Positions 1 to 64,000 of a DNA stretch of 64,000 nucleotides are shown in pieces. Location: the NCBI GenBank assembly GCA_963697335.1, contig CAVONQ010000014.1, forward strand, positions 1 through 64,000, given 5' to 3'. The position numbers were made by a program, and so were the translations under genes. Positions within the stretch are counted from its first letter, which is position 1, and the number at the start of each line of letters is the position of its first letter. Below the pieces are notes generated by a model. It worked only from the letters and a program-made list of their open reading frames with translations. It searched no databases and was not told where the DNA came from. Origin of the DNA: an uncultured cyanobacterium. Its GTDB lineage: Bacteria; Cyanobacteriota; Cyanobacteriia; PCC-6307; Cyanobiaceae.

Positions 1-160
1 GGGCAGAGATCCAGTCAGGCTTGCTGACAAAAGCGGAGAGTGCGGCAGACACGCAGGGCGTCCAGTGGAGCCGAAGTTGTAACGCTGGCAGCGCGACTGG
101 CAAGAGCAGGCGCGGCCAGACCAGGAACTGACTGTTACCTCTTGCGTCCGGGCTGGATAC

Positions 161-1969
161 TCATCCGTTGAGCTTCAGCACAGCCATGAAGGCCTCCTGG
201 GGTACCTCCACCTTGCCCATGGCCTTCATGCGCTTCTTACCCTTGGCCTGTTTCTGTAGCAGTTTCTTCTTGCGGGAAATATCTCCTCCGTAGCACTTGG
301 CGAGTACGTCCTTGCGCATGGCGCTGATGCTCTCCGAGGCGATCACGCGGCTGCCGATCGAGGCCTGGATGGGTATCTTGAACTGCTGGCGGGGAATCAG
401 TTCCTTCAGCTTCTCTACCAGCCCCTTGCCCACGTTGTAGGCCTTGTCACGGTGCACGATGGTGGTGAGGGGATCGGCCTTCTCGCTGTTGATCAGCACA
501 TCGAGGCGGACAAGCTCATTACGCCGGTAGCCGATCAGCTGGTATTCCATTGAGGCATAGCCCTTGGTGCGGCTCTTCATCTGATCGAAGAAGTCCGTCA
601 CCACCTCGGCCAGCGGCATCTCGTAGTGGAGCGTCACCCGATCGGTGGTGATGTACTTCATGTCCACAAACTCGCCGCGCCGCTCCTGGCACAGCTCCAT
701 CAGGGTGCCGTTGTAGGTGTTGGGGGTGTAAATCTCGAGCTTCACATAGGGCTCTTCGATCGATTCCCGCTTCTGGGGATCCGGCAGGGTGGCGGGGTTG
801 TCCACCATCAGCACAGAGCCATCCAGCAGGTTCACCTGATAGATCACCGAGGGGGCCGTGACGATCAGATCGAGGTTGTATTCCCGCTCCAGCCGCTCCT
901 GCACGATCTCCATGTGCAGGAGCCCCAGAAAGCCGCAGCGGAAGCCAAACCCCATGGCACTGCTGGTTTCCGGCTCGTAGCGCAGGGCCGCATCAGAGAG
1001 CTGCAGCTTGTCGAGAGCCTCGCGCAGATCGGGGTATTGATCAGCATCAGTGGGGAACAGCCCGCAGAACACCATCGGCTTCGCCTCGGTGTAGCCCGGC
1101 AGGGCCGCCGCCGCCGGATTGGCCGCCAGGGTGATCGTGTCACCCACGCGGGCATCGGCCACGGCCTTGATCGAGGCGGCCAGATAGCCCACCTCCCCGG
1201 CGTGGAGGCTGTCCACCTGGCGCTGATCCGGCGCCATCACGCCCACCTCATCGAGCTCGTAGCTCTTGCCGGAGGCCATCAGCAGCACTTTGTCTTTACG
1301 GCTGATCGAGCCGGCCATCACCCGGAAGTACACGATCACGCCGCGGTAGGGGTCGTAGTAGGAGTCGAAGATCAGGGCCTGCAGCGGCTCGGCCATCCGG
1401 TTGGCCGGAGGCGGCACCCGCTCCACCACCGCCTCCAGGATATCGGGTACGCCGAGGCCGGTCTTGGCCGAACAGGCGATGGCCTTGGAGCAGTCGAGGC
1501 CGATGATCGCTTCGATTTCTTCCTTGATCCGCTCCGGATCGGCACCGGGCAGATCGATCTTGTTGAGCACCGGAATGATCTCCAGATCGTTCTCCAGGGC
1601 GAGGTACACATTGGCCAGGGTCTGGGCCTCCACGCCCTGGCTGGCATCCACCACAAGCAGGGCCCCCTCACAGGCCTGCAGCGAGCGACTCACCTCATAG
1701 GAGAAGTCCACATGGCCGGGGGTGTCGATCAGGTTGAGGATGTAATCAGTTCCATCGGCTGCGGTGTAATCCATCCGCGCTGCCTGCAACTTGATCGTGA
1801 TACCCCGTTCTCGCTCCAACTCCATGTTGTCAAGAAACTGCTCCTGCATGTCGCGGGCGGCCACGGTGCCGGTGTCCTGCAGCAAGCGATCGGCCAGGGT
1901 GGATTTGCCGTGATCGATGTGGGCGATGATGCAGAAGTTACGGATGCGGGAAACAGAAACGTCGGTCAT
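161..1969 (-). CDS. lepA: Translation elongation factor 4 (LepA)
   Basis: [15 protein letters not shown] and NKID GTPase motifs; C-terminal [13 protein letters not shown]; start moved to ATG 1969 ([12 protein letters not shown]). Confidence 0.98.
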
Positions 1970-2244
1970 GCGCACGAATTCGGCCGCTCCCGCAGGTCGA
2001 AGCCAGGGGCGGATGCAGGCCGATCCTAGGCAGGGGCAGCGGAGACCCCCCCGAAACTGCCCCGCAGGGTGCATCTGCTGTTCGTAGGCGCCCGGGCATT
2101 GCCGGCTTCAAGGACCGTTTCACCGCAAGCAGCTGCTGCGGCAGATGGCCATCTCCCTGCAGCTGCAGGCTCAGCCCCCGCCAACCTGCCCGGTCAGCCC
2201 AGAGAGCCACTCCTTAGGATGGAACACACAGTCCAATCCATGCC

Positions 2245-2505
2245 ATGACCGCCGAAACCAGCACCCTCGACCCGCGGGCCCTCACCGTTGAAAACGTGGA
2301 GCGCACCCTGGATGAGCTGCGTCCTTACCTGATGGCCGATGGCGGCAACGTGGAGGTGGTGGAGATCGATGGGCCGATCGTGAAGGTGCGCTTACAGGGC
2401 GCTTGCGGCAGCTGCCCGAGCAGCACAATGACCTTGAAAATGGGTATCGAACGCAAGCTGCGTGAGGCCATCCCCGAGGTCAGCGAAGTGGTGCAGGTGC
2501 TCTGA
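2245..2505 (+). CDS. nifU: NifU/Nfu-type Fe-S cluster scaffold protein
   Basis: [12 protein letters not shown] and GACGSCPSS motifs. Confidence 0.93.
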
Positions 2506-3005
2506 GCTCAGGCCTGCCTGCTTCTGGGGTCCAGCAAACCATGGGGAGCCAGGGTCCGTTGGTTGATCTCCTGGAAAGCTTCTGACCCCGCGCAACGCGT
2601 CGTCAGACCGTTGATCCCCGCTCGACAAGAACCCCATGGAGACCAGGGTCTGGACACGAGCACACCGTTTTGTCCAGGCCATCTCAGAACTGCGAGCTCA
2701 AAACAGGTCCATGAAGCTGGTTGAAGCCGCAACGCCGCCTCACGGTGTGGCTCCTGCCCGCGACTGAATAGAGCCCAATGGCCGTGGGGCTCAGTCAAAT
2801 CCACACTCTGCGGTTGGCTCTTTAAGCCCGGGCACTGCAACCAGCACCAGCAGCGCCAATGTGCAGGGTGACGCTGCTGTGAGCCGGGGAGAGCGGCGAT
2901 CTCAAGCTTTCACGCCGGCACGTACCCCTGCATGGACTGAGGCACCCAGGAGCCGCAAGCCCCGGCCAGGCCTGCTTTTAGGCTGGCCTGACCCGCCCCC
3001 CTGCC

Positions 3006-4277
3006 GTGCTCGATCAGCGCCTGCTGCGCAGCCATCCCGACCAGATCGTGGGCCAGCTGGCCCGCCGCGGCATGGCCGTGGATCTGATCGGTCTGCAGCT
3101 GGTGGCCACTGAGGAACGGGACCTCGAGCAGCGCCGCAGTGGCCTGCAGGCGGAGGGCAACCGCATCGGCAAGGAGGTGGGTCAGCTGATCCGAGGCGGG
3201 GCCGATCCGGGCGGGCCGGACGTGGCCGCGCTGCGGGAGCAGGGCAACCGGGTGAAGCAGCAGGTGGCGGTGCTGGAGGAGGAGGAGAAAGCCCTGCAGA
3301 GCCAGCTGCGCGAGCAGTTGCTCACCCTGCCCAACCTGCCCGCCCCCGAGGTGCCCGAAGGCCGCAGTGAGGCCGACAACGTGGAAGTGAAGCGCTGGGG
3401 CGAGCCGCGGCCAGCAGACGGCCTGCAGGAGCACTGGCAGATCGGCGAGCGTCTGGGCCTCTGGGAAACCGAACGCTCCGTGCGCATCGCCCAGAGCCGC
3501 TTCATCACCTTGCTGGGGGCCGGCGCCCGGCTGGAGCGTGCCCTGATCAGCTTCATGCTCGATCACCACACCGCCTGCGGCTACACCGAGGTGCTGCCGC
3601 CGATTCTGGTGAACTCGGCCAGCCTCACCGGCTCGGGCCAGCTGCCCAAGTTCGCCGAGGAGAGCTTCCAGTGCGCCGGCGACGACCTCTGGCTCACCCC
3701 CACCGCCGAGGTACCGCTCACCTCCCTGCACCGCGATGAGGTGATCCCCGCCGAGCAGCTGCCCCTGCGCTACTGCGCCTACACCCCCTGTTTCCGCCGC
3801 GAGGCCGGCTCCTACGGCCGCGACACCCGCGGCCTGATCCGCCTGCACCAGTTCAACAAGGTGGAGCTCTACTGGTTCTGCCATCCCGACCAGTCGGCGG
3901 GCGCCCTGGAGCTGATCACCGCCCAGGCTGAATCGATCCTGGAAGCCCTGCAGCTCCCCTACCGCCGCATCGAACTCTGCGCCGGTGATCTCGGCTTCTC
4001 CGCAGCTCGCACCTTCGATCTGGAGGTGTGGCTGCCCGGCGCCGGCGCCTACCGCGAGATCTCCAGCTGCTCCCTCTGCCACGACTTCCAGGCCCGCCGC
4101 TCCGCCATCCGCTTCAAGCAGGGCAAGACCACCCAGCTGCTGCACACCCTCAACGGCAGTGGCCTGGCCGTGGGCCGCACCATGGCCGCCCTGCTCGAGA
4201 ACGGTCAGCAGGCCGATGGCTCGGTGACCCTGCCGGCCGCCCTGGTGCCCTACTTCGGCGGCGACAGGATCGGTTGA
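3006..4277 (+). CDS. serS: Serine--tRNA ligase
   Basis: GQLPKF, LTPTAEVP, CFRREAGSYGRDTRGLIRLHQF, HTLNGSGLA. Confidence 0.98.
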   Translation: MLDQRLLRSHPDQIVGQLARRGMAVDLIGLQLVATEERDLEQRRSGLQAEGNRIGKEVGQLIRGGADPGGPDVAALREQGNRVKQQVAVLEEEEKALQSQLREQLLTLPNLPAPEVPEGRSEADNVEVKRWGEPRPADGLQEHWQIGERLGLWETERSVRIAQSRFITLLGAGARLERALISFMLDHHTACGYTEVLPPILVNSASLTGSGQLPKFAEESFQCAGDDLWLTPTAEVPLTSLHRDEVIPAEQLPLRYCAYTPCFRREAGSYGRDTRGLIRLHQFNKVELYWFCHPDQSAGALELITAQAESILEALQLPYRRIELCAGDLGFSAARTFDLEVWLPGAGAYREISSCSLCHDFQARRSAIRFKQGKTTQLLHTLNGSGLAVGRTMAALLENGQQADGSVTLPAALVPYFGGDRIG

Positions 4278-4356
4278 GGCCAGGTAGCCGCCCCTGCCGC
4301 CAAGCGGTACAGCCGCCAGCGGCCCCACAATGGATGTCCTCAGCGGCACGACCTGA

Positions 4357-5445
4357 ATGGGCGTTCTCACGGCACTGGCGATCCTGGCGGGGCTGATCGT
4401 GGTGCACGAGGCCGGCCACTTCTTCGCGGCCACCTGGCAGGGCATCCGGGTGAGCAGCTTCTCGATCGGCTTCGGGCCGGTGCTGCTGGAGCGCCAGCGC
4501 CGGGGCGTGCAGTTCGCCCTGCGGGCCATCCCCCTGGGCGGCTTCGTGGCCTTCCCCGACGACGACGAGGACAGCCCGATCGCCAAGAACGATCCCGACC
4601 TGCTCACCAACAGGCCCCTGCACCAGCGCGCCCTGGTGATCGCCGCCGGGGTGCTGGCCAACCTGCTGCTGGCCTGGCTGGTGCTGGTGGCCCAGGGCGC
4701 GGTGATCGGCCTGCCGGCCGGCTTCAGCGCCACCCCGGGGGTGCTGGTGTCGGGCGTACTGCCGGGCCAGCCCGCCGCCGTGGCCGGCCTGCAGCCGGGC
4801 GATCGCATCGTGGCCCTGGCCGGCGAGGACATCGGCGGCGGCCAGCAGGCCGTGGCCTCCCTGGTGGAGCGGATCAAGGCGGCGCCGGAGCGCGATCTCA
4901 CCCTGGTGGCCGAACGCGGCGATCAGCGCCTGGCCCTGCGGCTCACCCCCAGCGATCTCGACGGCGTGGGCCGCATCGGCGCCCAGCTGCAGCCCAACGG
5001 CACCGAGTTGTTCCGCCCGGCCCGCAGCCCCCTGGAGGTGATGGGCCAGGCCAGCCGCGACAGCTGGCTGCTGCTGAAGCGCACCGCCGGCGGCTTTGTC
5101 ACCCTGGCCACCCACTTCGGCGAAACGGCCTCCCAGGTGTCCGGTCCCGTGAAGATCGTGGAGATGGGCGCCAGCCTGGCCCAGCAGGGCGGCGGCAGCC
5201 TGTTCCTGTTCACGGCGCTGATCTCGATCAACCTGGCGGTACTCAACGCCCTGCCCCTGCCTCTCCTCGATGGCGGCCAGCTCGCCCTGCTGCTGCTTGA
5301 GGGCGTGCGGGGGCGGCCCTTGCCGCAGCGCTTCCAGATGGCCTTCATGCAGTCTGGCTTCGTGTTCCTGGTGGGCCTCAGCATGCTGCTGATCGTGAAG
5401 GACACCTCCCAGCTGCCCGCCGTGCAGCAACTGCTCGGGCGCTGA
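4357..5445 (+). CDS. rseP: RIP metalloprotease RseP
   Basis: HEAGH zinc motif, PDZ-like middle, NALPLPLLDGG. Confidence 0.95.
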   Translation: MGVLTALAILAGLIVVHEAGHFFAATWQGIRVSSFSIGFGPVLLERQRRGVQFALRAIPLGGFVAFPDDDEDSPIAKNDPDLLTNRPLHQRALVIAAGVLANLLLAWLVLVAQGAVIGLPAGFSATPGVLVSGVLPGQPAAVAGLQPGDRIVALAGEDIGGGQQAVASLVERIKAAPERDLTLVAERGDQRLALRLTPSDLDGVGRIGAQLQPNGTELFRPARSPLEVMGQASRDSWLLLKRTAGGFVTLATHFGETASQVSGPVKIVEMGASLAQQGGGSLFLFTALISINLAVLNALPLPLLDGGQLALLLLEGVRGRPLPQRFQMAFMQSGFVFLVGLSMLLIVKDTSQLPAVQQLLGR

Positions 5446-5457
5446 TCGGGCCACGCC

Positions 5458-6111
5458 ATGCCGCGCCTCGCCACCGCCCGTCAGCGGGCGCCCCTGATCC
5501 TGGAGCGCCTCGGCCTGCTCTACCCGGAAGCCACCTGCTCCCTCGACTGGCGCACGCCCTACGAGCTGCTGGTGGCCACCATGCTCTCGGCCCAGTGCAC
5601 CGATGAACGGGTGAACCGGATCACCCCTGCCCTGTTCGAGCGCTTCCCCGACGCCGCCAGCGCCGCCGTGGTGGACGCCACCGAGGTGGAGCCCTACGTG
5701 CACTCGGCGGGCTTCTTCCGCAACAAGGCCAGGAACATCGTGGCCGCCTCGCGGCTGCTGGTCGAGCGCCATGGCGGCGACGTCCCCCGCACGATGGAAG
5801 AGCTGCTGGAGTTGCCGGGCGTGGCCCGCAAGACCGCCTCGGTGGTGCTGGCCTGGTGCTACGGCATCAACGCCGGCGTCACGGTGGACACCCACGTGAG
5901 CCGCCTGGCCCAGCGGCTGCGCCTCAGCCGCCACAGCGAACCACGCCGCATCGAGCCGGATCTGATGAAGCTGGTCCCCCAGCCCCACTGGCAGACCCTC
6001 TCGATCCGGCTGATCTTCCATGGCCGCGCCGTCTGCACCGCCCGCAGCCCCCGCTGCCCCAGCTGCCCGATCGCCGACCTCTGCCCGATGGGGGCAGGGG
6101 CCACGCGGTAG
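5458..6111 (+). CDS. nth: Endonuclease III
   Basis: LSAQCTDERVN, HhH LPGVARKTA, VDTHV, C-x6-C-x2-C-x5-C Fe-S motif. Confidence 0.96.
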   Translation: MPRLATARQRAPLILERLGLLYPEATCSLDWRTPYELLVATMLSAQCTDERVNRITPALFERFPDAASAAVVDATEVEPYVHSAGFFRNKARNIVAASRLLVERHGGDVPRTMEELLELPGVARKTASVVLAWCYGINAGVTVDTHVSRLAQRLRLSRHSEPRRIEPDLMKLVPQPHWQTLSIRLIFHGRAVCTARSPRCPSCPIADLCPMGAGATR

Positions 6112-6147
6112 GCTCAACGATCCCTGACCGCTACCACTCCGGCCCGC

Positions 6148-6450
6148 ATGGCGAAGAAGTCGATGATTGCGCGCGACGTGAAGCGCAAGAAGATGGTGGA
6201 GCGCTTCGCCGTCAGGCGCGCTGCCCTGAAGGCCGCCTTCGAAGCCGCGGCCGATCCGATGGAGCGGCTGGAGATCCACCGCAAGATCCAGTCCCTGCCC
6301 CGCAACAGCGCCCCCAACCGGGTGCGCAACCGCTGCTGGGCCACCGGCAAGCCCCGGGGTGTGTACCGCGACTTCGGCCTGTGCCGCAACCAGCTCCGGG
6401 CGCGCGCCCACAAGGGTGAGCTGCCCGGCGTGGTCAAGTCGTCCTGGTGA
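6148..6450 (+). CDS. rpsN: 30S ribosomal protein S14
   Basis: [13 protein letters not shown]...[12 protein letters not shown]...[11 protein letters not shown]. Confidence 0.98.
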
Positions 6451-6546
6451 TCGCCGGCCTCAGCTGTGCTGGGGGTGGGGGGTCTCACCTCCACCCCGGC
6501 ACCGCCAAATGCGAGAATGGACGTTGACAAAGAGAGATAAGGCCAA

Positions 6547-8673
6547 GTGCAAGGACAAACTCAGTCGATCTCCTTCGATGGTCGGGAGATCCGGCTGACC
6601 ACCGGGCGATTTGCTCCCCAGGCAGGGGGTGCGGTGATGGTGGAGTGTGGTGATACTTCGGTTCTGGTGACCGCCACCCGCTCCAAAGGCCGTGAAGGCA
6701 TCGATTTCCTCCCCCTGATCTGCGACTACGAGGAGCGCCTCTACGCCGCCGGCCGGATCCCCGGCAGCTTCATGCGCCGCGAGTCGCGCCCCCCCGAGCG
6801 CGCCACCCTCATCTGCCGCCTGATCGACCGCCCGATGCGGCCGCTGTTCCCGAGCTGGATGCGCGACGACCTCCAGATCGTGGCCACCTGCCTCTCGCTC
6901 GATGAGCGGGTACCGCCCGATGTGCTCGCCGTGACCGGCGCCTCGATGGCCACCCTGCTGGCCAAAATTCCCTTCCACGGCCCCATGGCCGCCGTGCGGG
7001 TGGGCCTGCTGGGCGACGACTTCGTGCTCAACCCCACCTACCGCGAAACCGAGCGTTCCGAACTGGATCTGGTGGTGGCCGGCACCCCCCAGGGCGTGAT
7101 CATGGTGGAGGCGGGCGCCAACCAGCTGCCCGAACAGGATGTGATCGAGGCCATCGACTTCGGCTACGAGGCCGTGTGCGAACTGATCAAGGCCCAGCAG
7201 AACCTGCTCAAGGATCTGGGCATCGAGCAGGTGTTCCCCGAGCCCTTGGTGGAAGACCCCGCCCTGCCCACCTACCTGGCGGCGGAGTGCAGCCAGCCGA
7301 TCGGCGAGCTGCTGAAGCAGTTCAGCCTCAGCAAGGCCGAGCGCGACGAGAAGCTCGATGCGATCAAGGCCGAGGTGGGCCAGAAGATTGCCCTCCTCGG
7401 TGAAGACGACCCGATCCGCAAGGGCTCTTGCGGCAAGGCCCTTGGCAACGCCTACAAGCGCCTCACCAAGCAGCTGATGCGCGCCCAGATCGTGGGCGAA
7501 GGCAAGCGCGTCGATGGCCGCAGCCTCGATGAGGTGCGCCCGATCCAGGCCGCCGCCGGCGTGCTGCCCAAGCGCGTGCACGGCTCGGCCCTGTTCCAGC
7601 GCGGCCTCACCCAGGTGCTCTCCTGCGCCACCCTCGGCACCCCCAGTGACGCCCAGGAGATGGACGACCTCAACCCGTCCACCGAGAAGACCTACCTGCA
7701 CCACTACAACTTCCCCCCCTACTCCACCGGCGAAACCAAGCCGATGCGCTCCCCCGGCCGCCGCGAGATCGGCCACGGCGCCCTGGCGGAGCGGGCGATC
7801 ATTCCGGTGCTGCCCGCCAAGGAATCCTTCCCGTACGTGCTGCGCGTGGTGTCGGAGTGCCTGAGCTCCAACGGCTCCACCTCCATGGGCTCGGTGTGCG
7901 GCAGCACCCTGGCCTTGATGGATGCCGGCGTACCCCTGAAGGCCCCCGTGAGCGGCGCCGCCATGGGCCTGATCAAGGAGGGCGAGGAGGTGCGCATCCT
8001 CACCGACATCCAGGGCATCGAGGACTTCCTCGGTGACATGGACTTCAAGGTGGCCGGCACCGAGAAGGGCATCACCGCCCTGCAGATGGACATGAAGATC
8101 ACCGGCCTGGCCGTGAGCACCGTGGCCGAGGCCATCAACCAGGCCCGTCCGGCCCGGCTGCACATCCTCGAGAAGATGCTCGAGGCGATCGACAAGCCCA
8201 ACCAGACCCTCAGCCCCCATGCCCCGCGCCTGCTCAGCTTCCGCATCGATCCGGAACTGATCGGCACCGTGATCGGCCCCGGCGGCCGCACGATCAAGGG
8301 CATCACCGAGCGCACCAACACCAAGATCGACATCGAGGACGGCGGCGTGGTGACCATTGCCAGCCACGACGGTGCCGCCGCCGAGGAGGCCCAGAGGATC
8401 ATCGAGGGCCTCACCCGCCGCATCTCCGAAGGGGAGGTGTTCTGCGGCGGTGTCACCCGCGTGATTCCCATCGGCGCCTTCGTGCAGATCCTGCCCGGCA
8501 AGGAGGGCATGATCCACATCTCCCAGCTCAGCGAATCGCGGGTGGAGAAGGTGGAGGATGTGGTGAACGTGGGCGATCAAGTGACGGTGCGGGTGCGCGA
8601 GATCGACAACCGCGGCCGCATCAACCTGACCCTGCGCGGCGTGCCCCAGGCCGACAGCCCGGTGCCCGTCTGA
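6547..8673 (+). CDS. pnp: Polyribonucleotide nucleotidyltransferase
   Basis: Two RNase PH domains ([24 protein letters not shown]), KH and S1 domains. Confidence 0.98.
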
Positions 8674-8691
8674 GGGGCCGGGGGCCCGAGG

Positions 8692-9618
8692 TCAGAGCGC
8701 GAAGCCCGGGTCGATCACGGCCATGGCCGCTCTGGCCCGCTCGCACAGCTGGCTGTGTGCCGGGCCATGGCTGGCGATCAGGCAGCCGGCCTGGCGCACG
8801 TCACCGCTGTTGTAGGTGAGTGGCGCGCCATCGGCGTGGCTGAAGCGCCCGCCGGCTGCCCGTAGCACCGCCTCGGGCGCGGCCATGTCCCAGTCCTTCG
8901 GGGCACTCTTGCCCGAGAGCGAGATATAGAGGTCGGTCTCACCCCGCAGGATTGTGGCCACCTTGCCGCCCACGCTGCCGATCGCCTTGGTGTCGCCCAG
9001 CTCGAGGGCGGCCAACAACTGCTCCAGCCGCTGGTCGCGGTGGTTGCGGCTGGCCACCAGCACCAGCTCGCCCAGCTCGCGACGGCCGCTGAGCCGGGCG
9101 GGGCTGCGCTCGCCACTGCGGCTCTCGCACCAGGCCTCACCGGCCTCGCCCGCCACCACGCCGATCCAGAGCTCCTCCATCTCGGGCAGCAGCACCACCC
9201 CCAGCACCGGTGCACCGTCGCGCACCAGGGCAAGGTGCACGGCGTACTCACCAGTGCCCTGCAGAAAGTCCTTGGTGCCATCGAGGGGATCGAGGATCCA
9301 GATCCACTCGGCCGCCAGGGGCTCACCCGCCGTGAGCTGCTCGCTGGCGGTCTCCTCGCTGAGCAGGGTCCAGTCGGCGGCGGGGAAGGCGCTGCCCAGG
9401 CCATCGAGCAACCAGCGGTTCACGGCCAGGTCGGCGGCACTCACCGGCCCCTCTCCGCCGGAGTCCACGCTGAGGGCGGCGGCGAAGCCATAGGGGGGTT
9501 GCTCACCGCGGGCGTAGGCGCGCAGGATGTCGGCCGCGCCCCAGCTGAGCCGGCGCAGCACCGCTAGCAGCTCCTCCAGGGCGATGCCCGAAGGCAGAGC
9601 GAGGGTCACGGCCATCAT
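8692..9618 (-). CDS. cysQ: 3'(2'),5'-bisphosphate nucleotidase CysQ (inositol monophosphatase family)
   Basis: LSEE, WILDPLDGTKDF, WDMAAPEA motifs. Confidence 0.9.
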   Translation of the reverse strand: MMAVTLALPSGIALEELLAVLRRLSWGAADILRAYARGEQPPYGFAAALSVDSGGEGPVSAADLAVNRWLLDGLGSAFPAADWTLLSEETASEQLTAGEPLAAEWIWILDPLDGTKDFLQGTGEYAVHLALVRDGAPVLGVVLLPEMEELWIGVVAGEAGEAWCESRSGERSPARLSGRRELGELVLVASRNHRDQRLEQLLAALELGDTKAIGSVGGKVATILRGETDLYISLSGKSAPKDWDMAAPEAVLRAAGGRFSHADGAPLTYNSGDVRQAGCLIASHGPAHSQLCERARAAMAVIDPGFAL

Positions 9619-9680
9619 GCTGGAGCTGCAGGGGTCATTGTGCAGGACAACCCAGCTGATTCCAGAAGCGGCCTGATCCC

Positions 9681-10547
9681 GTGACCCAACACCCAGAACC
9701 GGCGCCGGGGGTGCTCTACCTGGTGGGCACCCCGATCGGCCATCTCGGCGACCTCTCGCCCCGGGCCCGGCAGGTGCTGGCGGGGGTGGACCGCATCGCC
9801 TGCGAAGACACCCGCCGCAGCGGCCTGCTGCTGCACCAGCTCGGCCTGCGCGGCCGGGACCACGGCCCGCGGCTGCTGTCGTTCCATCAGCACAACCAGG
9901 CCGCCCGGATCCCGGAACTGCTGGCCGCCCTGCAGGCCGGCGAGGCCATCGCCGTGATCAGCGATGCGGGCCTGCCGGGCATCTCCGACCCTGGCGAGAT
10001 CCTGGTGGCCGCCGCTCGCGCCGCCGGGCTGGAGGTGATCTGCGTGCCGGGGCCCAGCGCCGTGACCACCGCCCTTGTGAGCAGTGGACTGCCCTGCGGC
10101 CGCTTCTGCTTCGAGGGCTTCCTGCCGCCCAGGGCCAGCCAGCGGCGCCAGCGCCTGCAGCAGTTGGCCCAAGACGAGCGCACCCTGGTGCTCTATGAAG
10201 CGCCGCACCGCCTGCTGGATCTGCTCGAAGACCTGCTGGCCACGGTGGGGGACCGGCCCCTGCAGGTGGCCCGCGAACTCACCAAGCGCCACGAGGAGCA
10301 GGTGGGGCCCACGGTGGCAGCGGCCCTGGAGCACTTCCGCCACACCCCGCCCCAGGGGGAGTGCACCCTGGTGCTGGGCGGCGCCCCGGCGGCGGCCCCA
10401 GCCGCCTGGGATGAGGCAGCTCTGCGCCAGGAGCTCGATGCGCTGGTGGCCGGGGGCCTCAGCGGCCGAGATGCGGCCCGGTGCCTGGCGGAGCGCAGCG
10501 GCCACAGCCGCCGGGATCTCTACGCCCTGCTGCACCGGGGCGGCTGA
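9681..10547 (+). CDS. rsmI: 16S rRNA (cytidine1402-2'-O)-methyltransferase
   Basis: LYLVGTPIGHLGD, ACEDTR, SDAGLPGISDPG, RELTKRHEE. Confidence 0.96.
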   Translation: MTQHPEPAPGVLYLVGTPIGHLGDLSPRARQVLAGVDRIACEDTRRSGLLLHQLGLRGRDHGPRLLSFHQHNQAARIPELLAALQAGEAIAVISDAGLPGISDPGEILVAAARAAGLEVICVPGPSAVTTALVSSGLPCGRFCFEGFLPPRASQRRQRLQQLAQDERTLVLYEAPHRLLDLLEDLLATVGDRPLQVARELTKRHEEQVGPTVAAALEHFRHTPPQGECTLVLGGAPAAAPAAWDEAALRQELDALVAGGLSGRDAARCLAERSGHSRRDLYALLHRGG

Positions 10548-10582
10548 GCAGGCAGACTCCTGCCAAGCCTCACTCCGCTGCC

Positions 10583-10825
10583 ATGCTCGTGCGCCTGCGC
10601 CTGGTGCTGGCCAGCCTCTCCAGCGGCGCCCTGCTGCTGCTGCTGCTCTGCCTAGGCGCCCAGAACCTGGAGCAGCGCCCGAAGCTGTGGCTGGGTGCGG
10701 GCAGCACCGCGCCCCTGCCGGCCGGTTTCCTGGTGGGGCTGGCCCTGGTGGCCGGGGTGATCAGTGGGGGGTGCTCCGCCGCCCTTCTCTGGCCGGGGGC
10801 CAGAGGGGAGCGCCTGGAGGGCTAG
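10583..10825 (+). CDS. Small two-TM membrane protein
   Basis: ATG 10583; two hydrophobic segments around LGAQNL, a pattern seen in cyanobacterial small membrane proteins. Confidence 0.7.
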   Translation: MLVRLRLVLASLSSGALLLLLLCLGAQNLEQRPKLWLGAGSTAPLPAGFLVGLALVAGVISGGCSAALLWPGARGERLEG

Positions 10826-11679
10826 GGCCGCGGTGCCGGGGGGCTGCCTGGCTCCGGCAGGGCGTAGAGACTGCCATCGATCACGACCCGACTGATGCCC
10901 TGGGCGCTCAGGTAAGGGGCAGTGAGCAGCAGCAGGCGGGGATTCGGCAGCGGGATCACCCGCTGGTTGCGGCCGCAGTGGCGCTTTGCCAGGCGTTGGT
11001 TGCCGAACACGCCCACCGCCTGGCGCTCCTCCTCGTCCTGGGGGAGGGGCCCCAGCTCGGTGAACTCCCGCAGGGGCTTAGCCAGCAGCTCCACCATCTT
11101 GTCCACCAGCAGGAAGGCGGTGCTGGGCAGCTCGGCTTCCGCCAGGGGCCGGCAGGTGATCGGTTCCGGTGGGTGGTCGAGGGCCAGCACCGGCACGGTC
11201 ACGAAGGTCTCGCTGCCGTCGTCCTCGCTGTCAGCAGCGTCGCCGTCGGCCTCCTCGCCCTCGGGGTCGTCGCCGAAGTCATCGGCATCGTCGATGGCCC
11301 ACACCCGCCGTCGACCGCCATCCAGCGGGTCGTCGACCGGATCGAAGATGCTGGGTTCAAGATCCGAATCGCGTTCGGGATCGGCTTCGGAGCCGGAGCC
11401 GGGATCGGCAGCTGGCGCGGCGCCGGCCTCGGGGGCGTTCTCCACCGGGGGGAGGGGCGCGGCGGCCGGTGTGGCGGCCGTCTCTCCGGCAGCGGGCTGC
11501 CTACCGCGCCTCTGCTTGAGCTGCTCGTACTCAGCGGGATCGAGGCACGCCTTCAGGGTGCGGCTGATGGTGTTGGCACTGCAGCCGTACAGCTGGCCCA
11601 GCTCCGTGCTGGTCTCCCCCGCCCGGTAGCGCGCCACGATCTCATTCTTCTGACCCTCGGAAAGCCGGCTAGCCACCAT
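10822..11679 (-). CDS. N-terminal helix-turn-helix protein with acidic linker
   Basis: MVASRLSEGQKNEIVARYRAGETSTELGQLYGCSANTISRTLK HTH; D/E-rich middle; start trimmed so it does not overlap the tRNA. Confidence 0.8.
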   Translation of the reverse strand: MVASRLSEGQKNEIVARYRAGETSTELGQLYGCSANTISRTLKACLDPAEYEQLKQRRGRQPAAGETAATPAAAPLPPVENAPEAGAAPAADPGSGSEADPERDSDLEPSIFDPVDDPLDGGRRRVWAIDDADDFGDDPEGEEADGDAADSEDDGSETFVTVPVLALDHPPEPITCRPLAEAELPSTAFLLVDKMVELLAKPLREFTELGPLPQDEEERQAVGVFGNQRLAKRHCGRNQRVIPLPNPRLLLLTAPYLSAQGISRVVIDGSLYALPEPGSPPAPRP

Positions 11680-11768
11680 CCACCGTCCATCCAGAGCAGC
11701 AGGCCACTTTAAGGGCCTCACCGGGAGCGGCTGGCACAATGCCCCCAGCCGGCCCGCCGGGCCGACCT

Positions 11769-11842
11769 GCTCCCTTAGCTCAGCTGGATAGAGCAGCTGC
11801 CTTCTAAGCAGCCGGTCGTTGGTTCGAATCCAACAGGGGGCG
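11769..11842 (+). tRNA. tRNA-Arg(TCT)
   Basis: Acceptor stem GCTCCCT/AGGGGGC, D-arm TAGCTCAGCTGGATAGAGC, anticodon arm GCTGC-CTTCTAA-GCAGC, T-loop GTTCGAATC. Confidence 0.97.
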
Positions 11843-12002
11843 TTATCACAGCTCGGAATGGTCGGGGCTCTGAGCTCGGGCCCCCTCACTGTTGTTCCAT
11901 CACAAATCAGTTGGTTGCGATCAGTGAAGCGAGGGTCGGCTTCAGGCCCCGGCAGTGGACGCTCCCAACTCCCCTCAGCTCCTGCCGCTTGGCCCAGCTT
12001 GA

Positions 12003-13805
12003 ATGGGTGCACTCATCAACGAACATGTCCTGGTGATGGGCTGTGCAACCGGCGTGGTGAAGGGTTTCCGGCCGGCCGGTGAAGCCGTCGATGTTGCCGT
12101 CATCATTGTTTCCTATCGCTCCGCCAACGTTCTCCCCAGGCTGATCGATTCCCTGCGGCAGGAGGCCGAGCAGATCTCCCTGCGGGTGATCGTGGCCGAT
12201 AACCGCTCAGATGATGGCAGCCTCGAGCTGGCCCGTATCCACCCCGATGTGATCGCGGTGGATACGGGCGGCAATCTCGGCTATGCCGCCGGTATCAACC
12301 GGGGCATGGCCCACGTCGGGGAGGCCCCAGCCATCCTGGTGCTGAATCCGGACGCGGTGGTGCAGCCCGGATCGATCCGCACCCTCTACGACAGCCTGGC
12401 CCCTGGCGTCGGGATCGTTGTGCCACTGCTCCGGGATCGCACGGGATCGGTGGCCCACTCCCTGCGCAATGAACCAGGGCTGCTGCGCGCCCTGGTGGAT
12501 GCCCTCTGCGGCCGCCGCTGGCGCACTCGCCCGGAGTGGCTGTCGGAATTCATTCGTGACGATCGGGCCTACCGCGTGGCCCGGCGCCTGGATTGGGCGA
12601 CAGGAGCGGCCTTGATGGTGGCGCGGCCGGCCTGGGATCTGGTGGGGCAGTGGGATGAACGGTTCTTCCTCTATTCCGAGGAAACCGACTTCTTTCATCG
12701 CGTCCGGGCGGCTGGCTTTTCCGTGTGGTTGATTCCTACGGCTGAGGTGGTGCACTACGGCTCTGGCAGTGGCAGCTCCCCTGAGCTGATTGCCCTGTTG
12801 CTGCACAACTGCATTCGCTACGTCCGCAAGCACCGCCCCCGCAGCGCAGGGGTGTATCAGCTGCTGGTACGGCTTCGGGAGGAGTTGCGCCGCGGCGACC
12901 GCAGCCACGATCTGGCTCGCCAGGTGCTGCAGGGCCATGGGACAGCGCAGATTCTGCCCGCCGCCTCCTACGCGCCCGTGCCGGCGGAGCTGTTTCCAGA
13001 GGCCTCGATCATCATTCCGGCCCACAATGAGGCTGCGGTGATCGACCGCACCCTGGCCCAGCTCGACCCCCTGGTGGCGGCGGGCACTGCGGAGGTGATT
13101 GTGGTGGCCAACGGCTGCAGCGACGACACCGCCGAGCGGGCCCGCCGCCATGCCGGCGTGCAGGTGCTGGAACTGGCTGAGGGCTCGAAAGCCGCCGCCC
13201 TCAATGCCGGCAACGCCCAGGCCAGCCGCTGGCCGCGCCTCTACCTGGACGCCGACATTGAGGCCCCCCCGCAGGCCCTGGCCCAGGCCGTGCGGGCCCT
13301 CGCAGGGGATGGTGTTCACGCCGCCCGTCCCGCCTTCCGCTGGAACCTGGACGGGGCAGGCCCCGTGGTGCGTGCTTACTACCGGGCCCGGGGGCGGATG
13401 CCCTCGATGTCGGCTGCCCTATGGGGGGCGGGGGTGTTTGGGCTGAGTGAGGCGGGCCATCGCATCCTCGGGGAGTTTCCCCGGCTGCTGGGGGACGATC
13501 TCCTGGTGGAGCGCACCTTTCCCCCTGGCCGCAAGTACGTCGCTTCCGGGCCAGCGGTGGTGGTCAGGATGCCGCTGACCGTGCATGACCTGGTCGGTGT
13601 GCTGGCCAGGTCGCGGCGGGGCGGGGCGGAACAGGCCATGGACACGGGCCGCTCCAGCCTGCGGGAGTTGCTCAACACCATCACCGACCTGCAAAGTGCG
13701 CTGGACGCCATCTGCTTTGTGGGGTTCGCGTTGGCGGCGCGACGACGGGCCCGGCGTGCGACGCGAAGCTGGGACCGCGATCGCTCCACCCGAGGAGAAT
13801 CGTGA
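12003..13805 (+). CDS. Tandem (two-domain) family 2 glycosyltransferase
   Basis: First GT-A domain (VIIVSYRS, ADNRSDD, NPD, FFLYSEETD); second GT-A domain (IIIPAHNEAAVI, VANGCSDDT, YLDADI); start uncertain. Confidence 0.85.
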   Translation: MGALINEHVLVMGCATGVVKGFRPAGEAVDVAVIIVSYRSANVLPRLIDSLRQEAEQISLRVIVADNRSDDGSLELARIHPDVIAVDTGGNLGYAAGINRGMAHVGEAPAILVLNPDAVVQPGSIRTLYDSLAPGVGIVVPLLRDRTGSVAHSLRNEPGLLRALVDALCGRRWRTRPEWLSEFIRDDRAYRVARRLDWATGAALMVARPAWDLVGQWDERFFLYSEETDFFHRVRAAGFSVWLIPTAEVVHYGSGSGSSPELIALLLHNCIRYVRKHRPRSAGVYQLLVRLREELRRGDRSHDLARQVLQGHGTAQILPAASYAPVPAELFPEASIIIPAHNEAAVIDRTLAQLDPLVAAGTAEVIVVANGCSDDTAERARRHAGVQVLELAEGSKAAALNAGNAQASRWPRLYLDADIEAPPQALAQAVRALAGDGVHAARPAFRWNLDGAGPVVRAYYRARGRMPSMSAALWGAGVFGLSEAGHRILGEFPRLLGDDLLVERTFPPGRKYVASGPAVVVRMPLTVHDLVGVLARSRRGGAEQAMDTGRSSLRELLNTITDLQSALDAICFVGFALAARRRARRATRSWDRDRSTRGES

Positions 13806-14650
13806 GCATTGACCACGTGCTGCTGACACGCTTCAACCTTCCCTCCGCCGGTCCGGAGAGCTTCATTCGCGCCAGCGAGGGCTGGCTCCAGCGTCGGGTG
13901 GATCTGTTCGAGGCTTACACCATCCCATCCGTTGCCGCACAGACGGTCAGAGATGTCCACTGGATTGTGTACTTCGATCCTGAAAGTCCGCCCTGGCTGC
14001 TCGATCGTCTCGCACCCCACATTGCGGCGGGCGCCTTCAAGCCCATCTTCCGGGAGGAGGCCAGCTGGCGCGAGGTGGGAATCGACGTGCCCCAGCTCTG
14101 TGGCGCCCGGGGCCAGCTGCTGATCACCACCAACCTCGACAACGACGACGCCCTGGCGGCGGACTTCGTGGAGAGGATCCAGCGCCTGGCCAGACCGGGC
14201 GAAACCCTGGCCCTGTTCCTGGAGCGAGGCCTGATCCTCAGGGGCGAACGCAGCTATCTCCGCCGCGACCGCGACAACGCCTTTTGCAGCGTGGCCGAGC
14301 CCTGGAGCGCGGAGCCGGCGACGGCCTGGCGCGACTGGCACATCATGCTCCGCCGCCACATGCCAGCGATCGCTGCCGGTGGTGCCCCGGCCTGGCTTCA
14401 GGTGGTGCACGGGGAGAATGTGAGCAACCGGGTGCGCGGTCGACTGGGCGACCCACGCCGCCACCGGCGCCTCTTCCCGGGCCTGATCGACGGGCTGCCC
14501 ACACCCCCGCTGGGGGCCATCGCCGTCGATGGACTGGTCGCCTCTCCCCTGCGCAGCGCCCGGGACGGCCTGCGCACCATCGCCAAACAGCTGCTGCTCC
14601 TACTTGGTGGCAAGGGGTCCCTCGATCGCGTCAAGCTCCTGATGCGCTGA
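13802..14650 (+). CDS. Putative glycosyltransferase (rhamnosyl-transferase-like)
   Basis: HVLLTRFN, TIPSVAAQT, TNLDNDDAL, WLQVVHGENVSN; 4-nt overlap with the upstream GT. Confidence 0.75.
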   Translation: MSIDHVLLTRFNLPSAGPESFIRASEGWLQRRVDLFEAYTIPSVAAQTVRDVHWIVYFDPESPPWLLDRLAPHIAAGAFKPIFREEASWREVGIDVPQLCGARGQLLITTNLDNDDALAADFVERIQRLARPGETLALFLERGLILRGERSYLRRDRDNAFCSVAEPWSAEPATAWRDWHIMLRRHMPAIAAGGAPAWLQVVHGENVSNRVRGRLGDPRRHRRLFPGLIDGLPTPPLGAIAVDGLVASPLRSARDGLRTIAKQLLLLLGGKGSLDRVKLLMR

Positions 14651-14677
14651 TGGGCCCACCGAAGCGCTGGCCACTGC

Positions 14678-15886
14678 TCACCACTGGGGATGGCAGATGG
14701 CCCGCTCGGCAATGCGGCGGCCGATCTCCAGGCAGGCGGTAGCGGCAGGGGAGGGGGCGTTGAGCACATGGATGGCCTGGGTACCAGCTTCGATCAGGAA
14801 GTCGTCCACGAGAGCCCCCTGGCGATCCACCGCCTGGGCCCGGATCCCGCAGCCCCCAGGCATCACGTCTTCATCCCGCAGGGCTGGAACCAGCTCCTGG
14901 AGCGATTGGACGAACCGCGCTTTGCTCCAGGAGCGTCGTTGCTCGCCGAGGGCGACGCGCCAGTTCCGTGCCGCCATCGGCCAGAAGCCTGGCCAGCTCA
15001 GCATCTCCCAGCTGTCCCGGGCAGAGAAGGCGACTCTGCTGTAGCCGTGGCGCGCCCAGGCCAGCACGGCATTCGGACCCGCCTCCACCCGTCCATCGAT
15101 GCGGGGCGTGAAGTGCACCCCCAGAAACGGCAGGTTGGGGTCTGGAACGGGATAGATGGGATGCCGCACCAGGACGGCCTGCTCCGGCCTGAGCACGTAG
15201 TACTCGCCCCGGAAGGGAACGATGCGACTCGACGGCCTCAGCCCGCAGAGCTGGGCGATCCGGTCGCATTGCAGCCCAGCGCAGTTGATCAGAAAGCGGC
15301 AGCGATAGCGCGTTGCTGGCGTCTTGACGACCAGGGCGCCTGCCTCCTGATGCACGGCGGTCACAGGCTGACCGGTCACCACCTCCATGGAATGGCTGGT
15401 GAGGACCCGTCGCATCATCTGCAGCACCTCCCGGTAATCGACGATGCCCGTCTGGGGGACCCACAGCGCCGCCAGCGCGGCCACCTCGGGCTCCACCTCC
15501 CGCAGCTCCTCCCCGCTGAGACGCCTGAGGCCCTCGAGGCCGTTGGCTGTGCCGCGCTCCTGCAGCTGCTCCAGCCGCGGCATCTGTTCAGTTGTCGTCG
15601 CCACCACGAACTTGCCGGTGCGGCGGAAGGGAATCCCCTGTTGTTCGCAAAATGTATAAAGCGCCTCGCGGCCGGCCCGGCAGGTTTCAGCCTTCTGTGA
15701 ACCGGGCCTGTAATAGAGGCCGGAGTGGATCACGCCACTGTTGTGGCCCGTCTGATGGGCGCCGAGTTCGCGTTCGGCTTCGATCACCAGCACGTCGGTG
15801 CCCCGCTCCACCAAGGCCAGAGCCGTGGCCAGCCCCACCACCCCAGCACCAACGATCAGAACGGGGTCTCGATTCATGACTGCCAT
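14678..15886 (-). CDS. lhgO: L-2-hydroxyglutarate oxidase family FAD oxidoreductase
   Basis: GAGVVG, HQTGHNSGVIHSGLYY, PFRGEYY, YPVPDPNLPFLGVHFT, NAPSPAATA. Confidence 0.9.
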   Translation of the reverse strand: MAVMNRDPVLIVGAGVVGLATALALVERGTDVLVIEAERELGAHQTGHNSGVIHSGLYYRPGSQKAETCRAGREALYTFCEQQGIPFRRTGKFVVATTTEQMPRLEQLQERGTANGLEGLRRLSGEELREVEPEVAALAALWVPQTGIVDYREVLQMMRRVLTSHSMEVVTGQPVTAVHQEAGALVVKTPATRYRCRFLINCAGLQCDRIAQLCGLRPSSRIVPFRGEYYVLRPEQAVLVRHPIYPVPDPNLPFLGVHFTPRIDGRVEAGPNAVLAWARHGYSRVAFSARDSWEMLSWPGFWPMAARNWRVALGEQRRSWSKARFVQSLQELVPALRDEDVMPGGCGIRAQAVDRQGALVDDFLIEAGTQAIHVLNAPSPAATACLEIGRRIAERAICHPQW

Positions 15887-15984
15887 CGTGTCGAAAAGGT
15901 GCAGATTTTATTGATGGCTGCAATTTCTTCTCCGGCCATGAGACCTAGCCCTCAGACTTGCAACGAGGACAACAATGCCAGGTC

Positions 15985-16494
15985 ATGCCCATTGCAGAAG
16001 ATGTTCAACTGGGCACCAACGTCAAAATCCCGCAGCCAGACCTGGTCAATCTCTACGGGTGCTGCATTGGCGACGAGACAAAGATTGGCGCCTTCGTGGA
16101 GATCCAAAAAAATGTAGTCATCGGGCGACGATGCAAGGTGTCTTCGCATAGTTTTATCTGCGAAGGGGTCTTAATTGAAGACGAGGTATTTGTCGGCCAT
16201 GGCGTAATGTTCACTAACGACCGCCAGCCTCGCGCCACCAACGCCGATGGCACTCTGAAGCGTGAGGTCGACTGGGCCGTGGAGCCCACCCGCATCCGAC
16301 ACACCGCTTCGATCGGCAGCAATGCCACGATCCTCTCCGGCATCGTCATCGGCCAGGGAGCGCTGGTGGGGGCCGGGGCGGTGGTCACCAGAGATGTCCC
16401 CGACCATGCCGTGGTGGTGGGAGTGCCGGCCAGGGTCATCCCCAAAGGGCGTCGGGGTGTTTCTCAACCCTTGATCACGCAGGTGCCATGTTGA
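15985..16494 (+). CDS. Hexapeptide-repeat N-acetyltransferase (WbpD/WlbB-like)
   Basis: Left-handed beta-helix repeats, GVMFTND, VGAGAVVTRDVP, VVGVPAR. Confidence 0.88.
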   Translation: MPIAEDVQLGTNVKIPQPDLVNLYGCCIGDETKIGAFVEIQKNVVIGRRCKVSSHSFICEGVLIEDEVFVGHGVMFTNDRQPRATNADGTLKREVDWAVEPTRIRHTASIGSNATILSGIVIGQGALVGAGAVVTRDVPDHAVVVGVPARVIPKGRRGVSQPLITQVPC

Positions 16495-17516
16495 AGATCG
16501 GAGTGATTGGCTATGGCTACTGGGGTCCCAACCTGGTGCGCAATTTCGCCGAGGTGGAAGGGGCTACCCTGGCGGCCATCGCCGATCTGGATGAACGCAA
16601 ACTTGAGCTGGCGAGCCGTCGCTTCCCTGGCCTGCAAACCACTCGCCACGTGCAGGATCTGATCCAGGATCCCAACATCGATGCGATCGCCGTGGCCACG
16701 CCGGTGAGCACCCATTTCGAGCTTGGTATGGCCGTTCTGCGGGCCGGCAAGCACCTCTGGCTCGAGAAGCCGATGACGGAAACCTCGCTGCAGGCCAGGC
16801 AGTTAGTCGATGAGGCCGCCAAGCGCAACCTTGTGCTGTTCGTGGATCACACCTTCCTCTACACGGGTGCGGTGGTGAAGATGGAGGAGATTGTTCGAGC
16901 TGGAGAACTAGGTGACATTTTCTATTACGACTCCACCCGGGTCAACCTTGGCCTGTTTCAGCGAGATGTGAACGTGATCTCTGATCTGGCCGTTCATGAC
17001 TTTTCCATTCTCGACCATCTTCTCGGAGAGCATCCCTTTGCCGTGACCGCCAGTGGTGTCAATCACTTTCGGGGAACACCCGAGAACCTTGCCTTCATCT
17101 CGCTATTCTATGAATCCGGACCGATTGCCCACGTTAACGTGAGCTGGTTAGCACCGGTCAAGGTGAGGCAGGTGTTGCTGGGTGGCAGTCGCAAGATGAT
17201 TAAGTACGACGATCTCGAGCCCAGCGAAAAGCTCAGGGTGTACGACAAAGGCGTGAGCTTCACCGACGATCCGAAACAGATTCTTGAGATGAGGGTGGGT
17301 TACCGCACCGGTGATATGTGGGCCCCCAAGCTGGAAACAACGGAGGCCCTTCGGGGGGCCAGTGACCATTTCATTGACTGCATTGAAACGGGCCTCACCC
17401 CCAAATCCGATGGCCAGTTGGGCGTGAGGGTGGTGGAGTTGATTGAGGCGGCCACCAGTTCGATGCGGGGCAAGGGCGAAACCGTCCACTTAGCTCGCGC
17501 GAGGGCGTTGGTGTGA
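16488..17516 (+). CDS. Gfo/Idh/MocA family oxidoreductase
   Basis: GVIGYGYWGPNL, WLEKPM, DLAVHD. Confidence 0.9.
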   Translation: MLKIGVIGYGYWGPNLVRNFAEVEGATLAAIADLDERKLELASRRFPGLQTTRHVQDLIQDPNIDAIAVATPVSTHFELGMAVLRAGKHLWLEKPMTETSLQARQLVDEAAKRNLVLFVDHTFLYTGAVVKMEEIVRAGELGDIFYYDSTRVNLGLFQRDVNVISDLAVHDFSILDHLLGEHPFAVTASGVNHFRGTPENLAFISLFYESGPIAHVNVSWLAPVKVRQVLLGGSRKMIKYDDLEPSEKLRVYDKGVSFTDDPKQILEMRVGYRTGDMWAPKLETTEALRGASDHFIDCIETGLTPKSDGQLGVRVVELIEAATSSMRGKGETVHLARARALV

Positions 17517-18613
17517 TCCCCTTTCTTGATCTCAAAGCGCAGTACAGCCAGGTTCGCGACGAGGTGAACGCGGCGATCCAGGGTGTTCTCGATTCCTGCC
17601 AGTTCACGCTCGGCAGCGAGGTGGAAGCCTTCGAGCAGGAATTCGCCGCCTATTGCGGCGCCAGCTTCGGCATTGGGGTCAACACCGGCACCAGCGCCCT
17701 GCACCTGGCCCTGCTGGCCGCGGGGGTGGGGGCTGGTGATGAGGTGATCACCGTGCCATTCACCTTCGTGGCCACGGTAGCCGCCATTCGTTATACCGGC
17801 GCCACGCCAGTGTTTGTGGACATCGATCCCCAGACCTACACCCTGGATCCGGCCGCCCTGGAGGCCGCGATCACGCCACGCACCAAGGTGATCCTGCCGG
17901 TTCATCTCTACGGCCAGCCGGCTGATATGGGGCCGATTCTGACGCTGGCAAGGCGCCATGGGCTGGTGGTGATCGAAGATGCGGCCCAGGCCCACGGCGC
18001 TGAATACAGGGGCCAACGCGTGGGCAGCCTCGGTGATCTGGCCTGCTTCAGCTTCTACCCCGGCAAGAATCTCGGCGCCTGTGGTGAAGCCGGCATCGTG
18101 GTCACCGACAACCCCGAGTACACCCGAACGCTGCGCATGCTGCGCGACTGGGGTGCCGAACGCAAATACCACCATGTTCTGCTCGGCTTCAACTACCGCA
18201 TGGAGGGCCTTCAGGGCGCCGTGCTGCGGGTGAAGCTCCGCCACCTGGAGGCCTGGACCGAGGCCCGTCGCACGGCGGCCGCCCACTACAACCAATTGTT
18301 CGCCGGCAGCGGCGTTCTGGCGCCCGAAGCGATGGACTGGGCGCGGCATGTGTATCACATCTACGCCATTCGTTCACCCGATCGGACCCGCTGGCAGGAG
18401 GCCCTCCAGGCCAAGGGCATCCAGAGCGGCATTCACTATCCCTTCCCCATCCATCTGTTGCCGGCCCATGCTGATCTCGGCTACCAGGCTGGTGACTTCC
18501 CCCAGGCTGAGCGGGCCGCCGCTGAGGTGCTGTCGCTGCCGATGTGCCCGGAGCTCAGTGCCAGCCAGCGGCAAGAAGTGGCCGAGGCCGTGCTGGACCT
18601 GGCCGCGCCATGA
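17513..18613 (+). CDS. DegT/DnrJ/EryC1/StrS aminotransferase
   Basis: PVHLYGQ, IEDAAQAHGA, SFYPGKNLGA. Confidence 0.93.
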   Translation: MIPFLDLKAQYSQVRDEVNAAIQGVLDSCQFTLGSEVEAFEQEFAAYCGASFGIGVNTGTSALHLALLAAGVGAGDEVITVPFTFVATVAAIRYTGATPVFVDIDPQTYTLDPAALEAAITPRTKVILPVHLYGQPADMGPILTLARRHGLVVIEDAAQAHGAEYRGQRVGSLGDLACFSFYPGKNLGACGEAGIVVTDNPEYTRTLRMLRDWGAERKYHHVLLGFNYRMEGLQGAVLRVKLRHLEAWTEARRTAAAHYNQLFAGSGVLAPEAMDWARHVYHIYAIRSPDRTRWQEALQAKGIQSGIHYPFPIHLLPAHADLGYQAGDFPQAERAAAEVLSLPMCPELSASQRQEVAEAVLDLAAP

Positions 18614-19260
18614 CGCCTCGCCCCCTGCTGATCTTTCCCTGCAATGGCAACGGCATCGAAGCCCTTGCCTGTCTTGGCCATGAGTATCGCGCCATCGGCT
18701 TCATCGATGACACGCCCGCCAAGCAGGGGTGCGATAGCTTCGGACTGGAGATCTTTAGCCGCCTGGCCCTGGAGCGTTTCCCGGAGGCGATGGTCCTCGC
18801 GGTTCCAGGGGGGCCAGCGTCGTTCAGGCAGCGTCAGGCAGTAGTGGAGTCGCTCGGCATCGCGCCCTCCCGGCTGGCCCGGGTAGTGCATCCCTCGGCC
18901 CAGATCTCGCCTTGGGCCAGCCTCGGTTTCAACGTGCTGGTGATGGCAGGAGTGGTGATCACCAGCAATGCGGTGATCGGCAACCATGTGTGTCTGTTGC
19001 CCAATACGGTGGTGCACCACGACGCCGTTGTTGGCGACTGGGCCCTGATCGGCTCCAATGTCACCATCGCCGGGCACGTCAGCGTGGGGTTGAATAGCTA
19101 TGTGGGAAGCGGCACGAATGTGATGCACGACATCACCGTGGGAGCTGGAGCCCTGGTGGGGCTTGGCACCAACGTGATCCGAGATGTGCCCGCGGCAGCA
19201 ACGGCCGTTGGCAACCCTGCCCGGCTGCTTTGCAGGAGTCGTAGTTCATCACCTCTATGA
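18610..19260 (+). CDS. NeuD/PglD-like sugar acetyltransferase
   Basis: GFIDD N-terminal domain, VHPSA, VVHHD, hexapeptide repeats, VGNPAR; ATGA overlap with the upstream gene. Confidence 0.85.
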   Translation: MTPRPLLIFPCNGNGIEALACLGHEYRAIGFIDDTPAKQGCDSFGLEIFSRLALERFPEAMVLAVPGGPASFRQRQAVVESLGIAPSRLARVVHPSAQISPWASLGFNVLVMAGVVITSNAVIGNHVCLLPNTVVHHDAVVGDWALIGSNVTIAGHVSVGLNSYVGSGTNVMHDITVGAGALVGLGTNVIRDVPAAATAVGNPARLLCRSRSSSPL

Positions 19261-20231
19261 ACATCAATTCAGCTAAGATCCTGGTTACTGGTGGGTGTGG
19301 CCTGGTGGGCTCCACCACCATCGACCTGTTGCTCAAGGAGCACGATCCAGCCCAGATCGTGATTCTTGACGACCTCAGCCGGGGCACCCTGGCCAATGTG
19401 GAGCAGGCTCTGCAAGACCCTCGCGTCAGCCTGCAACGCGGCGACATCCGCGATCCCGAAACTGTGCATGCGGCGAGCGAGGGCATGGATGCCGTGATTC
19501 ACATGGCCACGCTTCGGATCACGGCCTGCGCCGCTGATCCGCGGGCTGCCCTCGGGGTGATGTGTGATGGCAGCTTCAACGTGGTGGAGGCGGCCCAGAG
19601 CTGTGGATTGAACAAGCTGGTGACGGCCTCCAGTGCCTCGATCTATGGTCTGGCGGATCACTTTCCAACCCGCGAAGACCATCACCCTTACAACAACAGA
19701 ACCTGGTACGGCGCCAGCAAGATCATGCTGGAAGGTCTGCTGCGCTCGTTCCACGACATGCATGGCCTGCCCTATGTGGCTCTGCGCTACTTCAATGTCT
19801 ATGGCCCACGCATGGACATCCACGGTAAATACACCGAGGTGCTGATCCGCTGGATGGAGCGCATTTCTGCGGGTCAGCCCCCACTGATTCTCGGCGACGG
19901 CAGCCAGACGATGGACTTTGTCTACATCGAGGATGTGGCCCGCTCCAACATCCTCGCGCTGCAGTCGTCGATCGATGATGAGGTGTTTAACGTGGCCAGC
20001 GGCACCGAAACGAGCCTCAACGAGCTGGCGGTGGCCCTGCTGCGGGTGATGGGCTCAGACCTGCAGCCGGAGTACGGGCCTGAGCGCAAGGTGAACCCCG
20101 TGTCACGCCGACTGGCGGACACCACCAAGGCGGCCGAACAGCTGGGGTTCCGCGCCACGGTTGGCCTCGACGAAGGGCTGAGGCGCCTGGTGACCTGGTG
20201 GCAGGCGTCCCGATCGGAGGCCCAACCATGA
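19257..20231 (+). CDS. NAD-dependent epimerase/dehydratase
   Basis: TGGCGLVGS, ASSASIYG, YGASK, LRYFNVYGP. Confidence 0.92.
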   Translation: MNINSAKILVTGGCGLVGSTTIDLLLKEHDPAQIVILDDLSRGTLANVEQALQDPRVSLQRGDIRDPETVHAASEGMDAVIHMATLRITACAADPRAALGVMCDGSFNVVEAAQSCGLNKLVTASSASIYGLADHFPTREDHHPYNNRTWYGASKIMLEGLLRSFHDMHGLPYVALRYFNVYGPRMDIHGKYTEVLIRWMERISAGQPPLILGDGSQTMDFVYIEDVARSNILALQSSIDDEVFNVASGTETSLNELAVALLRVMGSDLQPEYGPERKVNPVSRRLADTTKAAEQLGFRATVGLDEGLRRLVTWWQASRSEAQP

Positions 20232-21382
20232 TCCCGATCACCCAGCCCGTGATGGACCAGCGGGAGGCCGAGGCGGCCGGCCGGGTGATCCTGAGCGGCT
20301 GGGTCACCCAGGGGCCCGAGGTGGCCGCCTTTGAGCGGGAGTTCGCCGCCTACGTGGGGGCGCCCCACGCCTGTGCGGTGTCGAGCTGCACCTCGGCCTT
20401 GCACCTGGCCCTGCTGGCTGTGGGTGTGGGGCCCGGGGATGAGGTGATCACCGCCAGCCACTCGTATATCGCTACCGCCAACGCCGTGGCCTACTGCGGC
20501 GCCACGCCGGTGTTCGTGGATGTGGAGCCGCACAGCTTCAATCTCGACCCCCGCCTGCTGCAGGCCGCCGTCACGCCCCGCACCCGGGCCGTGCTGTGCG
20601 TGCACCAGATGGGTCTGCCCTGCAACCTGCCGGCAATTCTTTCGGTTGCCCGGCCCCTGGGGCTGGCCGTGGTGGAAGACGCCGCCTGCGCCATCGGCAG
20701 TGAGATCCGCTGCAACGGCGAGTGGGAGCGCATCGGCAAGCCCCATGCCGACGTGGCCTGCTTTTCCTTCCACCCCCGCAAGGTGATGAGCACCGGCGAT
20801 GGCGGGATGCTAACCACCGCCAATCCGGCCTGGGACAAGCGTTTCCGCCTGCTGCGTCAGCACGCCATGAGTGTGCCGGACACGGTGCGCCACGGGGCGG
20901 AACGGGTGATCGTCGAGGCGTATCCGGAGCTGGGATTCAACTACCGGATGACCGACATCCAGGCGGCCGTGGGCCGCGAGCAGCTCAGGCGGTTGCCGGA
21001 GATCGTGCGCCGCCGCCGGGCCCTCGCCCAGCGCTACGGCGAGCTGCTGGCCGCCATCCCCGGCCTGGGCCTGCCGCAGGAACCCGACTGGGCCCGCACC
21101 AACTGGCAGAGCTACTGCGTGCGCCTCCCGCAAGGTGTGGACCAGCGGGAGGTGATGCAGCACCTGCTGGATGCCGGCGTGGCGAGTCGTCGCGGCATCA
21201 TGTGTAGCCACAGGGAGCCCGCCTACAGCAGCTCGCCCCCCCGTTTCCCGCTGACCCATTCAGAGGCGGCCCAGGACCACTGCCTGATCCTGCCCCTCTA
21301 CATCCAGATGATGGCGGAACACCAGGAGCAGGTGGCCCGTGCGCTGGCTGAGGCCTGTGCGGTAGGGAGGATATATGCCTAG
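20228..21382 (+). CDS. DegT/DnrJ/EryC1/StrS aminotransferase (second copy)
   Basis: VEDAACAIGS, SFHPRKVMSTGDGGM, GFNYRMTD. Confidence 0.92.
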   Translation: MIPITQPVMDQREAEAAGRVILSGWVTQGPEVAAFEREFAAYVGAPHACAVSSCTSALHLALLAVGVGPGDEVITASHSYIATANAVAYCGATPVFVDVEPHSFNLDPRLLQAAVTPRTRAVLCVHQMGLPCNLPAILSVARPLGLAVVEDAACAIGSEIRCNGEWERIGKPHADVACFSFHPRKVMSTGDGGMLTTANPAWDKRFRLLRQHAMSVPDTVRHGAERVIVEAYPELGFNYRMTDIQAAVGREQLRRLPEIVRRRRALAQRYGELLAAIPGLGLPQEPDWARTNWQSYCVRLPQGVDQREVMQHLLDAGVASRRGIMCSHREPAYSSSPPRFPLTHSEAAQDHCLILPLYIQMMAEHQEQVARALAEACAVGRIYA

Positions 21383-21948
21383 CCCATCTGCAGCTCATCG
21401 AGCAGGGGATAGCTCTCAGCGATCGGATCGCCCGTGAACTGCGCCACCCAGCCCTCGGGGTTGTGGAAGAAGCGCAGGGCACAGAAGTGGGGCTCGGGCC
21501 CCATGTCGAACCAGTGGCGGGTGCCGGCGGGCAACGCGATCCAGTCGCCGGCTTCGCAAAGCACCTGGGCCACCTCCTCGCCCAGGTGCAGGCAGAAGAG
21601 GCCGCGGCCCTCCACAAAGAAACGCACTTCATCTTCGCTGTGGGTGTGTTCGGCCAGGAACTTCTGGCGCAGCGCCTGCCGATCGGGGTGGTCGGGGGCC
21701 AAGCGGATCGCATCCACGCTGGGGTAGACGCCACCCTGCTGCACCCGGGCCACCTCGGCGTCGTAGGCGGAGAGGATCTGGGCCTGGTCGGCGCCGGCGG
21801 GCAGCTGGGTCCTGGCGGGCCAGCGCTGGAAGGCGATGCCGCGCTGGGCCAGCTCCGCGCTGATCCTGGCGCCCTCGCCGCTGCGCAGGGTCAGCTCGGG
21901 CTGGGCCCCTGGAGTGGCAGGGTTCCGGTAGATGGCCAGGAGAGTCAT
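21379..21948 (-). CDS. mtnD: Acireductone dioxygenase
   Basis: FLAEHTHSEDEVRFF, HWFDMG cupin motif. Confidence 0.92.
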   Translation of the reverse strand: MTLLAIYRNPATPGAQPELTLRSGEGARISAELAQRGIAFQRWPARTQLPAGADQAQILSAYDAEVARVQQGGVYPSVDAIRLAPDHPDRQALRQKFLAEHTHSEDEVRFFVEGRGLFCLHLGEEVAQVLCEAGDWIALPAGTRHWFDMGPEPHFCALRFFHNPEGWVAQFTGDPIAESYPLLDELQMG

Positions 21949-22744
21949 GGCGTCCGCGCCGCTGGGCGACAGCCTAGAAACCGCACCAGCAGGTCCTGCC
22001 GCGCCCGGTCTGGCCCCGGCGGGGCTGACCCTGGTGGGCGTGGGGCCCGGCGATCCGGAGCTGCTCACCGTGGCGGCGGTGCGGGCCCTGCGCCAGGCCG
22101 CCGTGGTGGCCTACCCGGTGGCGCGGGAGGGGGCCGAAGGCATGGCCGCAGCGATCGCCGCCCCCTGGCTGAGCCCGGGCCAGCGCCGCCTGCCGCTGCT
22201 GTTCCCGATGGTGGCGGAGGCGGCCCCCCGCATCGCCGCCTGGCACGCGGCCGCCGATGCCCTGGCGGCGCAGGTGGCCGCCGGCCGGGCGGTGGTGCTG
22301 CTGTGTGAGGGGGATGTGTCGCTGTTCGCCAGCAGCAGTTACGTGCTGTTGGCCCTGCGCCAGCAGCATCCCGGCTGTCCGGTGCGGCTGATCCCCGGCA
22401 TCACGGCGGTGGCGGCGGCGGCGGCGGCCGGCGCCTGGCCCCTGGCCCTGCAGCAGGACAGCCTGCTGATCCGGCCCACCCCCGAGAGCCCCGCCGAGCT
22501 GGAGGCGCTGCTGGCAGATGCAGCGGCCTCCGCCACGGTGCTGGCCCTGCTGAAGCTGGGCCACCGCTGGGGCTGGGTGCGCCCCCTGCTGGCGGCCCGG
22601 GGCCTGCTGGAGGACGCCCTGTTCGCCCAGCGGGTGGGCTGGCCTGACCAGCAGGTGGCGCCAGCCGGGGCGCTGCCGGCGGCGGAGCAGCCCTACTTCT
22701 CGCTGCTGCTGATCCGCCAGGGCTGGCCGGCGGTGCTGCCGTAG
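21947..22744 (+). CDS. cobI: Precorrin-2 C20-methyltransferase
   Basis: GVGPGDPELLT, LLFPM, CEGDVSLF, PYFSLLLI; start uncertain. Confidence 0.9.
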   Translation: MASAPLGDSLETAPAGPAAPGLAPAGLTLVGVGPGDPELLTVAAVRALRQAAVVAYPVAREGAEGMAAAIAAPWLSPGQRRLPLLFPMVAEAAPRIAAWHAAADALAAQVAAGRAVVLLCEGDVSLFASSSYVLLALRQQHPGCPVRLIPGITAVAAAAAAGAWPLALQQDSLLIRPTPESPAELEALLADAAASATVLALLKLGHRWGWVRPLLAARGLLEDALFAQRVGWPDQQVAPAGALPAAEQPYFSLLLIRQGWPAVLP

Positions 22745-23760
22745 GCCGCTGCCAGCAGGGCGAGGGCATCGGCCGGCGTCGGCGCCCGCATCAGGGCATG
22801 GCGCAGCCGCGGCGCCCCGGGGAAGCCCTGGCAGGTCCAGCCCATGTGCTTGCGGGCGATCAGCAGGCCGTGGTCCCCCTTCGCGGCCACCAGGGCGCGC
22901 AGCTGCTCGGCGGCCAGCAGGATGCGCTCGCCAGGGTCGGGGCTGGGAGGCACGGGCCGGCCGCAGAGGGCGGCATCGATCTGGCCCACCAGCCAGGGCG
23001 CCCCCATGCTGCCCCGCCCCACCATCAGGCCATCGGCGCCCGTGGCGGCCAGGCAGCGCAGGGCATCGGCGGGGCTGGCCACATCGCCGTTGGCGATCAC
23101 CGGGATGGTCAGGGCCCGCTTGACCGCGGCGATGGCCCCCCAGTCGGCGCGGCCCCTGAAGGCCTGCTCGCGGGTGCGGCCGTGCAGGGTGAGCAGCTGG
23201 GCGCCAGCTCCCTCCAGCTGGCGGCACCACGCCACGGCGGTGTCGGCCCCGCCGCCACACCAGCCCAGGCGGGTCTTGACGGTGACGGGAATGGACACCG
23301 CCGCCGCCACCGTTTCGACGATCCGGGCGGCCAGCTCGGGGTCGCGGATCAGGCCGCTGCCGCCGCCCTTGCGGGCGATCTTCTTCACGGGGCAGCCCAT
23401 GTTGATGTCGATCAGGAAGGCGCCCGCCGCCTCGGCGCGCCGGGCCGCATCGGCCATCGCCTGCGGCCGGTGATCGAACAGCTGCACGCCAATCGGCCCG
23501 CTCTCAGCTCCCAGCTCCTCCACCTTCTGCAGGCCGTGGCCCAGCTCCAGGCTGGTGGCGTTCACCATCTCGGTGAACAGCAGGGCGTCGGGGGCCCAGC
23601 GCCGCACCAGCCCCCGGAAGATCCGATCGCTCACCCCCGCCAGGGGCGACTGCAGCACCCGGCAGCGCAACCGCCGCGGTGTGCCGTTGCCGGCCAGCAG
23701 CAGCGGCTCGCCGGCAGGCAGCGCGATGGCCGTCAGCTCGGTGGGGGTGGCGGCGATCAT
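22693..23760 (-). CDS. dusB: tRNA dihydrouridine synthase DusB
   Basis: SPLAGVSD, DINMGCP, LHGRT, ANGDV, MVGRG. Confidence 0.93.
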   Translation of the reverse strand: MIAATPTELTAIALPAGEPLLLAGNGTPRRLRCRVLQSPLAGVSDRIFRGLVRRWAPDALLFTEMVNATSLELGHGLQKVEELGAESGPIGVQLFDHRPQAMADAARRAEAAGAFLIDINMGCPVKKIARKGGGSGLIRDPELAARIVETVAAAVSIPVTVKTRLGWCGGGADTAVAWCRQLEGAGAQLLTLHGRTREQAFRGRADWGAIAAVKRALTIPVIANGDVASPADALRCLAATGADGLMVGRGSMGAPWLVGQIDAALCGRPVPPSPDPGERILLAAEQLRALVAAKGDHGLLIARKHMGWTCQGFPGAPRLRHALMRAPTPADALALLAAAYGSTAGQPWRISSSEK

Positions 23761-23783
23761 GGTGTCGATTCTGGGATGAGGCC

Positions 23784-24275
23784 GTGCTCCCCCCCACCGC
23801 TCCTGCCCAGGCCGCCCCGGCGGCCGAGGCCTACCCCCTCAGCCGGGCACTGCTGGAGGCTGTGCTGGCCGACCGCCTCAGCGATCGCTTCGTGTGTGAA
23901 CTGATCTGGCCGCGCCTGGGTTATGGGCCCGATGGCTCCGGCACCTGGAGCGCGGGCCCGGCCACGGGAGCGGACTGGCGGGAGTCGTTCCCGCTGGCGC
24001 CGCAGCTGATCGCCGAGCGCCCCGCCAGCGTTCGGCTCACCCGCTCGATCGCCAAACCCCACAAGCAGCTGCTCAAGCAGCAACTGGGCTTTGGCGGCTA
24101 CCGCATCGGCGAGCTCTACCCGCGCCGCACCCGCAGGGCCACGGCGGTGACCTGGCTGCTGGCCCACCTGGCCGAGCGGGGCGAACCCCTGCCGGAGCTG
24201 GGGCCGCTGCCGCCGCTGCTGGAGGCCCCGGCCGATCCGGTGCGCGGCCACCCCGGCGACCGGCCGATCTCCTGA
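23784..24275 (+). CDS. Conserved cyanobacterial protein (DUF1823-like)
   Basis: RPASVRLTRSIAKPHKQLLKQQLGFGGY...PRRTRRAT; GTG start inferred. Confidence 0.75.
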   Translation: MLPPTAPAQAAPAAEAYPLSRALLEAVLADRLSDRFVCELIWPRLGYGPDGSGTWSAGPATGADWRESFPLAPQLIAERPASVRLTRSIAKPHKQLLKQQLGFGGYRIGELYPRRTRRATAVTWLLAHLAERGEPLPELGPLPPLLEAPADPVRGHPGDRPIS

Positions 24276-24346
24276 GGGCAAGGCGGCGGGAGCTGCTGCC
24301 GACCCATCTGTAGGGTCAAGGAAGGACAGTCGTTGCAATAAGACTC

Positions 24347-25711
24347 TTGGCCTTACCGGTCGTCGCCATCATCGGCCGCCCCAACGTGGGCAAATCCACC
24401 CTGGTGAACCGGCTCTGCCGCAGCCGCGAGGCGATCGTGCACGACCAGCCCGGCGTGACGCGGGACCGCAGCTACCAGGAGGGCTTCTGGGGCGATCGCA
24501 GCTTCCGGGTGGTGGACACCGGCGGCCTGGTGTTCGATGACGACAGCGAATTTCTGCCCGAGATCCGCGAGCAGGCCAACCTGGCCCTGGCCGAGGCGGC
24601 CGTGGCCCTGGTGATCGTGGATGGCCAGCAGGGCTGCACCGGCGCCGACCAGTCGATCGCCGAGTGGCTGCGGGGCCAGGGGGTGCCGGTGCTGCTGGCG
24701 GTGAACAAGTGCGAGTCGCCCGATGCCGGCCTGGCGATGGCAGCGGAGTTCTGGGGGCTCGGCCTGGGCGAACCCCATCCGATCTCGGCCATCCACGGCG
24801 CCGGCACCGGCGACCTGCTCGACGCCGTGATCGGCCACCTGCCCCCCAGCGAGCAGGTGGAGACCGAGGAGCCGATCCAGCTGGCGATCATCGGCCGCCC
24901 CAACGTGGGCAAGTCCAGCCTGCTGAACGCCGTGTGCGGCGAGAACCGGGCGATCGTGAGCCCGATCCGCGGCACCACCCGCGACACCATCGACACCACG
25001 ATCGAGCGGGAGGGCAAGAGCTGGAAACTGCTCGACACCGCCGGCATCCGCCGCCGCCGCTCGGTGAGCTACGGCCCCGAGTACTTCGGCATCAACCGCA
25101 GCTTCAAGGCGATCGAGCGCAGCGACGTGTGCGTGCTGGTGATCGATGCCCTCGATGGCGTCACCGAGCAGGACCAGCGCCTGGCGGGCCGCATCGAGGA
25201 GGACGGCCGCGCCTGCGTGGTGGTGGTGAACAAGTGGGATGCCATCGAGAAGGACAGCCACACCATGCCGGCGATGGAGCGGGAACTCCGGGCCAAGCTC
25301 TACTTCCTCGACTGGGCACCGATGCTGTTCACCTCTGCCCTCAGCGGCCAGCGGGTGCAGGCGATCTTCCCGCTGGCCCTGCTGGCGGTGGAGCAGCACC
25401 GCCGCCGCGTCACCACCTCCGTGGTGAACGAGGTGCTCACCGAAGCGCTCAGCTGGCGCTCGCCGCCCACCAGCCGCGGCGGTCGCCAGGGCCGGCTCTA
25501 CTACGGCACCCAGGTGGCGGTGCGGCCGCCCAGCTTCACCCTGTTCGTGAACGAGCCCAAACTGTTCGGCGACACCTACCGCCGCTACGTGGAGCGCCAG
25601 ATCCGCGAGGGCCTGGGCTTTGAGGGCACACCGATCAAGCTGTTCTGGCGCGGCAAGCAGCAGCGGGACGCTGAGCGCGACCAGCAGCGCCAGCAGAATC
25701 GCGGCCACTGA
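24347..25711 (+). CDS. der: Ribosome biogenesis GTPase Der
   Basis: Two GRPNVGKS G1 motifs, DTGG/DTAG, NKCE/NKWD. Confidence 0.98.
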
Positions 25712-25722
25712 GCGCCCTGCCC

Positions 25723-26673
25723 TTGGACCTCCTCCGCCAGATGCCGATCGGCCAGTTCGTGGCCGAGGAGAGCAAGGAGGGCGGACGGGGCAGCTGGCTG
25801 CGGCGGCTGGATCCCCGCCTCAAGCTGGCCTGGACCATGGCCTTCCTGGTGACGCCGATCCTGGCCGGCCCGATCTGGCGTGGGGCCCTGGTGGGGCTGC
25901 TGCTGCTGATCACCGCGGTGTGCGGCCTGCCCTGGCGGCTGTGGCGCCGCAGCCTGCCGTTGCTGCTGGCTCTGTGCCTGCTGGTGGGGGGGCTGGCGGC
26001 CCTGTTGCCGGCGGGTGGGGTGGGCGCCGCGGCCCTGCAGCGGCCCCCGGCCGAGGTGCGGCTGCTGCCGGGATCGCCCCTGGAGCCCCCGCCGCAGCGG
26101 GCCGGGATGGCCTGGGAGCTGGTGCGCTTGGGGCCCATCAGCCTGGGCCCCGTGAGCCTTGGGCCGCTGGTGATCAACCGCCGCTCGGCCGAGCTGGGCC
26201 TCAATGGCGCCACGTTGCTGTTCACCCTGATCCACAGCGCCAACCTGCTGCTGCTCAGCACCCCACCGGAGGAGCTGGTGTGGTCGTTCGGCTGGCTGCT
26301 GGCCCCCCTGGCGCGGCTGGGCTGGCCGGTGGAGCGGCTGGGGTTCACCTTGCTGTTGTCGCTGCGCTTCCTGCCGCTGGTGCAGGAGGAACTGCAGAAC
26401 CTGGTGCGCTCCGTGGCCACCCGGGCCGTGAACCTGCGCCGGCTCGGCTGGCAGCTCTCCCTGGGGCTGGTGCTGGGGGTGGGGGAGAGGCTGCTGGCCA
26501 ACCTGCTGCTGCGCTCCGAGCAGGGGGCCGAGGCCCTGCTGGCGCGGGGCGGAACCTGGCAGCCGGCCTGGCAATTGCACCGCCTGGCGCCCCCGGCGCG
26601 GGCCGCCAACCTGGTGGTCAGCCTGGGGCTGGGATTGTTCCTGGCCTTACGATGGCGTGTCGGTGCTCTTTAA
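25723..26673 (+). CDS. ECF transporter T component (CbiQ family)
   Basis: LDPRLKL, STPPEEL, LRFLPLVQEE, ARG motif. Confidence 0.88.
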   Translation: MDLLRQMPIGQFVAEESKEGGRGSWLRRLDPRLKLAWTMAFLVTPILAGPIWRGALVGLLLLITAVCGLPWRLWRRSLPLLLALCLLVGGLAALLPAGGVGAAALQRPPAEVRLLPGSPLEPPPQRAGMAWELVRLGPISLGPVSLGPLVINRRSAELGLNGATLLFTLIHSANLLLLSTPPEELVWSFGWLLAPLARLGWPVERLGFTLLLSLRFLPLVQEELQNLVRSVATRAVNLRRLGWQLSLGLVLGVGERLLANLLLRSEQGAEALLARGGTWQPAWQLHRLAPPARAANLVVSLGLGLFLALRWRVGAL

Positions 26674-26695
26674 TACCTGCAGTTCAGAAGGCTGA

Positions 26696-26962
26696 GTGAC
26701 CACCGAGCGCTACCTCAATCACCCCACCTTTGGGATGCTCTACCGAGTGGCGCCAGTGCCCGACGGCAGGGATCTCTACGCCACGCTGTATGCCCAGCGG
26801 ATCTTTTTTGTGGTGACCCTGCAGCCCAGGGGCGCCAGTTTTGAGGTGGTGCCGCTGATGGATGCCCGTCACTTCGCCGAGCAGAACCTGGCCCGGGTGC
26901 GCCGGGATGGCGCTGAGGCCCATGCCCACTGGCGACAGCTCTTTGACCAGACCTTCATCTGA
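26696..26962 (+). CDS. pipX: PII-interacting protein X
   Basis: ERYLNHPTFGMLY...YATLYAQRIFF. Confidence 0.95.
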   Translation: MTTERYLNHPTFGMLYRVAPVPDGRDLYATLYAQRIFFVVTLQPRGASFEVVPLMDARHFAEQNLARVRRDGAEAHAHWRQLFDQTFI

Positions 26963-27656
26963 GCTTCTGGCACCTGGGCCTCTCTCGGCCCGGCTGGAGG
27001 CGATCACTGCTGCGTTGCCCCCCGGCTGCCGCCTGCTGGCGGTGAGCAAGGGCCATCCGGCTGAGGCCATCCGGGCCGCCGTGGCCGCTGGCCAGCGCAG
27101 CTTCGGCGAGAGCCGGCTGCAGGAGGCCAGTGCCAAGCAGGAGCAGCTCGCCGACCTGGCCCCGCTCGACTGGCACTTCATCGGCCGGCTGCAGGCCAAC
27201 AAGGCCCGGGCGGTGCTGCGCCGCTTTGGCACGATCCACTCCGTGGACAGCCTGGCCCTGGCGGAGCGGCTGGCCCGCATCGCCGCCGAGGAGTCCCTCA
27301 GCCCGGCGGCGCTGTTCCAGGTGAAGCTGCGGCCCGACCCCACCAAGACCGGCTTCAGCCCAGAGGAGCTGCGGGCCGCCTGGCCACGCCTGGCCGAACT
27401 GACGCCTCTGCGGCCGGTGGGGCTGATGACCATCGCCCCGCAGGGCCTCGGCCACGACGAGCATCAGGCCCTGTTTCAGGCCTGCGCGGCCCTGGCCACG
27501 GAGCTGGGCCTGCCCGAACGTTCGATGGGCATGAGCGGTGATTGGCGCGAGGCGGCGGCGGCGGGCAGCACCTGGGTGCGGATCGGCAGTGCCCTGTTTG
27601 GTGTCCGACCGTCCCAACGGCTTGCAATCACTGACGTGGGACGCTATTCAGGTTGA
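26943..27656 (+). CDS. pipY: PLP-homeostasis protein YggS/PipY
   Basis: [44 protein letters not shown] start inferred. Confidence 0.92.
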
Positions 27657-27679
27657 AAGCACCCCAAGAGGTTCGCTCC

Positions 27680-28228
27680 GTGTCGTTGTTCTCCCGCCTG
27701 CGTGCCGTCGTCTCCGGCGATGACTACCTCGACGGCGACTACGACGAGGACCTCGATTACGACGGTGGCGAGGCCCAGGACCCCCCTCCAATCCAGCGCA
27801 GCAGTGCCCTGGCGCTCAGCTCCGGCTTCAGCTCCGACGACCCGTTTGCCGGCAGCAATGTGATCGGCATGCCGGGGCTCTCCTCCGCAGCGGCCGAGGT
27901 GTCGCTGATGGAGCCCCGCAGCTTCGACGAGATGCCCCGGGCCATCCAGGCCCTGCGCGAGCGCAAGACGGTGATCCTCAACCTCACGATGATGGAGCCC
28001 GATCAGGCCCAGCGGGCCGTGGATTTCGTGGCCGGCGGCACCTTCGCCATCGACGGCCACCAGGAGCGGGTGGGCGAGAGCATCTTCCTGTTCGCCCCCA
28101 GCTGCGTCAGCGTCACCACGGCCAGCGGTGAAGAGGTGTCTGCCCCCACCACCATCTCCCGGGAGCTGGCCCAGGAGCAGGAAGCCGCTCCCTCCCCGGC
28201 CTGGGGCCGCCAGGACAGCGCCCTCTAG
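27680..28228 (+). CDS. sepF: Cell division protein SepF
   Basis: [28 protein letters not shown]. Confidence 0.95.
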
Positions 28229-28251
28229 GGCGTTCGATCACCCCGCTGCCG

Positions 28252-29073
28252 TTGCACCCGGTGCATTCCGCTTCCGGTTCCCTGCTCCCCAGCCTCGGCG
28301 TGGTGGGCTTCGGCACCATGGCCCGTGCCCTGGTGCTCCCCCTGCTGGAGGCGGGGCTTCTGGAGGCCCCGGGCCTGAAGGCGGTGGTGGCCAGCCAGGC
28401 TTCCGCCGCCCGCCTGCAGGAGCGCCATGGCCTGGCGGTGGGCACCGATCTGGCGGCGGCCTGGGCGGCACCGGTGGTGCTGCTGGGCGTGAAACCCCAG
28501 CAGCTTGAGGCCGTGGCGGCCACGGCTCCGCCCGGGGCTACGGGGCTGCTGATCTCGGTGCTGGCTGGCGTGAAGCTGGAGCGGCTGCAGCGCCTGTTCC
28601 CAAGCTGGCGCTGCGTGCGGGCCGTGCCCAACACCCCGTGCCAGGTGGGCGCTGGCCTCACGGGCCTGGCCCTCGCCCCCGAGCTGGAGGAGCCTGAGCG
28701 GGTGCTGGTGCGGGAGTTGTTTGCCCGGGTGGGGGAGGTGCATGAACTGCCCGAAGCTCAGCTCGATGCCTTCCTGGCCCTCACCTCCTCCGGGCCGGCC
28801 TTCGTGGCCCTGGTGGCCGAGTCCCTGGCGGATGGGGCCGTGGCCGCCGGCCTGCCCCGGGCTCTGGCCCACCACCTGGCCCATCGCACCCTGGCGGGCA
28901 GCGCCGCCCTGCTGGCGGAGCAGGGGCTCCACCCCGCCCAGCTCAAGGACCTGGTGAGTTCCCCGGGCGGCACCACCATCGCCGGCCTGCGCCAGCTGGA
29001 GCGCGGCGGCCTGCGTTCGGCCCTGCTGGAGGCGGTGTTGGCGGCGGCGCAGCGCAGCCGCGAGCTGGGCTGA
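28252..29073 (+). CDS. proC: Pyrroline-5-carboxylate reductase
   Basis: GFGTMA, VKPQ, PNTP, SSGPAF, SSPGGTTIAGL. Confidence 0.95.
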   Translation: MHPVHSASGSLLPSLGVVGFGTMARALVLPLLEAGLLEAPGLKAVVASQASAARLQERHGLAVGTDLAAAWAAPVVLLGVKPQQLEAVAATAPPGATGLLISVLAGVKLERLQRLFPSWRCVRAVPNTPCQVGAGLTGLALAPELEEPERVLVRELFARVGEVHELPEAQLDAFLALTSSGPAFVALVAESLADGAVAAGLPRALAHHLAHRTLAGSAALLAEQGLHPAQLKDLVSSPGGTTIAGLRQLERGGLRSALLEAVLAAAQRSRELG

Positions 29074-29077
29074 GCCC

Positions 29078-29740
29078 TCAGGAGCCAGCGGGCTTCTTGC
29101 CGAGGCGCGGTTCGGTGCCGGCGAGCAGGCGGCTCAGGTTGCTGCGATGGCGCCAGATCACCAGGGCACTGGTGAGCAGGGCCAGCAGCAGGTAGGGCCA
29201 GCGCACGCCCGTCCCCTGGCCCTGGAACCAGCCCAGCATCAGCAGCGGCAGAGCCACGGCCGCCAGCACGCTGGAGAGCGACACGATGCGGCTGAGGCTG
29301 AGGACGGCGAGAAACACCCCGAAGCTGGCCAGGCCCACCGGCCAGGCCAGGCCCAGCAGCATGCCCAGGGCCGTGGCCACCGCCTTGCCGCCGCGCCAGC
29401 CCAGCCACACCGGCCAGCTGTGCCCGGCCAGGGCCGCCAGGCCGCAGGCCACCACCCAGCTGTCGATGGCCCAGCCGTCAGGCCCCAGGGGCTGGCCCAG
29501 GGGCTCCAGCACAGCCTTGGCGAGCAGCACCGCCGCCGCGCCCTTGAGCACGTCGATCAGGAACACCGCCAGGGCCGGACCCTTGCCCACCACCCGCAGC
29601 ACGTTGGTGGCGCCGGTGGAGCCGGAGCCCTCGCGGCGGATGTCGATGCCCTTCAGCCAGCGACCGGCCAGGTAGCCACTGGGGAGGGAACCCAGCAGGT
29701 AGCCCGCGAGCAGCAGGGGCAGGGCAAGGGGCAGGGTCAT
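29078..29740 (-). CDS. plsY: Glycerol-3-phosphate acyltransferase PlsY
   Basis: YLLGSLP, GSGSTGATN, GGKAVAT, RHRSNLSRL. Confidence 0.95.
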   Translation of the reverse strand: MTLPLALPLLLAGYLLGSLPSGYLAGRWLKGIDIRREGSGSTGATNVLRVVGKGPALAVFLIDVLKGAAAVLLAKAVLEPLGQPLGPDGWAIDSWVVACGLAALAGHSWPVWLGWRGGKAVATALGMLLGLAWPVGLASFGVFLAVLSLSRIVSLSSVLAAVALPLLMLGWFQGQGTGVRWPYLLLALLTSALVIWRHRSNLSRLLAGTEPRLGKKPAGS

Positions 29741-29778
29741 CGGATCGGCAGGGCTGGCTGGGGGGAGGGACAGGCGGC

Positions 29779-30738
29779 CTAGTAGATCTCTTCGTCGCGC
29801 ATCAGTTCGCCCGGGCCCGGGGCAAAGGCCAGCCAGAGGGGGAACTGCAGGATCGGGATGTCCACCACCTGCTCAGCGGCATCCACCAGGATCAGGGGCA
29901 GCTCGCCGCGCTCCTCCAGCCGGTCGGCCCGCTCGATCAGGGCATCCGGGCGCTCGAACAGCACGATGCCACTGCTGGGGCCGAAGTCCTCTCGGTCGAG
30001 CCCCAGGGCCTCCTGGAGGCCGCGGCGCCACTCGCCCAGCCGTTCCGGCTGGCTGGCCAGCACCAGGGTCTGAAAGCGGTCGCCGTAGAGCTCCCCCAGG
30101 ATCGCCACCGCAGCGGCGCTCACCAGGGCATTGCGGCCCCGGCTGCCACTGCTGGGCTGGGCGCCGCGGCCGCCCTGATCCAGAAACCAGTTGTCGAGGC
30201 AAGCGGCGGCTTCGGCATCGAGGCTGCGGCGCAGCTTCCAGGCGGGGGCGTAGAAGTCGGGCTGGCCCTGGAAGGCGGCGAGCTGCTCGCGAATCAGGGC
30301 TTCATCGGCGCCGAACTGGCCGGCGGCAGCCACCGGAGGACCGGCGGGTGGCTGGGGGCTGGCCTGGGCCGCCTGCTCGGCGTCGAGGGCCGAAGGGGCC
30401 ACCAGCAGCTGCTGGGGCACCAGGTTCACCTGTTCGGCGGCCACGGCGAGATCCTGCAGGGCACCCACCAGGTAGTCCTGGAAGCCCTTGAGGCGGCGGG
30501 CCACCCCATCGGCCTGGCCCGTGACGCTGCTCTGGATCTCGCGGTTGATCTGCTCCTGACGGCTCTCCAGCTGGCGGATCTCGCCCAGAAGTTGCTCACG
30601 CCGTTGGCGCAGCTCCTCCAGCGCCAGCTCCTGCCAGGCGGTGCTGGCGGCGTTGTCGGCGCTGGCGGCGCTGGGTTCAGGCCCCGGCGGGGTGGGGCCG
30701 CTCTCGGAGGCGGCGGTGGGGATGGGCTCCTCAGGCAT
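29779..30738 (-). CDS. Conserved cyanobacterial coiled-coil protein (DUF3086-like)
   Basis: GFQDYLVGALQDL, ERLGEWRRGLQ, LQFPLWLAFA. Confidence 0.8.
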   Translation of the reverse strand: MPEEPIPTAASESGPTPPGPEPSAASADNAASTAWQELALEELRQRREQLLGEIRQLESRQEQINREIQSSVTGQADGVARRLKGFQDYLVGALQDLAVAAEQVNLVPQQLLVAPSALDAEQAAQASPQPPAGPPVAAAGQFGADEALIREQLAAFQGQPDFYAPAWKLRRSLDAEAAACLDNWFLDQGGRGAQPSSGSRGRNALVSAAAVAILGELYGDRFQTLVLASQPERLGEWRRGLQEALGLDREDFGPSSGIVLFERPDALIERADRLEERGELPLILVDAAEQVVDIPILQFPLWLAFAPGPGELMRDEEIY

Positions 30739-31159
30739 CGGGCGCGGAGAGATGACTCAGATGACGGTCCAGTTGTTGGCGCAGGGCGCCAGCATCGAAC
30801 AGCAGGGGCAACAGGTGAATGCTGCGTTCCTCCCGGAAATAGAACACCACGGGCAGGCCCGGCCAGAACAGCTTCCAGCCCAGCCAGCTGGCGTAGGGGA
30901 AGCGGCGCAGCTCGCTGGTCTGGCGCCACACCACCAGGGAGTCGGCCTGAAACTCCAGCCGCAGCAGAGCGGTCTGCAGCACCAGGAAGAGCCCCAGCAG
31001 GCCCACCCCCAGGCTCAGCCACAGGGCCCCGCCCCAGAGGGGCAGCAGGGCCAGGCAGCCCAGGCCCAGCAGCACAACTCCCAGGGCCACGCCGTAATGG
31101 CGCGGCAGGCTCGTGGCCTCAGGGTCGGGGGCTGGGGGCGATGAAGGAGGTGTCGTCAT
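30731..31159 (-). CDS. Conserved membrane protein (DUF3119-like)
   Basis: Two TM helices, RRFPY, FYFREERSIHLLPLLFD. Confidence 0.8.
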   Translation of the reverse strand: MTTPPSSPPAPDPEATSLPRHYGVALGVVLLGLGCLALLPLWGGALWLSLGVGLLGLFLVLQTALLRLEFQADSLVVWRQTSELRRFPYASWLGWKLFWPGLPVVFYFREERSIHLLPLLFDAGALRQQLDRHLSHLSAPDA

Positions 31160-31166
31160 GGCGGGG

Positions 31167-31961
31167 TCATCCAAACAGCACTGAGGTGAGCACGCCGTCC
31201 ATCAGCGCCACTGTGACCAGGATCATCACCACGGCGCCGGTGGTGGTGGTGCCCACCTCCTTGGGGCCGCCCCTGGTGGTGAGGCCCCAGCCACAGGCGA
31301 TCACGGCGATCTGCAGCCCGAACACCAGGGCCTTCACCAGCATGAACGGCAGATCCTCCGGCTGCATCCAGGTGCGCACCGAGTTCCAGAACACGCTGGG
31401 GGGGATGTTGTACAGCAAGGAACTGCTCACTTGCCCCGACCAGATCCCCACCCCGAAGAACAGCAGGCACTGCACCGGCGCCATCACCACCATCGCCAGC
31501 ACCCTGGGCACCACCAGATACTGCACCGGATCGGTGCGCAGCATGGTGATCGCATCGATCTGCTCGGTCACCTTCATGGTGCCCAGCTGGGCGGCGTAGG
31601 CGGTGGCCACCTTGCCGGTGAGCAGGGTGGCGGTGAGCAGGGGCGCAATTTCCCGGGAGAGGCCCAGGGCCAGCAGTCCCCCCACGGCGGCGTTGGCGCC
31701 CTGCTTGGAGAGCTCCGCCACCACCTGGATGTTGAACACGGTGCCGGCGGCCAGGGCCGTGATCATCACGATCAGGAAGCTGCCGGGGCCGGCTTCCAGG
31801 AGCTCGTTCATCAGGTCGTTGACGCCGATGCGACCGCGGGCGATCGCACTGATCGCCTGGCCCCCGATCAGGCCGCTCACCGCCAGGCGCCGCAGCCAGC
31901 GGGGTGCCCGCAGCCAGCTGGGCATACGCATGGCCCTGAGCATCGGGAAGGAGCGGCTCAT
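31167..31961 (-). CDS. mlaE: MlaE-family ABC transporter permease
   Basis: REIAPLLTA, GTMKVTEQIDA, YLVVPR, VGTTTTGAVV; ATGA overlap with the MFS gene. Confidence 0.9.
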   Translation of the reverse strand: MSRSFPMLRAMRMPSWLRAPRWLRRLAVSGLIGGQAISAIARGRIGVNDLMNELLEAGPGSFLIVMITALAAGTVFNIQVVAELSKQGANAAVGGLLALGLSREIAPLLTATLLTGKVATAYAAQLGTMKVTEQIDAITMLRTDPVQYLVVPRVLAMVVMAPVQCLLFFGVGIWSGQVSSSLLYNIPPSVFWNSVRTWMQPEDLPFMLVKALVFGLQIAVIACGWGLTTRGGPKEVGTTTTGAVVMILVTVALMDGVLTSVLFG

Positions 31962-33364
31962 GCGGACCGGGGCAGACGGCGGGGCCAGTGGCGCATCACC
32001 ACCAACCCGAGCACCACAAGCAGCGCCGGGATCAGGCCCATGCACAGCCGGATGGCCACCAGGGCGCTGGCGGGCTGCTCCAGGTTGGGCAGGGCTTCCT
32101 TGTAGCCACTGGCGGTGAGCAGGACGCCGAGCAGGGTGATCACCAGACTGATGCACACCTTCTGGGCTAGCACCATCCAGGCGCTGTACTGGCCGGCGGG
32201 TTTTTCCGGATCCGCATCAATGGCATCGGGCAGCAGCGACCACGGGATCAGATAGGCCGTAGACGCGCCGATGCCGGCGACCACGATGGTGGCCAGCAGC
32301 AGCGACAGTTTGATGGCATTGCCCGGCCAGGCAAAGGCCCCCAGGGTGCTGTCGAGGGGCTGGAGCAGCATCACCATCAGGCAGGCAGCGATCCACAGAC
32401 CGCCTCCGTAGCGGAGGGCCGTGATGCGACCGCTGCGATGGGACACCGCAGTCCACAGCCACAGGCCGCCCAGCGAACTCACCAGGAAGGGCAGCAGGAT
32501 CAGCTTGCTGATGCTTTCGGGCACTTCCATGACCACCGGCAGGAAGAACAGGGACACGGCCTGCATCAGCTGCAGAGAACACCAGAGGAGCAAATAGAGG
32601 CCCAGCACCATGGCGAAGCGGCCGTTGCCCAACACCCGGCGCAGCAGCCGCCGCGTGGTTCCCTTGGACCGCTCCGGGCGCTGGCATTGCCGGGCGGCGG
32701 GGATGAGCCCCCAGCCGCAGAGGAGAGCGGAGGCCGTGATGATCAGCCCCGCCACCAGGCCCACCGGCAGGTAGCTGCTGGCGTCACTGAGATTGCCCAC
32801 CAGCACTCCCGCCAGCAGGGCCGCGGTCACCGTGGCCAGGATCGATCCGGTGAAGCGGGCAGTGTTGAGCCGGGTGCGCAGGGAGACATCGGTGCTGAGC
32901 TCCGCCGCCAGAGCCGTGTAAGGCAGGTTGACGCAGGTGTAGAGGCTGTTGGCCACCACAGAGATCAACAGGAAGATCGCGAATTTGGTCCAAACGCTCT
33001 CCCAGGGGGGCAGCCACCACATGGCGGCCATGGCCGCCCCAAGCGGGGCGGCGCTCCAGAGGATCCAGGGCAACCGTGGCCCCCAGGGGCTGTCGGTCTT
33101 GTCGCTGAGCCAGCCCACGATGGGGTCGTTGATGGCATCCCAGAGGCGGCCCAGCCCGTAGGCCAGCCCGGCCAGCCAAGGGGGCAGGCCGGCGGCCACG
33201 TAGAACCGCAGCAGGTAGAAGCCGATCAGCGAGGCGGCCATGCCGGTGCCGGCATCGCCAAGGCCGTAGGCCCAGAGCAGGCGCTGGCGCGCCGGTCCGC
33301 GCAGATCTGCAGCATCCGTGAAGGGCGCCTGGGGGGCTGGCGCTTCGCTTGCGGTGGACGCCAA
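31958..33364 (-). CDS. MFS transporter, glycoside-pentoside-hexuronide type
   Basis: YGLGD, WDAINDPIVGWLSD, NLPYTALAAEL, WSLLPDAID; about 12 TM. Confidence 0.88.
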   Translation of the reverse strand: MASTASEAPAPQAPFTDAADLRGPARQRLLWAYGLGDAGTGMAASLIGFYLLRFYVAAGLPPWLAGLAYGLGRLWDAINDPIVGWLSDKTDSPWGPRLPWILWSAAPLGAAMAAMWWLPPWESVWTKFAIFLLISVVANSLYTCVNLPYTALAAELSTDVSLRTRLNTARFTGSILATVTAALLAGVLVGNLSDASSYLPVGLVAGLIITASALLCGWGLIPAARQCQRPERSKGTTRRLLRRVLGNGRFAMVLGLYLLLWCSLQLMQAVSLFFLPVVMEVPESISKLILLPFLVSSLGGLWLWTAVSHRSGRITALRYGGGLWIAACLMVMLLQPLDSTLGAFAWPGNAIKLSLLLATIVVAGIGASTAYLIPWSLLPDAIDADPEKPAGQYSAWMVLAQKVCISLVITLLGVLLTASGYKEALPNLEQPASALVAIRLCMGLIPALLVVLGLVVMRHWPRRLPRSA

Positions 33365-33444
33365 GGGCTGCAGGGGAGGAGATGCCGGACGCAGGCCATA
33401 ATGACGGAGCCCGTCAGGGGCATGGCCAGTACAGGCGTACTGAC

Positions 33445-33515
<71 letters not shown>

Positions 33516-33746
33516 TCCTGTTCTCAATCAGGGTTTTTCGGCCAGAAGTCCTTCCTGATGACCAATGAGGCCTAGGCGTTCACGGCTCAGCGGTGTAGCC
33601 CCTCAGTGCATGCGAGCACGTGCCCAAGTCCTGCCCGCCTTCTGGGAGGTGGGCGCCCTGGGACTCCAGCCAGACAGCAGTCCAAGACCTAATCTGCGAC
33701 CTTGTCGGCGACCTATGGTGAAACTCCTGTCCGGTCTGATCTGCTG

Positions 33747-34001
33747 ATGGCGCACCGCGTGCTGGCCGAGACGGCCGTGAGCATCTCGGAACTCAAGAAG
33801 AACCCTATGGCCACCGTGGCGGCTGGGGACGGCATGCCTGTGGCGGTGCTCAACCGCAACGAGCCGGCCTTCTATTGCGTGCCGGCCAAGGCCTACGAGC
33901 AGCTGATGGACCTGGTGGAGGACCTGGAACTGGGCCGCCTCGCCGACGCCCGGCTGGCGGACGGCCAGGAGCCGGTGCGGGTCAGCCTCGATGCCCTTTG
34001 A
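33747..34001 (+). CDS. Type II antitoxin, Phd/YefM (StbD/YafN-like)
   Basis: SISELKKNPM...VAVLNRNEPAFYCVPAKAYE; overlaps the toxin gene. Confidence 0.9.
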   Translation: MAHRVLAETAVSISELKKNPMATVAAGDGMPVAVLNRNEPAFYCVPAKAYEQLMDLVEDLELGRLADARLADGQEPVRVSLDAL

Positions 34002-34272
34002 TCTGGCCTTTCATCCTGAGGCCCTGCGGGAATGGCGGACGTTGACCGAAGGGATTCGGGAACAGTTCAAGAAGAAGCTGGCCGAACGGCTGAACGAACC
34101 GCGCATTCCTGCCAGCAAGCTGCAGGGGTCCATCAATCGCTACAGGATCAAGCTCCGCGCTGCCGGCTTCCGGCTGGTCTACGAGGTGCGGGATCACGAG
34201 CTGCTGGTGCTTGTCGTGGCGGTGGGCAAGCGTGAGCGCAATGCTGTCTATCGCCAGGCCGACCAGCGCTGA
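33991..34272 (+). CDS. relE: Type II toxin RelE/StbE
   Basis: ALREWRTL, YRIKLRAAGFRLVYEV, VAVGKRE. Confidence 0.9.
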   Translation: MPFDLAFHPEALREWRTLTEGIREQFKKKLAERLNEPRIPASKLQGSINRYRIKLRAAGFRLVYEVRDHELLVLVVAVGKRERNAVYRQADQR

Positions 34273-34284
34273 GGTCCTCACCCC

Positions 34285-36649
34285 ATGGCCGACTCCAGGC
34301 CCTCTGAGCTGGATCAACTCCGCCGGGAAAACGCCCGACTGATGGCCCTGCTGGAGGCCCATGGCATCGCCTGGCGCTCCAGCGGACCTGCCCCAGCTGA
34401 ACCCGCGCCCGTCTCAGTCCAGTCCCCTGCCAAGGGTCCTGTTTCGCCGCAAGAGAAGGTGGCGCTGTTCCGGCATCTCTTTCGAGGCCGTGATGACGTC
34501 TATGCCCTGCGCTGGCAGAGCCGCAGCAGCGGGCGCTCGGGGTATGCACCGTCCTGCGCCAATGAATGGCAACCCGGCGTCTGCGAGAAGCCCAGGATCA
34601 GCTGCCGCGACTGCCATCACCGGAAGCTGTTGCCCCTCACCGATGCGGCGATCTACGGCCATCTGGCCGGCGAACACACCCTCGGCCTCTACCCCCTGCT
34701 GGAGAACGACACCTGTCATCTGTTGGCGGTGGATTTCGATGAGCAGGACTGGCGCGACGACGCAAGGGCCTTTCTGCGCTCCTGCCTGGAGCTGGCGGTG
34801 CCGGCCGCACTGGAGATCTCCCGTTCCGGGGAGGGCGCCCATGTGTGGGTGTTCTTCGAGGAGGCGGTACCGGCCCGAGAGGCCCGCCAGCTCGGGGCAG
34901 CCCTGATCAGTCACACCTGCGCCGCGTCACGTCAATTGCAGCTGAGCTCCTACGACCGGCTCTTCCCCAATCAGGACAGCATGCCCAAGGGGGGCTTCGG
35001 CAACCTGATCGCCCTGCCGCTGCAGAAGGAAGCCCGGCAGCGGGGTTGCAGCGTGTTCGTGGATGACGACCTGAAGCCCTATCCCGATCAGTGGGCCTAT
35101 CTGGCAACCCTGCAGAGGTTGTCGGTGGCGGGGCTGCAGACCTTGATCCAGAGCGCCACGGGCGGTGCCCATCCTCTCGATCTGGCGTTCATCGACGAGG
35201 AGGACCTGGCGACCCCATGGAAGGCAGCGGGCCGCTACCGCGCTCAGGGGACCGCTGCCCACCTCCCTCACGCTCACCCTGGCTGATCGGCTCTATGTGG
35301 AGCGCTCGGGCCTGCCGCAGCCACTGCTCAATCGCCTGATCCGCCTCGCCGCCTTCGCCAACCCTGCCTTCTACAAGGCCCAGGCGATGCGCCTGTCGGT
35401 GTGGGACAAACCGCGGGTGATCGGCTGCGCCGAGAACTTCCCCCAGCACATCGCCCTGCCGCGGGGCTGCCTCGAACCCGTGCAGACCCTGCTGCAGGAG
35501 CTGGGGATCAACTGGGAGCTGGTGGATGAACGCCAGAACGGCTCACCGATGGAGATGGCGTTCACGGGCCAGCTGCGCGCTGACCAGGAGGCCGCCGTCG
35601 AAGCGATGCTGCGCCATGACATCGGAGTGCTGCAGGCACCGACGGCCTTCGGGAAAACGGTGGTGGCAGCAGCGATCCTGGCGCGCCGCGGGGTCAACAC
35701 CCTGGTGCTGGTGCATCGGGCTGAGCTGCTGCGCCAATGGCAGGAGCGGCTGCAAGCCTGCCTGGATGTCGCTCCTGAGGCGATCGGTTGCATCGGTGGT
35801 GGCAAAGCCAAGCCCACCGGCCAGCTCGACATCGCTGTGATGCAGTCTCTGGTGCGAAAGGGGGAGGTGAACCCCGTGGTGCAGGGCTACGGACAGGTGA
35901 TCGTCGACGAGTGCCACCACATCGCCGCCGCCTCCTTTGAAACGATCCTCAGGCAGGTGAAGGCCCGTCACGTGCTGGGGCTGTCGGCCACCCTGGTGCG
36001 CCGCGACGGTCTGCAGCCGATCCTGTTCATGCAGTGCGGCCCCATTCGCCACACCGCCCAGCGACCTGCCGGGGCGCCCCAGACCCTGGAACTGGTGAGC
36101 CGCACCCATCAGCTCCCAGCACTACCCGCCGATCTGCCGATCCAGGAGCTGATGCGCCGGCTGGCGGAAGACCAACACCGAACCGATCAGATTGTGGCGG
36201 CGGCGCTGACTTGCTGGGGTGATGGTCGCAAGCTGCTGCTGCTGAGCGAGCGCACGGACCACATCACAGCGATCGACGCTGCGCTGGCTGAGCAGGTGCC
36301 GAATCTGTTTCTGCTGCATGGCCGGCTGAGCGCACGCCAGCGCAGCGCCACCCTGGCTGCGCTGGAGGCGTTGCCGCCGGAGGCGCCTCGCATCGTGCTC
36401 GCCACTGGGCGGCTGGTGGGTGAAGGCTTTGATCACCCGCCGCTCGACACCCTGCTGCTGGCGATGCCCGTGTCCTGGAAGGGCACCCTGCAGCAGTACG
36501 CCGGCCGTTTGCACCGGCAGCAAGCAGGTAAAACCAGCGTGCGCATCATCGACTGGCTCGACCTCGGCCATCCTGTGCCGCAACGCATGTGGGAGCGGCG
36601 GCTGCGGGGCTATCGGGCGATGGGGTATTCGCTGATTTCAGATCAGTAA
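34285..36649 (+). pseudogene. AEP-like primase domain + SF2 (DEAD/ResIII) helicase fusion, frameshifted near 35221
   Basis: First frame: LAVDFD, SRSGEGAHVW, GNLIALPLQ; second (+1) frame: APTAFGKT, DECHH, GLSAT, GEGFD, QYAGRLHR. Confidence 0.8.
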
Positions 36650-36737
36650 CCCGGGCCGAGCTCCTGGGCCTGGCTGGGTTCCGACAGCTTGGCGTTCTGG
36701 TTGTGGTCATCGGCAAACGGGACCCAACGATCAAGCT

Positions 36738-38078
36738 TCACGCGTTGATCAGTTTCCAGAACCCCCACTTCGCCCCAAAGCTGTCATAGAGGCGCTCAAC
36801 ATAGGTGGCATGGTCAGGATGGCCCTGCCAGTCATCGATGCGGGCCGCCAGCAGTTCGCAGGTTCGGAGGTGCTCGGCTGCATAGCGGTAGCGCTTGGAG
36901 CGGCCCATCCACAGCGCGAAGAACACCATCGGCCGTAGCAGCAGCGTGGCCGCCAGGGGATGGTCGGCACTGAGGCGCTCGGCAGCGGCGCTGTGAATGG
37001 CGTAGGCATCGCCCTCCCACTCGTCCTCATGGGCCAGCACATGGCGGGCGGCACGGGGGAGGGCTGGCCATTCCACCAGGAAGTGCAAGCCCAGCAGGCT
37101 CACGGGATGCTTTTCGGCCACCTCCAGGGCCCGCTCTTCCGCTTCCACATCCTCAAAGGCTTCAAGGCGCTTGAGGTAATCGCGCAGGTGCGGGATCGAG
37201 AGCGTCCTGCTGAACCACTGCCAGCGCATCTCTTGGGCTTCCGCCTGCCGGCTCAGGGCCTCGAGCACGGCGATGCGGCTGTCGTGCCACTGCGAATCCT
37301 GAAGACCGGCGGCGTCTTCTGTGGCTCCATCGAGGATCTCCAGGGCCTGCTCAGGCCGCCCGGACGTCAGCAGGAGTTGGGCCACGCCTGCGGCGATGTC
37401 GCGCCAGCGCAGATCCTCGGCATCGAACTGGGCCAGGTAGCCCTCCACATCCCCCCGGGCCACAGCGATCTGGAGAAGCTGGGTGTCGCCGTCGCGAGCG
37501 CCGTGCTGGCGGCAGTAGCTGCCCAGCAGCTTCAGGCCCCAGTCGCCCAGGGCGTCTTTCAGCGCTGGCACCAGCGCATCGAACTGCTCATAGGTGTTCT
37601 CGGCCAGCAGCTCGGCGGCCTGCTGCGCCAGGGTTTCTGGGTCCAGCTGGGCCGCCTGGGCCAGCAGTCCCAGCTGCCCAGCGGCCCGCTCGAACACGCC
37701 GATCACCGCGCCGGTGCTGTCTGAGCTGCGCTCCAGCACACCCTCGGAGAGTTCAAGGAACCGCAGCAGGAGATCGCAGGCCTGCTTTGGGTCGCCGGCC
37801 GCGATCGGGCCTGTGATCGCCTGGAGCTGGGCTTCCAGATCACTCACCAGCGCCTTGCGTCTGGCCGAATCCACAAAGGTGCTGGCCCGATCGATCGCAG
37901 TCAGACGTTTGCGCACCTCCTGAGCGGCACCGTCGATCCCCTCGGCAGTGGCCAGGGCAAGGCGCAGTCGCCGCTGGATCACGGCGTTGCCACCGCTCAC
38001 CTCGATCAGCAGTTCCGCCAGCGCTGCAGCCCCCAGGGCTTCCAGGTTCCTGGCGTTGAGGGTGCGCTTGCTGGCCAT
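36738..38078 (-). CDS. Uncharacterised helical protein (DUF6880-like)
   Basis: 446-aa ORF starting MASKRTLNARNLEALGAAALAELL and ending RYRYAAEHL...FWKL; family from memory. Confidence 0.8.
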   Translation of the reverse strand: MASKRTLNARNLEALGAAALAELLIEVSGGNAVIQRRLRLALATAEGIDGAAQEVRKRLTAIDRASTFVDSARRKALVSDLEAQLQAITGPIAAGDPKQACDLLLRFLELSEGVLERSSDSTGAVIGVFERAAGQLGLLAQAAQLDPETLAQQAAELLAENTYEQFDALVPALKDALGDWGLKLLGSYCRQHGARDGDTQLLQIAVARGDVEGYLAQFDAEDLRWRDIAAGVAQLLLTSGRPEQALEILDGATEDAAGLQDSQWHDSRIAVLEALSRQAEAQEMRWQWFSRTLSIPHLRDYLKRLEAFEDVEAEERALEVAEKHPVSLLGLHFLVEWPALPRAARHVLAHEDEWEGDAYAIHSAAAERLSADHPLAATLLLRPMVFFALWMGRSKRYRYAAEHLRTCELLAARIDDWQGHPDHATYVERLYDSFGAKWGFWKLINA

Positions 38079-38081
38079 GGG

Positions 38082-38232
38082 CTACGTCAGGGCAGGTTTC
38101 AGACACCAGGGCCATGGCAGCCTGCTGCAGCTCAACGCCGCCCTGCAGCAGTCGATCAAACAGCTCGACCGCCGCCTGGCGTGCCTGCGGGCTCAGCAGG
38201 GCGATCAGCACGCTGGTGTTGAGGGAGATCAT
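38082..38232 (-). pseudogene. Internally deleted PIN/VapC toxin remnant
   Basis: MISLNTSVLIALL resembles the PIN N-terminus (xDTS) with D>N; only 151 bp; directly downstream of an AbrB antitoxin. Confidence 0.65.
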
Positions 38233-38245
38233 TGACGGCCCTCCA

Positions 38246-38485
38246 TCACCAGCGCTCACTGATGCGGCAGGCCTCGATCACCGCTGGGGTGAGGGGGAGG
38301 GTGGTCTGCAACTGGCGCAGATCGGCCACAAGAGCGAAGCGATCCAACCGCTGCACAGGCTCCAGGCTCAGTCGGCCGTCGGGTCCAACGACAATCTCGA
38401 TCTGATCGCCCTCCCTCAGGCCGGCCTGACGCAGGCATTCGGCTGGCAGCCGCACCGCCAGGCTCTTGGCCCAGCGGCGGATCAC
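38246..38485 (-). CDS. AbrB/MazE-type antitoxin (possibly degenerate)
   Basis: IRRWAKSLAVRLPAECLRQAGLREGDQIEI matches the AbrB fold (WGNS > WAKS); GTG start inferred. Confidence 0.7.
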   Translation of the reverse strand: MIRRWAKSLAVRLPAECLRQAGLREGDQIEIVVGPDGRLSLEPVQRLDRFALVADLRQLQTTLPLTPAVIEACRISERW

Positions 38486-38822
38486 CTGCTGGAAGCGCCG
38501 GCCGGCATCAACACAATGGTGACCCGGCTGGGACTGCGCCAAAGAAGCCAGCTCGGCCGCGGCCGGCCTGTTGTAGATGACACTATTTTACATTGGCAGG
38601 TGGTGGCTTCCATCTTCTCAAGGTGCCACTGCAGCGGCCCCCGTCCCGGGTAGAGCACCAGCGGGCCACCGGTCGGTCACAGCAGCCGGCAGCTGGCGAG
38701 GTTGATCGCCTACGCCAGGCCTTACATGAATGGGGAAATCTGCCAGGCCTGCGCCGTGCGCGTAGTGGGGATCCTGAGGGGCCGACACACACGCTGGCGT
38801 GAACCAGCACCTTATTTTCCGA

Positions 38823-39374
38823 CTACATGTCTTCTGGAAATGCGCGGAAATAGTCGGCGCGCAGCTCATCGTGATAACCCCAGCCAATAGGGACCGAAGA
38901 CCTCATAATGGCTTCCAGTCTCACTTTGAACGCGTCCCGGCTTGCGTCGGGCAAGCTGCAAACCTTTTCGATGGCGCGATGATACATCAGGTTAAGGGCA
39001 GCATAAAATCCTTGATCGATATCGCCGTAGTCGATCGTCAAAGCGTTTCCTTGCTCCACGAAAAAAGTCATCAGCTCCGCCTCTCCCCATGCATCGCCGA
39101 CGGCCTTGCTGTAGTCAGCGATGGCTTTTTTGGCTTTTGCAATCTGAATGGGCTTGTTCTTTTGGACATCCGGGTACATGCATTCGTTGATGATTTTCTT
39201 GTAGAACTCCAGCGGGTTCTCAACGACCGCCAGCCGGGCATGCAGAAAGGCCTGATTCTCCTTCGAGAGACGATAAAGGTCTGCAACCAAGTTGACCAGT
39301 TGAGGCGCATCCAGCTTCATGGCCTTTGCCTTGACGTCTGACCAGGATGCCCCAGCTTTGTTCCCTTTCCTCAT
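38823..39374 (-). CDS. Integron cassette 2 ORF, hypothetical (DUF6155-like)
   Basis: 183 aa, lower GC, ATG 26 bp after the attC R' box; C-terminal GWGYHD. Confidence 0.8.
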   Translation of the reverse strand: MRKGNKAGASWSDVKAKAMKLDAPQLVNLVADLYRLSKENQAFLHARLAVVENPLEFYKKIINECMYPDVQKNKPIQIAKAKKAIADYSKAVGDAWGEAELMTFFVEQGNALTIDYGDIDQGFYAALNLMYHRAIEKVCSLPDASRDAFKVRLEAIMRSSVPIGWGYHDELRADYFRAFPEDM

Positions 39375-39400
39375 GGGCTATGCCTTTCTTTCCTGCCTAT

Positions 39401-39525
39401 TACTAACGTTTGAGCTAAGCGGGGACGACGCCAGGACGCCAGGCCCGCGCGGTGCAGCATGTACCCCGGCCCCGCGCAGGCCTGGGGACCTACCGTTGGC
39501 GCTCCGCTTGAGCGAGGGGCCAGGC
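39401..39525 (-). mobile_element. Integron attC site (R'' degenerate)
   Basis: Minus strand: GCCTGGC-CCCTC-GCTCAAGC...GCTTAGC-TCAAAC-GTTAGTA = R''-5nt-L''(extra C)...L'-6nt-R', with a long internal imperfect palindrome. Confidence 0.88.
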
Positions 39526-39611
39526 CTCACCTTTAGCGTCCGTGTCGCGGTGCGGTGTGAGCTTAGTAGCATAAGTAAACATAGAATCAAATTTTTCTGT
39601 AGATCGTCACG

Positions 39612-40304
39612 ATGGTGAGAACTGTGAGAAAGCTGTTCGCTTGCCTTAATGGCGCACTTGCTCTCGTGACATGGTTCTTTCACGAGGCCATCAGGTCTTG
39701 GTTTTTCGATAAAGTGGTTCAGCAAATGAACTCCGTCGAAGCGGACTTGATTCAGTACGGCCCCCCGGTAATCTTTGCGGCGATCTGTATTTGGCTGCTC
39801 GTCGTGCCACGCCAGACGAGACATCCGGCTAAGGGTGCTGGGATCGATCGTCCGGTGGGGGAGAAGCCAGCGCTGAAGCCAACGATGTCTGGAGGAAGCA
39901 TATTTGAACCTGGCGCGCCAGACATGGCCAAGAGCCATACTGGAATTGCGATAAATGCGAAAGTCTGGAACGTTGGGGGTGCGTCCGTGGCGACGAGTTG
40001 GGCCTTGAAGGTCATCATTCCCGGTCGCCTTCCTGTGTCGGGCCAGTTGACTCAAATACCCGACTTTCTAAGTCTTAGCGGTGCCATCAATAGTGTAGTT
40101 ATTCGGGGTGACGACGCGCTTGACAGGAAGGTCGCAACGGAAGTCATTGGTGGCACGCCGATTGAAGGGACTCTGCTGTTCTACGTTCCGTTGCCGCGAA
40201 GTGCAGTGATGACGCCCGACACTGTTCTTAAACTATCGTTCAAAGACATTCTTGAGGTCCAGACAGTGAAGGCGCAGCGTCTTGGCGATTGGAAGCATCG
40301 CTAG
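39612..40304 (+). CDS. Integron cassette 1 ORF (inverted), hypothetical membrane-anchored protein
   Basis: 230-aa low-GC ORF with two N-terminal hydrophobic segments, between the probable attI and the attC. Confidence 0.7.
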   Translation: MVRTVRKLFACLNGALALVTWFFHEAIRSWFFDKVVQQMNSVEADLIQYGPPVIFAAICIWLLVVPRQTRHPAKGAGIDRPVGEKPALKPTMSGGSIFEPGAPDMAKSHTGIAINAKVWNVGGASVATSWALKVIIPGRLPVSGQLTQIPDFLSLSGAINSVVIRGDDALDRKVATEVIGGTPIEGTLLFYVPLPRSAVMTPDTVLKLSFKDILEVQTVKAQRLGDWKHR

Positions 40305-40349
40305 CGAAGGCGTTCGGATTGGGTGCGTGATTGGACGTAGAGATGCGAG

Positions 40350-40412
40350 GTCTAACTTATTCTTCGGCGGTTTCCGTGCACCACTCCCAAAGTCAAATCT
40401 CTTTCCGATAAC
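40350..40412 (-). mobile_element. Probable integron attI site
   Basis: GTTAGAC core (40356-40350); following GTTAGACCTCGC nearly complements cassette end GTGAGGCCTGGC; upstream imperfect direct repeats GTTATCGGAAA / GTGCACGGAAA. Confidence 0.6.
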
Positions 40413-40519
40413 CAACCGTAGATCATGGACTGCGTGGGTGTGAACGGTTGTGATTGCAGTGGTTTTCAGCTGATTCCCTCAAACCGTAGGACGTGTTCGC
40501 GGGACTGAGAACCACTCGG

Positions 40520-41100
40520 AACCAGATCCCTACGCCTTGCCGCCTTCGTGCTGGAGACCAGCGGCCCTGGTCGATGCGCGACACCGGCAATAGCCAGCAG
40601 CGGCTGATGCGCTTGCCCCAGCTCTCCCCGGATCCACTCCCCTGGCCGCTCCACCCCACCCTGGCAGTTCCTGACAGCCACCCTCGATGCCCAGGAACCC
40701 GGAGAGCCAAGCATGACCCTCACCATCGAGACCCTGGTGGCCGACCCCCAGGCGCCATTGGGCTGGCGCAAGCGGCGTCTGGATCAGCGCGATTACCGTG
40801 GGCTCAGCCAACTCCCCGCTTGCTGGTACGCCAGCCATGGCGCAGCCTTCGGCGAGGGTGAACTGCCGCACCTGGTCCTAGCGACTAGCAGGAGCTGCTC
40901 TACCAGCCGTCGTTGCCGGTAAGTGTGCGCACCCGCGTGACCGAAGCCCTGGGCAGCAGCCCATCCAATGAACCGGTGGTGCTGGGTCCCAATACCGTGA
41001 TCGACTTGCCGGAGGGAGCCAGCCTCCAGTTCGTGGAGATCCAGGCCCGCTCGTTGGCCGAGCACCGTGCTTGGCTGGAGTCGCTCGGCGACGACGTAGC
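40520..41100 (+). pseudogene. Degenerate fragment, possibly of a phage-portal-like protein
   Basis: Broken frames giving LPACWYASHGAAFGEGELPHL and VVLGPNTVIDLPEGASLQFVEIQARSLAEHRAWLE; resemblance from memory only. Confidence 0.35.
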
Positions 41101-41107
41101 GGCGTGC

Positions 41108-41349
41108 TCAGCCGATCGGAACGCGGCAGAAAGGTTCACGCCGGAAGCGCCGGTAGACATCGAAATCGCTATCCAGGCTGAGGGTCTCGGCGACATCCAG
41201 CCGCTCCGAGAGCGTCACCAGGGTGAGATCGGTGAGGTGATCAATTGCGCGGCGGTCTGATCAAAGAAAGCCACGACCGCCTGATGGAAGGGCTCCTGCT
41301 GCTGGTAGTAGCTGAGCAGGATGCCCGAATCAATCAGGATCCGCCGCAT
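41108..41349 (-). pseudogene. Internally deleted PIN/VapC toxin
   Basis: MRRILIDSGILLSYY...LITSPI joined out of frame to DLTLVTLSERLDVAETLSLDSDFDVYRR; the middle of the PIN domain is missing. Confidence 0.75.
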
Positions 41350-41507
41350 CAGCGCCGTTCCGCCTGTCGTGCAGTCAGTTTCTGGCCAAGCAACCGGCGC
41401 CGCTGCCAGCTCTCGCGGATCAGCGAACTCCTGTCCTGGCCGGTTGCGGCCAGGAGCTCCTTGAGGCAGTGCTCTGTTTCGGCATTCAGCCTGACCGTGA
41501 GCGGCAT
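41349..41507 (-). CDS. Ribbon-helix-helix antitoxin (appears shortened)
   Basis: MPLTVRLNAETEHCLKELLAATGQDRSSLIRE RHH pattern; TGATG coupling to the PIN remnant. Confidence 0.65.
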   Translation of the reverse strand: MPLTVRLNAETEHCLKELLAATGQDRSSLIRESWQRRRLLGQKLTARQAERR

Positions 41508-42112
41508 GGCCCGCAGGGGCTTACGCCCGTATGACCGATGAAGCGACTGCAGTACCGATCTTTGAATCAGGGGCCTCGACCCGCACGGTGTAGATCCACA
41601 TTCCGGCAACCGGCCCTGGCCCTTGGGCTTCTGCGAAGGCGACGCCTTCTCGCAGAGAAGCAATAGGGCGCTCGACGCGGGGCGCCCTTTCTATTGGGGC
41701 CGTGTCCAGCACCCGAAGACACACAACAAAGCCCGGCGACGAGGCCACCGGGCTTTGATCATGGTGTGGTGGGCGGAGCTGCTGACGCTGGCACCTGGGG
41801 CCAGGGTTCCAGTGGGGCTTCCCGATGGGTCCGGGGCACCTGGGGCGGTGCAATGGACGGCGACGGCGTCACACGCCAGGGAAACCAGTGATCCGTTGAG
41901 AGTGTTGGAGCAGGGGCCGGATCGTCAGCGCACTCCTGGCGCCTGCTCAGGTGGGGTGTCTTCCATGCTCTGGAGCCTCCCGGTGTCGATGAACTCACAA
42001 TCGGTCGGCCAGCCGTCTGGGGCAATAGGGCTTTATGCCTGTCTCAGCCAGCTCCGGGTTGATGCCAGGCGGGCCCAGCTCCCAGAGCTGCCTAGCTGGC
42101 CAGGGTGCCTGC

Positions 42113-43444
42113 TCAGCGCAGGCACGCGCGCACCAGGAGGCCATCCTTCGGCGAGGGGCTGGGGATGACCCTGAGCGACAGGTCCTGATCGGGCTCCAGC
42201 GCCAACGTCAGCTGTTTGAGCAGCCCCACCGCTAGCAGGCGGATCTCCAGCTCGGCCAACGCCTTGCCCAGGCAGACCCGCTCACCACCTCCGTAGGGCA
42301 GCAAGGTGACAGTGCTGTTGCCTGCCAGATGCCGCTGCGGCCGGAACACCTCCAGATCCTCGTTCCCTCTTCCATAGCGATGGCTGGCGGTGATGCTCAC
42401 CTGCACCACCCGATCGGCCGGAACCAGGACATCCGCCAGGGCAATCGGCTCCCGGGTGCGGCGGAAGAAGCCCCCCACCGGCGGGGTCAGCCGCATCACT
42501 TCCTTCACCACCGCATCGAGACGCGGGGCACGGATCGCGTCGAAGGCGGTCCCGGCCTCCCCCTGCGCAGGAGGCCAGGGCAAGCCGTCGAGCTCCTGTT
42601 GCAGCCAGGCCAGCTCGGCTGGATGTTGCAGAAGGCTCAGGAGCAGACAGCTCAGCGCAGAGGCGGTGGTTTCGTAGCCGGCGAACAACAGCAGCAGCAG
42701 CTGCTCCGCCACGTCGTCATCGCCCAGGGGAAGGCCGGCTTCATCAAGGCCACCGGCCAGCAGATCGAGCCCGCCGGCGGCGAGGGGCGCTCCGGCGGCA
42801 GCGGCGCTCTGTGCCTTCTCGAGCACGGCGCCCAGGCGTCGCAGCAGCCGTTGGCGGGCCTGAAGGGCTCGGGCGTAGGGGCTGCCGGGCAGGGCGAACG
42901 GGAGGGAAAAGAGGCCCTGGCACCAGGTTTCGAAATCCACGAACAGGGCATCGCGATCGGCGGGATCGAGGCCCAGCACCGTGCTGGCGATCACGCTGAA
43001 GGCGAAGCGCCTCAGCTTGGGCACCAGGGCCACGGGCGATGCGCCGCCGAGCAGCTCCCCGCTGAGCTCATCCACCAGCGCCACGATCGCAGGGCAGTAG
43101 CGCTTGAGGGCAGTGGAAGCGAACAACTGGCCCACCACACGACGACGGGCCTTGTGATCGGCACCGTTGCGGTTGGCCAGGGACAGGGGCCCCAACAGCT
43201 TCCGCACACTGTCCGGCCACCAGCCCTGAACCGCATCGCCCTGGGCGAACAGGTCGCTGATCGCCTTCTCCCCCCGGATGAACACGGTTCGCTGCCCCAG
43301 AAGGGTGGTGCCGTACACATCGCCGTAGCGCTCGAAGCGGGAGCGGGCGAAATCCGGATCACGCAGAAAGGAGAGGGTTTCGAGCACGCCGCTCACAGCT
43401 GGCGTGATCGGCAAGGGCCGAAGGGTGGCGGGATCGAGCGGCAA
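42113..43444 (-). CDS. Cytochrome P450
   Basis: AGYETT I-helix, EVMR, PYGGGERVCLG heme motif; TTG start with GGAG inferred. Confidence 0.93.
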   Translation of the reverse strand: MPLDPATLRPLPITPAVSGVLETLSFLRDPDFARSRFERYGDVYGTTLLGQRTVFIRGEKAISDLFAQGDAVQGWWPDSVRKLLGPLSLANRNGADHKARRRVVGQLFASTALKRYCPAIVALVDELSGELLGGASPVALVPKLRRFAFSVIASTVLGLDPADRDALFVDFETWCQGLFSLPFALPGSPYARALQARQRLLRRLGAVLEKAQSAAAAGAPLAAGGLDLLAGGLDEAGLPLGDDDVAEQLLLLLFAGYETTASALSCLLLSLLQHPAELAWLQQELDGLPWPPAQGEAGTAFDAIRAPRLDAVVKEVMRLTPPVGGFFRRTREPIALADVLVPADRVVQVSITASHRYGRGNEDLEVFRPQRHLAGNSTVTLLPYGGGERVCLGKALAELEIRLLAVGLLKQLTLALEPDQDLSLRVIPSPSPKDGLLVRACLR

Positions 43445-43581
43445 CCAGCATTCTCCAGAGTGATCTCCAGGCTGGCGGCCAGCGGCCGCCAGCGCGCCAC
43501 CATGGACGTTCCATGACCACCGCGATCCCCGTGTCCACGACCGAGACCACCACAGGTCCTGCTGGCGCCGGGGCAAGGTCC

Positions 43582-44304
43582 ATGGCAGCCCCAGCGCTGC
43601 TTGAGCGGCTGGCGAAGGTGGAGGGGATGGGGAAGGGCCGCCGTCGCCTGGTACTCCTGCTCCCCCAGCTGGGCGATTTCGACAGCATGGAATACGCCCA
43701 GGCCCTGGTGGCTGCTTGGCCCCAGCTGGAGGCCGCCGGCATCGCCGTGCTGGCCATCGGCATCGGTGATGAGTCCGGCCGCCAGCGCTTCTGCGCCTTC
43801 ACCGGCTTTCCGAGCGAGCGGCTGCAGGTGGACGCCGAACCCCAGCTGCATCAGGCCCTGGGGCTCTACGAAGGCCTGCGGCAGATCGGCGGCCCCTGGC
43901 CGAACCTGCTGCTGATGTGCGCCGGGATCGGCTCCCCCGGCACCCTGGCCGAGGTGCTGCGTGGCTACACGGGCGATCGCAGCGCGCCCCAGCGCATCGC
44001 CGACGACGAGACCATCCAGGCCGGCCCCCTGCCGCCGATCAAGGGGGCGTTCTTCGCCAGAGCTGGCGGACGTGGCTTCCAGCGGCCCTTTGAGCTGGCC
44101 ACGGTGCGGCTGCGCAACATGAGCGAAGTGCTGGGCCACTGGCGCACCTACGTGCCCCGCGACGACTTCCTCACCCAGCGGGGCGGCACTTTTCTCCTGG
44201 AGGCCGACGACACGCTTCTGTACAGCTACCGGGACCGCGGCATTCTCGGATTCTCGGAAACCATGGCCAGGCCGCTCAGTTTCCTGGATGCTTTCCTCGG
44301 CTGA
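43582..44304 (+). CDS. AhpC/TSA-like (peroxiredoxin-like) protein
   Basis: PQLGDFDSMEYA, LMCAGIGSPGTL, RPFELATVRLRNM, TQRGGTFL; start uncertain (43513 possible). Confidence 0.8.
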   Translation: MAAPALLERLAKVEGMGKGRRRLVLLLPQLGDFDSMEYAQALVAAWPQLEAAGIAVLAIGIGDESGRQRFCAFTGFPSERLQVDAEPQLHQALGLYEGLRQIGGPWPNLLLMCAGIGSPGTLAEVLRGYTGDRSAPQRIADDETIQAGPLPPIKGAFFARAGGRGFQRPFELATVRLRNMSEVLGHWRTYVPRDDFLTQRGGTFLLEADDTLLYSYRDRGILGFSETMARPLSFLDAFLG

Positions 44305-44371
44305 TGCCCCGCTGGCGCCACATGAGCGATGAGTCGAAGGCGGTCAGGAAGTAGGGCTCCTCTGTACTCGT

Positions 44372-44542
44372 CTATCGACCTTTCGCCCAGATCCGTTCCA
44401 AGGTTCTGCGGAAACCCTTTGCGCTCAGGGGTTTGGCGAGGCCTCGTGACCTCAGAGTGCTGCTGATCCACCAGACCTGCAGACCACCAAAAGCAAGGGC
44501 AAGCAGCCCTAATTGGACATATCCCCAGTTCAGGTGCTCCAT
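44372..44542 (-). CDS. Small single-TM protein
   Basis: MEHLNWGYVQLGLLALAFGGLQVWWIS...FRRTLERIW, 56 aa. Confidence 0.55.
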   Translation of the reverse strand: MEHLNWGYVQLGLLALAFGGLQVWWISSTLRSRGLAKPLSAKGFRRTLERIWAKGR

Positions 44543-44691
44543 CACAGTGAAATTTACTCCTTTGAAAGCCCTCGAGGACGGAGCTATGCCCTGTTCGGGG
44601 GTGGAGAGGGGTGAGGAAACGTGAAGTCGCTCCTGTGCCGAGGGAGGGGGGCCCACAATGAGGCCACCGGACATCAGGATCCTTAGGCTTC

Positions 44692-45417
44692 ATGTCCATG
44701 AAGGCACCACTGAGCGAGCGAGAGCAAGAGCGGCTTGATGCCCTTCGCGACTACCGCATCCTCGACACACCAACTGAGCAGGCCTTCGACGATCTGACAG
44801 CACTGGCGGCCTATGTCTGCGACGTGCCGATTGCCCTGGTCAGCTTGGTCGACACTGACCGGCAGTGGTTCAAATCGAAGTTAGGTCTGGAGGCCACGGA
44901 AACCAGCCGGGACGTCTCCTTTTGTGCTCACGCCATTCTCCAGAACAGCATCCTGGTGGTCCAGGACACCCACCTCGATGCACGCTTTGCCGCCAATCCC
45001 CTGGTGACATCGGAACCCAACATCCGCTTCTATGCGGGCGTCCCGTTGTTGACGCCGGAGGCCTTGCCCCTGGGCACCCTCTGCGTGATCGACCACAAGC
45101 CGAGGGAGCTGAACGCCGCCCAGATCCGGACCCTGGAGGGGATCGCCCGCCAGGTCGTGACCCAGCTGGAGCTGCGGCTGGTCTCCGCCCGGCTGGCCCA
45201 GGCCCTGGAGAAGATCAACCTGATCGAAGAGCTCATCCCGATCTGTTCGTATTGCAAGGCGATCCGCAACGACGCCGGCTACTGGTCGAGCGTGGAGGCC
45301 TTCATCAAACAGCACGCCGATGTGGCCTTCACCCATGGAGTGTGCGAGTCCTGCATCGAAAAGCACTTCCCTGAGGTGGCTGAGGCGATGCGACAGGAGG
45401 ACGCCTACAGCCCTTGA
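44692..45417 (+). CDS. GAF domain protein with Cys-rich C-terminus
   Basis: RLDALRDYRILDT, RQWFKS, SFCAHAI, RFYAGVPL, GTLCVID; tail ICSYCK...HGVCESC. Confidence 0.88.
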   Translation: MSMKAPLSEREQERLDALRDYRILDTPTEQAFDDLTALAAYVCDVPIALVSLVDTDRQWFKSKLGLEATETSRDVSFCAHAILQNSILVVQDTHLDARFAANPLVTSEPNIRFYAGVPLLTPEALPLGTLCVIDHKPRELNAAQIRTLEGIARQVVTQLELRLVSARLAQALEKINLIEELIPICSYCKAIRNDAGYWSSVEAFIKQHADVAFTHGVCESCIEKHFPEVAEAMRQEDAYSP

Positions 45418-45512
45418 CAAGTTGGTTTTTCTGCGCGCGACCACTGCGTCAAAGGCAGAAACGCCAGGGAAAGATGTGCCTCAAGCCAGCAGGTCAGCCC
45501 AGACCATCGGAT

Positions 45513-45902
45513 TCACACATTCAGATTGGGGCAGATGACGTCCTGGTTCGGGACCGGATCGCTCTTCCAGTTTTCAAGCAGATTCAGCAGTTCCGCTCTG
45601 AACTGGCGCAACTCCCGCAGGCGTTCGTCCACCAGGTCGATCTGTCGTTGGATCTGCCCATGGATGTCGTCACAGGGGAGCTGGCCGGCATCGTGGATGG
45701 CGAGACATCCCTGAATATCCTCGAGGGACAGGCCCAGGGTCTTGAGCCGCCGGATGAACTCCAGACGGCGCAGACTCTCTTCAGCGAATAGCCGGTAGCC
45801 ACCCGCGCTGCGGCCCACCGCTGGCAACAGGCCGATCTCTTCGTAGTAACGGAGCGTCTTGACGGGCAGTCCGCTGCGGCTGGCCAGTTCGCCGATCTTC
45901 AT
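45513..45902 (-). CDS. MerR-family heavy-metal-responsive regulator
   Basis: MKIGELA...TLRYYEEIGLL...GGYRLF; divergent from the P-type ATPase. Confidence 0.93.
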   Translation of the reverse strand: MKIGELASRSGLPVKTLRYYEEIGLLPAVGRSAGGYRLFAEESLRRLEFIRRLKTLGLSLEDIQGCLAIHDAGQLPCDDIHGQIQRQIDLVDERLRELRQFRAELLNLLENWKSDPVPNQDVICPNLNV

Positions 45903-46090
45903 GCCGGCACGCACCGGCGCCGCCCCTGGAGGGCGGTCGGGCCGTGGCGGGGCGGGGGAGCGGGAGGCCATGGGGGTGGCGCTAGCGGTGGCGGCGGTGA
46001 TGGGCAAACACACTCTCCATCGCTGGGGAGACTCTAGCCATCGCACACGGCCTCCCATCTCCCGGCAAGCCCTTTCATCCCAGCCTGGCC

Positions 46091-46122
46091 TTGACTCTCC
46101 AGTCCACTGGACCCCATAGGTT
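46091..46122 (+). promoter_or_regulatory. MerR-type promoter of the copA operon
   Basis: TTGACT-20 bp-TAGGTT with dyad TCCAGT-CC-ACTGGA in the spacer. Confidence 0.85.
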
Positions 46123-46170
46123 GAGGAGTACGTCCCCTGCAGCGCCCCGGCCCTGCCTCCAGGTCCCCCG

Positions 46171-48270
<2,100 letters not shown>

Positions 48271-48286
48271 TGAGGATCCCAGCCTG

Positions 48287-48748
48287 ATGTCGCCTCTGCC
48301 TACCCTCGCCGCCTTCGCCGCTACGACCAGCGCCTCCACCGCCGCGCCGCTCTGGCGCAGCATCGAGCAGCCCGTGCTGCTGAAGCTGCTGGTGGCCGGC
48401 GCGGGGCTGGTGCTGATCGCCTGGGAGCTGTGGTGGTTCCTCGGCCGCCATGGCACGGGCGTGGCGGCCCGCGAGGGAGAGCACGGCCTGCAGGAGATCA
48501 CCATCACCGTGGACGGGGGCTATGCCCCCTCACGGATCCGGGTGAAGGCCGGCGAGCCGGTGCGGCTCACGTTTCACCGGATCGATCCGAGCGGCTGCGT
48601 GGCCCAGGTGATCTTCCCCGATTTCCACAAATCCCTCGACCTGCCCCTGGATGGCACCACCTCCGTGGACTTGCCAGCCAAGGCTGCCGGCACCTATCCC
48701 TTCCACTGCGGCATGAACATGGTGCGGGGCATGCTCGAAGTGGAGTGA
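48287..48748 (+). CDS. Membrane-anchored cupredoxin-domain protein (CupA-like)
   Basis: One TM helix, then GGYAPSRI, SGCVAQVIFP, FHCGMNM. Confidence 0.85.
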   Translation: MSPLPTLAAFAATTSASTAAPLWRSIEQPVLLKLLVAGAGLVLIAWELWWFLGRHGTGVAAREGEHGLQEITITVDGGYAPSRIRVKAGEPVRLTFHRIDPSGCVAQVIFPDFHKSLDLPLDGTTSVDLPAKAAGTYPFHCGMNMVRGMLEVE

Positions 48749-48783
48749 CTCCGGGCGGCGCGGTCCGGTTCGGTCGCGGGTGC

Positions 48784-50303
48784 TCAGGCGGTGATCTCCA
48801 GGGTGCCCATCATGCCCAGCTCCTCGTGATCGAGGATGTGGCAGTGATACAGCGTGCGTCCGGCGAAATCATCGAACCGGGTGCGAATCCGAACGGTTTC
48901 GCCCGGGCGCACCAGCACCACATCTCTCCAGGCACGCCAAGGTTCGGCGGTGCCGTTGCGGCTGATCACCTGGAAGGGGTTGATGTGCACGTGGAAGGGG
49001 TGATCCATCACCCCGTCGTTCACCAGGTCCCACTCCTCCGTGTCACCGAGACGCACGGAGGTATCGATCCGGCCGTGCTCATAGGCACGGCCATTGATCA
49101 GGAACACCATGCCCATGCCGGGGGCCATGCCGTGGTTGAGCACGAAGCGGCGGCGGCGCACCGGCGCCGGCAGGGGCTCCACCGGCAGCAGGCGCTCGGG
49201 CAGCGGCAGGGGCGTCACCGAGCCCGCGTAGTTCAGGGTGGCGATCGGCACCGGAGCCTGCTGCTCAAAGCCTGATCCGATCATTCCTCTACCCATTCCC
49301 ATTCCTCTACCCATGCCCCTGCCGTTGCCCATGCGGCTGCCCATGCGGCTGCCCATGCCGCCCATCATTCCGCCGGCGCCCCGGTCGTAGGGAAGGTTGA
49401 GCAGCCTGTACCGTCCGCCCTGGCGCTCACCCCGCACCAGCACATCGGCCCGCTCGCCGGGGGCCAGCAGCAGTTCCGCCAGCTCCACCGGTGCCTCGAT
49501 GGCACCGCCATCGGTGGCGATCAGGTGGAAGGGATGCTCCTCGAGGGCCAGCCGCCAGAAGCGGGCATTGGAGGCGTTCACGATCCGCAGCCGCAGCAGA
49601 CCCCCTGAGGGGATCGAAAGCGCCGGGTTCACCTGGCCGTTGACGGTGAGCACACGCTCCCTCTCGCCCCAGCATCATCCCCATGCCCATCGGGCTGCCC
49701 ACCCCCTCCCCGGGAAGATCCTTGAGGAAAAGCACCTGCTCTTCGGCGGCGCGGACTTCGGGGATCTGATCCAGGGCACCGCGCACGATGAACACCCCTC
49801 CGAGGCCGCCGAACACCTGATCGGCCGTCGTGCCGTGGTGGTGGGGGTGGTAGTAGAAGGTGCCAGCGGGGTGGTCGGCCGGCAGGGTGAAGGCGTAGGT
49901 GTGGCTCTGGCCGGGGGCCACCGCTCACGAACACGTTGTCAGCACTGCCGCCAGGAGGGATGTGGAGCCCGTGGTAGTGGAGGTTGGTGGGGCGAGCCAG
50001 GCGGTTGTGCAGCTGGATCCGCACGGCATCGCCGGGCTCGGCCTCCAGCACAGGCCCAGGCAGCAGGCCGTTGTAGGTGAGAGCCCTGGCTGGCCCGCCC
50101 AGGATCGCCACGTTGGTCTCTTGGGCCACGAGATCCAGTTCCAGCCGTCCGCCGCTGGAGCGCAGGCGGGACGGGGCTGTGGGCTGGGCGCTGCCTGCTG
50201 ATGGAAGCTGGGCGGAGCGTCCCCGCAGGCATAAGCCGGTGGCGTAAGCGGAGGCACCGGCCACAAGGCAAAAAAAGGAACGGCGCCCGAGTCGGCCGCT
50301 CAT
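48784..50303 (-). pseudogene. Tat-exported multicopper oxidase, two frameshifts
   Basis: GRRSFF Tat motif; HYHG, YHPHHH, HPFHVH, HCHILDHEELGMM spread over three frames; breaks near 49922 and 49654. Confidence 0.85.
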
Positions 50304-50399
50304 CGCGCCCCGAAGCAGAGATCCGCAGGAAGGGGCTGGAGCAGGAACCGATTCATTGCCTGGGTTCCCATGACCGTGTGCCGCTAAAGGAGTTGTTTC

Positions 50400-50431
50400 A
50401 GCGTACGGTCTCCACAAGGGTGGAGAGTCAA
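50400..50431 (-). promoter_or_regulatory. MerR-type promoter of the multicopper oxidase
   Basis: TTGACT-CTCCACCCTTGTGGAGACCG-TACGCT (20-bp spacer, CTCCAC/GTGGAG dyad). Confidence 0.85.
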
Positions 50432-50456
50432 GCGGGGCGGTCTGCTGCCGGGACGT

Positions 50457-51152
50457 TCAGAGAGCAAAGAGCGCGTCGTACCTGGAGTACTCCGGCTTGC
50501 GCAATCCCTCCACGGCCAGCATCCGGCGCAGCTCGATGATCTCGGCACGCTGCGCCACGATCACATTCCGAGCGAAGCGCCGGATCGTGGTGTTTGTGCT
50601 CTTGGCCAGGGCGTCATGGGCCATGATCAGTGCCCCGCCGTGGTGGTCAATCATCCCCTCGAGAAACCACACCACCCGGTTCTCTCGGGTGGGTCCGGAG
50701 CCCATCATCCGCATGCCGTCGATCTGGGCCTGGCTCATACGGGTCAGGCCGGAGAGGCTGTTCGGGTCACCACCTGGCGCCAACGCCACGGGATACACCG
50801 GCGCCTGCGGATACCAGGCCTTGCGCCACAGCCCCATGGCGCGGATTTCGCTGGCCTGGTCCTGCCAGATGGTGTTGCCCAGGGCCCCCACGCCGGGCTG
50901 GTCGATCCCGAAGACGAATTCACTCATGCGCAGGGCGCCGGTGTGGTGCTGCACCATGCCGTCGAGGAAACGCAAGTCGTAGGTGGCGCCGGCGGGGCCC
51001 ACGTCATGGGCGTGGCCGGGGGTCGTCATGCCTGGCATGCCGTCCATGCCGCGATGAGCCTCGTGGGGATCCATCTGGGCCAGGACCGGGGAGGAGGACA
51101 AGGCAGCCACGGCCAGCGCAGACATGCCGAACCGAAAGGCGGATGCAGCCAT
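50457..51152 (-). CDS. DUF305 / CopM-like exported metal-binding protein
   Basis: Signal peptide, His/Met-rich N-terminus, two FL(D/E)GMxxHHxGAL repeats. Confidence 0.87.
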   Translation of the reverse strand: MAASAFRFGMSALAVAALSSSPVLAQMDPHEAHRGMDGMPGMTTPGHAHDVGPAGATYDLRFLDGMVQHHTGALRMSEFVFGIDQPGVGALGNTIWQDQASEIRAMGLWRKAWYPQAPVYPVALAPGGDPNSLSGLTRMSQAQIDGMRMMGSGPTRENRVVWFLEGMIDHHGGALIMAHDALAKSTNTTIRRFARNVIVAQRAEIIELRRMLAVEGLRKPEYSRYDALFAL

Positions 51153-51183
51153 GGGGAAGGGGGTGGAAGAAGCGGGCCAATCC

Positions 51184-51215
51184 ACCGTATGGGCTCCACC
51201 TTGCTGGAGAGTCAA
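51184..51215 (-). promoter_or_regulatory. MerR-type promoter of the DUF305 gene
   Basis: TTGACT-CTCCAGCAAGGTGGAGCCCA-TACGGT (20-bp spacer, CTCCA/TGGAG dyad). Confidence 0.85.
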
Positions 51216-52086
51216 GGAGCTGTGCGAGGGCATTGGCCCCAGGCCGCATCGGCAGTCACCCAGACGCTCTCTATCGCCAGGGAGTTCCCACCTGATTTTT
51301 AAGACCTTCATCAACGAAACCATAGAGGCCTCCATGCTTGCCCCCCCACCATCACGCAGCTACATGACATCAACGGCAGAAGGGTTGAATGATCCACGGA
51401 AGGCAAGAACCTTGATCCGGTTGCTGCTTGCGGGCTGTTCACAAACCACAGAGAGTACGCAGGCTTAGAGAGCTCCCAGGGTCGGGAAAACTCGGGCTTC
51501 ACCATCCCCTACTCTCAAGCCCAGAACCATCGCAATCCCTTGGTCCAGGACAGATCAGACACAGACCGTGGGGAACCGGATCGCTGTTCCATGGGCTCTT
51601 CGCTCCTCGCTCTTCCGGTGACTCCTGCTACTGCCGCTACCGCCAGGCAGCGTCAGCAGTGTGGCCACAGCCAGGCGAGCGAGTGATGCACAGTAAGCGG
51701 GTCAATCAGACCATCAGGTCATGGCGCAGCTGTTGTGGTGAGACATGGGGAGAGACCTGCTGAAATCAACAGCCATTCTGCCTGCAACAGACATTAAGTT
51801 TTTGAGATCCACTTTAATCGACCCTAACGGTTCACTCACACCCTGCAGCTCTTCTGGCCGGCTGGACGCGCTTCAGACGCAAGGGATGTAGAATCAACCA
51901 TTGGCATAGACCAAAATCAGACATTCAATCAGTCAACAGAGCAGGCCCACTGCAAATCAAGCGCTGTCTGGTTGAAGCTGGGCCTTCCAGCAAGCAAGAA
52001 ACTCGTAACTACTCCATTGGACTGTTTGGCTCAATCACAGCCAACAAAGCCTGCCAACAGTCAGCCAGGTCAAGCATCCCAACCCC

Positions 52087-52881
52087 ATGATAGTGAGACC
52101 ATTCAGATCCCCACTGCCACAGCCCTTATCAGACGGCGCCTTTGCATCAGCACCAGAGCTGATTCCTGATCTGCCGCTCCATCTCTCGCGGCTTCTGATC
52201 AGCGCTGCAGGCACGAAAGCCTCGTATCACTTCATCGAGCGAGTTCCCGCTGCTCATCGGATCATTCTTGTCAGCAACCACCGCAGCTTGCTGGATGTTC
52301 CATTGCTCATGGCAGCGCTGAATCGGCCCATACGATTTGCATGCCACTACTACATGAGCAGGGTCCCAGGACTGAGGGAGATGGTCTCAGCGATGGGAGC
52401 ATTCCCTCTCGATGCACCACAACAAAGGCACAAGGACTTTTTCCAGAAGGCCATCAGCCTGCTGCACGAGAAGGAAGTTGTCGGGATCTTTCCAGAAGGT
52501 GCCGAACCCATGGTTCAATCAGCGACTCCAAATCAAATCAGCCCCTTCCACCGCGGCTTTGCCCACCTCGCCATGCGGGCTGGCGTTGGTGATGTGGCCA
52601 TCCTGCCAGTGGGCATCGCTTCACTTCAAGAGCAGACAAGCAACCTCGCCCCACTCAGCCTGTTCAAACTGGCTGACCCGTCAGAACCCTTGTTTGATCG
52701 TGGTGGCTGGCACCACAGCGTTCGTTATCAGCATGTACGCGTGCTTGTTGGGCACCCCATCTGGGTCAAAGACAAAGAAAGAGAGGAGTATTCCGGGCGA
52801 AGGGCTGGCTTACTTGCACGAGAGATAACCAATACCTGCCAGAATCAGATCGTTGAACTGATACGCCAAGGCTGCTCGTAA
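52087..52881 (+). CDS. PlsC-family (lysophospholipid) acyltransferase
   Basis: NHRSLLD (HX4D) and IFPEG motifs. Confidence 0.88.
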   Translation: MIVRPFRSPLPQPLSDGAFASAPELIPDLPLHLSRLLISAAGTKASYHFIERVPAAHRIILVSNHRSLLDVPLLMAALNRPIRFACHYYMSRVPGLREMVSAMGAFPLDAPQQRHKDFFQKAISLLHEKEVVGIFPEGAEPMVQSATPNQISPFHRGFAHLAMRAGVGDVAILPVGIASLQEQTSNLAPLSLFKLADPSEPLFDRGGWHHSVRYQHVRVLVGHPIWVKDKEREEYSGRRAGLLAREITNTCQNQIVELIRQGCS

Positions 52882-52896
52882 CCGGCTCTGTCCTCC

Positions 52897-53721
52897 ATGC
52901 CATTCTTGATCAATCCACGGCCGTCCCCCCTTGGCGAGTCTGCCAAGCCATCTCGTCCTCTGTTTATCTATCTGCCCGGGATGGATGGCACTGGAGACCT
53001 GTTGCGAACTCAACTTTCCGGGTTGCAAGCCTCATTCGATATCCGATGCCTTTCCATTCCCTCTAATGACATCACTGGTTGGGATAGACTGGTTGAACAG
53101 GTAGCTCGGTTGATCGCCAAGGAGCAGCGCCCGGTTCAATCTCGCCCCATCTATATCTGTGGCGAATCCTTTGGTGGCTGCCTGGCTTTGCGGCTTGCAG
53201 CTTCCTTCCCTGACATCTGCCAACATCTGATTCTTGTCAATCCTGCCACATCTGCTTTCCATCAACCGTGGGTCAGCCTAGGAGCATCAATCACACAACG
53301 CTTGCCTCCCTCACTATATCGGTTATCAACCTTTGGTCTGCTCCCTCTTCTGATCCAGCCACAACGAGTCTCCCTGGCTAATCAACAGGCTTTATTGCAA
53401 GCCATGCAATCGGTTTCCCCCAGAAGTGCGGCCTGGAGGATTTCCCTGCTTGCCAAGTTCGCGGTTGAGTCGCTGCCGTTGAGACGAATCCTGCAGCCCG
53501 TCCTGCTGCTGGCGTCAGGTGCAGACCGGCTCCTTCCATCCCTTGACGCAGCAGGGAGACTCGCCCGACAACTGCCGAACGCCCGTACCGTGCAGCTTCC
53601 AGACAGTGGTCACGCCTGCCTGCTGGAATCCGAGGTGAACCTCGCCAAGCTGTTGAAGTCAACAGATTTCTTTGATCCTTCCAGCCGCGCCCGTCCCCTA
53701 AGCCTGAGCCACGGTCATTGA
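52897..53721 (+). CDS. Alpha/beta hydrolase
   Basis: YLPGMDGTG, GESFGG nucleophile elbow, DRLLPS, SGHACLLE. Confidence 0.88.
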   Translation: MPFLINPRPSPLGESAKPSRPLFIYLPGMDGTGDLLRTQLSGLQASFDIRCLSIPSNDITGWDRLVEQVARLIAKEQRPVQSRPIYICGESFGGCLALRLAASFPDICQHLILVNPATSAFHQPWVSLGASITQRLPPSLYRLSTFGLLPLLIQPQRVSLANQQALLQAMQSVSPRSAAWRISLLAKFAVESLPLRRILQPVLLLASGADRLLPSLDAAGRLARQLPNARTVQLPDSGHACLLESEVNLAKLLKSTDFFDPSSRARPLSLSHGH

Positions 53722-53748
53722 GATGGCGAGTCCTGACGATCAAGACAA

Positions 53749-53773
53749 AACCTCCGGGCTAAGCCCGGAGGTT
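53749..53773. terminator. Intrinsic terminator between convergent units
   Basis: AACCTCCGGGCT-A-AGCCCGGAGGTT perfect inverted repeat, T-rich tail on the minus strand. Confidence 0.75.
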
Positions 53774-53823
53774 GACGACCATCTCGCATCAGCGAGGGTA
53801 GGGAATCGGCTATGGGGTGCCGA

Positions 53824-53943
53824 TCATCGAGGCTCCAAAGGAGCGAGATCGCTGGGGCGGGAGAGAACAAATCCCACCATCCCGGTCAGGAGGACGACAA
53901 GGGCGATGACACTGATAATGGCGGCGGAGTAGTCAGTACTCAT
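53824..53943 (-). CDS. 39-aa single-TM microprotein downstream of hli
   Basis: MSTDYSAAIISVIALVVLLTGMVGFVLSRPSDLAPLEPR; starts 5 nt after the hli stop. Confidence 0.55.
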   Translation of the reverse strand: MSTDYSAAIISVIALVVLLTGMVGFVLSRPSDLAPLEPR

Positions 53944-53948
53944 GGCGA

Positions 53949-54092
53949 TCAACCCAGGCCGATCTGGGACAGGATGCCCTGGCCGGTGAGCAACTCGGTG
54001 GAGAGTCCGATCACGAAGCCGAGCATGGCGAGACGGCCGTTCCAGGTTTCAGCAAAAGCGCTGAAGCCAAAGCGGGCGGAGGAGTCGGACAT
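53949..54092 (-). CDS. hli: High-light-inducible protein
   Basis: AETWNGRLAMLGF...ELLTGQG. Confidence 0.93.
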   Translation of the reverse strand: MSDSSARFGFSAFAETWNGRLAMLGFVIGLSTELLTGQGILSQIGLG

Positions 54093-54115
54093 GGCTGTGG
54101 TGCGGTGTTCTGACA

Positions 54116-54133
54116 ATTGTAACACTATGTAAA
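54116..54133 (-). promoter_or_regulatory. HLR1 (RpaB-binding) element
   Basis: TTTACATA-GT-GTTACAAT fits (G/T)TTACA(A/T)(A/T)-N2-(G/T)TTACA(A/T)(A/T), 23 nt upstream of hli. Confidence 0.85.
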
Positions 54134-54455
54134 GGGCGTGTCGAGGCATCCGCCGGCACGGACCCGTCACCCATCGCTGCCTTCCTCAGCGATCCGATGA
54201 CCCCATGGATCAGGCCGTATTGGCCATCGTCCGGGGCTTGGGAAGGGACCTGGACAGTGGCAGCTTCTTGGAGGTGGCCACGGAGGGCTCGGCACTGGAG
54301 GCTCCGATTGCTTCCCCGGTGGCCCGCATCAGACCGGGCAGGGAGACCACCAACAGATGGCAAGCTCGGCAATGGAATTGGTCATGAAAAGTCTCTAACC
54401 TTTTTGTAATGTGGATTGGGATGTGACCCGTTAAGGGATCTGGTTGACAGGCAGA

Positions 54456-54749
54456 TCAGCCGTGATGGAGCAAGGCGCCCAAGCCGATTTGCTGAAGAAT
54501 TCCCTGACCGGATATCATCTCGACTACCAAGCCGATCACAAAACCGAGCATGGCCAAACGTCCATTGAGAATCTCCGCGCGGCGGTGAAATCCCCAGCCG
54601 CTGTCATTATTCTGGTCGGCCAGGTACATTCGCGGTTCAATCACACGTGGATCGAGCAACTGGTTGTCTTCGGAATCCCACATTCCGCCTTCTGATTCAG
54701 CATGGCTGGCGATAGACGGCGGCTTTTGGCTCTTGCTTGAAGCTGACAT
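54456..54749 (-). CDS. hli: High-light-inducible protein with N-terminal extension
   Basis: WGFHRRAEILNGRLAMLGF...EMISGQG; start uncertain. Confidence 0.85.
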   Translation of the reverse strand: MSASSKSQKPPSIASHAESEGGMWDSEDNQLLDPRVIEPRMYLADQNNDSGWGFHRRAEILNGRLAMLGFVIGLVVEMISGQGILQQIGLGALLHHG

Positions 54750-55110
54750 GGCGATAAGTCCCTTGGAGAATTCTGAGATTGGCTCGAAGAAGTAGCGCTT
54801 GACAGGAATAGTCAGACCATGAAGCACTGGCCCAAGGAGCTTCGTGAATTTTTGATGCGCTTCGACACGGACCTGATCGATCACGATCAGGTTTCCTCTT
54901 CATGAGTTCAGCCTAGGTCGAAAAGATGGCTCCGCATCACCTGAGCTTTCACCATGCCAGTCAATGACGGATTCCCCTTCCTGCTCTGATCAGCCAGGCA
55001 AGGCCAATCGGTGCATCCAGGCGGGAACCCGCACCAGCTGGCGAGATCCAGGGTCAGTTTCTGAAACCGTGCGAAGAGATCGTTCGGCCCCTCACGGCAA
55101 GCCAGCCTGC

Positions 55111-55503
55111 TCAGCCCAGCGCAGGGGTGCAGAGCTCGACGAGGATGCCCTCCGGTGCGCGCCCATAGGACACCAGCTGCCCCGAGGCTTTCCGTAGGGG
55201 AGCTGACAACTCGGTGGCGCCTTGATCGAGGACTGAGCGATAGGCAGTGGGCACATCGGCTGTCACCAGGGCGATCTCCATGCCCAGGGGCTTGTGGGAG
55301 TCGCTGGCTCGCACGTGGCCTTGAGGTACGTTGCTCTCGCCCAGGCCGTGGGCTGCGAAGGCCAGCGTGGTGTCCCCGGTCGCCAGCTCGCCGTAGTCAC
55401 CGGATTCGTGCCGAAACTTCTGCTGGAGCTGGAAGGCCTGCGTGAAAATTACCATGGAGGCCTCCACGCTTGGCACATCAATAATCACGTATCCGAGTTT
55501 CAT
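55111..55503 (-). CDS. VOC/glyoxalase family protein
   Basis: YGELATGDTTLAF, EIALVTADV, GQLVSY...EGILVELC. Confidence 0.8.
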   Translation of the reverse strand: MKLGYVIIDVPSVEASMVIFTQAFQLQQKFRHESGDYGELATGDTTLAFAAHGLGESNVPQGHVRASDSHKPLGMEIALVTADVPTAYRSVLDQGATELSAPLRKASGQLVSYGRAPEGILVELCTPALG

Positions 55504-55566
55504 CGATGACAGAGGGGTTGGGTGCTTGATTGGCGAGGTGAAGGGCCTTCATGGCCGCTGCCCCCG

Positions 55567-55800
55567 ATGACGCCTCCGCCCAGCCCCCAGCGCTCGACCA
55601 GGCCCACGCCCCACGCACGCGACGACGGGGATGCCGATGACAGGCTTGTGGATCGGGGCATGCCCCTCGGCATGCGGTTGCTGGCCCTGGTGGGGGCGTT
55701 GTCGTTCGTGATGCTGGGCGTGAACAGCCTGCTTCCCGTGTTCCAGGTGCCACCATCCCCCCCTCCGATGCCGGATCGGCGCGACGGCGGATCAGCGTGA
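55567..55800 (+). CDS. Small single-TM hypothetical protein
   Basis: MRLLALVGALSFVMLG hydrophobic segment, Pro-rich tail. Confidence 0.55.
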   Translation: MTPPPSPQRSTRPTPHARDDGDADDRLVDRGMPLGMRLLALVGALSFVMLGVNSLLPVFQVPPSPPPMPDRRDGGSA

Positions 55801-55849
55801 TGGCAACGCCAGCTGAGCTGACGCCCCGTCGCCCTTTGATTGCATCGGC

Positions 55850-56539
55850 ATGAACGACCCCGCCGTCTGGGATCAGCTGCTGCAGCGCTATGTGGACGGT
55901 GACGGCAGGGTGGATTACGCGGGCTGGCAGAGCAGGGATCGCCACACCCTCCACGCCTGGCTGGCCGCTCAGACGGCCCATACGGAAGGCCGCCAGGAGC
56001 AGCTGGCCCACTGGATCAACCTCTACAACGCCTTCACGATCCAGGCCGTGCTGGAGGCCTACCCGATCGCCTCGATTCGCCCCAGCCTGCTGGGGCTGCC
56101 GAACTGGATCGGTTTTCTGCGCTTCTTTCAGCGGCCGGTGCATCGGCTTCAGGACGGTTGCTTCAGCCTGGCCCAGATCGAAAATCAGCTGCTGCGTCAG
56201 CTGGGGGATCCACGCATTCACTTCGCGATCGTGTGTGCCTCGCTGGGTTGTCCGTTGCTCCGCCAGGGCGCCTACCGCGCCGACGGGGTGGAGCAGCAGC
56301 TCGAGGGCGACCTCAGCCGTTTCATCACCAACCCCACCAAGGTGCGCTTCGAGCGGGAGCGCAACATCCTCTGGTGCAGCCGGATCTTCCAGTGGTACCG
56401 GGCTGACTTTCTGGCGGTGAGTGCCTCTCTGCCCAGCTACATCCTGCCGCAGTTGTGTGACGGGCTTGTCCCGGGCCCAGAGCCCCGGGTGCGGTTCCTG
56501 CCCTACGACTGGAGCCTCAATCAGCGGATGTCTTCATAG
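55850..56539 (+). CDS. DUF547-like protein
   Basis: GRVDY, WINLYNA, DPRIHFAIVCASLGCP, SRIFQWY, YDWSLN. Confidence 0.87.
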   Translation: MNDPAVWDQLLQRYVDGDGRVDYAGWQSRDRHTLHAWLAAQTAHTEGRQEQLAHWINLYNAFTIQAVLEAYPIASIRPSLLGLPNWIGFLRFFQRPVHRLQDGCFSLAQIENQLLRQLGDPRIHFAIVCASLGCPLLRQGAYRADGVEQQLEGDLSRFITNPTKVRFERERNILWCSRIFQWYRADFLAVSASLPSYILPQLCDGLVPGPEPRVRFLPYDWSLNQRMSS

Positions 56540-57252
56540 AAGCGCCGCAGGTGACGCGGTGGCAGGCCCAGGCCCCAGAGGATGCCGATGCCGAGATAGG
56601 TGGCCATGGCCTTGCCGGCCCCCCAGGCCCGCACGCGGCGATCGGAGCTCACCACCACCCGGTGGATCAGCCTGATCCTGCCCTGTTTCAGCAGCCTCAG
56701 GCAGAGGTCGCCATCCTCCAGCAGGGGCAGGGCTTCATCAAAGCCACCGCCACTCCAGAAGGTGTGGCGCCGGGTGATCATCACCTGATCGCCAAACAGC
56801 AGCCTCAGCCCCTTCAGGAACTGCAGAGGCCGAAACAGCAGTGGCGCCAGATAGGTTTTGAGCAGGTTCAGCCCCGACACCCCCCAGCAGGTGCGCTGGC
56901 CGGAGCGCATCAGGGACACAAAGCCGGCACAGGCCACCGAGGGATCGGCCAGGGCGCGTTCCGCCACCGCCACAAGATCCGTCGGGATCAGGGTGTCGGC
57001 ATGCAGGAAACAGAGCAGCGCTCCACTGGCCTGGCGGGCACCCTCATTCATCTGCACCGCCCGGCCGGTGGCCGGCGACTGGAGCACCCGCACCCCCGCC
57101 GCCGCGGCAATGGTGGTGGTGTGATCGTGGCTGCCGCCATCCACCACCAGCACCTCCCAGGCCGGTGGGTCGAGGGCCTGCACCCGCTCCAGGGTGCCGG
57201 CCAGGCAGGCGGCCTCATTGAGGGTGGGGATGATGATCGAGAGGCGCTGCAT
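56521..57252 (-). CDS. Family 2 glycosyltransferase (TIGR04283-like)
   Basis: SIIIPTLNEA, VDGGSHD, GRAVQMNEGA, FLHADT, FGDQ, SSDRR. Confidence 0.87.
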   Translation of the reverse strand: MQRLSIIIPTLNEAACLAGTLERVQALDPPAWEVLVVDGGSHDHTTTIAAAAGVRVLQSPATGRAVQMNEGARQASGALLCFLHADTLIPTDLVAVAERALADPSVACAGFVSLMRSGQRTCWGVSGLNLLKTYLAPLLFRPLQFLKGLRLLFGDQVMITRRHTFWSGGGFDEALPLLEDGDLCLRLLKQGRIRLIHRVVVSSDRRVRAWGAGKAMATYLGIGILWGLGLPPRHLRRFYEDIR

Positions 57253-57263
57253 GGGGAGTGCGC

Positions 57264-58487
57264 TCAGGGCCGGCCCACCAGGCCAAAACACGGGCCCAGG
57301 GGGCCCAGGCGCCGGATCAGGCCCTCGTAGAGGCCCACGCTGATCAGCAGGGAGCCGCCGCAGATCAGGGCGAATTTGGCGCCGATGGTGAGCGGCAGCG
57401 GCACCACCCACCAGCCCAGGCCCACCAGCACCGGCTGGTGCAGCAGGTAGAGCGGCATGGCGGCCTTGCTGCCGTAGCGCAGCAGCGGATGGGGCGCCTT
57501 GAGGAAGCGGCGCGCCAGGGCCACCAGGGCCAGCACGGCGCACCAGCTGTTCCAGCCGCGAAAGGCCTGGAACAGCTGGGCGGCACGGGACCCATCGCCC
57601 GCGGCGGGCGTGGCGCCGCAGACCGTGAGGGCCAGGAACACCGCCATGCTCAGCGCCGCCAGGGCCAGGAGGAGCCGGCGATGCCGATCCAGCACCTCCC
57701 AGAGGCCGCTGTGGTGGCAGAAGAGGTAGCCGTAGACGAAATAGAGCAGATACAGCAGCAGATTGGCCCAGTCGTCGTAGAGGTTCTGAAAGCCCGGCCA
57801 GCGGGGCCGCAGCAGGGCCTCCGAGAGCATCAGGGGCAGGGCCAGCAGCAGCACCGAACCCAGACTCACCCGCCAGCCTGGATCCCCTTCAGCTGGGCTG
57901 GGGCTGGCCTGTGTACTCAGCCAGCCCAGCAGCGGCAGGCAGAGCAGGGTGATCACCAGCAGGTAGGCCAGAAACCACAGATGGGCCCACTCGAAGTGAC
58001 CCGCCGGCCGAATCCCATCGAAGAAGTGGGGGTAGAAGCGCAGGTAGCCCAGGGCTGAATCCACGCTCTGCAGTTCGTGCACATACACCTGGGGCGGCAC
58101 CAGCACCAAAATGCCCACGCCCAGGGGCAGCAGCAGCCGTTGCAGGCGTTCCCGCAGGTACGCCCCCGCACCCCGGGCCTGCAGGGAGTACCAGCTCGCC
58201 GAGCCCGCCAGAAAGAAGAAGAAAGGCATATGCCACTGGTGCACCAGCACCAGAAAGCCCCCCAAGGCCCTGCTGCTCTCGGGATTGGTCACATAGAACG
58301 CGCCCAGATCGCCCGCGTAGAAGATCGCCGCGGCGTGGAAGGGAATCAGCAGCAGCACCGCCAGCACGCGGGCGCCGTCGAGGGCATGGCAGCGGAGATG
58401 GCCCACACCAGGCGTCGCTGCCGGGCCATCGACAGGGAGAAGGGCCAGGGGGCGGCGGCCATGGCGGCGGAGGCGCATCGATGTCAT
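57264..58487 (-). CDS. Acyltransferase family 3 (OpgC/MdoC-like) membrane protein
   Basis: LDGAR, FH, MPFFFFLAG, RLQRLLLP, HLWFL, YLLHQP. Confidence 0.87.
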   Translation of the reverse strand: MTSMRLRRHGRRPLALLPVDGPAATPGVGHLRCHALDGARVLAVLLLIPFHAAAIFYAGDLGAFYVTNPESSRALGGFLVLVHQWHMPFFFFLAGSASWYSLQARGAGAYLRERLQRLLLPLGVGILVLVPPQVYVHELQSVDSALGYLRFYPHFFDGIRPAGHFEWAHLWFLAYLLVITLLCLPLLGWLSTQASPSPAEGDPGWRVSLGSVLLLALPLMLSEALLRPRWPGFQNLYDDWANLLLYLLYFVYGYLFCHHSGLWEVLDRHRRLLLALAALSMAVFLALTVCGATPAAGDGSRAAQLFQAFRGWNSWCAVLALVALARRFLKAPHPLLRYGSKAAMPLYLLHQPVLVGLGWWVVPLPLTIGAKFALICGGSLLISVGLYEGLIRRLGPLGPCFGLVGRP

Positions 58488-58526
58488 CGCTTTACGCGCT
58501 TAGGCACATGATGCGTCTTGATTGGA

Positions 58527-59000
58527 TCAGGGGATCGCGACGCAGGCGAACTCGCTCCAGCGGCGTTCCACCAGCTCAAAGCAGGCCGGAGGCGCCGCGG
58601 GCAGCTTCCTGAGCAGGGCGATCAGCTCAGGCCCATGGCCACTCAGCAGCAGCACCAGTTCCCGCGCCGGGTCGTAGCTGTCCAGGGCTCCCAGACTCGG
58701 ACGGATCGCCGCGGGCCCCAGCCCCTGTCGGCGCAGCTGGGCAGCCACCTGGCCGCGCTCGACGTACTGGCAGCTGAAGGGCACTCCCTGCAGGCGCCAG
58801 TCGTGCTGAGGGCCGATTGGCGCAGCCAGGTGACAGATCAGCAGCCCTCGCCCGCCGGCCCGGAAGCCCCGCCAGGCGGCGTGGCCGATCAGCAGGCTGT
58901 TCTGCTCCAGAAAGCGCGGCTCCCAGGCCCCATGGCATCCCGACCCCTGGCCATGCCCGGGCATGGGCCCCCGCCAGGGCAGCGACTCAGGCCACGGCAT
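58527..59000 (-). CDS. Hypothetical protein
   Basis: ORF overlaps the desaturase stop; AWRGFRAGGRG...YDPARE...PPACFE; start uncertain. Confidence 0.65.
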   Translation of the reverse strand: MPWPESLPWRGPMPGHGQGSGCHGAWEPRFLEQNSLLIGHAAWRGFRAGGRGLLICHLAAPIGPQHDWRLQGVPFSCQYVERGQVAAQLRRQGLGPAAIRPSLGALDSYDPARELVLLLSGHGPELIALLRKLPAAPPACFELVERRWSEFACVAIP

Positions 59001-60012
59001 CGGCCTGCCCCGGTCGCGGCACCAGGCGCTCTTCCACCTGATCCCAGAGCATGAACCGCGCACAACCGAGCATGTCGCCCAGGCGCAGGGTGGGCACATC
59101 GGCCAGCAGATGGGCATTGGCCTTGTGGGCCGCCCGCAGGTTGTAGTTGGGAATGCGCTCCGAGAGGTGATGGATGTTGTGGTAGCCGATGTCGGCCGTG
59201 AACCAGCGCAGCAAGGCCGGCAGTTGCAGATAGCTGGTGCCATCCAGGGCTCCCTGCAGATGGCTCCAGCCCTCGGTGTTGTGGGCATAGGAGCCCTCGA
59301 AGATGTGCTGCACGAAGAAGATCCAGATAAAAATCGCCGCCGAGCAGGCCAGGGTCACCCCGTAGAGCCCCAGCACCAGGCCGAAACCCCAGCGCTGCCC
59401 CGCCAGGATCAACAGGCCGATCACCGCCACGTTGTTCAGCAGCAGATCCCAGAACTCAGCCGAGCGCGGCATGGCCTGGGCCCGGATCGCTCGGGAGAGC
59501 GCCTTCAGCAGCTCCAGCCTGGGCTGGATGGCGAGATAGTAAAAACCGCCCGGAATCCCCATCAGCGGATGGCGCAGCAGCCCATAGGTGGCCTGCTGCC
59601 TGGCACTGAGCTGGGCGTAGTCCGCTGTGGTGATCAGGTCAGTGACGCCGCGATAGCGCTCCCAGTCGCCATTGGTGCGGTGGTGGAAGGCGTGGTCGTT
59701 GGACCAGGCCAGCTGGGGGATGGCATTCACCAGCCCCAGGGTGAAGCCACCCACCCGGTTGAGCCAGCGGCTGCGGAACAGGGAATGGTGACCGCAGTCA
59801 TGCATCAGGGAGAAGCAGCGCAGCGAGAACAGCACCAGGGGAATCACCAGCAGGGGCAAGGCCCAGACCGCCCGCTGGGCGGCCTCAATGGCCAGGGCCC
59901 AGCAGGCCAGATAGGGGCCCACGGCGCTGAGGATCTGGAAGGCGCCGCGCCAATTGCTGCTGCGGGCGTAGGGGGCCAGGACGAAGTCGGCTGGCCGAAG
60001 ATTGGTGATCAT
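58987..60012 (-). CDS. Membrane fatty-acid desaturase
   Basis: His boxes HDCGH, HAFHH, (VQH) and HNIHH...IPNYNL. Confidence 0.92.
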   Translation of the reverse strand: MITNLRPADFVLAPYARSSNWRGAFQILSAVGPYLACWALAIEAAQRAVWALPLLVIPLVLFSLRCFSLMHDCGHHSLFRSRWLNRVGGFTLGLVNAIPQLAWSNDHAFHHRTNGDWERYRGVTDLITTADYAQLSARQQATYGLLRHPLMGIPGGFYYLAIQPRLELLKALSRAIRAQAMPRSAEFWDLLLNNVAVIGLLILAGQRWGFGLVLGLYGVTLACSAAIFIWIFFVQHIFEGSYAHNTEGWSHLQGALDGTSYLQLPALLRWFTADIGYHNIHHLSERIPNYNLRAAHKANAHLLADVPTLRLGDMLGCARFMLWDQVEERLVPRPGQADAVA

Positions 60013-60189
60013 GCAGGGGGGCGAAGGGACAAGGCCGAGGCGGGGCCCATGGGAGCCATGGCCGGGCCATGGGGCTCTCGATCGGGCGGAGTGAACGTCT
60101 GCGGCGCGTCTCAGCGCCCCTCCAGGCCCTGGCAGGCCGACAGGGGATGGGATCCGGTGCTGGAAGGAAAGGCTGTGCTCATCGTGAAA

Positions 60190-60372
60190 CCCGGTCCGCG
60201 CCGGGAGAGAGGGGGCTGATCACAACGGCGAGCGTTCTGACTGAGGGGTGCTCCCCTGAGCGAACCCCATCACAGCTGCGGGACAGCGCCGGAGTCGCAG
60301 AGGGTCCAAGAACCCTCTCCCCACCGGACTTTCCTCCTTGCGTCCAGGGTGTGAACCACTGGAACCGTCACC
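60190..60372 (-). ncRNA. Cobalamin riboswitch upstream of the desaturase
   Basis: GGTTCC...AGGAAAGTCCGGTG...ACTCCGGCGCTGTCCCGCAGCTGTGA...AGTCAGAACGCTCGCC (B12 box), then hairpin CCCGG-CGCGGA-CCGGG. Confidence 0.9.
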
Positions 60373-60413
60373 CCATTCTGGTCAGGATGGACTGGAACTG
60401 ACGCATCAGGCGT

Positions 60414-61022
60414 TCAGCGGGCTCCCAGGGCGATCGGGCCGAGCGTCAGGGCTGCGCCAGCCAGGGCGAGCAGCAGGGCCACGGCGGCGGTCCAGCGGCT
60501 GGGCAGCCGCCGCAGCACCAGGTAGCTGCTGCCGCTCACCAGCAGCGAGGCGCAGAAGGCCCCCGCCCACCACAGGGCTGAGGCGGCACCGGCCGGAGCC
60601 TCCTGCCCATGGAGCATGGCGTGCACCGCCACGGCGGTGGCAATCAGGGCGCCGCACAGCCCCAGGGCCGGAGCCCGCGGCGACTGGTGGCTGCGCAGCA
60701 CCAGCAGGGCCACCGCTGGGATGGCCAGGGCCGCCAGCAGCTCGGCACCGGGCAGGCCGCCGCCCATGGCGCCGAACACGCCTCCGGCCAGGGCACCCAC
60801 CAGCCCCCAGAGCAGCAGTTCGGCCGAGAGGTAGGAGGCCGCGGCGCCAACGGCGATCAGCAGCAGCAGATGATCGGTGCCGGCCAGGGGGTGCAGGAAG
60901 CCTCCCGCCAGGCCGCCTGAGGCCACGCTGTGGGCCTGGGCGGGCTGGCCCAGGAGCAGGGTCGTGGCAGTGGCGAGGGCCACCAGAAGGCCGAGGGAGC
61001 GGCTGGAGCGGAGGTGTTGCAT
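60414..61022 (-). CDS. hupE: HupE/UreJ family Co/Ni transporter
   Basis: Signal peptide AQAH, GFLHPLAGTDHLL, HAMLHGQE. Confidence 0.92.
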   Translation of the reverse strand: MQHLRSSRSLGLLVALATATTLLLGQPAQAHSVASGGLAGGFLHPLAGTDHLLLLIAVGAAASYLSAELLLWGLVGALAGGVFGAMGGGLPGAELLAALAIPAVALLVLRSHQSPRAPALGLCGALIATAVAVHAMLHGQEAPAGAASALWWAGAFCASLLVSGSSYLVLRRLPSRWTAAVALLLALAGAALTLGPIALGAR

Positions 61023-61029
61023 GGATTCT

Positions 61030-61177
61030 CCCGGTTTCCGCGCCGGGCAGGAAAGAACTCAAAGCGGCGAGCGTTCTGGCTCAGGAGCAGGTCTCTCCTT
61101 CACAGCTGCGGGACAGCGCCGGAGTTGCACCGGACTTTCCTCGTTGCCTTCCGGGCCTGAGCCACGGAAACCACTCC
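61030..61177 (-). ncRNA. Cobalamin riboswitch upstream of hupE
   Basis: AGGAAAGTCCGGTGCAACTCCGGCGCTGTCCCGCAGCTGTGA...AGCCAGAACGCTCGCC, then hairpin CCCGG-CGCGGAAA-CCGGG before the ATG. Confidence 0.93.
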
Positions 61178-61223
61178 TCCCCCATTGTGCTCCTGCCACG
61201 GGGATTCGGCCGCAGCCCACTGC

Positions 61224-61787
61224 TCAGGGATTCAGCCCTTCCTCGCGCCAGCCGTGCTCAAGGCGCCAGCGGCGGCGCCGGTGGGGGTGGCCCCCCAGCT
61301 CCAGCAGCTCCACCTGCTCCAGCTGGATCTGCAGCAGCTGAAAGTGGGGTGGCAGCGGTGTGTCGTCGTCGAGGGTGGCGGGGAAGGCGGCTCCGGGCTC
61401 CAGGGGCGCCCCCGGTTCGGGCCAGCCCCAGAGGGCCCGGCCGCCGGGGCTGAGGGCCTGCCAGTGCCTCAGCCGTGCTGCCCCATCGGCCGCCGCATCG
61501 GGGGCGAGCACGCGCCCCCGCAGACGGAACTGGCTGCGGGCCCTCACCAGCAGCCAGCAGAGCTCCACGGCCGGCTGCCGGTGCAGTTCAGCGGCCTTGG
61601 CGCTGCGGCCATCAGTGAGCAGCTCCAGCACGCTGCCCTCCGCCCAGCCGCGGAACACCAGGGTGCGCACCCGGGGGGTGCCATCGGTGGCCACGCTGGC
61701 CAGCTGCAGCCAGCGGGCCGCCGGGGAGCGTCCTTCGCGCTGACGTGCTGCCCGCAGCAGGGGGCGCCAGGGGGCGAGTTCGATCAC
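61224..61787 (-). CDS. Pyridoxamine 5'-phosphate oxidase family protein
   Basis: QLASVATDGTPRVRTLVFRG, TDGRSAK, QFRLRG, LNP terminus. Confidence 0.85.
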   Translation of the reverse strand: MIELAPWRPLLRAARQREGRSPAARWLQLASVATDGTPRVRTLVFRGWAEGSVLELLTDGRSAKAAELHRQPAVELCWLLVRARSQFRLRGRVLAPDAAADGAARLRHWQALSPGGRALWGWPEPGAPLEPGAAFPATLDDDTPLPPHFQLLQIQLEQVELLELGGHPHRRRRWRLEHGWREEGLNP

Positions 61788-61815
61788 ACCATCCCAGCGT
61801 CACGCCGCCCCACCC

Positions 61816-62073
61816 TCACGCCGGTTGGGCCTGGCGGCGCTGGAAGGCGAGGGCCCCACCGCCCACGGCCGCCAGCCCGAGACCTCCCGCCACGGCCAGA
61901 AACACCAGCGTCTGCAGGGCCAGCAGAAAGAGCCCCAGGGCCGAGGCGGCCTTGATCTGGATGCGGGCCTTGATCAGCAGCGTGAGCAGCAGCAGCACCG
62001 TGGCCTGCAGGCCGGCGGCCTTGGCGGCGAGGGCCGCGGTGGTGAGGAGACCGAAGGGACAGGGAAGCAGCAT
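61816..62073 (-). CDS. Small hydrophobic hypothetical protein
   Basis: 85-aa hydrophobic ORF filling the gap between phoX and the PPOX-family gene. Confidence 0.4.
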   Translation of the reverse strand: MLLPCPFGLLTTAALAAKAAGLQATVLLLLTLLIKARIQIKAASALGLFLLALQTLVFLAVAGGLGLAAVGGGALAFQRRQAQPA

Positions 62074-62130
62074 GGGCTCAAGGCGGTGGGCCCATGCTGG
62101 CGTGTGGAGCGGGCGGGCCGCTGCCCCCCC

Positions 62131-64000
62131 TCAGGGCAGCAGTGGCCCGCCCGCCTGGCGGCTGATGGCCACGATCCCCGGCCGGGGCACCCTGCCGGGC
62201 ACGCCTGAGGGCCAGTTCGAGCCCGTCGGCACCCAGCGCTCCTGCTCAAAGCCCACCCCGTCGCGATCCACCAGGGAGGTGGTGTGGCGGCTGGCGCCCT
62301 GGGCCCTGCGGGTGCCGTGCACTTCGCCGGGGTGCTGCACGGCCAGAAACAGGCTGTGTTCGGAGCTGTCGAAGCAGGGTCCCGTGAGCTCGCACTCCAT
62401 GGGCCCGGTGGCAAAGCAGAGGGCCTCGCCCTGGGCCGGCCCGCGCCTGGGCAGCACCCAGCAGCCGTTGTTGCCGAAGGCGTCGCCTGGCCTGGTCCCG
62501 GAGGAGCGATCGGTCACCACCCAGATGTTGCCGGCGCCATCCACCTCCAGGTTGTCGGGGTTGGCGAAGCCCATGCCCCCCTCCCAGGGCAGGCCGCCCA
62601 CCGCCACCATCTGCCAGCGGAACCCATCGGCACTGGAGCCGCTCTCGCTGAGCCGCATCACCCAGCCGTGGGGCCAGGTGGGCTCCCCGGCGGGACCGGA
62701 GAAGATGGCGGGGTCGGCCCGGCCCTCCCGATCGGCTCCCCCGGCCGTGAAGGCGATCAGCAGATCGCCCGTGGCCGGATCGATCACCGTGTCTTCCGGG
62801 CGGGCGGCGGCGGTGGCTCCCACGGCGTTGGCGGCCAGATGGGCGTCGATCAGGATCGCGCCGAGCTGGGCCTCGCCGCTGCCGGGGTAGAGGGCGGCCA
62901 GGCTGCCGAACTGCTCGAGATAGCGCGCCACCTCGGCATCGCTGCCTAGGTCGACGGCGCCGGGCTGGCGACGGTCGGGGTGGGGCAAGCGCGTGGCCTG
63001 GCTCAGGCCCCAGCGCTGGTAGTGGCTGGGGAGCTGGGGAGCCAGGGGAGTGGAGGGCAGCAGCGGAATCCAGCGGCCCAGGCCGCCGGCGCTGAACTGG
63101 GCCACCTCCAGTTGGCCGGCACTGAACAGGGCGGAGTTGGCCGGATCCAGGGGGTCGCTGATCCGGTCCGCGCTCACGTAGCGGTAGAGGTGGCCGCCGT
63201 GGCGGTCGCAGCCGGAATAGAGCACCAGGGGCTGGCCGGCCGCCGCCTTCACGGCCACGGCCTCGTGGCGGCAGCGCCCCAGGGCCGTGTGCTTCACCGG
63301 CGGCCGCTGGGGCCGGCGCGGATCCACCTCCACGATCCAGCCGTACTTATTGCCCGCCAGGGCGAAGGGGTTGCCCAGGCCGCGGAGCCGCTGGCCATCC
63401 CAGTGGAAGGGCCGTTCGGAGGGATCCATTGAGGAGCCGTCGGCATACACCGCTTCGCACACCTCGTTCTGGATGTTCTCCTCGGCGCTGAGCACGGTGC
63501 CCCAGGGGGTGGTGCCGCCGGCGCAGTTGGCGAAGGTGCCGATGATCCGCTCGCCGAGGCCGTCGTCGTAGCCGAGGCGGCGCTCGGCGCGGAACACCGC
63601 CACGGCCGGGCCACTGGCGCGCAGGGCCTGGGCGGGATCCTGCAGGCCGCTCAGGCCGGTGATGCGGCGGTCGAAGCGCCCTGGCTGGCGGCGCCAGCGA
63701 CCTTCGGGACCCAGCTCAAGGCCCGCCACGCCGATACCGAGGTCTTCGAGGGCGGCGCCGGCCACCTGCCGCACCATGGCCAGCAGGGGATCGCCATGGG
63801 CCAGGGCGGTGGCATCCAGCGTGGAGTCGCGATCGGCGAGGGCGGCCTGGAGCTGCTGCAGGGGCAGGCTGAGGCCGCGGGCTTCGCGCAGCCCTTCGGC
63901 CCAGGGAAGGGGGCTGATGTATTCGAAATTCACCGTGAGCAGGGCCTGGCCCGGCGCCAGGGCCAGGAAGGCGAGGTGGTCGTTGTTGTATCCGAAGCTC
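62131..64000 (-). CDS. phoX: PhoX-family alkaline phosphatase (5' end outside window)
   Basis: FGYNND at the window edge, NCAGGTTPWGT, EEN, LGRCRHE, RPED, NPDN, ELTGP, VQHPGE. Confidence 0.92.
   Translation of the reverse strand, partial: SFGYNNDHLAFLALAPGQALLTVNFEYISPLPWAEGLREARGLSLPLQQLQAALADRDSTLDATALAHGDPLLAMVRQVAGAALEDLGIGVAGLELGPEGRWRRQPGRFDRRITGLSGLQDPAQALRASGPAVAVFRAERRLGYDDGLGERIIGTFANCAGGTTPWGTVLSAEENIQNEVCEAVYADGSSMDPSERPFHWDGQRLRGLGNPFALAGNKYGWIVEVDPRRPQRPPVKHTALGRCRHEAVAVKAAAGQPLVLYSGCDRHGGHLYRYVSADRISDPLDPANSALFSAGQLEVAQFSAGGLGRWIPLLPSTPLAPQLPSHYQRWGLSQATRLPHPDRRQPGAVDLGSDAEVARYLEQFGSLAALYPGSGEAQLGAILIDAHLAANAVGATAAARPEDTVIDPATGDLLIAFTAGGADREGRADPAIFSGPAGEPTWPHGWVMRLSESGSSADGFRWQMVAVGGLPWEGGMGFANPDNLEVDGAGNIWVVTDRSSGTRPGDAFGNNGCWVLPRRGPAQGEALCFATGPMECELTGPCFDSSEHSLFLAVQHPGEVHGTRRAQGASRHTTSLVDRDGVGFEQERWVPTGSNWPSGVPGRVPRPGIVAISRQAGGPLLP

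Follow-up and report, generated by a model that had tools for sequence, protein, structure and literature searches.

Does the low-GC islet near 39 kb of this cyanobacterial contig represent the remains of an integron, and which parts of an integron would then be left? The window, i.e., the whole stretch of DNA analysed here, covers the first 64 kb of contig C14, which is 190 kb long and belongs to a genome of 2.58 Mb with 68% GC. Across ~38.77-40.48 kb the GC content drops to 0.49-0.57, and this low-GC patch consists of two divergent ORFs with a 125-nt GC-rich imperfect palindrome (39401-39525) between their starts. The first-pass annotation had described it as an integrase-less integron remnant with a probable attI site, two cassettes and a canonical attC site. 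We suggest, with a probability of about 0.8, that 38773-40356, read on the minus strand, is what decay has left of part of an integron cassette array, with two cassettes that are now immobilised. The features are listed in Table 1, where attC_A is the palindrome and attC_B the putative remnant of a second site.

Table 1. Features of the islet, with positions in the window.
Feature	Position	Strand	Basis or remark
Putative cassette A, 949 nt: ORF2, antisense to the cassette, and attC_A at the 3' end	39407..40355	-	GTT boundaries, model hit; GC 0.54
GTTAGAC, presumed 5' junction of cassette A (G / TTAGAC)	40350..40356	-	match to R'' extension
ORF2, 230 aa, N-terminal hydrophobic stretch	39612..40304	+	strain-specific cargo
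attC_A, putative degenerate attC, 125 nt	39401..39525	-	layout, model R2, end similarity
attC_A R'' = GCCTGGC	39519-39525	-	sequence
attC_A R''-L'' spacer = CCCTC, 5 nt	between R'' and L''	-	sequence
attC_A L'' = GCTCAAGC, 8 nt, one extra C compared with L'	39506-39513	-	sequence
attC_A variable stem, GC-rich, 70 nt	between L'' and L'	-	sequence
attC_A L' = GCTTAGC, 7 nt	39414-39420	-	sequence
attC_A L'-R' spacer = TCAAAC, 6 nt	between L' and R'	-	sequence
attC_A R' = GTTAGTA	39401-39407	-	sequence
Putative cassette B: 33-nt leader, ORF1 and stump of its own attC	38773..39406	-	homologue comparison, alignment with G016
ORF1, 183 aa, intact, DUF6155-like, all-helical	38823..39374	-	homologues, predicted structure
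attC_B, putative stump: GGAAAAT at R'' position; 3' part including R' gone, 41-nt deletion	38773..38822	-	alignment with G016
Convergent sigma-70-region-2 gene, two fragments of ~35 nt each	38705..38772	+	blastn pieces
Low-GC (0.49) non-coding stretch left of cassette A	40357..40480		attC/attI signal absent

In base composition the islet is distinct from its surroundings. Both ORFs are lower in GC than the host (ORF1 0.52 and ORF2 0.54, compared with 0.67-0.69 in the neighbouring genes and 0.68 in the genome), as the first reading had it, and the GC3 of the islet genes is 0.59-0.65 compared with 0.81 in the neighbouring genes. The real cassettes of the same genome have a GC content of 0.45-0.62. 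The leaders that flank the hairpin measure 86 nt for ORF2 and 33 nt for ORF1. No Rfam family was found at E<=1 across 38000-42300, and a sigma-70 promoter consensus scan of 38600-40600 returned 0 sites. Toxin-antitoxin remnants lie on both sides of the islet, with one of the MazE type at 38246-38542.

The anatomy of the hairpin is that of an attC site in all but one box. The 125-bp minus-strand layout (7-5-8 ... 7-6-GTT, with an extra C in L'') had been reported before, and all of these sequence statements hold. The core of R' is a GTT at 39407-39405, and GTTAGTA fits the GTTRR of GTTRRRY, while the last two positions deviate. GCTCAAGC pairs with GCTTAGC, leaving one extra base, with spacers of 5 and 6 nt; in the minimum free energy folds of both strands L'' pairs with L', with one bulged base. 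The usual length of attC sites is ~57-141 nt, and the AAC in R'' is their most conserved feature. In attC_A, however, R'' does not fit RYYYAAC, as GGC replaces the AAC that 19/19 seed attC sites have, and in the bottom-strand R box only 3/7 positions form Watson-Crick pairs (paired by hand). The GGC had been noticed in the first-pass annotation as well, but the term canonical does not suit a site in which the AAC is missing, in which 3/7 R-box positions pair and whose 19.8 bits are below the score of every real attC here (25-73 bits). The folding check that had been proposed gave a divided result: the L''/L' stem does form, but the hairpin is no more stable than its dinucleotide shuffles, with z -1.17 on the minus strand (DNA fold; 32/200 shuffles fold as well) and z -0.58 on the plus strand (56/200 shuffles as stable). 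Fold stability is uninformative in this GC-rich DNA.

Covariance models built from the sites of other genomes find the candidate, though weakly. A strict pattern demanding both AAC and GTT, which matches 126 scattered sites genome-wide, misses the candidate by design because AAC is required; it served to seed attC sites in relatives. Model R1 consists of 19 attC sites from loci of relatives of the genome's IntI (80 loci fetched), and model R2 of the 75 sites that R1 detects at E<=0.01 in 86 loci (1.02 Mb). The candidate is absent from both training sets. With R1 it reaches 12.2 bits (E 0.39 in the window), the same score as a spurious hit of 28 nt, and with filters off it still comes first among 15 hits in 30-64 kb. 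With R2 it is the top hit of the window at 19.8 bits (E 0.0063), the next being at 11.5 bits. Genome-wide, R2 places it behind nine hits of 25-73 bits, with an E-value of 0.25 that is to be taken as rough, as the model is roughly calibrated and 150/4460 first-look candidates were scored. The attC covariance check suggested earlier thus gives a hit, but a weak one, and by model score alone the candidate is borderline.

The two ends were also compared with real attC sites. The nearest real site, L012:13010-13082, comes from a Cyanobium MAG. There it belongs to a chain of an attI and five attC sites in which R'' and R' correspond at each successive junction. It reads GCCTAAC, CATTC, GCTCAAGCGGA ... 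CCGCTTAGCTCA ... GTTA, and the arms of the candidate are identical to it over 11 and 12 consecutive nt. Over 24 nt per end the identity is 36/48; none of 5000 random genome sites reaches this value (maximum 28), and real attC sites share 28-46 of 48 with their best partner. When the whole genome is scanned for end similarity to 67 attC sites from other genomes, at all lengths between 57 and 141 nt, the candidate ranks 9th of 89, directly after eight model-confirmed attC sites (37-46). Below it are two sites at 35 and 13 at 34, with one model-confirmed attC in each group, and 65 at 33.

The palindrome is single-copy. In the 2.58-Mb genome blastn (word size 7) finds no second copy, apart from 24-nt chance matches, and none of the related loci matches attC_A; a REP-like or MITE repeat would have multiple copies. 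The first-pass annotation had named, as the outcome that would count against it, the lack of any model hit together with a palindrome that recurs as a REP-like repeat; what we find is a weak hit and no second copy.

Because the site was first chosen for looking like an attC, its resemblance to attC is partly circular. The independent evidence that the element is attC-derived is found in the sequences around ORF1, namely in the cassette status and junction of the ORF1 family and in the remnant of attC_B.

ORF1 has 856 homologues, the nearest 96% identical, and matches the Pfam family DUF6155 with an E-value of 8e-4, below the cutoff. Its AF2 model has a pLDDT of 91.5, and a Foldseek search of this model against the PDB gave nothing at E<=0.001, only generic helical repeats. 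The best match in a sequence profile search of the PDB, a chitinase at E 0.033, was discarded as irrelevant, and our literature search found no paper on DUF6155. Among 80 metagenome loci with ORF1 homologues, R2 detects an attC directly after the stop in nine and directly before the start in seven; together, 11/80 loci are attC-flanked, four of these 11 being near-identical copies, and all lie within the 29 loci at >=60% identity. Judging from these genomic neighbourhoods, ORF1 belongs to a widely spread family of integron-cassette genes.

The homologues also define where the junctions should be. Cassettes with ORF1 homologues start with G|TTCGGTG, and their R'', ACCGAAC, is perfectly complementary to that start. 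R'' begins 2 nt past the stop codon both in these cassettes and in the window. The distance from the upstream GTT to the codon aligned with residue 2 of ORF1 is 36 nt in the window and 29-40 nt in the seven homologues with an attC in front, and cassette B starts at the TT of the attC_A GTT as the seven homologous cassettes do. By this measure attC_A sits at the boundary between two gene cassettes. The earlier proposal of two cassettes separated by an attC-derived hairpin is thus borne out by the attC-flanked homologues and by the agreement of the junction positions.

At the other end of ORF1, the alignment with a genome of a sister species (G016, same genus) reveals a decayed attC. The ORF1 homologue in G016 has 89% nucleotide identity and is 5'-truncated by a Mutator-family IS. 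Past its stop come GGCGAAC, AAG, a left arm that is shortened, a conserved right arm and GTTAACC, and the site scores 10.5 bits (E 0.64) under R2. Next comes a convergent sigma-70-region-2 gene, which is whole; this gene also occurs in three metagenome loci, with a match to Pfam Sigma70_r2 on L191:5573-6130. The box at the R'' position of attC_B thus has as counterparts GGCGAAC in G016 and ACCGAAC in the cassette homologues. In the window, the stump at 38773-38822 gives no model hit at E<=10 with filters off, and the complementarity between the start of cassette B (TTAGTA) and the R'' stump is gone. This second site had not been part of the earlier description of the locus.

For the left end of cassette A, a GTTAGAC core had been placed ~950 bp upstream of the hairpin; it lies at 40356-40350, with its first T 949 nt away from the G of the attC_A R'. 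The continuation past this core had been called nearly complementary to the cassette end: GTTAGACCTCGC and the reverse complement of GTGAGGCCTGGC agree at 8/12 positions. For the 9 nt after the GTT at 40356, the match to the reverse complement of the R'' extension is 7/9, which is reached by 1/22 GTT sites in the 2 kb upstream and by 56/41,943 genome-wide (chance expectation 0.03). Such complementarity is the rule in related integrons, where R'' corresponds to the R' before it in reverse complement (at 5/6 junctions in locus L021), and the core of attI can be predicted by the same R''/R' rule in 6/7 attI sites. To the left of 40356 the models detect neither attC nor attI signals upstream of cassette A; the stretch 40357-40480 may have been left behind by an older cassette.

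As the two genes are divergent, ORF2 (230 aa) is antisense to the orientation of attC, and a gene antisense to its cassette is uncommon. None of the Pfam, NCBIfam and PADLOC families matches ORF2; ORF1 is likewise without match in NCBIfam and PADLOC, and for both ORFs the ESM Atlas gives 'hypothetical protein' clusters only. ORF2 has five other homologues among 5.8 billion proteins, and 300 other genomes of the same family gave one marginal match, with stops. In a close strain (run X1) ORF2 has a 1-nt deletion at 39761, which suggests that the gene may be decaying.

The label integrase-less applies to the window but not to the genome. No PF00589 or TIGR02249 match is found on the window's contig, so the earlier statement that the window lacks a tyrosine recombinase stands. 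However, an intact integron integrase is encoded elsewhere in the genome, at C16:4656-5735 on the minus strand (TIGR02249 466 bits, cutoff 265); its identity to the integrases of Cyanobium, Synechococcus and Prochlorococcaceae assemblies is 70-84%. In addition, there is an intI pseudogene on C15. On C14 itself, 77.6-83.9 kb contains an attI and five attC sites on the plus strand (46-73 bits), and in total the genome has two attI sites and at least 10 attC sites. In Cyanobium-type loci the cassettes are downstream of intI on the same strand. We found no paper with integron and Cyanobium together in its title or abstract.

From these observations we suggest the following history. An integron integrase would once have inserted cassettes A and B by attC recombination at G|TT. 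Cassette A would have brought a 230-aa orphan gene in reverse orientation and ended in attC_A, and cassette B would have extended from the TT of the attC_A GTT, through the 183-aa DUF6155-like gene, to what is now the attC_B stump. Two A-to-G changes would have removed the AAC from R'' of attC_A, while attC_B would have suffered mutation of its R'' and loss of its R' in the 41-nt deletion. On a folded bottom strand, IntI recognises and binds both the R and the L box, and its cut falls in the R box. Since the R box of attC_A is mismatched, the R' of attC_B is missing and there is no partner site upstream, neither cassette should be excised, if established integron biology holds for these sites. 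The first cassette had been described as probably locked in place; judging from the damaged sites, this most likely applies to both cassettes. With both sites damaged and none upstream of cassette A, the two genes would now be fixed in the chromosome and dependent on promoters of their own. Several observations do not sit easily with a cassette array: the R'' without AAC, the low model scores, a stability equal to that of shuffles and the antisense ORF2, as well as the start of cassette B that is no longer complementary to attC_B and the lack of attC or attI upstream of cassette A.

Could the GTTAGAC at 40350-40356 instead be an attI, so that the islet is an integron platform whose intI was lost in situ? 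The core fits GTTRRRY, and a comparison by eye finds CGGA, CCGCCGAA and ATA both in the 26 nt before the GTT and in the attI of L019. However, an nhmmer profile of six IntI-linked attI sites (consensus CGGryCCGCC, 8 nt, GTT) ranks the real attI sites of the genome, C16:4484-4515 and C14:77598-77629, first and second but does not return 40350-40385 among 752 hits at E<=5000. The same holds for the variant built from the five sites of relatives, which omits the genome's own C16 site and gives the two real sites E-values of 8e-4 and 4e-3. At the candidate 9 nt separate CCGCC from GTT, not 8 nt as in 7/7 real attI sites. Moreover, intI is located ~140-180 nt before attI on the same strand in this type of integron, and no remnant of it was detected near the islet or elsewhere on the window's contig. 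The probable attI of the first-pass annotation is, on these grounds, highly improbable. An explanation without any integron would take the hairpin for a GC-rich palindrome, regulatory or due to chance, that separates two divergent, horizontally acquired genes. It appears quite unlikely to us, although the hairpin lies between two gene starts, a place in which operators occur, and although the missing AAC, the fold z-scores (-1.17 and -0.58) and the genome-wide model E-value of 0.25 speak for it. It does not account for arms that match a real attC at 36/48 against 0/5000 random sites, for a GTT that coincides with the cassette junction of ORF1's cassette-borne relatives, or for the second attC remnant at the other end of ORF1, and the palindrome has neither an Rfam match nor a second copy in the genome.

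If the islet is derived from cassettes, its origin could be a piece of an array split off by rearrangement or deletion, or an insertion into a secondary site. Cassettes at secondary sites, known from the integron literature of the 1990s, have a bare GTT on one side, lack a full partner site and are immobile. In the latter variant, IntI would have put a circular molecule of two cassettes into a non-specific site with a bare GTT, and this GTT favours it; it would explain why no attC- or attI-like sequence is seen upstream of GTTAGAC, and an intact IntI is encoded in the genome. Rearrangement, loss of intI and secondary-site insertion are all among the sources of integrase-less attC sites given by Cury et al. 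2016 (PMC4889954). We nevertheless consider secondary-site insertion unlikely. The 124 nt left of the junction, with a GC content of 0.49, look foreign rather than like a host target, and toxin-antitoxin remnants on both sides of an islet are typical of old arrays; these two features favour an old array piece. In addition, G016 has only cassette B and the right flank, so a joint arrival of the two cassettes is undemonstrable. It is also conceivable, but very unlikely, that attC_A is not dead, either because IntI tolerates its mismatched R box or because the hairpin was domesticated as a shared control region of the divergent genes. The GGC in R'' of the close strain (run X1) is identical to that of the window, which is compatible with a live attC_A or with domestication, and equally with recent common descent. 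If IntI does still recombine an attC_A with GGC, the known sequence space of attC would be widened.

Seen as a decayed array fragment, the islet can be placed among known systems. Its closest relatives are the inverted-intI sedentary chromosomal integrons of Cyanobium and Synechococcus. The order and spacing of the boxes (7-5-8 ... 7-6-7) are the same as in L012:13010-13082, which shares with attC_A the identical arms of 11 and 12 nt, the single bulged L'' base (G on the bottom strand), an R' that begins with GTTA and the position at a cassette junction. However, R'' is GCCTGGC in attC_A and GCCTAAC in the L012 site, the variable stem is 70 nt instead of 18 nt, the total length 125 instead of 73 nt and the score 19.8 instead of 42 bits, and attC_A is outside any detectable array. 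The genome's own integron loci, the array at C14:77.6-83.9 kb and the intI locus on C16, also have low-GC cassettes, with defence and toxin-antitoxin genes as cargo and with junctions at which R'' equals the previous R' in reverse complement. The array is on the same contig but 37 kb away and on the opposite strand; in contrast to the decayed sites of the islet, it keeps its attI and five attC sites. Cassettes at secondary sites keep a full attC, while in the islet both attC sites are damaged.

The islet resembles CALIN elements and isolated attC sites (PMC4889954) in that attC-bearing cassettes lie without a nearby integrase while IntI is encoded elsewhere in the genome. As defined by Cury et al. 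2016 (PMC4889954), a CALIN is a cluster of two or more attC sites that can be detected within 4 kb, with intI absent from the neighbourhood. In the islet one site is weakly detectable and the other is a stump, so by this definition it counts as a single attC, a class that the same paper discards as uncertain, while adding that degraded cassettes may account for some of the single sites. When an isolated attC hit is weak and no integrase is near, it is routinely dropped as a possible false positive. The present case shows how such a site can be validated without its own score, i.e., from relatives of the neighbouring genes that are found as cassettes, from the position of the junction and from a sister genome with intermediate decay. 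It documents, in a picocyanobacterium, how integron cargo would turn into ordinary chromosomal genes through two A-to-G changes and a 41-nt deletion. The islet adds one more example to a kind of genomic fossil that is already known and leaves the view of how integrons work unaltered; it also flags the DUF6155-like protein as a recurrent cassette gene.

In a search of 41 genomes (G000 included), 26 match parts of 36000-43600, no empty site was found, and among the matches listed only G016 hits the islet, and there in ORF1 only. Neither joined nor excised forms occur in the contigs of four sequencing runs, in which rare forms are invisible. The contigs of runs X2, X4 and X5 contain short pieces of the islet only, while the close strain of run X1 has the entire islet on a 52-kb contig, with 26 substitutions and three indels over 2001 nt.

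ORF1, the 183-aa DUF6155-like gene (window 38823-39374, minus strand) of the degraded two-cassette integron fragment at 38773-40356, belongs to a family that recurs as an integron cassette (loci L103-L129 in metagenomes); the protein is conserved, at 60-70% identity, in named phyla as well as in many metagenomes, and the ORF1-type gene is widely mobilised. The AF2 model of the protein is confident and all-helical (pLDDT 91.5), and no PDB fold matched it at E<=0.001. In the sister species G016, an IS transposase of the Mutator family has truncated the ORF1 homologue at its 5' end, and upstream of this gene the counterparts of the degenerate attC and of the second gene, ORF2, are missing altogether.

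The genome of the window, G000, contains further integron loci, see the table. Contig C16 carries an intact intI with its attI and an attC, and this integron appears to be both interrupted by an IS91-family element and split by the assembly. The element's transposase/tyrosine-recombinase pair has a second copy where contig C2 begins. With its TAA stop and its frame change, the integrase gene on C15 is no longer intact and is therefore an intI pseudogene.

On contig C14 itself, beyond the window, a cassette array follows an attI (C14:77598-77629, core GTTAGCC), which is directly preceded by a NiFe-hydrogenase large-subunit gene; two TTATGCGG-type repeats stand ahead of this attI and five attC sites (46-73 bits) lie downstream. 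No intI was found upstream of the array. The cargo, in cassettes with a GC of 0.45-0.62, includes a CAP12/Pycsar-type TIR protein, a 679-aa papain-like protein, a HigA-like antitoxin and a DUF4160/DUF2442 pair. The further attC matches on four other contigs are mostly no more than a few kb from contig ends, and the one on C7 has a weak attI-like match 80 nt upstream (E 0.7). The assembly seems to be fragmented by cassette arrays.

Integron-related and neighbouring features (coordinates without a contig refer to the window; bits, attC covariance model built from relatives' sites)
Feature	Location	Strand	Remark
ResIII/DEAD helicase (494 aa) and DUF6880 protein (446 aa)	35165-38078		convergent
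MazE/AbrB-type antitoxin ORF	38246-38542		adjoins PIN-like ORF
PIN-like N-terminal fragment, 44 aa	41215-41349		read by eye
Ribbon-helix-helix antitoxin-like ORF	41349-41663		read by eye; PIN-like fragment comes after
Mutator-family IS transposase, 413 aa	G016 C8:25682-26923		locus L191
intI, intact	C16:4656-5735	-	within locus L009 (C16:1-5735)
attI of this intI	C16:4482-4515
IS91-family transposase/tyrosine-recombinase pair	C16:2301-4264
attC	C16:1067-1169	-	contig ends beyond
Second integron-integrase gene	C15:5-680	-	contig edge
attI and cassette array	C14:77593-83891		L192:3594-9892; attC sites on plus strand
Further attC matches	C9:7964, C2:311429, C2:313153, C1:5857, C7:221426		25-55 bits

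Closer to the fragment, the helicase gave weak PADLOC matches to PbeA and type IV restriction, and the helicase/DUF6880 pair may represent a defence-island setting for the fragment. Toxin-antitoxin remnants flank the fragment on both sides (37840-38542 and 41215-41663; PIN and ribbon-helix-helix by eye). On the left, the PIN-like ORF, also read by eye, overlaps the DUF6880 gene. Neither of the two right-hand ORFs has a Pfam match. A stretch of about 215 nt at 41766-41980, with no match in Rfam, has many copies at 70-90% identity in the same-genus genomes searched and also recurs at C9:68818-69107 of G000.

Follow-up and report, generated by a model that had tools for sequence, protein, structure and literature searches.

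The 64,000-nucleotide stretch of cyanobacterial DNA analysed here (the window) carries two cobalamin riboswitches. The second, RS2, on balance probably heads a unit of two genes, coding for a membrane desaturase and a protein with a CcmS-like fold, which would be induced under cobalamin shortage, as methionine synthesis that depends on B12 would falter. The best reading of the sequences is that the pair forms a lipid unit controlled by B12/methionine status, and it is likely to belong to a response to low B12 that has not been described so far. Phytoplankton are limited by cobalt and B12. As known to date, the B12 regulon of cyanobacteria consists of transporters and metE; the locus would extend it by a desaturase and by a protein family that is widespread but unnamed. 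In the freely accessible literature we found no paper on the operon, the hypothetical family or a MetR-desaturase linkage, although RegPrecise-type tables may list the genes.

Cobalamin riboswitches of the window

Both switches lie on the reverse strand. RS1 (61049..61190, (-); RF00174, 53.5 bits) is placed directly before hupE (60414..61022, (-)), a member of the HupE/UreJ Ni/Co transporter family (PF04955, E 2e-14), whose ATG comes after the RS1 hairpin and which is the direct target of this switch. The initial annotation had placed a complete B12 riboswitch at 60372-60190, about 40 bp past hupE. The Rfam scan bears this out: the RS2 aptamer (60210..60384, (-)) matches the RF00174 covariance model at full length (model positions 1-189) with 45.3 bits and E 3.8e-8 against a gathering cut-off of 31.5 bits, the annotated span runs from the first helix through the end of a small Shine-Dalgarno (SD)-bearing hairpin, and it begins 41 nt beyond the end of hupE (stop at 60414). 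An extra stem is inserted in the P4 loop.

Orthologues of RS2 are present in genomes G511, G475 and G448, and compensatory changes occur at 7 of 51 predicted pairs (five sequences). Compared with the related genome G012, the aptamer is identical at 152 of 155 positions (98%), whereas four-fold sites of the desaturase agree at 135/167 (81%) and the spacer at 64/123. Judged by its sequence, RS2 is a genuine vitamin-B12-sensing RNA switch, with ligand binding and repression as predicted properties. Its expression platform is the small hairpin (60190..60205, (-); -8.0 kcal/mol; 16/16 identical in G012) with an SD-like GGA in the loop and a start codon 7 nt beyond. The loop motif GCGG is complementary to CCGC in the aptamer and is predicted to pair with it, presumably as the kissing loop of class-I cobalamin switches.

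The leader open reading frame

The start codon at 60182 opens a 23-codon leader ORF (60111..60182, (-)), which is out of frame with the desaturase; the desaturase ATG is 170 nt beyond 60182. RS2 had been described as pointing into four closely spaced genes. The same-strand spacing is as reported (an overlap of 14 nt, then gaps of 39 and 11 nt), but the direct aim at the desaturase is not: since the start codon of the switch opens a leader ORF, as in metE leaders, control of the desaturase would be indirect. The order of switch, short leader ORF and gap resembles cyanobacterial metE leaders: where the switch is followed by metE or a metE remnant, 10 of 11 cases show it. The ORF start position is common to G012, G511 and G475, its sequence and stop being conserved only as far as G012, and it matches neither metE nor a 202-aa membrane protein. 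We found no U-tailed terminator in the leader and no consistent terminator site in six metE leaders; the leader folds no better than shuffled sequences (z 0.98), and no sigma-70 site was called within 55000-62000.

The desaturase

The first gene of the pair (58987..60012, (-)) codes for a 341-aa membrane di-iron desaturase of a Bacillus Delta5-DesA-like subfamily (PF00487, 102.8 bits against a cut-off of 29.7). Its best NCBIfam match is the equivalog of the Bacillus Delta5 acyl-lipid desaturase Des/DesA (NF052548), with which it shares three His boxes and the membrane di-iron fold; at 219.8 bits, below the cut-off of 500, it is by sequence a relative and not a member of that family. The boxes HDCGHH, HAFHH and HNIHH are invariant or nearly so among 55 sequences. 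No solved structure was found among the sequence relatives. The structural model (pLDDT 87.7) has AlkB among its fold matches too, so that lipid acyl-chain desaturation is a putative activity. The picocyanobacterial DesA3 and DesA4 likewise have three His boxes and this fold, but we could not assign the desaturase of the window to one of the DesA2/3/4 names. The control described for desA3 and desA4 is by temperature and salt, not B12 (PMC12834511).

Recurrence across cyanobacteria

Two surveys of loci, which share some genomes, support the view that the desaturase and the hypothetical protein recur in operons headed by cobalamin riboswitches in cyanobacteria. Among the matches listed, 95 of 111 genomes with a desaturase match entered the first, in which a cobalamin riboswitch was found upstream of 18 of 95 orthologue loci in seven families, all 18 above the Rfam cut-off; as only 31-45 candidates were scored per genome, the true number is at least 18. 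By a rough estimate, any one gene would have a switch in the 3.6 kb upstream of it with a probability of 0.0007, and the link between switch and desaturase thus exceeds chance. It also recurs in separate lineages: a quick tree requires 13 changes to account for the presence and absence of the switch, and well-supported branches force 9 or more of them. Two rows of that tree are bad (L115, L050), and three switches that are weak or partial are labelled as present. No switch signal was seen at 73 of the 95 loci (7 of those with less than 1.5 kb upstream), so the desaturase also has a B12-independent life.

The second survey covered 80 loci of the hypothetical family, about half of which are from close Microcoleus/Oscillatoriales kin. 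Switches called by a custom nhmmer profile, not Rfam, lie upstream in 75 of them; in the remaining five, the contig extends only 0.2-1.2 kb in that direction. These loci contain metE or its remnant (16/80), SAM methyltransferases (58/80) and a desaturase of either of two families (27/80). As in a metE-type B12 regulon, the switch is of RF00174, and in relatives the two genes share operons with metE, cobW and DUF1636; unlike in such a regulon, RS2 is followed neither by a transporter or B12-synthesis gene nor by a gene for a known isozyme.

Remnants of metE or of a membrane protein stand between the switch and the hypothetical gene or desaturase in several relatives. The prospect, raised in the initial annotation, that a B12 gene had been deleted between the switch and an unrelated desaturase is thus realised as far as metE remnants go, but the desaturase is no unrelated bystander. 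These remnants would also suit an explanation we consider unlikely, in which the pair hitch-hiked in a metE or transporter operon whose first gene decayed, the leader ORF being its stump, with an old promoter and little or no B12 control left. The half-switches of G387 and G255, which lie 39 nt ahead of the desaturase, the unconserved leader peptides and the majority of desaturase orthologues that have no switch fit such leftovers as well. Against them, conservation of the aptamer greatly exceeds that of neutral sites in a setting in which only the pair follows, a short leader ORF precedes intact metE too, and two MetR-like lineages are kept beside the hypothetical gene where MetE was not found (see below).

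The 157-aa protein

The second gene (58527..59000, (-)) codes for a 157-aa protein of an unnamed cyanobacterial family, which serves as the marker of the B12/MetR-controlled unit. We collected 321 homologues, and the family is present in 121 of 401 genomes searched (~30%). Between the window and G012 its codons differ by 34 synonymous and 23 non-synonymous changes. Neither this protein nor seven homologues matched Pfam. The only clear match of its predicted fold is CcmS (Slr1911; PDB 8ZLH, 9IUR, 9IV7), an assembly chaperone of beta-carboxysomes (Foldseek E 5.7e-7; VIA Z 8.9, rmsd 3.3-3.4 over 109-110 aligned residues), and the family profile gave only a weak HMM match to Slr1911 (E 1.2). It differs from CcmS in sequence (16-22% identity, rmsd 3.3-4.6) and in gene context, and from the modelled structure would be a relative in fold only. 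Picocyanobacteria have alpha-carboxysomes and are not known to contain CcmK1, so the partner of the 157-aa protein must differ from that of CcmS; by its fold, it may be a peptide-binding helper. A GNAT acetyltransferase, suggested by ESM Atlas (0.94, with only 145 shared features), was rejected, because comparison of the predicted fold brought up CcmS but no GNAT protein.

MetR-like regulators

All 13 copies of the hypothetical gene found in the window's family follow either a riboswitch (5) or a MetR-like gene arranged head-to-head (8), and the desaturase comes next in six of the latter eight. Conversely, each of the eight MetR-like genes found adjoins the hypothetical gene. This arrangement, seen in seven picocyanobacterial genomes, recalls the proteobacterial MetR-metE divergon, in which MetR is a homocysteine-sensing LysR regulator. 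In contrast to that divergon, the loci lack metE. A search of the 12 genomes of the family that carry the hypothetical gene, the window's included, found no MetE, while controls were detected; the regulators are therefore retained in genomes in which no other target for them was found. No MetR is encoded in the window.

Three MetR-like proteins were scanned. They score 220, 190 and 189 bits against PRK15421, below its cut-off of 382, and it is in each case the best family by more than 85 bits. The regulators form two lineages only 36% identical. The divergent promoters contain, in 8/8 cases, a candidate MetR box with one mismatch to the consensus TGAA-N5-TTCA (shuffle mean 0.02-0.09), but the site overlaps the regulator's own first codons. 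The position of the unnamed family behind two different B12/methionine sensors is a first clue to its function.

Relation to B12-dependent reactions

The desaturase linkage has a precedent, and to say that no case had been described would be too strong. In a single soil fragment, Kazanov et al. (2007) noticed a B12 switch controlling a desaturase of COG1398 (Ole1-type), for which they put forward an isozyme role (PMC2211319). The two cases share the desaturase behind a B12 switch and the isozyme hypothesis. They differ in that the published one concerns the Ole1/Delta9 family in a single fragment with no operon analysis, whereas ours concerns a Bacillus-DesA-like family in seven cyanobacterial families. 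DesC/Ole1-type genes, present in 18 of the 80 hypothetical loci, may be what was seen in 2007.

Accordingly worded, the isozyme idea would have the desaturase stand in for a B12-dependent reaction, with a DUF4070 enzyme as the candidate counterpart; this names a candidate for the question left from 2007, namely which B12-dependent reaction a desaturase could replace. The desaturase is not known to have a B12-dependent counterpart. Two desaturase families have been recruited to the regulon, a DesC-type desaturase is followed by a CFA-synthase-like gene in 9/80 hypothetical loci, an HpnP-like DUF4070 enzyme is encoded in the window's genome and another lies just upstream of the desaturase in G043, all of which speak for such a bypass, as does its having been put forward before. 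We nevertheless hold it to be improbable: the operons of the window and other picocyanobacterial units contain no methyltransferase, the DUF4070 adjacency did not recur in four or more of the 95 loci, and control by MetR is more suggestive of methionine status than of a single B12 enzyme. The B12 users found in the window's genome are a 1244-codon B12-binding frame (presumably MetH), the HpnP-like DUF4070 enzyme, a Slr0320-type protein and an NrdJ-type reductase, none being a known counterpart of a desaturase. HpnP-like DUF4070 enzymes are described as uncharacterised in cyanobacteria (PMC10697835).

Proposed mechanism

For the two-gene unit responding to B12/methionine status, we envisage that binding of (pseudo)cobalamin would cause the kissing loop to close, covering the ribosome-binding site of the 23-codon leader ORF, and that the loss of leader translation would lower expression of the desaturase and its partner through attenuation or decay. 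Cyanobacteria are not known to have Rho. The indirect gating, the unconserved leader peptide and the failure to find a U-tailed terminator in the leader speak against this reading. At low B12, the O2-dependent di-iron enzyme would introduce a double bond into membrane acyl chains and so tune the membrane without spending methyl groups; alternatively, it may provide the alkene on which co-regulated SAM methyltransferases draw in other lineages. According to a review, a metE switch is reported to act in vivo in Synechococcus 7002 (PMC8123684). At many of the switches studied here the start codon belongs to a short leader ORF and not to the enzyme gene, and this calls for a mechanism.

A more far-reaching version is doubtful, though we would give it some credence: a hitherto undescribed B12/methionine-starvation programme marked by the CcmS-fold protein, under two unrelated sensors and leader-ORF control, in which O2-dependent desaturation replaces B12- or SAM-hungry lipid methylation. 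If true, the programme, with a cobalamin riboswitch and a MetR-like regulator as its sensors, has been kept even where MetE is gone; the HpnP-like DUF4070 enzymes would gain a lipid substrate, membrane lipid make-up would be tied to cobalt supply, and the short leader ORF would provide Rho-free control of whole operons.

Acyltransferase and glycosyltransferase genes

Downstream of the pair lie the frame of a family-3 acyltransferase (AT3; 57264..58487, (-); 407 aa, PF01757) and a GT2 gene (56521..57252, (-)) of TIGR04283 (200.9 bits against a cut-off of 182), a family named 'arsenosugar biosynthesis' by NCBIfam; a DUF547 gene neighbours the latter. The initial annotation joined all four genes in a B12-repressed module for lipid or envelope modification. 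As a single pathway including AT3 and GT2 this is very improbable, and as a conserved unit it is largely refuted. The genes do share the strand and short gaps, no terminator was called between the stop of the hypothetical gene and the acr3 remnant described below, and G012 has the same order plus acr3. However, AT3/GT2 accompany the desaturase in 1 of 95 loci (G012) and the hypothetical gene in 0 of 80. They are missing from three other riboswitch-desaturase-hypothetical loci of the window's family (two on short contigs), while G002 has AT3, GT2 and DUF547 together with neither desaturase nor hypothetical gene found there.

The junction itself is a deletion scar. Alignment with G012 and translation identify the 5' remnant of a transporter gene of acr3/SBF-like type (58385..58462, (-)), of which about 26 codons are left and the rest is deleted; in G012 this gene is intact (PF01758, with TIGR00832 below cut-off). 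The gap of about 40 bp reported before AT3 is correct as a distance, but originally preceded the acr3-like gene. True homology of AT3 begins at ~58394, its native start was lost in the deletion, and the first 31 codons of the frame are borrowed from the acr3 remnant region. AT3 and GT2 therefore likely belong to a separate acr3-like/AT3/GT2/DUF547 block as unrelated neighbours of the B12 unit, and would at most be passively read through from it. One X7 contig obtained from DNA sequencing runs matches 56984-58395 and then continues for ~1 kb with sequence that differs from the window, in agreement with the deletion.

Cobalamin riboswitches in the window and its host

Two cobalamin riboswitches scored over the Rfam cut-off, both on the (-) strand: RS1 (61190-61049), ahead of hupE, and RS2 (60384-60210), ahead of a desaturase gene (PF00487). 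The scan thus bore out RS2, claimed in the initial annotation, and remeasured coordinates agreed with the gene spacing given there. The desaturase is followed by a 157-aa ORF without family (the hypothetical), an acyltransferase (AT3, PF01757) and a glycosyltransferase (GT2, TIGR04283). A third riboswitch of the host genome precedes cbiM. Two tRNA genes (11769-11842 and 33445-33515) lie on the (+) strand.

The host is a picocyanobacterium, as its closest named protein relatives are Cyanobium. Its genome encodes cobQ, an NrdJ-type reductase, an HpnP-like DUF4070 enzyme and an Slr0320-type enzyme; a long B12-binding frame is presumably MetH, and a search of this genome found no MetE.

The desaturase and the hypothetical across cyanobacteria

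Desaturase orthologues were identified in 104 of 401 genomes, and of the 111 genomes with a match, 95 loci were fetched. The riboswitch linkage seen in the window recurs: an Rfam-level switch lies upstream on the same strand, 0.2-3.6 kb away, in 18 of the 95 (seven families), against a roughly estimated chance rate of ~0.0007 per gene. Four further loci have weak or half switches, and none was seen in 73, seven of which have <1.5 kb of upstream DNA. The hypothetical occurs within the fetched stretch in 16 of the 18. On a quick tree the switch label requires 13 changes, so the linkage is either ancient with many losses or the product of repeated gains. Two switches (L104 and L105, in G387 and G255) are reduced to a 5' half, 38-39 nt 5' of the desaturase start, and in L067 (G181) the leader that separates the switch from the desaturase, 690 nt long, contains what looks like an insertion-sequence end.

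Two gene orders are common: switch-(metE or remnant)-hypothetical-(hypothetical)-desaturase-methyltransferase, and switch-desaturase-(methyltransferase)-hypothetical, the latter being that of the window without the methyltransferase. We take this enzyme to be of the MPBQ/MSBQ type from similarity; scans show only a class-I SAM methyltransferase. In five genomes examined for further copies, the switch-linked one is an extra copy in two; in the other three no second close copy was found. The desaturase also lies directly upstream of such a methyltransferase without a switch (L046, L056, L081, L084, L088, L097), in some cases with a UbiH-type hydroxylase, hinting at a tie to prenylquinone chemistry.

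The hypothetical belongs to a real family (321 proteins, 202 clusters; 121 of 401 genomes). Among the best 80 of 178 GTDB loci, about half of them close kin, a switch lies upstream in 75, as called by an nhmmer profile built from 19 Rfam-called switches; the other five are all near contig ends. Behind the switch we found metE or its remnant (16/80), desaturases (10 DesA-type, 18 DesC-type), SAM methyltransferases (58/80, nine CFA-synthase-like), cobW and DUF1636. The AlphaFold model (pLDDT 83) matches CcmS as its sole fold, a predicted likeness that tells nothing of function.

In our judgement the desaturase and hypothetical are a real and conserved branch of the B12 regulon in cyanobacteria, which in the window spans two genes. 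The initial annotation had proposed a module of four genes; these two stand, and AT3 and GT2 fall away. Only one of the 95 desaturase loci and none of the 80 hypothetical loci have them alongside, and in G002 AT3 occurs with GT2 and a DUF547 gene where the pair was not found; the larger module is highly improbable. A search of 32 genomes in the genus recovered AT3 from five. GT2 is convergent with DUF547, their 3' ends overlapping by 19 nt in the window (56521-56539); G002 and the relative G012 likewise have the two genes convergent. In G012 an intact acr3/SBF-like gene separates hypothetical and acyltransferase; in the window ~1 kb between short repeats is deleted, so that ~26 acr3 codons run into the body of an acyltransferase whose own first 12 codons are missing. 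By their NCBIfam names, AT3 and GT2 look like a putative arsenic-related block. An AT-richer stretch lies 5' of the acr3 remnant (58530-58465), where G012 has an imperfect inverted repeat; our guess is an operator or promoter of that block.

RS2 and its leader

The RS2 aptamer is under selection: its identity with G012 (152/155) exceeds that of four-fold sites (135/167) and spacer (64/123). A small hairpin with a Shine-Dalgarno-like loop follows it (60205-60190), and then an ATG at 60182. The equivalent ATG after RS1 is the hupE start; that of RS2 opens a 23-codon ORF, with the desaturase in another frame, starting 170 nt downstream. We surveyed the first 150 nt after each switch in the hypothetical-family loci (L134-L213); seven switches gave no motif. 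With the hypothetical as the next gene, the ORF begun at this start is no longer than 49 codons in 48 of 54 cases; with metE or a remnant next, this holds for 10 of 11; where cbiM comes next, the start opens a full gene in 7 of 7. Cyanobacterial switches before enzyme operons usually lead into a short leader ORF that is not conserved, and those before cbiM open cbiM itself. Leader peptides compared among relatives were not conserved in sequence, and a terminator search in the window's RS2 leader was negative. Directly 5' of RS2 lies a -10-like hexamer (CAGAAT, 60380-60375; CATAAT in G511; also at this place in L232 and L233), which may point to a separate promoter for RS2; a promoter scan called none there.

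A second regulator and the proposed mechanism

In the window's family, 13 copies of the hypothetical occur in 12 of 351 genomes. Five have the order switch-desaturase-hypothetical (G000, G012, G511, G475, G448). The other eight are divergent from an adjoining LysR gene, placed head-to-head with it; this gene matches MetR best of all families but stays under the MetR cut-off (L036, L110, L111 and L235-L239, in G008, G240, G423, G660, G653, G460 and G544); the desaturase is next in six. All eight MetR-like genes found among the 351 genomes adjoin the hypothetical. They form two lineages, 36% identical, and G423 has two pairs, one adjoining a riboswitch-hupE unit. MetR senses homocysteine, the substrate that accumulates when B12-dependent methionine synthase stalls.

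The pair might be an unregulated remainder of a metE operon, a reading in keeping with the metE remnants seen in several relatives, but one that we consider improbable. MetE was found in none of the 12 hypothetical-bearing genomes (two of them 80-86% complete; two control genomes were positive). The switch and the MetR-like regulator are unrelated sensors of one state, and both persist where the textbook target was not found; no argument speaks more strongly for the pair itself being the target.

The RNA, the gene pair and its recurrent link to two regulators are direct observations. On balance we lean towards a scheme in which a cobamide would repress through the leader ORF and low B12 would induce the pair, the desaturase then acting on membrane lipids, either as an adjustment without methyl groups or to feed SAM methyltransferases. 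That O2-dependent desaturation replaces B12- or SAM-hungry lipid methylation is rather doubtful, and it is unlikely that a B12 radical-SAM lipid methylase is strictly bypassed.

This branch of the regulon is apparently undescribed: our literature search found no description of the switch-desaturase-hypothetical operon or of the hypothetical family. Kazanov et al. 2007 (PMC2211319) describe a single Ole1-type desaturase preceded by a B12 switch and propose an isozyme pair, a review reports cobalamin attenuation at the Synechococcus 7002 metE promoter (PMC8123684), Limnospira has a switch 337 bp ahead of metE (PMC8400943), and the cyanobacterial HpnP-like protein is termed uncharacterised (PMC10697835); no B12-desaturase link was found in the portions available of PMC12834511, PMC13603067 and PMC9313322.

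Other genes behind cobalamin switches

In Microcoleus-like genomes (L199:6434-7300 and 34 similar loci), switch and hypothetical precede a 288-aa SAM methyltransferase, with genes for an ECF-type ATPase, an ABM-domain protein and DinB often coming after it. A 202-aa membrane protein, without a Pfam or NCBIfam match, lies directly behind cobalamin switches in L188:4456-5064, L165, L078 and L042 (broken), and is a candidate cobalt/B12 carrier.
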